Position numbers and translations under genes: made by a program. The notes beneath the pieces are model-generated. The model worked only from the letters and a program-made list of their open reading frames with translations. It was not told the origin of the DNA and did not search any database. Positions 1-64,000 of a stretch of 64,000 nt of DNA are shown in pieces (positions within the stretch are counted from its first letter, which is position 1; each line of letters starts with the position of its first letter). Source of the DNA: Macrostomum lignano. Its lineage: Eukaryota. Location: NCBI GenBank assembly GCA_002269645.1, contig NIVC01000923.1:1-64000 (forward strand), in the 5' to 3' direction.

Positions 1-63
1 CCCCCCCAACACACCTTGGCTGTTAGACCCCGCCACAACTTATTCTTCATATAATCAATTGTG

Positions 64-1801
64 TTAAATGCACAAAAGTGCTTCTCTACCATCTTCATCT
101 GACTCACTTTCCGCCCCGGCACGCGCACTTTCCGGCAAGGAAATATTTCCGGCGTCCCCTAGTCCTCGAGAATGCAGCAACAGACTACTGTTGCCTTTGC
201 CAGGAATACCGGACAAAACCCGCTGTTGCCGCTGTCGCTGTTGCCGCCCGGCTGTTGCTGAACTATCAGACGACTGGAATTTCTTTTTCTGTCCGGCATT
301 TGCGTAGCTGTAGCCGTAGATTCCGGTTGAAGCGCCGCCTCCTCCGGAAGCTCCAACGCCGGTCAACTTCTCCGGCGAGTAGTGCCCTGCAGGGCGGTGG
401 ATTTCTTATAAAAATTGGTCGGCTTCTTCGATTTGGAGTCGTTCGTTCTGAAGAATGGAGAGACGGTTTTAATGTGATGGATTTTCATTTTTGTTTATTT
501 CATTGGTGTAAATATTCTAGCCTAATTGGGTCCACATTCTAGTCTAATCGGGGTGTATATTCCAGTTTAATTGGGGTCCATATTCTAGTCTAATCGGGGT
601 CCATATTCCAGTTTAATTGGGGTCCATTTTCTAGCCCAATCGGGCTCCATATTCCTGTCTAATTGGGGTCCATTTTCTAGCCCAATCGGGCTCCATATTC
701 CAGTCTAATTGGGTCCATTTTCTAGCCCAATCGGGCTCCATATTCTAGCCTAATTGGCATCCATGTTCCAGTCTAATTGGGTCAGTATTCCAGCCTAATT
801 TTAAGTGCCTACGAGTATTCTACTTTTGTAATAGTTAATTCCCATATAAGAAATCTTCTCTCACCGCAATCCAGCGTGTCCTGCCCGCCTACGCCGGGCG
901 AGAAGGCCGGTGCCACATTGTGCACCGCGAGCCCAACGCCTCCGCTGCCCGACCAAACGCTTGAACTCTGTGTCGTTTGGAAAAACTGCAACAGTGTGTG
1001 TGTGTGTAGATAAGTTTTTTTGGAGTTGTACGAGTTTCTGATGTTTCAACAGGGTTTGTTATCTTTGAGGCGTTGTTGGATTTTGAATGGGTTATTGCTG
1101 TTTCAAGATGGTTAGTCATCTTGAGGCTGTGTTGGATGTTGAATGGGTTTTTGTCGTTTTATTATTTATCAGGGTTTGTCATCTTGAGGCTGTGTTGGGT
1201 GTTGAATTGGTTATTGTCGTTTTATTATTTATCAGGTTTGTCATCTTGAGGCTGTGTTGGATGTTGAATGGGTTATTGTCGTTTTATTATTTATCAGGGT
1301 TTGTCATCTTGAGGCTGTGTTGGATTTGAATGGGTTTTTTGTCGTTTTATTATTTATCAGGTTCGTTATCTTGAGGCTTTGTTGTATTTTGAATGGGTTA
1401 TTGCTGTTTCAAGATGGTTAGTCATCTTGAGGCGTTGTTTGTAGTTTTAAATGGGTTATGTTGTTTCAATGGGGTTTGTATTCCTGTTGCGTTGTTGGAT
1501 GCTGAATGGGTTGTTGTTGTTGCTTTTTGCTGGGGTTTTCTAGATCTCAATCTCTATAAGTTTTGTTGTCTACTTGGTTACTTCAATATGTTTAAGGCGA
1601 TATGCATTAGTCCAATATATACATTTTAAAAATGTACTTTTAGTTTACTATTCAAAAGGCCTACCTGTGTGACGTCATCTGTGAGTGCTGGCTTATTGGG
1701 GGCATTACTTTTCCGCTGCTGTTTTGATTGCCACCAGAAGCAGCAGATTCTGTTTGGTTTGCTTGCTGCTGCTGGTGGTGACTTGGCCCGTCGACCAGCT
1801 C
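64..1801 (-). CDS. CDKL C-terminal low-complexity tail exons (splice path uncertain)
   Basis: One phase-consistent path is 1801-1709 (ELVDGPSHHQQQQ..SGK, donor GTAATG), 985-865 (FFQTTQSSSVWSG..DC, donor GTGAGA) and 386-64 (GHYSPEKLTGVGASGGG..stop), giving 547 aa in total. An alternative path 1801-1665 to 447-363 is also in phase. Confidence 0.55.
530..800. repeat. ~23-bp tandem repeat (ATTCTAGCCTAATTGGGGTCCAT-like) in a CDKL intron
   Basis: About 11 degenerate copies read directly. Confidence 0.85.
1030..1440. repeat. ~63-bp tandem repeat in a CDKL intron
   Basis: The core (C)ATCTTGAGGC recurs at about 63-bp spacing, about 6 copies. Confidence 0.85.
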
Positions 1802-2182
1802 CTGATGGGTTTTGTCAAGTACTATTGTTATTAGTAACTAAACTAAATAAGTCAAGTCGGTGGCTTGACTTATTTAGCATACTTAAGCAACAGTAAATTG
1901 GTTGTGAATACGAACAATCATTTGAAATCATTCAAGTCAAGTGAGGACGCATTGCTGAATTTTTATTCCATAAAATGACTGCTGTGCGACTGAGTAATAT
2001 AACTGAAAGTCTGTGAAGTAACTCTCAGAAGAATCTCTCAGATCACCTTGAGAAACTGTCCATATTCCAGAATAACTGTCTGAAACATTTAAAAGTTAAA
2101 TTTCTATCACTAATAATCTATTTTGTTGTTTAGTTTCCAAAAAAAAGTTTTGAAAATCCGCCACTGTTTCACGATCCAGACT

Positions 2183-2748
2183 CTTTGATGTAGCCGACAG
2201 TAATACGGGCGTAAACAATCAAACCATGAAGCAGCTTTGATGTAGCCGCCAATGACAAACAATCAAACTACGGAGCAGCTTTGATGTAGCCGCCAATGAC
2301 AAACAATCAAACTACGGAGCAGCTTTGATGTAGCCGCCAATGACAAACAATCAAACTACGGAGCAGCTTTGATGTAGCCGCCAATAACAAACAATCAAAC
2401 CATGGAGCAGCTTTGATGTAGCCGCCAATGACAAACAATCAAACCATGAAGCAGCTTTGATGTAGCCGCCAATGACAAACAATCAAACCATGGAGCAGCT
2501 TTGATGTAGCCGCCAATGACAAACAATCAAACTACGGAGCAGCTTTGATGTAGCCGCCAATAACAAACAATCAAACCATGGAGCAGCTTTGATGTAGCCG
2601 CCAATGACAAACAATCAAACCATGGAGCAGCTTTGATGTAGCCGCCAATAACAAACAATCAAACCATGAAGCAGCTTTGATGTAGCCGCCAATGACAAAC
2701 AATCAAACCATGGAGCAGCTTTGATGTAGCCGCCAATAACAAACAAAA
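2183..2748. repeat. 44-bp minisatellite GCAGCTTTGATGTAGCCGCCAATGACAAACAATCAAACCATGGA
   Basis: About 13 near-identical copies in CDKL intron 6. Confidence 0.95.
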
Positions 2749-2831
2749 AGCAACCTATTGCTTTATGAATTATGATTCTACTCCCCCTCAATAGAATACT
2801 AAGTTACAGTCATATTTGATACAACGCCAAC

Positions 2832-7014
<4,183 letters not shown>

Positions 7015-7619
7015 TCAATGCGCTGGGCAATCTAATGAAGTTTATCAAGGATAAGGTGCCAGTTCAAAAATCTGACGAAGGCATGTTGCAGGAATGAATA
7101 TCGATTTTTTCCGCGCTCGTGCCTGAGTCAGATTTGTCTGCTTCTGAAATATAAAATCAGGAATAAAATTGCCTAACATTGTGAAACTGTCCTATTCTCT
7201 TAACTTTGTCTTAAGAATTGGGGAGCACATTGAATCTTGGTTGCTAAGATCAACACAGGCTCACACACACTCACACACACACACAGATCAAAAAGACAAT
7301 GGTAATACGTGTTCCGTGCTCAGACCTCATCCTCAGCCATCCAATGAGCTGTGTCAGCAGCCTAGCTAATCTATCTATCAGTGTACTGCACCTGCGGTAG
7401 ATACCTGGGGTAGACTGCAAAGCTATTGCACATTTCCGCTATTCCTCTCTCCCCCATTCCCTATCGTGCCCTCGTGGTTTCTCCGCCACGCTGTCAAGTA
7501 AAGCAGTAATTGAAAGGAAAAAGATAGAAGCTTTCATTGTGCTAATTAATCATTAATGCTGCTGCAGTTCAGGCATAGGGGCTGCCTGTGAGTCTCTGGG
7601 CTTTCCAAGCGTAAAATAG

Positions 7620-7830
7620 ATCTGAGTTGGCGCCATATAGATCTATGAGTGGCGCCATATAGATCTCTGAGTTGGCGCCATATAGATCTATGAGTTGGCG
7701 CCATATAGATCTCTGAGTTGGCGCCATATAGATCTATGAGTGGCGCCATATAGATCTCTAAGTTGGCGCCATATAGATCTTTGAGTTGGCGCCATATAGA
7801 TCTCTAAGTTGGCGCCATATAGATCTTTGT
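7620..7830. repeat. 22-24-bp tandem repeat GAGTTGGCGCCATATAGATCT(CT/AT)
   Basis: About 9 copies upstream of CDKL. Confidence 0.9.
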
Positions 7831-8605
7831 GTGGTGCCATATCGGATCTCAGTTATTCATTAAAACATTTTTATTGTTTCATCAATCCTTACTTGATTTA
7901 TAAGGTCTATATGTGGCCATTACAAATACACTCAGCTGACACTCAAACTCACCTGTCTGAAAATGTCAGTCAAATAAATAGTTTACAATCTGATTCGTAT
8001 TTTAATATATTGTCAATTATACAGACTTCACAAATTCATGGCTGCCAGCATAGCTACTCACAAATGGGGTAAAACTGCAGAGCACTGTATCTTCTTTTTA
8101 TCTTATTTATATAATATGAGACAACTGACGGAGAAAATGGTAGAGACAGAGAGTAAGATGCTCAATAAAGCAGACTTTGAGGTCGGAAACTCATACCGAT
8201 GGCAAATATATACGGAATTATACTTATAGTTGATATATACACTTGTGTGCACTGGAAATTCACATGGATACACAAGACAAAATTGAGTGGCGAGTGGAGA
8301 GAGAAAGAGAGATAGAGTCTGCCTCTGAGTTCAATGCTCGCTTCTTCGCTCTCCTAACTCCTCTCTCTTCTCTAGAGTAGAACAGATAATCTGCAACCAT
8401 TTTTTGGTAATAAAACACGAGCTCAGATGCAGTTTGTAGAAACAAAGCCGTCCACCCAGGTAGCGGCTGCCTGGGAGACATTGGAAAACATTAGTTCATT
8501 AATTTACATTTCTAATTTGTTATAGTGACGCCACAATATAAGACGAAGAAAGAAGCAAGTAAGAGAAAGTGTTTCAAGAGATTACTCTTTTAGTAAGTTA
8601 GTAAG

Positions 8606-8762
8606 TAAGTAAGTAAGTAAGTCAGTCAGTCAGTCAGTCAGTCAGTCAGTCAGTCAGTCAGTCAGTCAGTCAGTCAGTCAGTCAGTCAGTCAGTCAGTCA
8701 GTCAGTCAGTCAGTCAGTCAGTCAGTCAGTCAGTCAGTCAGTCAGTCAGTCAGTCAGTCAGT
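8606..8762. repeat. (AGTA)n/(AGTC)n microsatellite
   Basis: Read directly. Confidence 0.95.
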
Positions 8763-9766
8763 GAAATTAATATGAGCGCGTTAACTGCAGAGCGATAACT
8801 GTGCCCAAGAGAAAATGATTGAATTTTGGCAGAAAAACGAGATCCCAAAGTTGTCCACAGAAATCAGATGCACCTTATTAGAATTTTACTTCAAGTAGAG
8901 ATTTCAGCATGCTGTAACTTTGAATGCAAAGTTTTTAAGGCTTATTTTAGTCTCTCTGAGTTGCACATCAACCAGAAAGACACAAATAATTGAAATGGAA
9001 AGTTTATCTTCTGAAAGTTCAAAATTGCAAGCGGAGCCCGTGTTTGTTGTGCTCATCGAAGAGGGTTGTTCAACAAATACAAAAGGATTTTGCTGTGTAT
9101 TTCTGAAGTAAATTTTATGTAAATTGTGATGAACTGTTGTTACGGTAATTCTGGACAGTGCGCTCACTTTATAGGACCATGCGCACTTATGCGTACTTAA
9201 ACGTAGTTCTCCTCTCTTTCTAGGAACTTCTCCCGCTCTCTAAGGTTTCATTCATCCATTTGGGCATCCATTTGGGCGATTCCTCATTTGGGCCTGGCCA
9301 TAGACTACAGAACAGTATCCCAGTTTGCCTGTACGCCTTGTCTATGTCGCTAGTGCTTTGCTAGCGGAGATTCTCACTAAGTGACCTCCGCTGCCATAGA
9401 CAATAAAATTAACGTCCTAAGCCAGAGTGAGGTTGGTTGAACTTCTTCTACCATAGACAAAACGTCTCCCGCGAATACAGGGAGTGGAGAATACTCATAA
9501 TCTCCGCAAATCTAGTCAATATTTTCCGCTCCTTGCATTCGTGGGATACATTTCAATAACAAACTGAGTTTCAGTAGGTTTTTATACATGTACTTATTTG
9601 GCTTGGCCTAACAAAGCTCCAAATCATGCTTTCTTTGATTCACCCTTTTCGACCGATTTGGTTTTTTTACTGCGTTCAAGTTGGTGCGTTGCAAAGAGCC
9701 CAGCAAAGTTTGTATTCACCACAGACTAAGAACTGAAATAACCAGGCAATTAGGTTTCTTCGCTAC

Positions 9767-10531
9767 TATAGCTTTTGGCAGCCCATTTGGGCCTACTCGC
9801 ATTGAATTTAATCCAAGATACGTTTGCCAATGTAACGGAGCTTTTGTCTATGGTAGCAAGGCTGGCACCGCGGCATTTAATTTGGTCCAACAAGCATCAA
9901 TTTGGTCCAAACGCTCCAAGAGCCATTCGGCAAACTCCTACCTTCTCGCAACCGTCTGCAGGTTGTTGCGTACCGCTGGAATGTCGGCGTCTGTACCAAC
10001 AATTTTCAGTCGCCTTTCCAGAGCTCTGCTCATAGTCCAAATCTGATAACCAACTGGAACTGTTCCTTCAACTTCTGCTGCATTTTCTGCACCGTCAACA
10101 AAGGGTTCGTCTCAACTGCATCGAGTAGCAGTTGGACCTGAGGCTCTCGCAACTTGCCTTGGCAATTGCCACCCTGTCACTGGCGACCTCTGCCGGCAGT
10201 GGTTTCAACGCGCTGATGGATGCTGTAAACCATCTTTTTTACATTCAGCAACCTTGCAATGTCCTTTGGGTGTTCACCTCTGTTGAGTGCTTTGATCTCA
10301 AGCCAATGGCATTCGTTTGACAGCCCAGCGTATGGTCCACAATTATGAGGCTGATCTTGATCCTCCGTAACAGTTGCAAATGAAGCTATGGACCAAATTG
10401 ATGCATGTTGGACCAAGTTAAATGCCGCTGTGCCAGCTTTGCTACCATAGACAAAATCTCCGTTATATTAGCAAACGTATCTTGGATTAAATTCAATGCG
10501 CGCAGGCCCAAATGGGCTGCAAAAAGCTATA
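9767..10531 (-). mobile_element. Non-autonomous Tc1/mariner (IS630-Tc1-mariner) derivative with 143-bp TIRs and a degraded transposase fragment
   Basis: 9767-9909 is the reverse complement of 10389-10531 at roughly 90% identity by eye. Both ends terminate in TATA, consistent with a TA target-site duplication. The interior on the minus strand translates, with stops and a frameshift, to EIKALNRGEHPKDIARLLNVKKMVYSIHQRVET..GGNCQGKLREPQVQLLLDAVETNPLLTVQKMQQKLKEQF..WTMSRALERRLK..PAVRNNLQTVARR*EFAEW, resembling the Tc1-type HTH and linker region. Confidence 0.85.
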
Positions 10532-13500
10532 TTCATAATTTGCTTATTTCACGAAAATCAAACTCAAAAGCACAAGTCACGCATGCATTCACTTTCCTCT
10601 CTGTCCACCAGACTGATTTTAGTGTATGGTATGGTCCTCTCTGCACCATTCTTTACTTCCAACTATGGCAAAAATTACTTAAAAAACAAATTAGTTTTTA
10701 TTGTCGATGGTTTGTCTGTGTAAAATCTCTACCACGCTGCCACGTTAGACTGCTGACTGCCATGCACCAATTAAATGCAAAAAGGTGATATAGTTAAGAC
10801 CCTACCTATATGATCAAATACTCTTGTTTGTATCAGGTAAAAAATTTTTAGACAAAATATGTTGTCTAAATGCAAAATATATGGCCTAATAAAATATTAG
10901 AAGCCTTTACCTAATAGATAAGAATATTGAATTAGGCCTACAGGTATTTAGTAAGGTTACCAATTATAGTGAAGTTTAAATTATTATTATTAACAATTTA
11001 TGTACTATATATTGACTGCCACTAATACTAAAAGCCTTGCTCTTCTATTACATCTTAGTTAATGATCTTAAAGGGCATTATAATATAATATAAATTGCAT
11101 AAAATAATTAATCTAATCCAAATTATCTGACAATGACAATATTTTAAAGCTATGCTAATAGATAAAGATAAATAAATATAACAAAAGTATATAAACTAGA
11201 TAAATAAATCAAGAGCGAAAAATAAAAAAATCACCATTGAGTCTAAAATGATTAATGATAGCTATGCTTAAGTTTGTTGAAAGTTCACTAAATTTCATTA
11301 TTCATTCTAGTTAAAAAATCTGAACAGATAAAATTGCTCAAATTTTGCTACAAAGGTCATTTTGTATTATCTGCACATTTATCTCTACTGTACCGTTCAT
11401 TATGCATACACATATGCGTGGAGAAATTATTCTGAATGCTGTGTATGCCTTGATTTAAATACTATCGTCCTTATACATGTATAAAGTTGGTGGGCACGGC
11501 TTTTTAGCAAAATAAAAGATAATTCATACCCATAAGTTCACTTAAACATTAAAAGTTTTCAGTTTTTGTTCGATTTGTAGCAGTGGCAGACGGAGTCCAA
11601 CTGACTTCTTAAGTCGAATCAGCAATCACATCACATGATCAATTTACAGGGAGTTTTAAACCTTTCAAGATTGTCTGTTAAAACTGTGAAACGACGCTAA
11701 GTTTGCAGCTACAAAACTTATTTTTCTTACAAAATAAAAGAAGAATACTATTATATTGCTATGATACACTTTTTTTAAACGTTTTTACCAAAGCAGAAGG
11801 ATTTTTACCCGCTTCTTTGTTATAAGATCTTAAAACGCGTAATAGTTTCGGTGTATCCGTTCAATCAAGAAAATACATGAAAAAATGTTGAGTAAATACT
11901 TAAATACACACGCGAACATGCATCTCTTGCCAAATTTTCTTTTGTGTTTGCTGCAACTTGATGCTATACAATATATAGACAAGCTATGAAACAGCGCTGA
12001 CACTGTAGTTTACACTGCATGTAGCTCGTATCATTAATTAAGCTATAGCATTATAGAATTGCAATAGTATAATGCAGTCTATTAACTGGTACTAAAATGT
12101 ACTCTGCTGCATGCGATTTAATCATAGTTTTCTCTTACAGCCTCAAATATTTTAACTTGTATTGTATTACCTAATAGCAGAGATTTTAACAAAAGATTTT
12201 TGTGCGTCCAGTGTAAAATATACATGGTACACGAAAAGTAGTGTGCAGCGCTATACGCGAGGTACATAACATGTAGTTCTGATCCTTACATGTTTTTTTT
12301 CATTACATGTACGTACATTGCTACCCTTTTAGGGCTTTACAGGTACTGCAAGACAAATTAGTAAAAATAATTACATTTATGGATTCCGAAAAATGTTCAT
12401 GTACACGTACGAGTCGTACATGCAATTGAGCCGAAGCCCGCTAAAAAATACATTATACATGTATGCATACATACCAAAAAATGTTCCAATTTAGACTTCT
12501 TCTTTTGCAGAAATCAGTGAAGGGCCGGTGGAGGGCCGGGCTGTGCTGTATTTTGACGAAAATTCCCTATTTTTTCTGGCCGTCTTTCCCGTCTCTCCTA
12601 CGTATCAATCAACTGTCCCGTCTGCATGTTGTATGATGGCGCAAACTAAGTACATAAATTTAGAGGTAATTTATTACATGTACATCTCGAGACATCATTG
12701 CTATTTTTTCAGTTGGTGCAGATCAGTTTATTTAGCTTATTTTGACCAAAGATATACAATGTAAATTTTGAGCAACATGTATGCCGCTGGTGTATAAGAT
12801 GTCGAAGATCGGGTACTACTACGTCGTATAAATTTACAGTTCGATGCGCATGGCACTACTGAAGTATAGTTACGTTCATTACTAATTCACAAAATAAGAA
12901 TTACATGTACGTGTACATGCATCAGTGACACGTACAATGAAAAGGGTTAAGAGCACTTCTATGAAAATTAAATTTATTTGCCATCAACTGTGTGGACTGC
13001 ATACATTATATATATACGCATAACAGCAGTAACTATAACAGATTATACACAGTTCTCGCTTTCACAGTCGTTTTGTGTTATTGTGTCAAGAAATTGTGTT
13101 ATTCTGCGCAAATTATTGCAGTATCGAATTCAAGCCGTGCTGCTATACGTGGCATGGCAGGTTCAGAACAGTCTTCAGTCGCAGGGAAAGTTGAACCCGT
13201 GTGAGCGTAGAGGCGAATTGTGCAGCTTTTTAGCCGTCATCTCGGATTTGCTGTGCTGCATGCAGATCGTTTAAACAAATTGCAATCCGCTTTTGAGCTT
13301 CGGCTGTTAATTTAAATCACATAACGTAAAATGAAGTTGGTTAAAAACAGCTACTCGTAGCTCACACTATCGATGCAATGATGCGGTATGCGTCCGAAAT
13401 GTGTCCAATGTGTGTCCAGAAGTCTAAAAGCCAGCCGTTTCTTGTACCATGCTAACTGAAACACAGAAGTTAAGTTGCTACAGTGTTTTTAAACAAGCCA

Positions 13501-15439
13501 ATAAGGTGTATAGTAATTACAATGAAATCGATAATCAAGAGTAAAATTATCTACTTCGATAGATGCTTCACGTCGTTACCATACCGAGCAACCTATGATA
13601 TTACTTTAAGGAACTTTAAAGCTCCTTCTAATTGATCCTGAAACATAGGATTAATTGAATAAATAGCTAAGTAATTAATCACAGATTGCCTGGTGTGAAG
13701 CGACGCAAGTTTATAATTACACACGTCAGTTAGGTGTTGCTGTTAGATCCGCAGTCTAAGTGACCTGTCTGCGTCTCTGCATTCGAAGCCTTGGCTTCGG
13801 GCCTGTATATATATATATATATATACTCGAAGTACATACATATACAGCATGTCTTCGCTCTTATTATCACGATTTCGGCAAACTTACACTTGAAGAAAAA
13901 ACTACAGTAGAAACTGTACTGCAGGGCTCCCTTCGATATCAGCCAATAGCAATCAAGCTTTCAATGCACGTGAACGAGTGGTGGTGGGTGCATGGTCGCA
14001 GAGCCAAAGGCGCTCACATCTATACACTCCCCCCTCTAATTGCCTCTCTGCACCTCCTCACCGCCCCCCCCCCGTCAACAGAAGAGCCGCGCGCTGTGAA
14101 ACTATACATGCATAATGGATTTGAAGTCTTTGACTTGCTGCGAATTTGTGCGAGAATGGCCCAGTTTCGATACATAAAGCAGAAATATTCTATTTATGTA
14201 GCTATAGCAGAGAGAAATCCTGTACAAAGCTGTGTCAACACTTAATACTATAAGTCTCAACAGTATTTGATGGCGCTTGCGTTTATTGTAGCCAGTTTCA
14301 TCCTAAGCAGGGGTTCCTTTTCGTCCGTCTGCGTTACGTTGCGTTGAATTTAGTCTACTTTATACCACCTTATGGTTAAAAGCCAAGGTGTACAGCAGAT
14401 TACCTTTGCATCGCGAGTATCACACTACATATGTGTTTTACCAGAGGCTCTCTACATATCAGAATTTTAACTGTAGCTATTTGTAATATGAATTCACAAT
14501 GTATCCGCTAGATTGAATCTACTTTGATACAATCCAATTAGTCACTGTACGATCGTATGCTCGTTACACTAATGGTGTAATTACAGACGAATACAAAGTT
14601 AAAACCAGCGAAAATCATATAATTTAATTGAGATAACGTTCTCGAAATATATCATCTCAATGCTTGGTAAAATTGGGGTGCTATTAAGCAATTAAGTAAA
14701 CAAGTGAGCATCTAGAAGTCCATTGAATGATAGTAAATTTTAACCCATTACTGGGCACCTGATTCCAACCTAAGAGTCGTAATTAAGGACAATTATTAAT
14801 ATAACTTTGATAAGAATATTGTTAGAACAGCTCGCAATCTTTCTCACTGTAAGCGTACACTATTATGAGTTGGATTGAAGTTAGCAATTAAGAATGCCAT
14901 CTTATATAGATAGGGTTGTATGTACATTTTAATTACTCAAAAACTCCAATAGCTCAACTCTGACTAGGAGGAGAGGACGTCATTATCTCAAAACTTGCTC
15001 AGTCCCAGCCGATAAGAATTAATCTATCACGAAAATGGATCTGACTAACTAATTAAGGCGTCAATGCCACACGCAGGTGTGGCATTGTGTAACCCCATAA
15101 AACTGTCTTCATATTATACAGACACGTCTTGGCATATACAGGCCTCTATATGTTTCTCTGTCACCTGCTTCTCTACGAGCAAGCAGTGACTTTGTATCTC
15201 GCACTGTACTTGCCTTGTGCCTGCATGGTGGCCCTGTAATGAAACTGAATTTTTAGGACTTCGTTAAATACATCTGCGGTATATTGGGGGCCATGTCATC
15301 TGGTGGGTAACCTTACTGAGGTTCAATGGGTATCCCGACCTGTTTTCTGAGAAATCTTGGGGGCGTCTCACAGAGGGTATTTTTATGGATTCTGCAGTAT
15401 CTTAGGGGAGCTTCCGGGGTTGCATCTTGGCGAGGTCTT

Positions 15440-15650
15440 GGGGTGGACTCTCAGAGGTATCTTTTGGTGGACTCTAAGGGGTGTCCTGGGGTGGATTCTC
15501 TGGGGTATCTTGGAGTGGACGCTCAGATATCTTAGGGTGGACGCATCTTGGGGTGGACTCTCTGGGTATCTTGGGGTGGACTCTCTGGGTATCTTGGGGT
15601 GGACTCTCAGGGATATCTTGGGGTGGACTCTGAGAGGTATCTTTGGGGGA
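15440..15650. repeat. Degenerate ~24-bp G-rich repeat (GGGGTGGACTCTCTGGGTATCTT)
   Basis: About 8 imperfect copies. Confidence 0.75.
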
Positions 15651-17231
15651 ACTGGTGGTGTCCTGGTATGTTTTCCAAGATATATTGTGGAGGCTTTCGA
15701 GCGTAATTTGTTTTATCCTCTTATTTAGGGTGCACTCTGAGCCTGAGGGTTTCTTGGCGTGTCTCCGATTGGTTATTCTTCAGGTGCCTTCCTAGGATAT
15801 CTTGAGAGTATTTTCGGGTTGTATTCCGGGGGTACTTTGGGGTGAATTCTGCGGTGTATTTAGGGGATACATGTACCTGAGAGTACCCCTAAGCCGAATT
15901 CAGAGCGTGTGAGGGCATTCTGTTTATTCGATAGTAATGCCTTGATTGAATAAAACTCAAAGCTAATTTCATTTAGCGAAAATATTACACGATATAGCTC
16001 GTAACCAACTTCGGCGATGTACTTTCAGGTTGTTTCAATTCGATTATAACTTGGACAAATCACATTGGGGCTTAAAATATTAAAAATTGTACAATTTAGT
16101 TCAAGAAACATACATTTATACACAACAGCGGTAAATAAACTTTTGCTTTTATCCTCGAGAAACAGACGATAACTAATAATTTTACACGTTAATATAGAAC
16201 TTTTACTTCGTGCACACAATACTACTAGCAGAAAAGATCTTTAATAAACTTTTATCGCAATTGATTACGTCATAGACTCGCTAGGAGATCGGGGGGGGGG
16301 CATTGATCAATTTTATTAATGTCAGCATTAAACAGAGCAAGCGGCATGGGACTATACAAAAGAGGGAGACCTTTTGGTTTAGCCAGCAGAGCAAATTCTA
16401 GTTTGACTCTACGCATGGGATTAGAAATCGTCTATGGCTCAATCGTCTATGGCAAAACCTCTTTATTTTAATTCTTTCTCCTTCGCTTCAACCCCAATTG
16501 GATCATCTCGGCTTGGCTATGCCTAACGATAAATAAAGTTAGGGCCGCTGTACACTCCTGTGGGATTGTGCCTGTGCGTATGACTGCGTTCGTATCCGCG
16601 CGCTTGTGTGCCTGCTCATGGGAGTCACCCTGGTTCTGAAATATCATTTGCCTAAGTTGAGATCAGACGAGAAAGGTGTCCAATTTGGCTTGCCTACTTA
16701 TTGAGCCTTCAAAAATTTCTATAGTATGGACATGCCAGTACGTTCTCCGTACTTGCCTTTTAGTCATGGGAACAGGCTTGGTGCCTATGGTCAAACGACA
16801 GGTCACCAACGCTTGCTAAATATGCATCAATAACATATAGCGAATCGAGTAAGCAGAAGGTAATGATGCATTACATAGAAGCGCTTACAAGCAACTGACA
16901 ACAAACGTTATTTTGTAAATCGCACAAAAAAATATGAGTTTGAAAAGTACAAACAAACATGGATTAAATCGGGCTACTCGAGCTGTTTAGGTTGTCTCAG
17001 GGTATTTTTTAAAACATAATGAAGCCTTTCCTACTACTGACTAGTCACGGCCTATAGTAGTATAAATAGAAAATTCGTGTTGATTTTTTATAATTGTATA
17101 ACAAAACAATGATTTTTTCGAGAAAATTTTTCACTACTTTTTTATCTAAAGCCACGTTTTTAAGTAAGATTCTCCATCTCAAAAAAATCCTGCAAACAGC
17201 TAATTAGAAGCATTTTCTATTGCGATAACTG

Positions 17232-20200
17232 TTACACCTCTTGAGTAGAATGAGTCATCGACTGTGGATCTACTTTGCCGCCACCATCTGGAGCTTCGTT
17301 GCCATCGCGACTTAAAAGAGCGACTGACTGCTGCTGCTGCTGCTGCTGGTGTTGCTGCTGCTGGCGCTGAGACATCTGCTGGCAGCGGTTGGCAGCTCGC
17401 GAGTAGCTATGCACCGTGTGGCCCTTGGCCCTGCCGAGCTTTAGCAGGGCATACTGCTCCGGGTCGGCTTTCACGCAGGGCAGAAATCGGAATGCCTGCT
17501 TGAAGCCGGTGCGAAAACTGCGGGATTCGAAGGATTTTGAGTGGCTGCGCTGGTGCTGGGAGCCTATTTCGAATTCGAGCTCTCGTGTTTCGGACAGAAA
17601 CATCACAGAACATTGCAATGCACCAAGTTTTTCAACTTTAGAACTTATGTCACATCTTCAAACAGTTCCCATGAAACGTCTTTTAGAATCCAACTCACCA
17701 ACACTCAACAATGCCTCCAACAAACCAACAGCCCACAATGTCTCCAACAGACCAACAGCCCACAATGCCTCTAACAGACCAACAGCCTACAATGCCTCCA
17801 ACAGACCAACAGCCTACAATGCCTCCAACAGACCAACAGCCTACAATGCCTCCAACAGACCAACAGCCTACAATGCCTCCAACAGACCAACAGCCCACAA
17901 TGCCTCCAACAGACCAACAGCCCACAATGCCTCTAACAGACCAACAGCCTACAATGCCTCCAACAGACCAACAGCCTACAATGCCTCCAACAGACCAACA
18001 CCCCATCGCTTACTTGTTGTTCATTTTGCAATAAATAAAGGGATTCGGCCAGGTGCTGCAGATGGCCAGAAAGTACAGCGCGATGAACAGCGCAGCCGAG
18101 TTGTTAGAAAAGAAGAAGCTGATCTGGTAGGGCAGCCAACACAGGGCGAAAATGACCACGACCGTGATCATCATGAGGACAATCTGGAAAAGAAATAAGT
18201 CACTAAATGTAATACTAGCTTTCTGTAGTCAATTGGATTGCTGTGGAGAAAAAAGGAAAAAAAGAACGTCACGTGAACAAACTAATATTAACTGTTATAT
18301 TGCCCTTTCAATTCAAGCCGTCAATTATTGCAATTCAATTATGCCGCTTAATTATTTCAGAGAAGTCTTTCAAGGCCAATCAACCCAGAACTAGGCTATT
18401 TATTTCCCATCAATGAAATTATCGGTTTCGCCCATAATTATTTTTCCGCCAGTTCCATTTCGTTGATTAAACTCCACTTCTTTCTGAGCTTTCATCCTAA
18501 TCCGGTTCATGGACTACTAAACACAACTTGTGCTGGTGGAATCGTGCCTCTGCCAATATTTCAGTTGGTTTCATTGCATATAATAATAGCCAGAGTTGCT
18601 ATTGTACAAATAATCCGGAATCCGGAATCCGAATCCGGGTCTTTCAAGGTCTTTCAGGGTCTTTCAGGGTCTTTCAGGGTCTTTCAGAGTCTTTCAGGGT
18701 CTTTCAGGGTCTTTCAGGGTCTTTCAGGGTCTTTCAGGGTCTTTCAGGGTCTTTCAGGGTCTTTCAGGGTCTTTCAGGGTCTTTCAGGGTCTTTCAGTGT
18801 CTTTCAGGGTCTTTCAGGGTCTTTCAGGGTCTTTCAGGGTCTTTCAGGGTCTTTCAGGGTCTTTCAGGGTCTTTCGGGGTCTTTCAGGGTCTTTCAGGGT
18901 CTTTCAGGGTCTTTCAGAGTCTTTCAGGGTCTTTCAGGGTCTTTCAGGGTCTTTCAGGGTCTTTCAGGGTCTTTCAGAGTCTTTCAGGGTCTTTCAGGTC
19001 TTTCAGGGTCTTTCAGGATCTTTGAGGGTCTTTCAGGGTCTTTCAGGATCTTTCAGGATCTTTCAGGGTCTTTCAAGGTCTTTCAGGGTCTTTTAGGGTC
19101 TTTCAGGGTCTTTCAGGGTCTTTCAGGATCTTTCAGGGTCTTTCAAGGTCTTTCAGGGTCTTTCAGGGTCTTTCAGGGTCTTTCAGGGTCTTTCAGGGTC
19201 TTTCAGTGTCTTTCAGGGTCTTTCAGGGTCTTTCGGGGTCTTTCAGGGTCTGTCAGGGTCTTTCAGGGTCTTTCAGGGTCTTTCAGGGTCTTTCAGGGTC
19301 TTTCAAAACAAAATTTAAATTTATCAGCAAGTGTTTTTTTAAATACACAACAGAGAAAAGAACAATGAGTCAGTTTTATTTGAAAAATCCCAGTCCAGAT
19401 TCTACTGCGCATTAGTGTCCAAGTCGACATCCCATCCACACATTCCAATGCCGCGATGTGAAGCGTCCAATCGTAGAGATTTTTTACGTAAATTCCTTTA
19501 CTTCAGTGCGACACAGCTTGTTCTCACAATTGAAAGCAATCAGTCAAATTAATTCCCCCACCCCTCAAATTTGCCTGACGTGTTTTTCGGTGCAACAGTC
19601 CTCGTTGAATACAGGAAAATCCCGGAGAAAGAGAACCAAAAATAGAAGGCACTGCTCAGTCCAACTCAGCCCTAACCGTGCCAGATGGGGAGAGCATATT
19701 TTTGAAGATCGAAAAAAATCTCCCGCGTCAACCTGTACCGAATCGACGATTGACGTCTCTGGATTCTTCCCCTTCTTCATCGCGGCGCCAGCTTCGTTTT
19801 GCTCACCATCTTAGAACATACGCAATATCCCTTGGTTCTTCCGTTGGTTACTCTTCCTTCAATTTCCCCTCTCGTTTCCTTTCATATACGGCATTGATGT
19901 ATAACAAGATGTATAATAACCGTGCAGCAACATATGCCAGCGTTTCCCATGAAAGCAGAGCCTCTGGATCCGTCTCCCGACCAGCAGTTTCTATTCATCA
20001 TCATCATTCTACTTGCAAATGAAAGGAAACGAAGTTTCAAATAAGAGACGGAGAAGGTTTAGGGGTGCCGGTCGGTGAATAAAAATCGAAGTCGATTGTG
20101 TTTGACCAAATTTTGCTTGGACGGTGCGTGGCGAGCCTTGAGTTTGAGATTAGTGAGGGTATCGGTTTGGGCAGGCAGGTCATGCTGCTAGTGAAGCGGA

Positions 20201-23200
20201 AGGGATGCAACAGGGGATCAAGGGATTAAGAGAGGGAGAGAGAGACACTTTTTTGTGTTGGGCAGGAAAATTTCCCTTGCATTAGGAATGGATTGTCACG
20301 AATTACACATGTTTGTCTGGCTTCTGTACCTCTTTCTATTTTGCAGTTTTGTCTTCCATAATGTTTTCCTGTCTGTCTATATGCCTGTCTGCCTGTCTGC
20401 CCGACTGCAGTCTTCTTCAGTCGATCCAAGCATCAAACGTCAGAGCTAATCAGCTTAATTCTGTCACATCAGAGCTCCGATCTGAGTACTTCTTGGGTTT
20501 TGAGTAATACACGAACTACTGTGTAACGATCCAGTGTGAAGTTTTGTTACTGAACTACCATGTGCGTCTGAGTTCAATAAGTTAAACTCAGTAATTTATC
20601 GGCTGACCTTTCGCTTAGCCTTGACGGTCTCCTCCTGAGCCTGCGTCTGCTCCCCGATCGGCTGCTGAGTCCACAGACGAATCCCGATGATGATGTAGGC
20701 GATTCCCACCACGATCACTGGTACCAGATACTGCAGAGTCATTAACACGTAATTGTACCTGCAATTTTAGCGAGGAAAGGGAGGAAAGCATATTGAGTCT
20801 GGGGTTACCTCTCAGAATGGGATAAATCGATTTGCTTAAAACTGCCAGAAAAATATATGGGCAGGCTAGAGAGCCACTAAAAGATTTTTCGGACCCGGTC
20901 CAAGACTAAGCTTGGAAACTCGGTTGAGTACTTAAAATCAGGGGGAAACGTTTTATTTTTTTAGCTTCATCATCCTGCTATTATCACTTGCCTCTGGTCT
21001 TAGAGAACTAAGCAGCTCGAAGGCCTGGTGGCATTTAATCAATTCTTCGCAGCTCAGAAGCGTTAGTTTTCTTTTCTAGAGAAAGAAGAAGTCTTCTCTT
21101 GGCTCTTGGTGTTCGTTTAAAACGGCCCCTAGCTAGCATAAAAACCCCACGGTTAAGCCAGACACGCAACACATTTTACGTGCCCTATTTACCATGATTC
21201 ACTATTTCTGTTTTGGAATTTCGGTCTCGTGATCCCACTTTTCAATAAAAAGTGAAGACTTCCTAGAAGCCTCTGACTATTTTATTTAAATTAGAAAAGA
21301 CATGTTGAACTTCCGAATAGAATCTATAGTTCACGTAGAGAGCCCCTCAGTTAATTTTCCATGTTTTTTTGGCTTGAGTTTCTAGAATAGTACGCATTGC
21401 GGTTAACTTACGCCACAAAGACTTTCGCTGCGATGTTACAATTAGTAAACATCTTTTCATTCACTTGCAGCTCGCTAAAAATGGCCGGTGGGGCGGCGGT
21501 CACCATGCTGAATGCCCAGATAAACGCGATGCTAGCGATGATGGCCAAGCGCTTCGGGCGCGGCCGCAGCGGGTGCATGATGACGACGTATCTGTAGAGA
21601 TGCAAACATAATATTGAATCTAGGAAATTTGATAATAGTTAATTGAATTTGAATATCTTTTCTGATGTTTATAATGTACAAATTTTAATCTAGCTTAAAT
21701 TCATATACTATTATATTCTGATTGTAAATATAGATAAAGTGGTACCTCTCACTAACTCGAGTTTTTACCCCAGTAGTTTTCTAAGAAAAAATCCATGCAA
21801 TACTTTTACTCTCCGCTTATGGCTAACTTTGCTTTGCTGTATCTTATTATCTGCTGAAGATTTAAAACAAATTTGCATCTATAGCAACTATTTAAGAGGC
21901 TTGATTACTTCGAATGGAAAATGTGAACAGGAAATCAGACGGAGAATCTCCCACGGCGAGAGATATCTTATTATATTTTGTTAAAAGCGAGTGTGGCACT
22001 TTGGTCAAAAGACGCGTAAAGAACGACAATACAACCTGTTAAGGAAAAGTCAACAGCACTGGAGAGGTCGTGAAGCGAAGTAAGGGACCGCAAAGTCTGG
22101 TGTGCGGTTAAAATATAAAAAAGCTTCATTCAAAGATAAAAATGGCAAAAGCAACGCAAGCGAAGTCTAATCAATCAATCAATCAATCAATCAATTAATC
22201 AATGGATCAATCAGCCAAGCTCCGGTCTTAGCTCACATAATTTTATACTAACAGACACTGCAGCATACACTGCCCAGTTAAATTATTGGCTAGAGATGCC
22301 AGCTAAATAAGTGAAAGACTGGGAGATGAATCAGAATTTTTCTGCCTTGCTTTCCAGCCTACTGATTCTATCCTTGGGCACACGGAGCGATATCCCTGGG
22401 GACAAGTTCCCGATGCATAGGCGATGGAGCTGTGAGGAAGGGGGCGGCAGCTGGAGCTGAAGGCGGAACACAGGCTCACCCCTTTTTAAATTGCCACTTG
22501 ACATGCGAGCTAGCGGGAGAGAAAACAAGATCGAGAAAAAAGGGAGCGGGCTAGGAAGGGTGGGGGGGCAAAGAGGATTTAAGACCCCTCGACAGCCGCC
22601 CCCCCCCCCCGGGGAAGAGGCATCTAATCACCGTAATCACTGAGTCAATAAGAAGAGCAGCGAGAGAAAGACAGACCTGGCAGAGGTTCTCAATCGTAGG
22701 ACTTCATTTGAGTAGATTGATGGAGCTGAACATAAAGTAAAGAGCTGGCCTGAGTTAATGCGATGAAGATCTGTTGATGCTTTCATTATTCAGTATAATT
22801 TTTTTATCCCTGTTTCTTTGCACTAATATAATGTGAAAAACATTTATTTTTGCAGGCTGATAACTAAAGCTGGGGTGAGGGTTTCTTCTTAGCCCATTTT
22901 TAATGAAACTGCTCAAATCATATTTATGAGAGTCAGTATAACAAATATGAACCGTTGTACTCATAAAATTTTGCCTTGCATTTAATTTCGCAGAGAGCCT
23001 AAATATACTTAAAATATACTTTCGTAGTAAACCGATTGTAGCCAATAATAAATGACACGTGGAGAGCTAGCAAAAACTAATTCAAAGCTAAACATTAAAA
23101 ACTCACCTCTCAATCGCGATGGCCATGAAGGTGAAGACCGACAGCGAGATCGAAAATGTGGTCATAAAATTGGACACTCGGCAGTAAAACAGACCGAATT

Positions 23201-23468
23201 TCCAATTCTGCTCCAGAGTGTAGATAACGTTGGGCACAACTTGCAGCGTCACGACCATCAGATCCGAGATGCTCAAGTTGAGCAAGAAAAAGTTAGTAAT
23301 TATTCGCATCTTTGTGTGGGCCACAATGACCCAGATGACTAATGAATTGCCGACAATTGAGATGCACATAATGGCAAAGAAGGCCGCCCAAATGAAAGCT
23401 CGACTGGCCGTCCCGAAACTATGGACTCCAGTCGGTGTGCCACTTGATGTAGTGTTGTTGTAGCTCAT
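17232..23468 (-). CDS. Class A neuropeptide GPCR, tachykinin-receptor-like (tachykinin/natalisin/luqin-RYamide clade), 382 aa, 5 exons
   Basis: Exons 23468-23107, 21591-21412, 20758-20608, 18183-18014 and 17517-17232 (1149 nt; phases 2,2,0,2; all GT..AG). Motifs: TM1 GNSLVIW, TM2 TNFFLLNLSISDL, WKFGLFYC, TM3 AIAIER|YVVIMHPLRPR, TM5 YLVP..AY..IGIRLW..AKRK, TM6 FALCWLPY, TM7 NPFIY, helix 8 FRTGFKQAFR. Confidence 0.93.
17710..18000. repeat. 27-bp minisatellite AACAGACCAACAGCCTACAATGCCTCC in GPCR intron 4
   Basis: About 10 copies, starting about 13 nt from the donor at 18013. Confidence 0.95.
18640..19305. repeat. 10-bp tandem repeat CTTTCAGGGT in GPCR intron 3
   Basis: About 65 copies. Confidence 0.95.
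21865..21960 (+). mobile_element. Fragment of a non-LTR retrotransposon reverse transcriptase (RTE-like) in GPCR intron 1
   Basis: Translation YLRGLITSNGKCEQEIRRRISHG matches the YLGxxIxxDGxxxxEIxxRIxxA motif that follows the RT core in RTE-type LINEs. A (TCAA)n run at 22167-22200 may be its tail. Confidence 0.65.
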
Positions 23469-23559
23469 GCTGATTCTGCAAACGTTTATCGTCCGGAGTG
23501 GGAGCTAATAAGTGAAAATTTGAGACACCTATAGAAAATAGAAAGTATTCGCAAATTGG

Positions 23560-24020
23560 TTGCAATCAGCTTAAGAATGCAATGGAAGAGTGGAATGTTG
23601 GCTGCAATCCAGCTGAAGAGTGCAATGGAAGAGTGGAATGTTGGCTGCAATCCAGCTGAAGAGTGCAATGGAAGAGTGGAATGTTGGCTGCAATCCAGCT
23701 GAAGAATGCAATGGAAGAGTGGAATGTTGGCTGCAATCCAGCTGAAGAGTGCAATGGAAGAGTGGAATGTTGGCTGCAATCCAGCTGAAGAATGCAATGG
23801 AAGAGTGGAATGTTGGTTGCAATCCAGCTGAAGAGTGCAATGGAAGAGTGGAATGTTGGTTGCAATCCAGCTGAAGAGTGCAATGGAATAGTGGAATGTT
23901 GGCTGCAATCCAGCTGAAGAGTGCAATGGAAGAGTGGAATGTTGGCTGCAATCCAGCTGAAGAATGCAATGGAAGAGTGGAATGTTGGTTGCAATCCAGC
24001 TGAAGAATGCAATGGAAGAT
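23560..24020. repeat. 43-bp minisatellite TGCAATGGAAGAGTGGAATGTTGGCTGCAATCCAGCTGAAGAG
   Basis: About 10 copies just 5' of the GPCR start; the source of ORFs 23486-24188. Confidence 0.95.
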
Positions 24021-26284
24021 AACGATATACGATATACAAATCCCATTGACTGAGGAATCCCAAGATCCCAATCGGAGCCTTGCAAGTGACTCGCTGCGCT
24101 TGGAAAAAGAAATGGTTATTTTGAAACGAGCCAGTTGTTTATATTGAATTTCCCGTTCTATTCTAGAAAAGAAACGCACACTTGTCATGGCTGACTGCGC
24201 AAAACTATAATTCGAAAGCGTTATACGCTGCCAACAGGTAAACCTAGATATTGCCTTTTTGGAAAGAAGATTTTCTTTGCACTCCCCACTTCTGGAGCAC
24301 CGCGGAGGTCATGGTAGCTCGTAGCTCGTAAGTTCCGCAGCCGAAGCGAAAAAAGTCGGAGCCGGTTTCCCAGAAAGGGCTTAAGTTTTAGCTATGCTTA
24401 TTGCTACGTAACATAAAGTCTAGAAATAATATAGAATGACTACAGAAACATTAAAAATGATGGTAGCTAGATTTTCCTGTCAAAATACAACGCGTACGGA
24501 GCGAACATTTCATGTGGCTGCATCTCCTACGCCTAGCATCTTGTTTTTATGCTTTTATGACTGGATCGCATTGATTCCATTATGGCAACAAAAAACAATA
24601 TTTTTCAACTCCCAAATATCTTCCTGTTTTGCGACAATTTTTACTGCAAAGATAGACAGCTTTTGTCATGACAAGTTGTATGCGATGCTTTGAAAGCGAA
24701 GCAAATCCCACAAAATCCGAATGTCATGAATGTCTCGATAAAATTTGATTTCAGCTATATAAGAAGTATGTTGGAGACTAAAGCTACGGATTCGCAATCG
24801 CAAGTCCACCTGCACTCTTAGCGTAGAGAGCCCCATAATGCTCCATAATAAGTAATACACTCGTAGAGAGCCCCTGTACAACAATCCCACGAAGTCAACA
24901 GACGCTTTCTACATCCTGTGCTGTCGATGGCAAAAAACTACTTTTACATTACGCCGATGTTCAGCCGACGCAGGTAAAAATATCTAAGACGGCAAATAAC
25001 AAATAATGTTCAAAGTAAGTATGAGCGTAAAAAAATACGAAAGATTGCACTTCGACATTATCTTGTGTAATGTAAAGATAGTTATTTGCCATAGACTTTG
25101 GTCACATTGGTTGCTGGTTCCGGAATGTTGTCTAGTCGAAAACCAAATTAAACACGGCGGCACACGTAGAAAGCCTCAAAAAATTAAAATCAAAGACAAC
25201 CAGCTTTCAACTGCTTAAAGTCATGTCGCTGTAAGAGCCAATACTTAATCCAAAATATAAAAAATAAGCGTGTCAGTTTCTTCTTTGTTTCTACTTACGT
25301 CCTAGCTTATATAGTACTATAGCTATTATACAATTATTCGCCTCATGTCCGTCATTTACAAACGACGACAGCCTTAAACAGCTTAGTGGTGACGGCAAAA
25401 AAACTAAAGAAAATCGCACAATTCACAAATAGCTTCAAGGTGCGACGGTGGATAGGTTAAATCTCATGGGTACCCGTGGTGGTTAGTCAAAGGTCAGTCA
25501 GAGAGGCTTGCAGACAGAAAGTGACAAAAACCTTTTTTTCAGCGTCGATCCAGGTGGAAAAATCGTATTGACTGCTAAGGCAGGGAAAATTTTTGGCGAA
25601 AAAATGCAACCTTTTTTCCACCTGCCAAATCGACTTTTCGCAGTTTAGAAAGTTAAGCCGAAGCTGTAAATGTTTGTGGTGTATATTAATGGCAAATAGT
25701 GTATTCACGTTTTAAAGATTTAAGCTTATAACTATACTGTACGAGCCTCGTACAAAGCAGTACATTGCTGAAGAATAACACTTATAAAAGTAGAGGAGGT
25801 ACGCACAAACAAGATCAAATAAGAATAGATCCTTGATGTCTTTTCCGTTCTGTTTACTCAAGATTGATGATTAATTAAGCCTCGACCCTTTACTGACTTA
25901 TCTTCTGCTTCCGCTCCTGTCTCTGCTTCCGTAAGCGGAACAGTTGCTAATCGAAATTTGAGACCGAAAATGAGCAAGCTGACAAAACAGCCTTTACTAT
26001 TGAAAGAAATTGCATTTCATAAGCCACTTTATATGCTAATTTTAAATCAAATAATGCTCTCATCTTTATATATCCTTAACCTTAATCACTCTTTCCGATC
26101 CAGATGCTATTACCCTTAACAATCCCTGGTCTAACCGGAATCGCAGAGCCCAGGGCCAAGGACTACAGGAGAAAGTAAAATCGCTTGGGATGGATCAAAG
26201 AGACACTCGGAACGTTAGGCAGGGGCCTCGCCACATCCGATGTGTGGCGCCCTCTTGCAGTCGCACTGGAGCACTTTGGCGCTA

Positions 26285-26440
26285 GAGCCCACTCAAATGA
26301 AATGGCGCCCCACTCAAATGAAATGGCGCCCCACTCAAATGAAATGGCGCCCCACTCAAATGAAATGGCGCCCCACTCAAATGAAATAGCGCCCCACTCA
26401 AATGAAATGGCGCCCCACTCAAATGAACTGGCGCCCCTAA
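26285..26440. repeat. 21-bp tandem repeat CACTCAAATGAAATGGCGCCC
   Basis: About 7 copies. Confidence 0.95.
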
Positions 26441-28163
26441 AATAATAATAAACTCACTCAAATATTACAGCATGCTAGCATACTCGCTGCATAAGCGCCT
26501 AGTAGATTTCTATCTCGCGATTGTATTCGAGAAGCAAAGCTGGTTCATTAAATCTGCATAATAATCGTGAGAATGCGTCCTCTAACAGCCCCCTGTGGTC
26601 CATGTTTATTTGCCCATTCTCACAAAAATGAAAGTACTTTAGAAAGTTTCGTTGTGTCCGTGCTCAGGATAGAATTCAAATGTGCTGCTAACAAAATCAC
26701 ACATGGTCGCTCCGGCCACCTCATGCGATGCGCCATGGCAGCGATCGGATGTCCCTAGAGGCATTCATCACCTGATCCCGGATGCGGCGCTTTCGCTCCG
26801 CCTATTATCGACCAATCTGGTGATGAAACCCAAGGCTGAGGAGAGAACTTTCCTGTTTAGCCCATAAGCCTTTGTTCAGTTTTGATTCTGGGCCTACGGG
26901 TCCGGCATCAAGTGCCCTGCCTGTTTGTTGCTTCTACCAACGGGCCGGAGCCACAGAAACCACACAGTCAAGAAATTTGTATATTGCATTTTTTATCATT
27001 CCATTCAATCCCACAAATCTGCGTCTGACCCTCTGAAATCAGCTGCTGGTCCCCGGGTATCATCTATCAACTGGATATCTCTGCAGAGTAGAACTGAAAG
27101 CCTGCTATTATAAACACCGATAGCACTATGGTCGGCTTTTTCAGCTGCTTTTGTTTGAAGCAAATCAGTTAGGTAAGTGAACTAAGGGGGTGGGGGGCCT
27201 ATGGAGATAGTGTAACAATTGCAACAGCGCCATCTCTTGCAAATGTCACTCAATTTCCAACCGCGCCCCGCCAGCAATCAGTCAGGGTCTGTGGCAGGGA
27301 TAAACAGAGGCAGAGTCTTCCTCTCCCAGACACCCGGCTTCCAATAATTCACTGCCGGGCCCGGCCGAAGAGCATCGCGACTGACCAGTTCGCCCGATTC
27401 GGTGCCCGAAAAAAAACCGACAGCAATTAACAGACGTTTGAAAGGTGGGAAATTTTGGATCACAGAATTTATACTGAAGGAGAAATTACTGGGCTATAAT
27501 CCTTTTACCACCTTCAGCCGCAGCAGAGCCTTGTAGGAGCCTCTGCTTCTGCCTTGTATTGCAATAGGAATTCGCCTAAAACACACTATTGTTCCGATTT
27601 ATCCAAGCGATGCCTAAAAGCAGAAATCTCTCCCCCAACAAGCCTTGAGCAGCTACTCACCCCCTTCTCCATCTCCTGTCTCGGGAATGCGTTTAGACCC
27701 CCTAGCACTGCTTCATGGCGTCCATTGTCCTACGCTGTCTCCAAACGAAATTGTTTTCAAAGAAGAAATATTCTTTTTGAGTACGAGTATCTCACTTTCT
27801 GTCCCCTCGTGTGCATTCGGGTGTAAATTCAGATTCAGGATCACGAATTGACGGGAGAAGAAAGCGACTCTGGATTATTATTAGTAAGCTGCAGGTGAGA
27901 CCAAAACAATAGAACGTATTTGATATGCGCTATTGATCAAATTAACTGGAATCAAGAGTCACTTGCTCTAAAATGCTCTAAGTGGGCCTGTCTGCGAGCG
28001 AGACTGAGCGCTTGTGCTCAATGCAATCCAGGGCAAATAGTTAGCTGCAGAGAAGTTCAACGACTCTTGCGCTAAAGTCAGCGGGTGCATTTCTCACCTA
28101 TGAGGAGTGCACCTGCGTACTTTATCTGTGTCCGTATGCGCGCTGAGGGTCAGATGAAATTTA

Positions 28164-28410
28164 GGGGCTTGCAGTGGTTAGAGCGTCGGACTCGTGACTT
28201 GAAGGTCGAGGGATCGATTCTCGACACACTGGGAACAATTTGTATCCTTGAGCAAGGCACTTAACTCTGCATTGCTTCAGTCCACCCGGCTGTAAAATGC
28301 AGGTGCCAGCATCAGCTGGGGCAATTGAGGGTGTGTGGCGACTTCGCCAAGAACCGGGGCAGCCTTCAGAGGGCAGGGCAGGTGTAATCAATGATTATAA
28401 TTATCAGAGG
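28164..28410 (+). mobile_element. tRNA-derived SINE with a CORE-like central domain, copy 1
   Basis: A-box-like GCAGTGGTTAGAGCG (28171), B-box-like GGGATCGATTCTC (28210), then TCCTTGAGCAAGGCACTTAAC..CAGTCCACCCGGCTGTAAAATG, which resembles the MIR/CORE motif TGACCTTGGGCAAGTCACTTAAC..CTGTAAAATGG. A second copy lies at 46970. Confidence 0.8.
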
Positions 28411-28869
28411 TCAAAAGAAATCCTTCAGAAAACAACCAAAGAGCCAATGTTTTACAGAGAAGCAAATAGAAAAGAATTTTCTCTAATTCGATGTCCAGAA
28501 AATATTTTGTCGCTATTATTTATGCAGCGAAAAATTGATCACTGACCTTGGGTTGAAGCTCAGCAGTTGTAGGCGATAGAAATACTCAAAGGCCTTTGAA
28601 AAATGGACTACGATAGGCAACAATAATTGAAATAGCAAATTATATTTTTGCCTGCTTTTGCTTTCAAAGAGGGATTTTGCCTAGAAAGCAGGTCAGCTTT
28701 CCACCAAACCATTTTAAGCTGCCTGCCCCTGCCCTGTGCCTACAGGCTGAACACACTCGATTGGCTTTGGCCTCTGGGGTGTCGGGGAGAGGGGGCCGCC
28801 AATGCTGGACTGCTGCAGAGCGAGGTGAGACTGCGAGGGTCGACACTTTTTGAAGGTGAGACTTGATGG

Positions 28870-29600
28870 CGAGACTGGTATAATAAGACCTCAAGGTTGA
28901 GACTTTGGTAGTAAGACTTTGAGGCTGAGACTTTGGTAGTAAGACTTTGAGGCTGAGACTTTGGTAGTAAGACTTTGAGGTTAAGACTTTGGTAGTAAGA
29001 CTTTGAGGTTAAGACTTTGGTAGTATGACTTTGAGGCTGAGACTTTGGTAGTATGACTTTGAGGCTGAGACTTTGGTAGTATGACTTTGAGGTTGAGACT
29101 TTGGTAGTAAGACTTTGAGGTTAAGACTTTGGTAGTAAGACTTTGAGGTTAAGACTTTGGTAGTAAGACTTTGAGGTTGAGACTGTGGTAGTATGACTTT
29201 GAGGTTGAGACTGTGGTAGTATGACTTTGAGGTTGAGACTTTGGTAGTAAGACTTTGAGGTTGAGACTTTGGCAGTAAGACCTTAAGGTTGAGACTTTGG
29301 TAGTATGACTTTGAGGCTGAGACTTTGGTAGTATGACTTTGAGGCTGAGACTTTAGTAGTATGACTTTGAGGTTGAGACTTTGGTAGTAAGACTTTGAGG
29401 TTAAGACTTTGGTAGTAAGACTTTGAGGTTGAGACTGTGGTAGTATGACTTTGAGGTTGAGACTGTGGTAGTATGACTTTGAGGTTGAGACTGGTAGTAT
29501 GACTTTGAGGTTGAGACTGTGGTAGTATGACTTTGAGGTTGAGACTGGTAGTATGACTTTGAGGTTGAGACTGTGGTAGTATGACTTTGAGGTTGAGACT
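28870..29600. repeat. 28-bp minisatellite GAGACTTTGGTAGTAAGACTTTGAGGTT
   Basis: About 26 copies. Confidence 0.95.
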
Positions 29601-31064
29601 TCAATGTTGAAGGCATTTGACGAGGAGACTTCGAAGGGGAGACCTGTAAGACTGTGGGGGCTTCTTGAGACTTTAAAGACTCTTAGGGATGAGACCTCAA
29701 GGGGGGTTGACATGAGCAAGACAGTGAGTCATTCTGCAGTCGCTTCATCAGTTTAATCAAAGTTAACATTCAAACGAGGCTCGATCTGCAGGACATCGAG
29801 TGGATGGTTCAGGCAGAACATTCTGACCTGTGCTTGGTTAAAGTTAGTCCTGCATGCAAAGAAAGCGAAAGTTAATGATGAAATAAATTTTCGAGTGTTC
29901 TGAGGGAAACGTATTGCTCAATTACGTGGCCAGGAGTGGTAAAGCAATTAGCATTCTTTGGCCTGATTTGCGGCCCCAGCGCAAGGAATCCTATAGTCAT
30001 TAGGATTTGTCGTTATCTCATCAAAAAGATTTCTGTTGAGTTCCTAACCTTAGGGTCCTGTCTCCCTTGTTAGGGATTCTTCCCGATGCCCCAATAAAGA
30101 ATTGCACCGCGCCCAGCAGCCAACCCAAGGAGGCCGAGAGACAGGAACTGGAGTCACAACGTCTCCCAACCCCTCCCCTTTTCAGACGACTGTAGGCTGA
30201 CTGCTGTTCTTTAGTTTACACACTAAAACGATCACAACATCTGTCTGCCTAATCTGTAGGCCTATAGCTACAGATTTTCTGTCTGCCCTGGGCTTACTAC
30301 GCAGCCTACAGTGTTGTCTATGGCCGATGGCGAAGGCAACGAAGGGAAAAGTACAACGACAATCAAGCTTATAGTAACTGCTACAGGCCTTTTGAGCCGA
30401 CGAGAATGCGTCGGAATCGTCCACCATCCTGACACCGCTTGTCATCTGATGCACCCTGACCGCATGGCTTTTCTCTTCTTGGTTGCACGTCTTCTGATGT
30501 CAGCCTACGTTGCCTAAAGATGATTTGGTTTGTGGGAGACCCGCAAGCGATCCAGCATCCCGTTCCAGACCTTCTTGTGTAAAGCTACCGGGCATAAATT
30601 TATCCTTTCATCAATGTTAACTTTTGCGCGTGCCAAGGTAATTTACATCCCCGGCCAATGCAGTTCCTAGATGAAAAGCTGAAATACCGAATATGATTTT
30701 ATCTGGCCATACATTCGGCCATTGTTGATTTCTTTATGGCTCCTGACTAGTGTGGTAGCAGGTTGGTGGCTTATTAGCAATAGTGCCAGAAAATATATCA
30801 TCAAGAATTTGTTTAAGTACGTCGCGGGGCGCAATATATTACCACTGCGCAGTTCTTATCTTGCACTGTCTATACCTGTATTTTGGCGTTCAAAGAGCTG
30901 TCTGCGCGGCACTTCAAAAATTTGAGAAAAAATATGCAGAGAGATTTAACGCGAAATTCCAGAGTCGCTGCGTCGTCTGACTCGGGGCTTGCATGATTTC
31001 ATAGTCAATACTGCATTTTATGTGCCATTTTGTCCTGCGTTGGTATGAATATTGTTTACACAGA

Positions 31065-31590
31065 GACAGACACGATTACACAGAAACAGAAATGACTGCA
31101 CAGAGAGAGCTGACTACACAGACAGACATGACTACACAGACAGACATGACTACACAGACAGACATGACTACACAGACAGACATGATTACACAGAAACAGA
31201 AATGACTGCACAGACAGACATGACTGCACAGACAGACATGACTACACAGACAGACATGACTACACAGACAGACATGACTACACAGACAGACATGACTACA
31301 CAGACAGACATGACTACACAGACAGACATGACTACACAGACAGACATGACTACACAGACAGACATGATTACACAGAAACAGAAATGACTGCACAGACAGA
31401 CATGACTACACAGACAGACATGACTACACAGACAGACATGACTACACAGACAGACATGATTTCACAGACAGACATGATTTCACAGACGCAGGCATTATTA
31501 CACAGACGCAGACATTATTACACAGACGCAGACATTATTACACAGACGCAGACATTATTACACAGACGCAGACATTATTACACAGACGCA
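31065..31590. repeat. 18-bp tandem repeat CACAGACAGACATGACTA grading into CACAGACGCAGACATTATTA
   Basis: About 28 copies with block variants. Confidence 0.95.
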
Positions 31591-31959
31591 TTACTACAAG
31601 CGGACACGGTTCAACGAAAGTGCTGGGAAATTTTCCTGTCCAACGAAGCCAAGTTTGTCACTCGAACGCGACATCAGTGAAACTAGCCCTTGTACTTTAA
31701 TTTTCGTTTAAATTTTCGAGGGGTAAGTTGCAACATCCATGGTGAAGGCCGGCTGTCGGGTGTGTACACTGACGGCATTAAATTTCAAGCTGGCCGCCAA
31801 ATATCGAAAAGGATTGAGATTTTAAAGTAGGCTTCCAATTGCGACTATTAAAGTGCATAAACCTTGGACACGGTATTGAAGTCAAATGCAGTTAACTTCA
31901 GATTCTCTGCTATAAAACGTTGGATAGAAAAAGTCCAATATTTATTGCTAATACAGAGA

Positions 31960-32290
31960 TTAGTGACACGAAATTACAGAAATTAGTGACACAAAATTAC
32001 AGAAATTAGTGACACAAAATTACAGAAATTAGTGACACGAAATTACAGAAATTAGTGACACAAAATTACAGAAATTAGTGACACGAAATTACAGAAATTA
32101 GTGACACAAAATTACAGAAATTAGTGACACGAAATTACAGAAATTAGTGACACAAAATTACAGAAATTAGTGACGCCAAAGTACAGAAATTAGGGACACC
32201 AAAGTACAGAAATTAGGGACACCAAAGTACAGAAATTAGGGACACCAAAGTACAGAAATTAGGGACACCAAATTACAGAAATTAGTGACG
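31960..32290. repeat. 23-bp tandem repeat CAGAAATTAGTGACACAAAATTA
   Basis: About 14 copies. Confidence 0.95.
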
Positions 32291-33699
32291 CCAAAAATGT
32301 CACGTTAATATTGCTTAGCAACTTTTACCCCACAGTCAGGCAGTTAAACATTTCTTCAGCCTTAAACTCTGCGTCGACATATCCAGAATCTGGCACAAAA
32401 TCCTTCATGCCTCCTCGTTATCCCTGGTCGCTTTCGGGAGTTAATTTGGTCCTCTATTTCCGACGAGCCAATCACGGGGGGGGGGATTTACTGATCTGGC
32501 GTCTCTCAGATCCTGCATGCCTGGCCTACACTATTGTGGGTGCTGGAGAAGTATTAGGTAGGCAAAATGACCAAAAGGCTACCGGCAATTATCTATCTTG
32601 TAGGTATACTGTATATTTTATAGCATTAGATTGGGCGCATATGATCTCGAGAAGCTGGGGCAGTTGGGGCAGAAATAAAATACGGGTTTCAATTTCGCAG
32701 CTGACCCTACACGCGTTCAAGGGTCTGACGTTCTGGTCCTCGGGTTTTACTCAATCTGCCCGAGTCCCAGTGTGGGGCGGTTGCAGAATTAATAATCAAA
32801 TCTGAGGGGCCAGGCCCGGCTAGAGGCGCCCCGATCCGAGCCAACTGCGAACCAAATCGGACCAAAAATAATTGAAAGAGAGGAAAGTTTATTTTTGAGA
32901 AGGCCGCGTGCTCAGGAACTGATAAAGAAACGCGTTCAATATTTGCCCAAGTCCCATTCAACTATTGCTTGAGCGTCACATTTTCTTTGCCTGCGTGTTT
33001 CTTTTTACGAAAACTACATGGCCGAGAATCTACCGTCTAAAGAATTTTTTATATTAACTATCTATCTATCTACTATCAAAGGATTCTTACTTTGAAAATT
33101 TAGATACAACGATAAAGTGCAAAAAAGTGCCGCTTTGAATGCTTTCACAGTCGACCAATTGTGGAAACAGGTTGGTTGTCATGCATCTACCGCCGCACAT
33201 CAATTCCAATGCTCCGACGACTTGTCAATACATTTTTACGATACACAGAATTTCAATATTGCGTCGAGAGGGACTTCAGTTAAACAACAGCTGGTGCGAC
33301 TGTTTTTTGACAATAAAGCCGAAACGGAGCGGAGAGGAGTGCTGCTACATGGATGACTATACTCCATCAAACTGTTGGGAGGAGCGGCGTTCAATGCGCC
33401 ACTCTCTCACCTAGAGTTAAAACTGTCTCTTGCAAGGTTCCACTTCTGATTGCAACCCCGGGTGGAGATGTTGGTGGATGATATATAGAGAGGCCAAAAG
33501 TGCTGCTGCTGTTACTGTTGCTAATCCGACGCAAGGAATGCCATCAACATGGCTGCGTTTTGGTGCAAACCGAGCGAGCGCGTGTGACACTTCGAAATTT
33601 CGAAAAAAAATTGCTTGCGCAGAGAGACACTTGCGCAGTTTTTAAGGGGAGGAACGCATTTCATTTTAACCGATTCCAACACTTTTTGTAAAAATAATA

Positions 33700-33799
33700 A
33701 CAAAATTCTGGACCCCAAATCCCAGGATCGGAACTCTCGGGATTTGGGCCCAGTCCTAGGATTTCGTGATCCCGGGATCCCGGGATTGGAATCCCTAGT
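33700..33799 (+). mobile_element. Probable solo DNA-transposon terminus: perfect 18-bp palindrome followed by ...ATCCCTAG
   Basis: ATCCCGGGATCCCGGGAT at 33769-33786 is a perfect palindrome; CTAG|T lies at 33795-33799. No matching left end was seen. Confidence 0.45.
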
Positions 33800-33949
33800 T
33801 ATGAGCAAAGCATATGTATTCTTAGACGACTAGCAGTTCAACTGAGTTCTTAGCACCCGCTTTCTATCTTAGCTGTTCTGTTATTTTTAACAGATTCTAA
33901 TAAATTTAATGATTTAATAAAGGGGCCTATCAAAAGCCAAAAGTCCTAA

Positions 33950-34290
33950 GCTAGATAGAATGGAGTGGTGGCTTTGTGTCTGATAGTCAGAGACGGAATA
34001 AGATGGGGTGGTGGGTTTTTGCACGATAGCCAGAAGCGGAATAAGATGGGGTAGTGGGTTTGTGCACGATAGCCAGGGGTGGCGGGTTGGCGGGTTTGTG
34101 CCCGAAAGCCTGAGATAGAAAAACATGGGGTGGCGGGTTTGTGCCCGAAAGCCTGAGATAGAAAAACATGGGGTTGTGGTTTTGTGCGCAATAGCCAGAG
34201 GTAGAAAAACATGGCTGGGGTGATGCGTTCGAGCGCTCGATAGTCAAAAAGCGGAATAAAATGGGGTGGTGGGTTTGTGCGCGATAGTTA
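33950..34290. repeat. Degenerate ~44-bp repeat (ATAGCCAG..ATGGGGTGG..GGTTTGTGC)
   Basis: About 7 imperfect copies. Confidence 0.7.
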
Positions 34291-35168
34291 GAAGCTATCT
34301 TTTTCGATATAGCTGTAAATGAAGTAGTGATTATAGTGATTAAACCATTTTAGCTAGCTGTCAGATGATATATTTTTTAGGATATTGTAGACGACGGTGT
34401 GTTTAAGTTCCTAAACGCACTCATTAATATGATAGCTGATCAATTTACAGGCATCTGCGGTTGCCACTAACAAGGGCAGTCCAGTTTCGAGTCCACTTAA
34501 TAAGAGAAAGCCAAAGAGCGGAAGCTTATAATTATATATCCTGAAACGACTAATGAACAGATGATTCGGTATCGTAATGTACTAGACCTGAGCTTATTTG
34601 GCTAAACATCTGTCAATGCTCTGCCCCATCTGAATCTGTTTCGCCCTAGAGTATTAATAGGTGTGAGTTTCGTTATTGGAGCTATAAAATAGAGTTGTTA
34701 ATGCTTTTAATGATATCAGAGACAAAATTTTCCATTTCGATGAAAGAATACCCATTCTGTTAGGTAAAAATAGTGCTTTTCCAATATTTGACAAGTTTAT
34801 TTTGAAATATTTCTAACAAGCATTGATGTTAATCTGTCCACTGAACTGAAAAATATAAGATCCCATACCCTAGAATCAGTAATCTGACTAAGACCCCATA
34901 CTTTAGAATCTGTATCTGACTAGGATCATTTACCCACAGTCTTCAATCCAGATTCATATTCCTAGAATAGATTATTCAAGGACAACTAAAAATTTGCCTA
35001 TGGCTTGACTCGGGCCAATTCAGACCAGTATGTCTATGGCCAAAACTATCAAAAGAGGGCATTGATAAGCGTCGTTAACGCGCAGTATTATTTTAACCGT
35101 ATCTGCTATAAAGAGCTAAAACATGGTTTGATTTCTTAGAAACATCGCAAACGGTTAAATCCGTCGCC

Positions 35169-38100
35169 ATGACAACAAGAAAGAATCGATCGGCAGTCAT
35201 ACCGGTCGACGGCGCATCAAAGTCGGCATCAAAGAGGAGTGCCCGGCTACTAGCCACCCGATGCGGCAATCGGATCTACTTCACCATCGCGGACATCCCG
35301 CCACCAAGTCTGCTGTCGCTGCGACCGCTCCAGCCGAGGCGGTGGAGTCTGAAATCCTTCGACAAGAGCCGGAGTTCGAATTCGTTGCAGGGATCGCCAC
35401 GCAGCGATCGAGCCGAGTCCGAAAAAATTGTCCTGGTGACGGCCAAGCGGTGGACTGTGAGCTGTTTGACCAGCGCCCTGGCCTCCGCTAGACCCGATAG
35501 GTAGGTAGCGGCTTTGGCCATTGAGTAGCGTCTGGATGGAGTGAGAGCGACTGAGATGGAGTGAGAGTGACTGAGATGGAGTGAGAGTGACTGAGATGGA
35601 GTTAGAGTGAATGAGATGGAATGAGAGTGACTGAGATGGAGTGAGAGTGACTGAGATGGAATGAGAGTGACTGAGATGGAGTGAGAGTGACTGAGTTGGA
35701 GCGAGATTGACTGAGATGGAATGAGAGTGACTGAGATGGAGTGAGAGAGATGGAGTGAGAGTGACTGAGATGGAGTGAGAGAGATGGAGTGAGAGTGACT
35801 GAGATGCAGTTAGAGCGACTGAGATGGAGTGAGAGTGACTGAGATGGGTGAGAGTGACTGAGATAGAGCGAGAGTGACTGAGATAGAGTTAGAGTGAATG
35901 AGATGGAGTTAGAGTGACTGAGATGGAGTGAGAGAGATGGAGTGAGAGTGACTGAGATGCAGTTAGAGCGACTGAGATGGAGTGAGAGTGACTGAGATGG
36001 GTGAGAGTGACTGAGATAGAGCGAGAGTGACTGAGATAGAGTTAGAGTGAATGAGATGGAGTTAGAGTGACTGAGATGGAGTGAGAGTGACTGAGATGGA
36101 ATGAGAGTGACTGAGATGGAGAGAGAGTGACTGAGTTGGAGCGAGAGTGACTGAGATGGAATGAGAGTGACTGAGATGGAGTGAGAGAGATGGAGTGAGA
36201 GTGACTGAGATGGAGTTAAAGTGAATGAGATGGAGTGAGAGAGATGGAGTTAGAGTGACTGAGATGGAATGAGAGTGACTGAGATGGAGTGATAGTGACT
36301 GAGATGGAGTGAGAGTGACTGAGATGGAGTGAGAGTGACTGAGATGGAGTGAGAGTGACTGAGATAGAGCTAGAGTGACTGAGATAGAGCGAGAGTGACT
36401 GAGATGGAGTTAAAGTGAATGAGATGGAGTTAGAGAGATGGAGTTAGAGTGACTGAGATGGAGTGAGAGCGACTGAGATGGAGTGAGAGTGACTGAGATG
36501 GAGTTAGAGTGACTGAGATACAGCTAGAGTGACTGAGATAGAGCGAGACTGACTGAGATGGAGTTAGAGTGACTGAGATGGAATGAGAGTGACTGAGATG
36601 GAGTGATAGTGACTGAGATGGAGTGAGAGTGACTGAGATGGAGTGAGAGTGACTGAGATGGAGTGAGAGTGACTGAGATAGAGCTAGAGTGACTGAGATA
36701 GAGCGAGAGTGACTGAGATGGAGTTAAAGTGAATGAGATGGAGTTAGAGAGATGGAGTTAGAGTGACTGAGATGGAGTGAGAGCGACTGAGATGGAGTGA
36801 GAGTGACTGAGATGGAGTTAGAGTGACTGAGATACAGCTAGAGTGACTGAGATAGAGCGAGACTGACTGAGATGGAGTTAGAGTGACTGAGATGGAGTGA
36901 GAGTGACTGAGATGGAATGAGAGTGACTGAGATGGAGTGAGAGTGACTGAGATGGAGTGAGAGTGACTGAGATGGAGTGAGAGTGACTGAGATGGAGTGA
37001 GAGTGACTGAGATGGAGTGAGAGTGACTGAGATGGAGTGAGAGTGACTGAGATGGGTGAGAGTGACTGAGATGGGTGAGAGTGACTGAGATGGAGTGAGA
37101 GTGACTGAGATGGGTGAGAGTGACTGAGATGGGTGAGAGTGACTGAGATGGAGTGAGAGTGACTGAGATGGAGTGAGAGTGACTGAGAGGGAGTGAGAGT
37201 GACTGAGATGGGTGAGAGTGACTGAGATGGGTGAGAGTGACTGAGATGGAGTGAGAGTGACTGAGATGGAGTGAGAGTGACTGAGAGGGAGTGAGAGTGA
37301 CTGAGATGGGTGAGAGTGACTGAGATGGAGTTAGAGTGACTGAGATGGAGTGAGAGTGACTGAGATGGAATGAGAGTGACTGAGATGGAGAGAGAGTGAC
37401 TGAGTTGGAGCGAGAGTGACTGAGATGGAATGAGAGTGACTGAGATGGAGTGAGAGAGATGGAGTGAGAGTGACTGAGATGGAGTTAAAGTGAATGAGAT
37501 GGAGTGAGAGAGATGGAGTTAGAGTGACTGAGATGGAATGAGAGTGACTGAGATGGAGTGATAGTGACTGAGATGGAGTGAGAGTGACTGAGATGGAGTG
37601 AGAGTGACTGAGATGGAGTGAGAGTGACTGAGATAGAGCTAGAGTGACTGAGATAGAGCGAGAGTGACTGAGATGGAGTTAAAGTGAATGAGATGGAGTT
37701 AGAGAGATGGAGTTAGAGTGACTGAGATGGAGTGAGAGCGACTGAGATGGAGTGAGAGTGACTGAGATGGAGTTAGAGTGACTGAGATACAGCTAGAGTG
37801 ACTGAGATAGAGCGAGAGTGACTGAGATGGAGTTAGAGTGACTGAGATGGAGTGAGAGTGACTGAGATGGAATGAGAGTGACTGAGATGGAGTGAGAGTG
37901 ACTGAGATGGAGTGAGAGTGACTGAGATGGAGTGAGAGCGACTGAGATGGAGTGAGAGTGACTGAGATGGGTGAGAGTGACTGAGATGGGTGAGAGTGAC
38001 TGAGATGGAGTGAGAGTGACTGAGATGGGTGAGAGTGACTGAGATGGGTGAGAGTGACTGAGATGGAGTGAGAGTGACTGAGATGGAGTGAGAGTGACTG

Positions 38101-40478
38101 AGATGGAGAGAGAGTGACTGAGATGGGTGAGAGTGACTGAGATGGAGTGAGAGTGACTGAGATGGAGTGAGAGAGTCAGTGGGTGAGAGTGACTGAGATG
38201 AAGTAAGAGTGACTGAGATGGAGTGAGAGTGACTGAGATGGAGTGAGAATGACTGAGATGGAGTGAGAGAGTCAGTGGGTGAGAGTGACTGAGATGGAGT
38301 GAGAGTGACTGAGATGGAGTGAGAGTGACTGAGATGGAGTGAGAGTGACTGAGATGGAGTGAGAGTGACTGAGATGGGTGAGAGTGACTGAGATGGGTGA
38401 GAGTGACTGAGATGGAGTGAGAGCGACTGAGATGGAGTGAGAGTGACTGAGATGGGTGAGAGTGACTGAGATGGGTGAGAGTGACTGAGATGGAGTGAGA
38501 GTGACTGAGATGGAGTGAGAGTGACTGAGATGGAGTGAGAGTGACTGAGATGGAGTGAGAGTGACTGAGATGGAGTGAGAGTGACTGAGAGGGAGTGAGA
38601 GTGACTGAGATGGGTGAGAGTGACTGAGATGAAGTAAGAGTGACTGAGATGGAGTGAGAGTGACTGAGATGGGTGAGAATGACTGAGATGAAGTGAGAGT
38701 GACTGAGATGGAGTGAGAGTGAGAATGACTGAGATGGAGTGAGAGTGACTGAGATGGAGTGAGAGTGACTGAGATGAATTAAGAGTGACTGAGATGGAGT
38801 GAGAGTGACTGAGATGGAGTGAGAGTGACTGAGATGAAGTAAGAGTGACTGAGATGGAGTGAGAGTGACTGAGATGGAGTGAGAGTGAGAATGACTGAGA
38901 TGGAGTGAGAGAGATGGAGTTAGAGTGTCGGAGATAGTCTGAGTGGCTGAGATGGAGTGAGAGTGACTGAGATGGGTGAGAATGATTGAGATGAAGTGAG
39001 AGTGACTGAGGTGGGTGAGAGTGACTGAGATGAAGTAAGAGTGACTAAGATGAAGTGAGAGTGACTGAGATGGAGTGAGAGTGACTGAGATGAAGTGAGA
39101 GTGACTGAGATGGAGTGAGAGTGACTGAGATGGAGTGAGAGTGACTGAGATGGAGTGAGAGTGACTGAGATTGAGTTAGAGTGACTGAGATGGTGGAGTG
39201 AGAGTGACTGAGATGGTGGAGTGAGAGTGACTGAGATGAAGTAAGAGTGACTGAGATGGAGTGAGAATGACTGAGATGGAGTGAGAGAGATGGAGTTAGA
39301 GTGTCGGAGATAGTCTGAGTGACTGAGATTGAGTTAGAGTGACTGAGATGGTGGAGTGAGAGTGACTGAGATGGTGGAGTGAGAGTGACTAAGATGGTGG
39401 AGTGAGAGTGACTGAGATGAAGTAAGAGTGACTGAGATGGAGTGAGAATGACAGAGATGGAGTGAGAGAGATGGAGTTTGAGTGTCGGAGATAGTCTGAG
39501 TGACTGAGATTGAGTTAGAGTGACTGAGATGGTGGAGTGAGAGTGACTGAGATGGTGGAGTGAGAGTGACTGAGATGAAGTAAGAGTGACTGAGATGGAG
39601 TGAGAATGACTGAGATGGAGTGAGAGAGATGGAGTTAAAGTGTCGGAGATAGTCTGAGTGACTGAGATTGAGTTAGAGTGACTGAGATGGTGGAGTGAGA
39701 GTGACTGAGATGAAGTAAGAGTGACTGAGATGGAGTGAGAATGACTGAGATGGAGTGAGAGAGATGGAGTTAGAGTGTCGGAGATAGTCTGAGTGACTGA
39801 GATTGAGTTAGAGTGACTGAGATGGTGGAGTGAGAGTGACTGAGATGGTGGAGTGAGAGTGACTAAGATGGTGGAGTGAGAGTGACTGAGATGAAGTAAG
39901 AGTGACTGAGATGGAGTGAGAATGACAGAGATGGAGTGAGAGAGATGGAGTTTGAGTGTCGGAGATAGTCTGAGTGGCTGAGATGGAGTGAGAGTGACTA
40001 GGCTGGAGTGTTAATGTCTGGGAATTACTGATGACATCCCAGTAACCGACGTGAACGCCAGAGAAGCTAATAAACTATTCGCTGCAAACAATCTAACAGC
40101 CTCACGGCCGCGGCAGAAATTTGGAGCAAGCCGGAGTTTCGAGGCGACCAGAAGTTTCAGCAGCGTCGACGGAGGCGACGACGTAGACGGAGGCGCTCGC
40201 AACAACTACAACAACAACAACAACAACAAAAACAACAACAACAACAACAGCAGCAGCAGCAACAACAACAACAACAGCATCAGCAGCAGCAACCGCTGAA
40301 AAAGTCAAGCGAAAGCCAGTACCTGGTGCTGGAGCCGCATCAGGAGGAGGATCACGTAAGTCCCGACAGCGGAAATACCAGCAGCGAAGCAGTTTTACCA
40401 AGCAGGACTTACTACACCAGCATTCGACGCTTGAGAAGAGACCGACAAAAGTTCGAATTGTCAGCTGATCAGAGCTGA
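35169..40478 (+). CDS. Putative two-exon orphan protein (236 aa) with an Arg10 tract followed by poly-Gln
   Basis: Exon 1 is 35169-35500 (ATG in GCCATGA context; donor AG|GTAGGT, phase 2). Exon 2 is 40100-40478 (acceptor CTAACAG, phase 2) and reads LTAAAEIWSKPEFRGDQKFQQRRRRRRRRRRSQQLQQQ..PLKKSSESQYLVLEPHQEEDHVSPDSGN..stop. Both exons are GC-rich against an AT-rich background. No recognisable domain. Confidence 0.55.
35530..40005 (+). repeat. 4.5-kb 20-bp minisatellite GAGAGTGACTGAGATGGAGT with higher-order structure
   Basis: Roughly 220 copies filling the putative orphan-gene intron. Confidence 0.97.
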
Positions 40479-40769
40479 TTAGGCCGGTGAAAATCTTTAT
40501 TTACTGAATTGTTTTCCAATGAAAAATCGGTCACGTTCATATCATCCAGATTATTAACGAAGGGCAGCGCGCATAGTTTTGAGTCTCTTGATGACTATAT
40601 GCCCGAGTTATTTTCCGAAAATTATACCTTGGAACAGTGCGACCGAAATTTATTTTGATTTTTGCAACACTGCAGTTTCCAGTTGAATGCGCGTTGTGCT
40701 TTGTCTAAATGATTTATCAAATTGGAAAGAAATAGCTTTCCTTGAGTTACGATGCTATGCGATTTTGGG

Positions 40770-41450
40770 AGACTTCAATTTTTTAGCGGTGACCTTGAAC
40801 TGGTTAAAGTCGCTTTGGGTTAGAGATTTTCCATTTTCTATTGGTGACCTTGAAAACTGGTTAAAGTCGCTCTGAGTTGGGGATTTTCCATTTTCTATTG
40901 GTGACCTTGAAAACTGGTTAACGTCGCTATGATTTGGGGATTTTCCATTTTCTATCGGTGACCTTGAACTGGTTAAGGTCGCCATGAGTTGGGGATTTCC
41001 CATTTTCTATTGGTGACCTTAAAAACTGGTTAAAGTCGCTCTGAGTTGGGGATTTTCCATTTTCTATTGGTGACCTTGAAAACTGGTTAAAGTCACTCTG
41101 AGTTGGGGATTTCCCATTTCCTATTGGTGACCTTGAAAACTGGTTAAAGTCGCTCTGAGTTGGGGATTTTCCATTTTCTATTGGTGACCTCGAAAACTGG
41201 TTAAAGTCGCTCTGAGTTTGGGATTTCCCATTTTCTATCGGTGACCTTGAAAACTGGTTAAAGTCGCTCTGAGTTGGGGATTTCCCATTTTCTATCGGTG
41301 ACCTTGAAAACTGGTTAAAGTCGCTCTGAGTTGGGGATTTTCCATTTTCTATTGGTGACCTTGAACTGGTAAGGGTCGCTCTGAGTTGGGGATTTTCCAT
41401 TTTCTATTGGTGACCTTGAACTGGTTAAAATTGCTCTGAGTGGAGTTTTT
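40770..41450. repeat. 57-bp minisatellite TGGTTAAAGTCGCTCTGAGTTGGGGATTTTCCATTTTCTATTGGTGACCTTGAAAAC
   Basis: About 12 copies; the source of ORFs 40755-41587. Confidence 0.95.
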
Positions 41451-42481
41451 CCATTCGGGTGACCTTGAAGTGGTTTGAAGGTAATTTGAATTGGGGATTT
41501 TTCATGTGCTAAGCGGTGAAGTTGAAGTTGGTTAAAGCCACTTTGAGTGGGGTACCAGTTGAAGCTACAGTAAAAAGATTCGCACAATTCATTTTGGGAA
41601 CATTGAACTGTACCTATTTAACCAAACGCACAAGAAACGTCTCGACTAGAATCAATAATTAATATGATGAACATCCAATCGTGTATTTCAACTGCTTACT
41701 GCTCAATTGGGCTTGCAGTACATTGTAAATCAAAGCGGCATATAACCCAAAACGTCTAGAAGAGCTTGCATGTTACAAAGGAAACTGTGACAGGCATAAT
41801 GCATTTCATAAAATAATTTTGAAAGCAATCAGTGTAATGCAAATATCGGGATTGAATCATAAACAAAATGATAAACAAAATAAGTTCTTTTATTAAAAAT
41901 GGCAGTGGCATTAGCTAGACTTTAAAAATTAATGGGCTGTAGAAAAAATTAACAAAATAACTAGAATTTACAAGAAAATTTGAAACTATGAAATCGTATT
42001 TTAAATCTGAAAATAAAAGAATGAGAATCTTAAGATAGTTTAATAAACAGTGGAACTGAAATAGTCATTTTTAACAAAGCAATTGTTTTATTTAAAGTGC
42101 AAGAAGTCCTTTATAAAGCTAATAGCTAAACAGACTCTTACTAGTGAAAAGTATAGAAATCAGAACTCTCTGCGACAACTTCTTTCAAGTTTTATGGGTA
42201 GGATAGCTTTTCGAAAATTACAAACAATTCAATGCGGGGATGACAGACTATTGATTAATGAGTAGTAGTACGTAGTGTTACTTATTTTGTTTTTTACTTG
42301 TTTAAATTGAAAACTCACTATTTATCAGTGGGCGTTAGAAATCAAGGACAGACGTTCAATTGTAGAACTGTAAACTATTTAATGACTTCAACAAAGCGAT
42401 ACAGGACTATGTGGAACCCAACTGATTAAACACGGTGGAAAAAGTGTTAGAAAGCAATATGCGAAAAGTTTCCAAGATTAG

Positions 42482-45231
42482 TTAGCTGTCATCGGAGGTG
42501 GCAATTACCAGGGGCGCATCTTCGCCTTCATCATCGGCACTACTGCGATCTTGCACGCTGCCAAAGTCTTTTTGGGACTCGACTTTTGCACTCACATTGG
42601 ACATTGATGATGATGACTCGTTGATAGTTCTTATGCAAGATTCTGCCGATACACGAGCATCGACTACATCATGTCCCGGTTCGATTTTGACCACCGCAGA
42701 CACTTTCTGATTGATATTAGCCGTAATTTTCTCCGATAATACGCTACCATTCGAGGCTGGATCGTCAGTGCCGTTCGTGTTGACAAGCACTGCAGAATGA
42801 ACTGTTACGGTTTCACTAACAGTACAATTCTCCATAGTTGCATCTGCATGTGATTCAGCGCAAGCTGCATTTGTGGAGACAGCGTTGTCAGAGGACAATT
42901 CACCGTCACGATTAACAACCTCATCCAGCGATTCTATCTTGACAATAGTCTGTTGACCATGGCTGAATGAGGCTTCACAGTCAACTGCAGCTGAATCCAG
43001 CAGTACGGAATGATTTACAGTGCCATTCGGTGCTGCATAATTTGCGGCAGCGCTCTCAAACTTTGCTTTATCGTCGTTTTTCAGCTCAGAATGATCGGCT
43101 GCATCAATTTGAGACTCATTCTTGCCAGAGATCGGCTGCGAAAATTCACAAGCCAAATGAGAGTTTGCAGGGAGAAACACTTTAGTTGCATCCGGATCTG
43201 TTTGTTTGTCATTTGTAGGACTGACAGGGGCTGTTGTTTGACTTGGAATAGCAGCCGGTACAACATTAGCAGTAGTCACTGACTTCACTTCAACAACTTC
43301 TTTCTTTAAAGCCGAATGGACGGTCTCTAATACTCTAATAGCACCAACTGATGTAGCAATGGACATCGGTGCATTTTGCATCTGGAAATCGACAGCGTCC
43401 AGTATCTTGAGCTCCACAACGGTTGTTGGCGGCGCAACCACTGGGACGCTGGCTGAAGCTGCTGGGGCTGCGGCAGCGGCTGCTGCTGCGGCGGCAGCGC
43501 TCGACAGTCTCCTCTCGGCGAGCTTGCTCTTCAGACGTTCGAGCACTTCCGGATTCGGCATGGAGTGACTACATCCGCCGGAAACGGAACCATTGCCGAC
43601 CCCGTTGTGGGACGCTCGTCTGTCCTCGTCAGCTGCCGACTGTCCATCACCAGACGGTCCGGCCAGCGAGGTCGAAGATGCTGTCGATGAAGCCAAAGAA
43701 ACTGACGAATCGCAACCGTCAGTAGCTGTTGGATGATCCGTCGTTAATCCCTGGCGGTCGCCTTCGACACCGCCGTTGACTCCGTGGCTTGTTGATGCCG
43801 CGGTTAAAGTCTCCGACGACATTGTTGTAGCTGTTGCAGCTGCGGCCGCCACCCGCTGACAATTGTGATAATCCTCGATGGCTTTTGGCGAGAATTTGTA
43901 GATTTTCTTCTGGCGAAATCCGTGCGGCTCGAAGTATCGCCCGATGTCGCGCGAGTGCCTGCAAAAAACCGGAATTGGTAAAAGAATAAAAAATTGATGC
44001 TCTCTTAAGCTATTTTTATAGTTTTTTTTCACAACTTTTCTGTAAATTTGGCGCATTGTTTCCTTTCTGTCAATTGTCGAATAAGAACAGTGCCTACCGA
44101 ATGCCTCGAGCGAAGCACTCGTAATTATCCGTCTTGTTCCCCTTGATATGCTTCCACAGTTTGGCAATGGCCGACGGCGTAACAACTTTAAATAGGCGAT
44201 TGTATTTGTCAACCCATTCGATGTTGGCTCGGCAGCGACTGTTGTCCAACAGTTTCAGTAGAAACAGGTGAATCATCGGTTTCTGACCTGCGAATGCGAT
44301 GGTGTGTGTGAATGTGTGTGTACGGCACTCTCGCACATCTTCTGACTCTCGCGCCGCGGCCCCTGCTAGTTGATTTCGCGCGCGGTCACCACATTCGTTT
44401 GGGGCTCGTGTGCATTGAAATTTGGCGCAAACCCCCCCCCCCAGGGCACAGAGAGAGTACCTGCCTGACTAGTAGAAAGTCAAAGGGTCGCTGTACACCC
44501 TGCGTGAGCGAGTGTGTGAGTGCGTTAATGCGTACAGTATTGGGGCGCTTGCATGTGCTCAGGAGTCTGCGGAATGGACAGAATTGTCGTCAGCACTGCT
44601 TGTGGGACGATGTCTCGCACTAGGGTGCCCACAACGGTCTTGAATTGATTGTTGTTATTAATTTTAAGATGAGATATTAGCAAGTTTTTAGAGATGTAGG
44701 GAGGAGTAGAATGTGCATCCCCACAACCTACAGCCCACAGTTCACTGGTCCCTCACCGTGCCAACAGAACAGTTCAGGTGCCAGACGTTGAAACTGTCGA
44801 ATCTCTTGCTGCTGCTCAGCCGGCTCCAATGTCGCGCTGGCGCCAGCCGAAGCGCCATCCAGCCCGCGTTTGCGCCGCTTGTTGGCAGGCGGAGACCCGG
44901 CAGCTTCGCCGGTAGCAGATGGCTGCTGTTGCTGCGTCGGGTTATGCGACACGTTTGATCCGTTTCCAGCTGTACTGGTGGACAATCTTGATGAGTCAGC
45001 GGACTGATCTAGCAATTGACGTCGCTTCAACTGTTGCTGCAGCTGTTGCTGCTGTTGTTGCAAGTGCAGATTCTGCTGTGGAAATGGTGCAAACTGATAG
45101 TGCGGCGGTTGAAACTGCGGCGACGCCTGCAGGCTACCAGCTGGAGCGCCGGAGCGATGCAGAACGGCCAATTGACAGAAACTCGGCAGGGTTGGCGGCG
45201 GATGGTGAGATGTTGGGGGATGTGTCGACAA

Positions 45232-45265
<34 letters not shown>

Positions 45266-45428
45266 GCCAGGCAACCAAACCGGACCAGCTGTCCAGGCTG
45301 TGGCGACTGCTGCGACTGCAAACTGTAATCCAACTGAGGCGGCGGGTAAGCAAACTTATAAACGCTGCTACTTCCAGCTGAAGCTGGCATTGCGGCTGCT
45401 GTGTAGGGTTGAAGCGCAGTTGACTGTT

Positions 45429-45459
<31 letters not shown>

Positions 45460-45892
45460 CGGCGGCGGCGGCGGCTGTGGAAACATCGGAGGAAGCTGCG
45501 GAGGCGGCGGGAAGCTTATGGATCGAAGCAGGTCAGGCCTGAGGCCATTTGTCGGCGGCGCAATCGGAGACGGCGAAGCCTTTGACGACATCAAAGTTGA
45601 CGTCGTTGGCAATGATGACGACGACGACGCAATAGTCTGCTGCATCGGCAGAAGGTGCGGCGCTGTGAATGGCGAAATCTTATTACCTTGAGTTGCCGCG
45701 GCTGCCGCGGCTGCTGCTGCTGCTGCCGCTGCTGCCGCTGCCGCCGCAGCAGCAGCCTGCAGATGCTGGTGATGCTGGTGCGGCTGTTGAGAAGAATGAG
45801 GAAGAGAAGGAGCACCAGCAGGAGGAGGCAGCAGACTCAGCTGCTGAGGCGGAGGGTACATGTAGTTACACCCTGTCGGACGAAACACCTGA

Positions 45893-45930
<38 letters not shown>

Positions 45931-47395
45931 TTGTTGTTGTTGCTGCTGCTGCTGCGGAAGATGGTGCGACTGATGCGCCGATATCAGCAGCTGCTGCACA
46001 ACTTCTCGCTGCGATCGGGCCAAATTGAAACTGTCAACCAAACCGTTGAATGCGGCCGGCTCCAGCGCTGCCGATGCTGTGGGCTGCTGCTCAGGTGAAG
46101 ATCGACTTGTATCTTCAGTATTTTCTTCGCAACCGTCTTCGCTCACATCTGTAGTTTCACTGTCTGCTTGTGGTTGTTGAGCAGCAGGATTTGAGGATTC
46201 CGGCAGCTGCTGTAACGGCGGAGACAGATTCTCAACGTCCACCTCGCTGTCGCTGCTGACTCGCTCGATTTCAACTTCGACAGTGGCGCCCAGAGACAAC
46301 TGGTGTCCCTCCTCGTGTTCGGCGCTGCTGAATAGCTGGTCGGCTTGAGAAGCGATGAAACTCGTGCAGTTCTCGGGTGTTCCAGGCGGCGTGGCGCATC
46401 GCGACATTGGCTGGTCGCTCACGTCCGACAGGCTGATGGTGCGAATAAGAAAATTAAACACATGTAATTTTTAAGCAGCTTCTCTGAACCCCAAATCTAT
46501 GACAGGCTTGATTTATTGAGATGAAGGCATCCACATGTTCACAGACTTTCTAATTTTCAGACATGCACACTGTCTGTGCCTCGGGGGCTGGGCCTCGTGA
46601 AGATAATTAACTGCCCAAGGATAACCAACGTCTATGGCAAAAAGTCTATGCGTACACTAGTTTTTTAAATCCTGGATTGGCACTTCATTTCGCTTCGGTC
46701 AATTCGCCATAAAAAGAACGCTCTGTTCGAATTTTGGCGGTCTGGCAAGAAGTTTGTATCAATGGTCAGGGAAAGGCAAGTGACAATAACAATTGTTATA
46801 GCATAGAACTTGTGGGTTAGAAAGTGGCAGCTCTAGGCGGTGGTGTGAATTGCGCCATTTAGAGATATGAGAAAAGTTGATCACTGCATGGGTTCGAGGT
46901 AGAAACTTGAACATGTTGCCGAGTGTACATGTGGCATGTAACCTGATAAATGTGGCTGAATGTGCATGTAATGGTTGTAGCCTAGTGGCTAGAGCGTCAG
47001 ACTCATGTCATGACTGAAAGGTCGGGGGTTCGTGTCCTTGAGCAAGACACTTAACTCTGGATTGCTTCAGTTCACCCAGCTGTAAAATGGGTGCCAGCAT
47101 TAGCATTAGTCGATCCGCCAGTCCTTGGACTGAACAGCCGAACGCAGCCTTCAGATGCGCTGCGCAATAGCTGCGGCTGAGCTGTCGGTTGCACATCTGC
47201 CCATTTGGGCGGGTGTATTACTATTATTATTATTATACTATAAACTTGATAAAGGAAGGCAAATGGCTTAGAGACGTACGCGTCAGTTGGGCGATTGTCA
47301 GTATCGCTGGCATCGGGTCGATGATTGAGAAGTTCCTGGCGCTGCTGGTGGAAATCTTCCTCGGTGTCCGGACTTTCAGTGGTCGCAGATGCCAT
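42482..47395 (-). CDS. ETS-domain transcription factor with a divergent ETS domain, about 1152 aa, 4 exons
   Basis: Exons 47395-47280, 46432-44757, 44287-44098 and 43958-42482 (3459 nt; phases 2,1,2; GT..AG). ETS domain 44287-43892: MIHLFLLKLLDNSRCRANIEWVDKYNRLFKVVTPSAIAKLWKHIKGNKTDNYECFARGIR|HSRDIGRYFEPHGFRQKKIYKF. The N-terminal half is Q/A/P-rich and the C-terminal half is S/T/A/acidic. Exon 1 is the least certain. Confidence 0.88.
46970..47238 (+). mobile_element. tRNA-derived CORE-like SINE, copy 2, antisense in ETS intron 1
   Basis: TAGCCTAGTGGCTAGAGCG A box, truncated B box GGGGTTCG, then TGTCCTTGAGCAAGACACTTAAC..CAGTTCACCCAGCTGTAAAATGGGTGCCAGCAT, GCAGCCTTCAGA shared with copy 1, and a (TAT)n tail. 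Confidence 0.8.
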
Positions 47396-47792
47396 ACGCA
47401 GTGCCAGAGTTGCATAAAACTCTATCGATTGCGCTCTAGCTATAAGTCGAGTCAGGACGTCCCGTTCAATAATTAGGAGGGTTGGGGCAAGTAAGCAGAC
47501 GATTGATTGAGTTAGAGCTTCTAGTTGCCAGACTTGTCTATGGCCAGACTAGCAGCTCTCTCAATCGGCATCTCCATTAACTCTAATTTAATACTTGATA
47601 GGTCACCCACCTCAGCATGTCAAAGGCAGCAATCTATCAGGCAGGCTCTGTGTAGCGCTGTAATTGTGTTATAAATATAACTTCAATGCGGCATTTGCCA
47701 AGCGTGTGCGTGTATTGTAAAGTCGAATGCAAATATATAGTTAAGCTTTAAAAGCAGTAAGTTCAGCAATTAGAAAAGCGAAGAAAGAACAG

Positions 47793-47975
<183 letters not shown>

Positions 47976-48529
47976 ACAGAGCTCCCTATGTACACTGCAG
48001 CTTTCGAGACTCGCATATCTAATGCAAAGACCTTGAGAGGCAGAGCTGGTGTAACACCGCAACTGTATCAAGGCTTGTATAAATGATTGTCAAAGGCGCA
48101 CTTACACTTGGCTGTGTACGCAACAAGCTGCAAATGTATATACAAATATTCTACATGGTTTAGTGTTCTATTTGGGGAATGCTGAATGTTGGAGAGGGCA
48201 TTTATGTTCAGCCGCGATCTTCACTTTCATTGCTGCTAACCATGCAGTGCTACATGAAATAAAGTTCGTTCTATTTTAAATGCGGATTTATAAGCACACT
48301 TGTGTGGTCTTTGCATATTTAGCTAAGGATATTTAGTTAAGGACTAAGTTTTCATAACCTCGCATAAATAAAGCCATTTGAATTCTACACTGCATCTGTC
48401 AAATAAAATAAGCGACAATTGATTGTTAAATATAAAATTTCTATTTCACTATGGTTTCACATTCTATAATGGTCACATTCAGAAAGTTAACTCTGGCCTG
48501 ATGCACTTTTAAACAAATTTATCTGCCTT

Positions 48530-49120
48530 TGCTTCACTGTGTGTCACTGTGTGTCACTGTGCAGCCATTCTTCACTGTGTGTCACTGTGCAGCCATGCTT
48601 CACTGTGTGTCACTGTGCAGCCATTCTTTACTGTGTGTCACTGTGCAGCCATGCTTCACTGTGTGTCACTGTGCAGCCATGCTTCACTATGTGTGTCACT
48701 GTGCAGCCATGCTTCACTGTGTGTCACTGTGCAGCCATGCTTCACTATGTGTGTCACTGTGCAGCCATGCTTCACTGTGTGTCACTGTGCAGCCATGCTT
48801 CACTGTGTGTCACTGTGCAGCCATGCTTCACTGTGTGTCACTGTGCAGCCATGCTTCACTGTGTGTCACTGTGCAGCCATGCTTCACTGTGTGTCACTGT
48901 GCAGCCATGCTTCACTGTGTGTCACTGTGCAGCCATGCTTCACTGTGTGTCACTGTGCAGCCATGCTTCACTGTGTGTCACTGTGCAGCCATTCTTCACT
49001 GTGTGTCACTGTGCAGCCATGCTTCACTGTGTGTCACTGTGCAGCCATGCTTCACTGTGTGTCACTGTGCAGCCATGCTTCACTGTGTGTCACTGTGTGT
49101 CACTGTGCAGCCATGCCTCT
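48530..49120 (+). repeat. 28-bp minisatellite CACTGTGTGTCACTGTGCAGCCATGCTT (inverted partner of 51705-52590)
   Basis: About 21 copies. Confidence 0.97.
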
Positions 49121-49534
49121 CTCTGTCGCCAGCCATGCTGTCACCGAGAGTTGATTCTCACTCGAGGACTCGAAATTGATTGTTGAATCAAGTCAATTGC
49201 AAAAGTAAACTTTGGAAATTGGAAACGCAATGAACAGTATTCATTTAGTTGGCCCCAAGTAGAATGAACTGATTAAAATAAGTGCAGTGCGGGAGGCCAG
49301 TCAATTTATCCAGGTGTGACAATCACTTTCTGGTGTTAGCACAAGCACAGAACAGAATCAGCACAGAACATTAACAAAAAGATGTCTGCGACAATTTATT
49401 TAATTTGAAAACAAAGAGGCAATTAAATTATTCGACTAACGGTTGGTTTTCTAATACGAATAAGTTTGAAAAATTGACAAGACATCACAATGGATTATAC
49501 TCGTATTGCTCAATTAGGCTGAAGGTACTTTGGA

Positions 49535-49566
49535 GCAAAGACAGACAGACAGGCTGACAGACAGGC

Positions 49567-49659
<93 letters not shown>

Positions 49660-49792
49660 CAGACAGACAGACAGGCTTACAGACAGACAGGCAGACAGAC
49701 AGACAGACAGACAGACAGGCTGACAGACAGACAGACAGACAGGCAGGCAGACAGGCAGGCAGACAGACAGACAGGCAGACAGACAGACAGAC

Positions 49793-49857
<65 letters not shown>

Positions 49858-49864
49858 GGCAGAC

Positions 49865-49925
<61 letters not shown>
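49535..49925. repeat. (AGAC)n microsatellite
   Basis: Read directly. Confidence 0.95.
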
Positions 49926-49926
<1 letters not shown>

Positions 49927-50613
49927 CCCGAATAAAATCGAATAAAACAACCCCCAAAACAAATCAAACTGATGTTTGGAAGCATGTACCCGCGTCATAT
50001 TACTTGTGACAGTAAAAATATACGAATTACGAGTAGGTTAGAAGTAAATTCGAAATAAAACTATCGAGAGCAGAGGAGAATAAAACTCGAATAATCAATA
50101 GTCAACAGTTACGATTTGGGCGCAGGGTTATTAAGCAAAATCGAAGCACTACATGTAGGGTACCAGTGAAAGAAGAGAAGTTCGCTGAAAATAATTATAA
50201 TAAGATTTCTATCTGGTAGTTGATAAAGCGTTGAATATTATTTTTACAAACAGAAGACAGAAATACACAGATCAAGCGGTTGACAAGCGAAATTCTAGAA
50301 AAAAAATTGCTGTGGTAGAATCAAATTTATACAGCAATAATTTTGTTTATTTTAAGTACATCTATTTTTTCTACAAATTTGAATTTGCGCCAAAAAAACA
50401 ATAATTTCTCGATTTTAAACAAACAGTAAGATTTCTAGGAAAGCAGTAACTCGGAAAATTTCATATTTCAAACATTGCTAGCCTATGTGAACAGGGCGAC
50501 AATTCAAGTGCGCAAATAAGTTTTTATCATGTAAGTCCTTGTGTCAGACAATCAATAAAAACTCGTAAGTCTTTGTTGGCACCTGCAGCAACAGTGAAAG
50601 CCGGATAGGCCAG

Positions 50614-59765
<9,152 letters not shown>

Positions 59766-60058
59766 CTGCAAATTAGTGCAATATGATTTTCAATTTTATT
59801 CAATAATGACCACTCCGATGCTTTGGTGGCTTCGCAATTCTTTCGCAACTGCAGAGACGGCACTCTTGACAGGCCGATCAGGCGCAGGTAGGCGAGACCG
59901 TTGCGCCTGCGCTTCAACGGCTGCCCATCGGACTGAGCATCGGGGTGAGCAACGGCGTCTGGCTTAAGCTGACGCTGCCGTCGCCACAGCGATGGAGATG
60001 TGACGCTTAATGAGGCAAACCGTTGAAGCGAACGACGCCAAGGCTGCTTGGATTCCAT
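59766..60058 (-). CDS. Candidate alternative first coding exon of PKG
   Basis: ATG at 60058 in a GCCATGG Kozak context opens a GC-rich, stop-free frame that runs into the cNMP exon. It contains KRRRNGL. An optional 48-nt in-frame intron 59813-59766 has only a weak GTGGTC donor. Confidence 0.5.
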
Positions 60059-60309
60059 GGCTTTGCCAGTCTAGGGCTAACTGGTAACTGACTCTCAATT
60101 ATAGAGCAGATGGAGAGGCAGTTTTTGAGCCAGCATCTCACTGTCCTACGATTGGAGAACTGATGCCATAGGCTAGACGGGAAATAACTTCACCGATATT
60201 TCGATTCATATCGTTGAGAAACTAAATCTAGGAAAAACGTGCCAAATGGTAGTTCATCCTTAAATATTACGAGCGTATTTCCCGAAATTCTGGATCCTCT
60301 TCAATCGCT

Positions 60310-61200
60310 CTTTAATCTCACCCTCTACATCCCTACCTCTATCCCTCTACATCCTTATCTCTCACCATCTACATCCTTATCTCTCATCATCTACATCCTT
60401 ATATCTGACCCTCAACATGCTTATCTCTCACCATCTACATCCTTATCTCTCATCATCTACATCCTTATCTCTCACCCTCAACATGCTTATCTCTCACCAT
60501 CTACATCCTTATCTCTCATCATCTACATCCTTATCTCTCACCCTCTCTACATCCTTATCTCTCACCCTCTCTACATACTTATCTCTCACCCTCAACATGC
60601 TTATCTCTCTCCCTCTACATCCTTATCTCTCATCATCTACATCCTTATCTCTCACTTTCTCTACATCCTTATCTCTCACCCTCAACATGCTTATCTCTCA
60701 CCATCTACATCCTTATCTCTCACCATCTACATCCCTATCTCTCACCATCTACATCCCTATCTCTCACCATCTACATCCTTATCTCTCACCCTCTCTACAT
60801 CCTTATCTCTCACCCTCAAAATGCTTATCTCTCATTATCTACATCCTTATCTCTCACCATCTACATGCTTATCTCTCACCATCTACATCCTTATCTCTCT
60901 CCCTCTACATCCTTATCTCACACCCTCAACATGCTTATCTCTCACCATCTACATCCTTATCTCTCACCCTCAACATGCTTATCTCTCACCATCTACATCC
61001 TTATCTCTCACCATCTACATCCTTATCTCTCACCCTCAACATGCTTATCTCTCACCATCTACATCCTTATCTCTCACTCTCAACATGCTTATCTCTCACC
61101 ATCTACATCCTTATCTCTCACCATCTACATCCTTATCTCTCACCCTCAACATGCTTATCTCTCACCATCTACATCCTTATCTCTCACCATCTACATCTAC
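60310..61200. repeat. ~22-bp repeat CATCCTTATCTCTCACCATCTA with alternating variants
   Basis: About 40 copies. Confidence 0.95.
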
Positions 61201-61569
61201 ATCTACTCTCTCAAACTCAAAAGCAACAGTGTTGTTTAACCTGGTACATCACTATTTGGTACACGAGGCTAAATAAGAATAAACTAATGAGTTGGAATAA
61301 AAAAATCTGCTCAAATGAATCTGTCAGAGCATTCATCTGGGAATTAACCCTATTGCATCATAAATATCAATCAGAAAAAAATCTTAAATGGACCAAAACG
61401 CTGACTCATTTGTATTTCACGTGCGCCTGTTGAAAGGTTCGTTTTAATAGAATGCTGAAAAAGCTGTTTAATATTCAATGACCGAGAATTGAATCTGATT
61501 GACAGACAGTGAAACGAATACAGAGGAAATGTTAATGATAAAGATATAAAACTGCTGAGGAAAGGGAGC

Positions 61570-62385
61570 TAAGGACACAGGCACAGCTATGGACACAGGC
61601 ACAGCTATGGACACAGACAGGCGGAGCTAAGGACACAGGCACAGCTAAGGACACAGGCACAGCTAAAGACACAGACAGGCACAGCTAAGGACACAGGCAC
61701 AGCTAAGGACACAGGCACAGCTAAGGACACAGGCACAGCTAAGGACACAGGCACAGCCAAGGATACAGGCACAGCTAAGGACACAGGCACAGCTAAGGAC
61801 ACAGGCACAGCTAAGGACACAGGCACAGCTAAGGACACAGGCACAGCTAAGGACACAGGCACAGCTAAGGACACAGGCACAGCCAAGGATACAGGCACAG
61901 CTAAGGACACAGGCACAGCTAAGGACACAGGCACAGCTAAGGACACAGGCACAGCTAAGGACACAGGCACAGCTAAGGACACAGGCACAGCTAAGGACAC
62001 AGGCACAGCTAAAGACACAGGCACAGCTAAGGACACAGGCACAGCTAAGGACACAGGCACAGCTAAGGACACAGGCACAGCTAAGGACACAGGCACAGCT
62101 AAGGACACAGGCACAGCTAAGGACACAGACAGGCACAGCTAAGGACACAGGCACAGCTAAGAACACAAGCACAGCTAAGGACACAAACACAGCTAAGGAC
62201 ACAGGCACAGCTAAGGACACAGACAGGCGGAGCTAAGGACACAGACAGGCACAGCTAAGGACACAGACAGGCACAGCTAAGGACACAGGCACAGCTAAGA
62301 ACACAAGCACAGCTAAGGACACAAGCACAGCTAAGGACACAGGCACAGCTAAGGACACAGACAGGCGGAGCTAAGGACACAAGTG
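61570..62385. repeat. 18-bp repeat GCTAAGGACACAGGCACA
   Basis: About 43 copies. Confidence 0.95.
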
Positions 62386-63055
62386 CCCATCAATAGCTAG
62401 TAACTCAGCAAGTTCCTTATTGCGTTAGAAGGGCAATGAAGCCTTAATTTATTAATGCCCGAACGCTTTTGCACGAGGCAGTCCCACCGGGTTCGTTAAG
62501 GGCGACTTAGAAAAGGAGAATCTTGGGGAGGACTTTTAAGTCAGCCATGCTTCGGGGGCCGGACTGCACTGGGATCAGAACTCCCTCCCCTCTTCGGTTG
62601 AAATCTTTCTGAGTCTCTCTTTGTTAGTGCTAGAGTGAAGTCAGGGTGTGGAAATCTTCAAAAGCTTCTTGAGCTCACTGTGAGGTCCCAACAGGCACTG
62701 CGTGGGGAAACAGATTAAAATAAAAAACGACAAAGCTTTCTATGCCACACCGATGCGAACTTGTTTGGGTAAGTTTTAGTGATAGAAAATTCTGATTGAG
62801 CCCACTGCAGTGAGGAATTGCAATAGAAAGAATTGAAAAGATGGGATAGAGAGGAATAGGGTAAAGGTTTAGACAATTAGAGATACATACATGGACTGGG
62901 TCATAGATAGATGGATAGATGGATATATATATATATATATATACATGTACACCGCCGCAAAAGAAAGCAAAAGGAAAAGGGGGCAGCAAAAACGGAAGAG
63001 CAAAAAAAGGGGGAAAGAAACGGAAATGTGAGAGCGTGGCGGCAGTGCCGCCATA

Positions 63056-63610
<555 letters not shown>

Positions 63611-64000
63611 TGACAGACACTAAGACAGACACTAAGACAGACTGACAGGTAGACAGTGCCGATATAATGTCTAATGATTCAGGACCCCAATCAAGAGAGA
63701 CAATAAAGGCACTAATAGCTCAATAGAACAATCCAAGGTGACACAAAGCCATTTAACTGGGCCTCGCTCAAAATAGTCAATCAATGCAGCTAATCAAAGA
63801 AGCTTTCTCCCTTCCTTCGTATTCGTCCCTTTTTCACTCTTTTCCAGGTTAGGCTGGAAAAGTTCTATTGAATGCAGAGCAGGCAGCAAACAGATGCATT
63901 TCATCTGCACTGGACATACAAGTCACTGCTTTGCCAAATATGGAATTCTCAGAATAAGGTGGGCGGCGGTAAGACAGAGTTCCCGCACCTATTCATGCCA

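What the first reader, a model, noticed from the sequence alone, without database searches (positions are those of the whole stretch)
43892..44287. Highly divergent ETS domain: recognition helix keeps both arginines but loses the YYY and other invariant residues
Seen: IHLFLLKLL..IEWVD..FKVV..AIAKLWKHIKGN..DNYECFARGIR|HSR..KKIYKF. Established: ETS domains have LW(Q/E)FL, WGxxKN and MNY(E/D)KLSRxLRYYY, where the two Arg (ETS1 R391/R394) read the GGA core and the following Tyr contacts the flanking base. Here W becomes H in helix 1, WG becomes WK, MNYEK becomes DNYEC and YYY becomes HSR, and the wing is rewritten, while RxxR and the phase-2 intron after the second Arg are kept. The domain sits in the middle of a ~1150-aa Q/A/P-rich protein with no PNT domain that I could recognise. 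Inference: a lineage-specific ETS subfamily with possibly altered specificity, or redox sensitivity through the Cys next to the recognition helix.
Basis: partly seen in the sequence, partly recalled or inferred. Interest (0 to 1): 0.7.

Follow-up and report, generated by a model that had tools for sequence, protein, structure and literature searches.

The report
Divergent flatworm ETS transcription factor gene
This is a real, intact and selectively constrained ETS-family transcription-factor gene of the flatworm Macrostomum lignano; its DNA-binding domain is unusually diverged but keeps the residues that read GGA, so it is an interesting family member rather than a new kind of protein.

Summary
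On the minus strand, two exons (44287-44098 and 43958 onward) encode an ETS domain that passes Pfam's threshold (53.4 bits against a cutoff of 26.9). Its AlphaFold2 model is confident (pLDDT 94.7) and superposes best on ETV6-DNA structures.

The window is Macrostomum lignano: a 411-aa database protein is an exact substring of my spliced 1105-aa model. The domain keeps both DNA-reading arginines and most of the core. It loses the helix-1 Trp (to His), the Gly of "LWG" (to Lys), the Met of "MNY" (to Asp) and YYY (to HSR).

These changes are not degeneration. A 68%-identical paralogue keeps them, with synonymous sites saturated and dN 0.26. Both domain introns are conserved.

The Ser-Arg that replaces Tyr-Tyr is not private to this gene. 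Among 131 ETS domains it occurs only in this small group and in a spiralian ESE-like (ELF3/ELF5/EHF-related) clade. That clade's profile also scores the window domain best.

No PNT domain is detectable. From its residues I predict ordinary GGAA binding of the ETV6-like class IIb type, but this is untested. The redox idea has no support. Interest is modest: a new, fast-evolving member of a known family.

The parts
44757..46407 (-). Exon A (CDS from the first in-frame ATG at 46407; 550 codons plus 1 base). It is Q/A/P-rich and low-complexity, with no Pfam domain. A possible acceptor at ~46434 suggests a further 5' exon or a trans-splice site.
   Evidence: ORF and donor CACG|gtgagg. Pfam finds 0 families. 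The junction peptide APELFCWH-G-QKPMIH is collinear with the annotated paralogue's APELFIWN-G-HKPMIH. The acceptor has the same phase as the paralogue's exon 1/2 junction.
46225..46257 (-). N-terminal acidic motif SSDSEVDVENL, shared with the paralogue (TSDSEADVSDY)
   Evidence: weak local matches, collinear order
44866..44880 (-). Basic cluster KRRKR (likely nuclear localisation signal); the paralogue has HRKRKR at the same relative place
   Evidence: the NLS function is inferred
44757..44805 (-). Conserved pre-domain extension EIRQFQRLAPELFCWH, immediately N-terminal to the ETS domain
   Evidence: BLASTP alignment with the paralogue
44288..44756 (-). Intron 1 (phase 1; split Gly codon 8 residues before the helix-1 Phe)
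   Evidence: gt...ag. Same phase and position in the paralogue and in an ELF-like gene, L007. One residue off in Capitella and Pinctada ESE-like genes.
44098..44287 (-). Exon B: N-terminal two thirds of the ETS domain (helix 1, strands 1-2, helix 2, and the first part of recognition helix 3 up to RGI-R)
43959..44097 (-). Intron 2 (139 nt, phase 2, inside the codon of the second DNA-reading Arg)
   Evidence: CG|gtaggc...ttttgcag|G. Identical position and phase in the paralogue, Capitella and Pinctada ESE-like genes and an ELF-like gene.
42482..43958 (-). Exon C: end of helix 3 (HSRDIG), wing (KKIYKF), an extra C-terminal helix, then ~450 aa of low-complexity tail; stop TAA at 42484-42482
   Evidence: Pfam finds 0 families in the tail. 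Database protein P0151 (411 aa) is an exact substring of the spliced model across the B/C junction.
43892..44273 (-). ETS domain as matched by Pfam (IHLF...KIYKF, model aa 556-636), interrupted by intron 2
43940..44123 (-). Recognition helix H3, YECFARGIRHSRDIG (spans intron 2). The two Arg read GGA. His follows the second Arg, and Ser-Arg replace Tyr-Tyr.
   Evidence: DSSP on the AF2 model gives H52-66; column table; Wei et al. 2010 for residue roles
43841..43888 (-). Predicted extra alpha-helix directly after strand 4 (PKAIEDYHNCQRVAAA). The KA(I/L)..Y motif is conserved across the divergent group.
   Evidence: AF2 H84-99, pLDDT 95-98; alignment A1
43511..43555 (-). Conserved C-terminal motif NPEVLERLKSKLAER (paralogue: NSEVLAKLKIALAER)
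42500..42514 (-). C-terminal motif PLVIA, 5 residues from the stop; also near the paralogue's C-terminus (SPLVIADCEYQ)

Best explanation
The locus is a functional Macrostomum lignano gene for a sequence-specific ETS transcription factor of ~1105 aa or more, encoded on the minus strand in three or more exons.

Its ETS domain is a fast-evolved flatworm offshoot of the spiralian ESE-like (ELF3/ELF5/EHF-related) clade. In that clade the two tyrosines after the recognition helix had already become Ser/Cys-Arg. The flatworm branch additionally replaced the helix-1 Trp and the helix-2 Gly, lost the PNT domain and gained a C-terminal helix.

Shown: ETS membership, the predicted fold, conservation, intron homology and the sequence signatures.

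Inferred: the domain binds DNA as a monomeric winged helix-turn-helix. The two retained Arg of helix 3 read the GG of a GGAA core. The His after the second Arg (as in ETV6/7) favours A at +4. The Ile in strand 4 gives class-II-like tolerance at -3. The retained Trp, Lys and Tyr residues and the KKIYKF wing hold the phosphate backbone. The Arg that replaces the third Tyr plausibly takes over that Tyr's backbone contact. The Q/A/P-rich flanks and the short conserved motifs (acidic N-terminal motif, EVL..LK..LAER, PLVIA) would be regulatory or cofactor-binding regions, and KRRKR a nuclear localisation signal.
For: ETS membership: Pfam 53.4 bits, twice the cutoff; all PDB sequence hits are ETS domains. 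The AF2 model has pLDDT 94.7 with the H1-S1-S2-H2-H3-S3-S4 order, and its best structural matches are ETV6/ETV4/FLI1 bound to DNA.

Constraint: the paralogue P0002 is 68% identical in the domain, keeps HSR, and shares collinear flanking motifs. pS is 0.79 (saturated) against dN 0.255 over 106 codons. Both domain introns are conserved in the paralogue.

Organism and splice: P0151 is an exact substring of the spliced model, and P0001 is named as M. lignano.

Affinity to the spiralian ESE-like clade:
- [S/C] at column 65 and R at column 66 occur only in this group and that clade among 131 domains.
- Subfamily HMM scores for the window domain are 80.8 bits (spiralian SR clade), 70.6 (rotifer-like), 67.1 (ESE), 57.7 (ELF), 49.6 (class I) and 42.7 (ETV6). 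All seven group members rank the SR clade first or tied.
- The Capitella member of that clade matches EHF/ELF5/ELF3 best (82/80/75 bits) and has a PNT domain.
- The NJ topology nests the group in that clade.
- The phase-2 intron in the second Arg codon is shared.
- Loss of PNT is frequent in mollusc ESE genes (PMC10664356).

Residue roles: Wei et al. 2010.
Against: No binding data exist for any member of the group.

Tree support for placement inside the spiralian ESE-like clade is weak (8-21% bootstrap). The group profile hits human ELF2/ELF1 slightly better than ELF5/EHF in the PDB, and the single sequence hits ETV6 best, so the subfamily origin rests mainly on the SR-G[YF]F signature and HMM scores.

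Loss of the conserved Trp, Gly and Met could reduce stability or affinity in ways a predicted structure does not reveal. I did not obtain direct transcript evidence for this locus. The 5' end of the gene is unresolved.
Confidence: 0.7

Rival explanations
1. The group descends from the PNT-less ELF/E74 subfamily (ELF1/2/4) rather than from ESE-like genes. On this view the SR-G[YF]F signature is convergent.
For: The profile of the divergent group hits ELF2 (62 bits) and ELF1 (60 bits) ahead of ELF5 (52) and EHF (50) in the PDB. There is no PNT domain, and the ETS domain sits mid-protein with an acidic N-terminus, as in ELF/E74. Intron 1 sits at exactly the ELF-like position, one residue from the ESE-like position.
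Against: An HMM of 15 ELF-type domains scores the window domain 23 bits lower than the spiralian SR-clade HMM. None of the ELF hallmark (MGRALRYYYQRGIL) is kept. The [S/C]-R signature is absent from all ELF-type domains examined.
Confidence: 0.15
2. It is an ETV6/Yan (TEL, class IIb) orthologue that lost its PNT domain.
For: ETV6 is the best single-sequence PDB hit (1e-8) and the best structural match (4MHG, TM 0.75/0.83). It shares His after the second Arg (RH..) with ETV6/7.
Against: The ETV6-type HMM gives the lowest score of all subfamilies (42.7 bits). The His is present only in the two Macrostomum paralogues, while relatives have Tyr or Phe, so it is a late, convergent change. There is no PNT domain.
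Confidence: 0.05
3. The domain has lost, or radically changed, sequence-specific DNA binding. It might then act as a protein-interaction module or recognise a non-GGA site. Alternatively the locus is an unexpressed, decaying copy.
For: Seven positions conserved in at least 63% of other ETS domains are changed, including the helix-1 Trp and the Tyr triplet. The Pfam score is about half that of canonical domains (53 against 71-84 bits for the spiralian ESE-like proteins). No transcript evidence was obtained here.
Against: Both base-reading Arg and the backbone-contacting Trp, Lys and Tyr positions are retained. There is strong purifying selection against the paralogue. The 1105-codon ORF is intact across canonical splice sites. 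The fold prediction is confident. SPI-class proteins also lack two of the three Tyr and still bind GGAA. Relatives occur as intron-less contigs in assemblies of sequencing runs, consistent with transcripts.
Confidence: 0.08

Closest known systems
Spiralian ESE-like ETS genes (ELF3/ELF5/EHF-related), e.g. Capitella teleta ELT91496.1, Pinctada imbricata KAK3101725.1, Lineus XP_064635308.1, Arion A0A0B6ZJP0, Brachionus CAF0888778.1
   Same: Ser/Cys-Arg replaces Tyr-Tyr after the second Arg, followed by G-[YF]-F. The phase-2 intron in the second Arg codon is shared. This clade gives the best subfamily-HMM score. The C-terminal 'KF(G/S)PKA' motif is shared. PNT loss is common in this clade.
   Different: Those proteins keep the helix-1 Trp, the LWG Gly and the MNY Met, and have a longer wing insertion (…P.D.NYPKKLCFKF). 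The ETS domain sits at the C-terminus, often with a PNT domain and an AT-hook-like GRP motif. The window protein has none of these, and its domain is mid-protein.
ETV6/ETV7 (TEL; class IIb ETS factors)
   Same: His follows the second recognition-helix Arg. ETV6 is the best PDB sequence hit and the best structural match. A helix follows strand 4.
   Different: ETV6 has RHYY, a PNT domain, LWD/LWG and MTY. It gives the lowest subfamily-HMM score. The His is not shared by the window gene's more distant relatives.
ELF1/ELF2/ELF4 and Drosophila E74 (class IIa)
   Same: No PNT domain; the domain sits mid-protein. Both domain introns are at identical positions and phases in an ELF-like gene. These are the best PDB hits for the group profile.
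   Different: The canonical LWEFLL, LWG, MNYETMGRALRYYY motifs are all altered in the window protein.
SPI1/PU.1 (class III)
   Same: A precedent that an ETS domain can lose two of the three Tyr (RNYG) and other 'invariant' residues and still bind GGAA through the two Arg.
   Different: A different set of substitutions. It ranks low among PDB sequence hits for the window domain (4e-5 against 1e-8 for ETV6).

Membership tests
ETS domain family (PF00178) | Profile match above the curated threshold | tested here: met
   53.4 bits against a cutoff of 26.9, covering profile positions 4-80 of 81
ETS domain family (PF00178) | Winged helix-turn-helix fold: three helices on a four-stranded antiparallel sheet | tested here: met
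   Prediction only. AF2 pLDDT 94.7, pTM 0.85, with H1-S1-S2-H2-H3-(S3)-S4. Foldseek top 50 are all ETS domains, TM up to 0.83.
ETS domain family (PF00178) | Two invariant arginines in helix 3 that read the GG of GGA | tested here: met
   R57 and R60 are invariant in 74/74 aligned domains including the window's; column table; role from Wei et al. 2010
ETS domain family (PF00178) | Three conserved tryptophans and the hydrophobic core | tested here: inconclusive
   W24 and W44 and F8, L12, L13, F32, Y55, F83 are kept; the helix-1 Trp is His. 42 of the 131 domains examined also lack that Trp, 14 of them through alignment gaps.
ETS domain family (PF00178) | Tyr triplet after the second Arg (RYYY) | tested here: not met
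   It is HSR. This is not a universal feature: SPI has NYG, SPDEF QYY, ETV6 HYY, and spiralian ESE-like genes have [YF][SC]R.
ETS domain family (PF00178) | Specific binding to GGA(A/T) core sites | not testable with these tools
   Needs PBM, SELEX or EMSA
ESE subfamily (ELF3/ELF5/EHF) and its spiralian relatives | Signature R-[YFH]-[SC]-R-x-x-G-(x)-[YF]-F after helix 3 (spiralian clade) | tested here: met
   RHSRDIGRYF, with one extra residue before YF. The signature is exclusive to this clade plus the window group among 131 domains.
ESE subfamily (ELF3/ELF5/EHF) and its spiralian relatives | Best score with the subfamily profile / monophyly in a tree | tested here: inconclusive
   HMM scores: 80.8 bits (spiralian SR clade) against 67.1 (ESE) and 57.7 (ELF). 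NJ nests the group there, but with only 8-21% bootstrap.
ESE subfamily (ELF3/ELF5/EHF) and its spiralian relatives | N-terminal PNT (SAM) domain | tested here: not met
   No Pfam family in the 550-aa exon A or in the paralogue. A possible PNT remnant in distant relatives was inconclusive (hhalign E 0.026, probability 1.9%). PNT loss is common in mollusc ESE genes.
ESE subfamily (ELF3/ELF5/EHF) and its spiralian relatives | ETS domain at the extreme C-terminus | tested here: not met
   The domain spans aa 556-636 of 1105
TEL subfamily (ETV6/ETV7/Yan) | His after the second Arg, plus a PNT domain, plus a subfamily profile match | tested here: not met
   The His is present. There is no PNT, and the ETV6-type HMM gives the lowest subfamily score, 42.7 bits.

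The most novel reading that the evidence does not exclude
The flatworm group (helix-1 His, LWK, HSR/FSM, extra C-terminal helix, no PNT) is a distinct, so far undescribed ETS subfamily. Its rewritten helix-3 C-terminus and wing would give it a binding preference or a regulatory mode outside the four described ETS specificity classes, for example autoinhibition by the extra helix or redox control through the helix-3 Cys.
Probability: 0.15. Interest if true: 0.5.

Novelty: new member of a known kind. Interest (0 to 1): 0.3.

Why it matters
ETS domains are among the most conserved metazoan DNA-binding domains. This gene, its paralogue and a handful of relatives show how far the scaffold can drift: Trp to His in helix 1, Gly to Lys in helix 2, and Tyr-Tyr-Tyr to His-Ser-Arg. 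All the while purifying selection has kept the two base-reading arginines.

The analysis also shows that the Tyr-Tyr to Ser/Cys-Arg change marks a Spiralia-wide ESE-like clade. That is a usable signature for classifying lophotrochozoan ETS genes.

For Macrostomum, a regeneration and stem-cell model with RNAi tools, it adds an uncharacterised, lineage-restricted transcription factor pair to test. It does not open a new mechanism.

Tried and rejected
- Word-index homologue searches found nothing useful. I tried the domain, the group alignment and P0004. Only the full HMMER scan of representatives worked.
- I first took the window for an insect genome, from its Q-rich ORFs and its neighbours. I rejected this when P0001/P0151 identified Macrostomum lignano.
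- I could not identify the organisms behind the relatives from sequencing runs DRR639055 and SRR14039947 or the MetaClust protein P0004.
- A tblastn search of the window with the paralogue's first exon (32 aa) gave no convincing 5' exon.
- Genomic loci for the Lineus, Haliotis and ETV6-like representatives and for P0151 were not on record.
I re-ran it with the identical stretch of database protein P0001.
- A PNT remnant upstream of the ETS domain in distant relatives was inconclusive by profile-profile comparison.
- Literature searches for Macrostomum ETS genes, for a spiralian ETS subfamily and for ETV6 H396Y found no description of this group.
Full report
**What is there.** The feature lies on the minus strand. 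Reading the reverse complement of 43850-44320 gives an exon that starts after an acceptor (…cattcgcag|GTCAGAAACCGATGATTCAC…) at 44287. This exon encodes (G)QKPMIHLFLLKLLDNSRCRANIEWVDKYNRLFKVVTPSAIAKLWKHIKGNKTDNYECFARGI and the first two bases of an Arg codon. A donor follows (CG|gtaggc) at 44098. After a 139-nt intron comes an acceptor (ttttttgcag|G) at 43958, then HSRDIGRYFEPHGFRQKKIYKF…, with the final Phe ending at 43892. The only correction is that the phase-2 intron lies inside the second Arg codon rather than after it.

**Gene model.**
- Upstream, a 580-codon open frame (46470-44731) ends with the donor CACG|gtgagg at 44757. This joins in phase 1 to 44287.
- From the first in-frame ATG (46407) the three exons give 1105 aa ending at a TAA (42484-42482). 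The composition is 13% Ala, 12% Ser, 11% Gln and 8% Pro.
- The A/B junction is supported because the peptide across it, APELFCWH-G-QKPMIH, is collinear with APELFIWN-G-HKPMIH of an annotated paralogue.
- The B/C junction is supported because a 411-aa database protein (P0151) is an exact substring of my spliced model, aa 555-965.
- A good acceptor at ~46434 has the same phase as the paralogue's exon 1/2 junction, so the true 5' end may lie further upstream or be trans-spliced. A tblastn search for such an exon found nothing.

**Is it an ETS domain?** Yes.
- Pfam Ets (PF00178) scores 53.4 bits against a cutoff of 26.9, E 3.4e-14, covering profile positions 4-80 of 81.
- All 68 PDB sequence matches are ETS domains, led by ETV6 (1e-8), ELF2 and ELF1.
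- An AlphaFold2 model built on a 74-sequence alignment has mean pLDDT 94.7 and pTM 0.85. It shows the order H1, S1, S2, H2, H3, (S3), S4, plus an extra helix directly after S4.
- Foldseek against the PDB returns only ETS domains in the top 50. ETV6 bound to DNA (4MHG) is first, with TM 0.75/0.83.

**Which conserved residues are kept and lost.** I compared the domain with 126 other ETS domains, column by column.
- Kept: F8, L12, L13, W24, F32, A41, L43, W44, K48, Y55, E56, both arginines (invariant in 74/74), G69, Y81 and F83.
- Lost: the helix-1 Trp (His), a turn Gly (Arg), the Gly of LWG (Lys), the Met of MNY (Asp) and the Tyr triplet (His-Ser-Arg).

**Organism and relatives.**
- The word-index protein searches found nothing. 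A full HMMER scan of 1.84 billion representatives found 222 hits.
- The top hit is 100% identical and is named as an 'ETS domain-containing protein' of the free-living flatworm Macrostomum lignano.
- The second hit (P0002, PAA66572.1, 429 aa) is an M. lignano paralogue, 68% identical in the domain. It keeps NYECFARGIRHSRDIG.
- Five further unnamed proteins are 29-37% identical: P0004 from MetaClust, and P0005, P0010, P0006 and P0028 from assemblies of sequencing runs. They share the helix-1 His (four of the five; P0004 has Leu there), a non-Gly residue after LW, F-[AGS]-R-[GA]-[IV]-R-[YF]-[SL]-[RM], G-F-F and a KA(I/L)..Y helix.
- I could not identify their organisms.

**Not a pseudogene.**
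- I fetched the paralogue's genomic locus (L001, GCA_002269645.1). It has the same two introns at the same positions and phases.
- Over 106 aligned codons the proportion of synonymous differences is 0.79 (saturated), while dN is 0.255. The duplication is therefore old, and the domain has been under strong purifying selection since.
- Outside the domain the two proteins share, in the same order: an acidic SDSE(V/A)DV motif, a KR(R/K)KR cluster, EIR..Q..APELF.W.G.KP, EVL..LK..LAER and a near-terminal PLVIA.

**Where it belongs within the family.**
- Ser/Cys at the second Tyr position and Arg at the third are not private to this gene. Among the 131 domains compared, Arg at the third position occurs in 15 and Ser/Cys at the second in 14. 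All of them are either the window's group or a set of spiralian proteins with R-[YF]-[SC]-R-x-x-G-[YF]-F. That set comprises Arion, Pinctada, Lineus, Capitella and Brachionus.
- The Capitella member has a PNT domain. Its ETS domain matches human EHF, ELF5 and ELF3 clearly best, at 82, 80 and 75 bits against 63 for ELF2. This spiralian set is therefore ESE-like.
- Subfamily HMMs built from the alignment score the window domain at 80.8 bits (spiralian SR clade), 70.6 (a rotifer-like group), 67.1 (other ESE), 59.2 (a crustacean group), 57.7 (ELF), 49.6 (class I) and 42.7 (ETV6). All seven members of the divergent group rank the SR clade first or tied.
- A neighbour-joining tree joins the window gene to its paralogue (95%) and to P0004, P0005 and P0010 (66%). 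It nests them in the SR clade next to human ELF3/ELF5, but with only 8-21% support.
- The phase-2 intron in the second Arg codon is present in the Capitella and Pinctada genes. It is also present in a canonical ELF-like gene, so it is an old intron and does not discriminate between these origins.
- A published survey reports that mollusc ESE genes are expanded and that nearly half lack the PNT domain (PMC10664356). This makes a PNT-less ESE-derived flatworm gene unremarkable.
- Against this placement, the profile of the divergent group hits ELF2/ELF1 slightly ahead of ELF5/EHF in the PDB, and intron 1 is at exactly the ELF position. I therefore keep an ELF origin as a 0.15 rival.
- An ETV6 origin is unlikely. 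The His is confined to the two Macrostomum paralogues, and the ETV6 profile scores lowest.

**How it most likely works.** Wei et al. 2010 (PMC2905244) established the following.
- The GGA core reflects the two absolutely conserved helix-3 arginines.
- The Tyr after the second Arg sets the +4 preference, and its replacement by His in ETV6/7 gives a strong preference for A.
- A Leu (class II) versus Tyr/Phe (class I) in strand 4 controls tolerance of C at -3.
- The Tyr that contacts the backbone between -1 and -2 is Gly/Ala in SPI proteins, and changing it did not alter specificity.

The window domain has Arg-x-x-Arg, His, Ile at the strand-4 position (KKIYKF aligned to QRLVYQF) and Arg at the third Tyr position. 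The inference, which is not shown, is a monomeric GGAA binder of class IIb-like preference, with Arg617 substituting for a Tyr-phosphate contact.

The predicted extra helix (PKAIEDYHNCQRVAAA) is conserved in the group. It could be structural or autoinhibitory, as are the helices that follow strand 4 in ETV6 and ETS1 (from my own knowledge). This is untested.

The Cys in NYEC is conserved only in the two paralogues. It sits where other ETS proteins have Lys, Thr or Asn, so the redox suggestion has no comparative support.

**Novelty and verdict.** The protein already exists in UniProt under an automatic 'ETS domain-containing protein' name. No paper in the searchable library describes it or its group. 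It is a new, fast-evolving member of a known family. The small flatworm-type group could fairly be called a new sub-branch of the ESE-like clade. Nothing suggests a new mechanism. Interest is 0.3.

**Caveats.**
The PDB searches give the same subfamily names independently.
- The 131-domain sample is enriched for the best hits to this query.
- The structure is a prediction.
- No binding or expression data were available.

Noticed in passing
window 35535-40010: A 4.5-kb satellite of a 20-bp unit (GATGGAGTGAGAGTGACTGA, ~228 copies, 86% matches) with extreme GC skew (~0.78). It creates long spurious ORFs on the minus strand (SLSLHLSHSHSISVTLT…).
   Followed up: partly
window 48544-49097 and 51713-52590: The same 28-bp minisatellite unit occurs in two arrays of opposite orientation (28/28 identical after reverse complement and rotation). 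The arrays bracket an (AGAC)n array (49539-49925) and a 12-bp array (50736-51440). The second array abuts the protein-kinase exon at 53083-52604.
   Followed up: partly
window 40774-41455 and 47794-47973: A 57-bp tandem repeat (x12), 1 kb downstream of the ETS gene's stop, and an (AG)90 microsatellite 1.4 kb upstream of its first ATG.
   Followed up: no
window 60070-59528 and 53083-52604 (minus strand): Exons of a cGMP/cAMP-dependent-type protein kinase gene: a cNMP_binding domain (E 1e-12) and a Pkinase domain (E 3e-44). It is the upstream neighbour of the ETS gene on the same strand.
   Followed up: partly
window 23504-23106 and 5030-4560 (minus strand): An exon of a rhodopsin-family GPCR (7tm_1, E 2e-20) and a fragment of another protein kinase (Pkinase, E 8e-8).
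   Followed up: no
window ~46434 (minus strand): A polypyrimidine-CAG acceptor lies 27 nt upstream of the first ATG of exon A. It has the same phase as the paralogue's exon 1/2 junction (…LSDV… against …LSDA…). The ETS gene probably has an unannotated 5' exon or is trans-spliced.
   Followed up: partly
database protein P0001 (UniRef A0A1I8HT79) against window ~43530-43560: The 296-aa public model of this gene replaces VSLASSTASSTSLA with HLRPRWP, which is the translation of another frame of the same DNA. It also starts at the internal Met of KPMIHLF. It looks like a mis-modelled gene.
   Followed up: partly
representative proteins P0009, P0011, P0013, P0014, P0017 and ~25 others: A large group of short ETS proteins, named members from the bdelloid rotifer Rotaria socialis. 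They independently lack the helix-1 Trp and the LWG Gly but keep RYYY (…LWxKVKxRxT…MNYxTFARGIRYYY…TFRF). 35 of 131 domains lack both residues.
   Followed up: partly
representative proteins P0003 (Solemya velum) and P0008 (Palaemon carinicauda): P0003 carries three tandem copies of a truncated SPDEF-like ETS segment, either exon triplication or an assembly or annotation artefact. P0008 carries two ETS domains in one protein, the first with a degenerate RTVW in place of RYYY.
   Followed up: no
L002/L003 (run DRR639055) and L004 (run SRR14039947): The distant relatives P0005, P0010 and P0006 are encoded without the two ancient ETS introns on 1.1-2.7-kb contigs, so these contigs are probably transcripts. 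Two different family members come from the same sample.
   Followed up: partly
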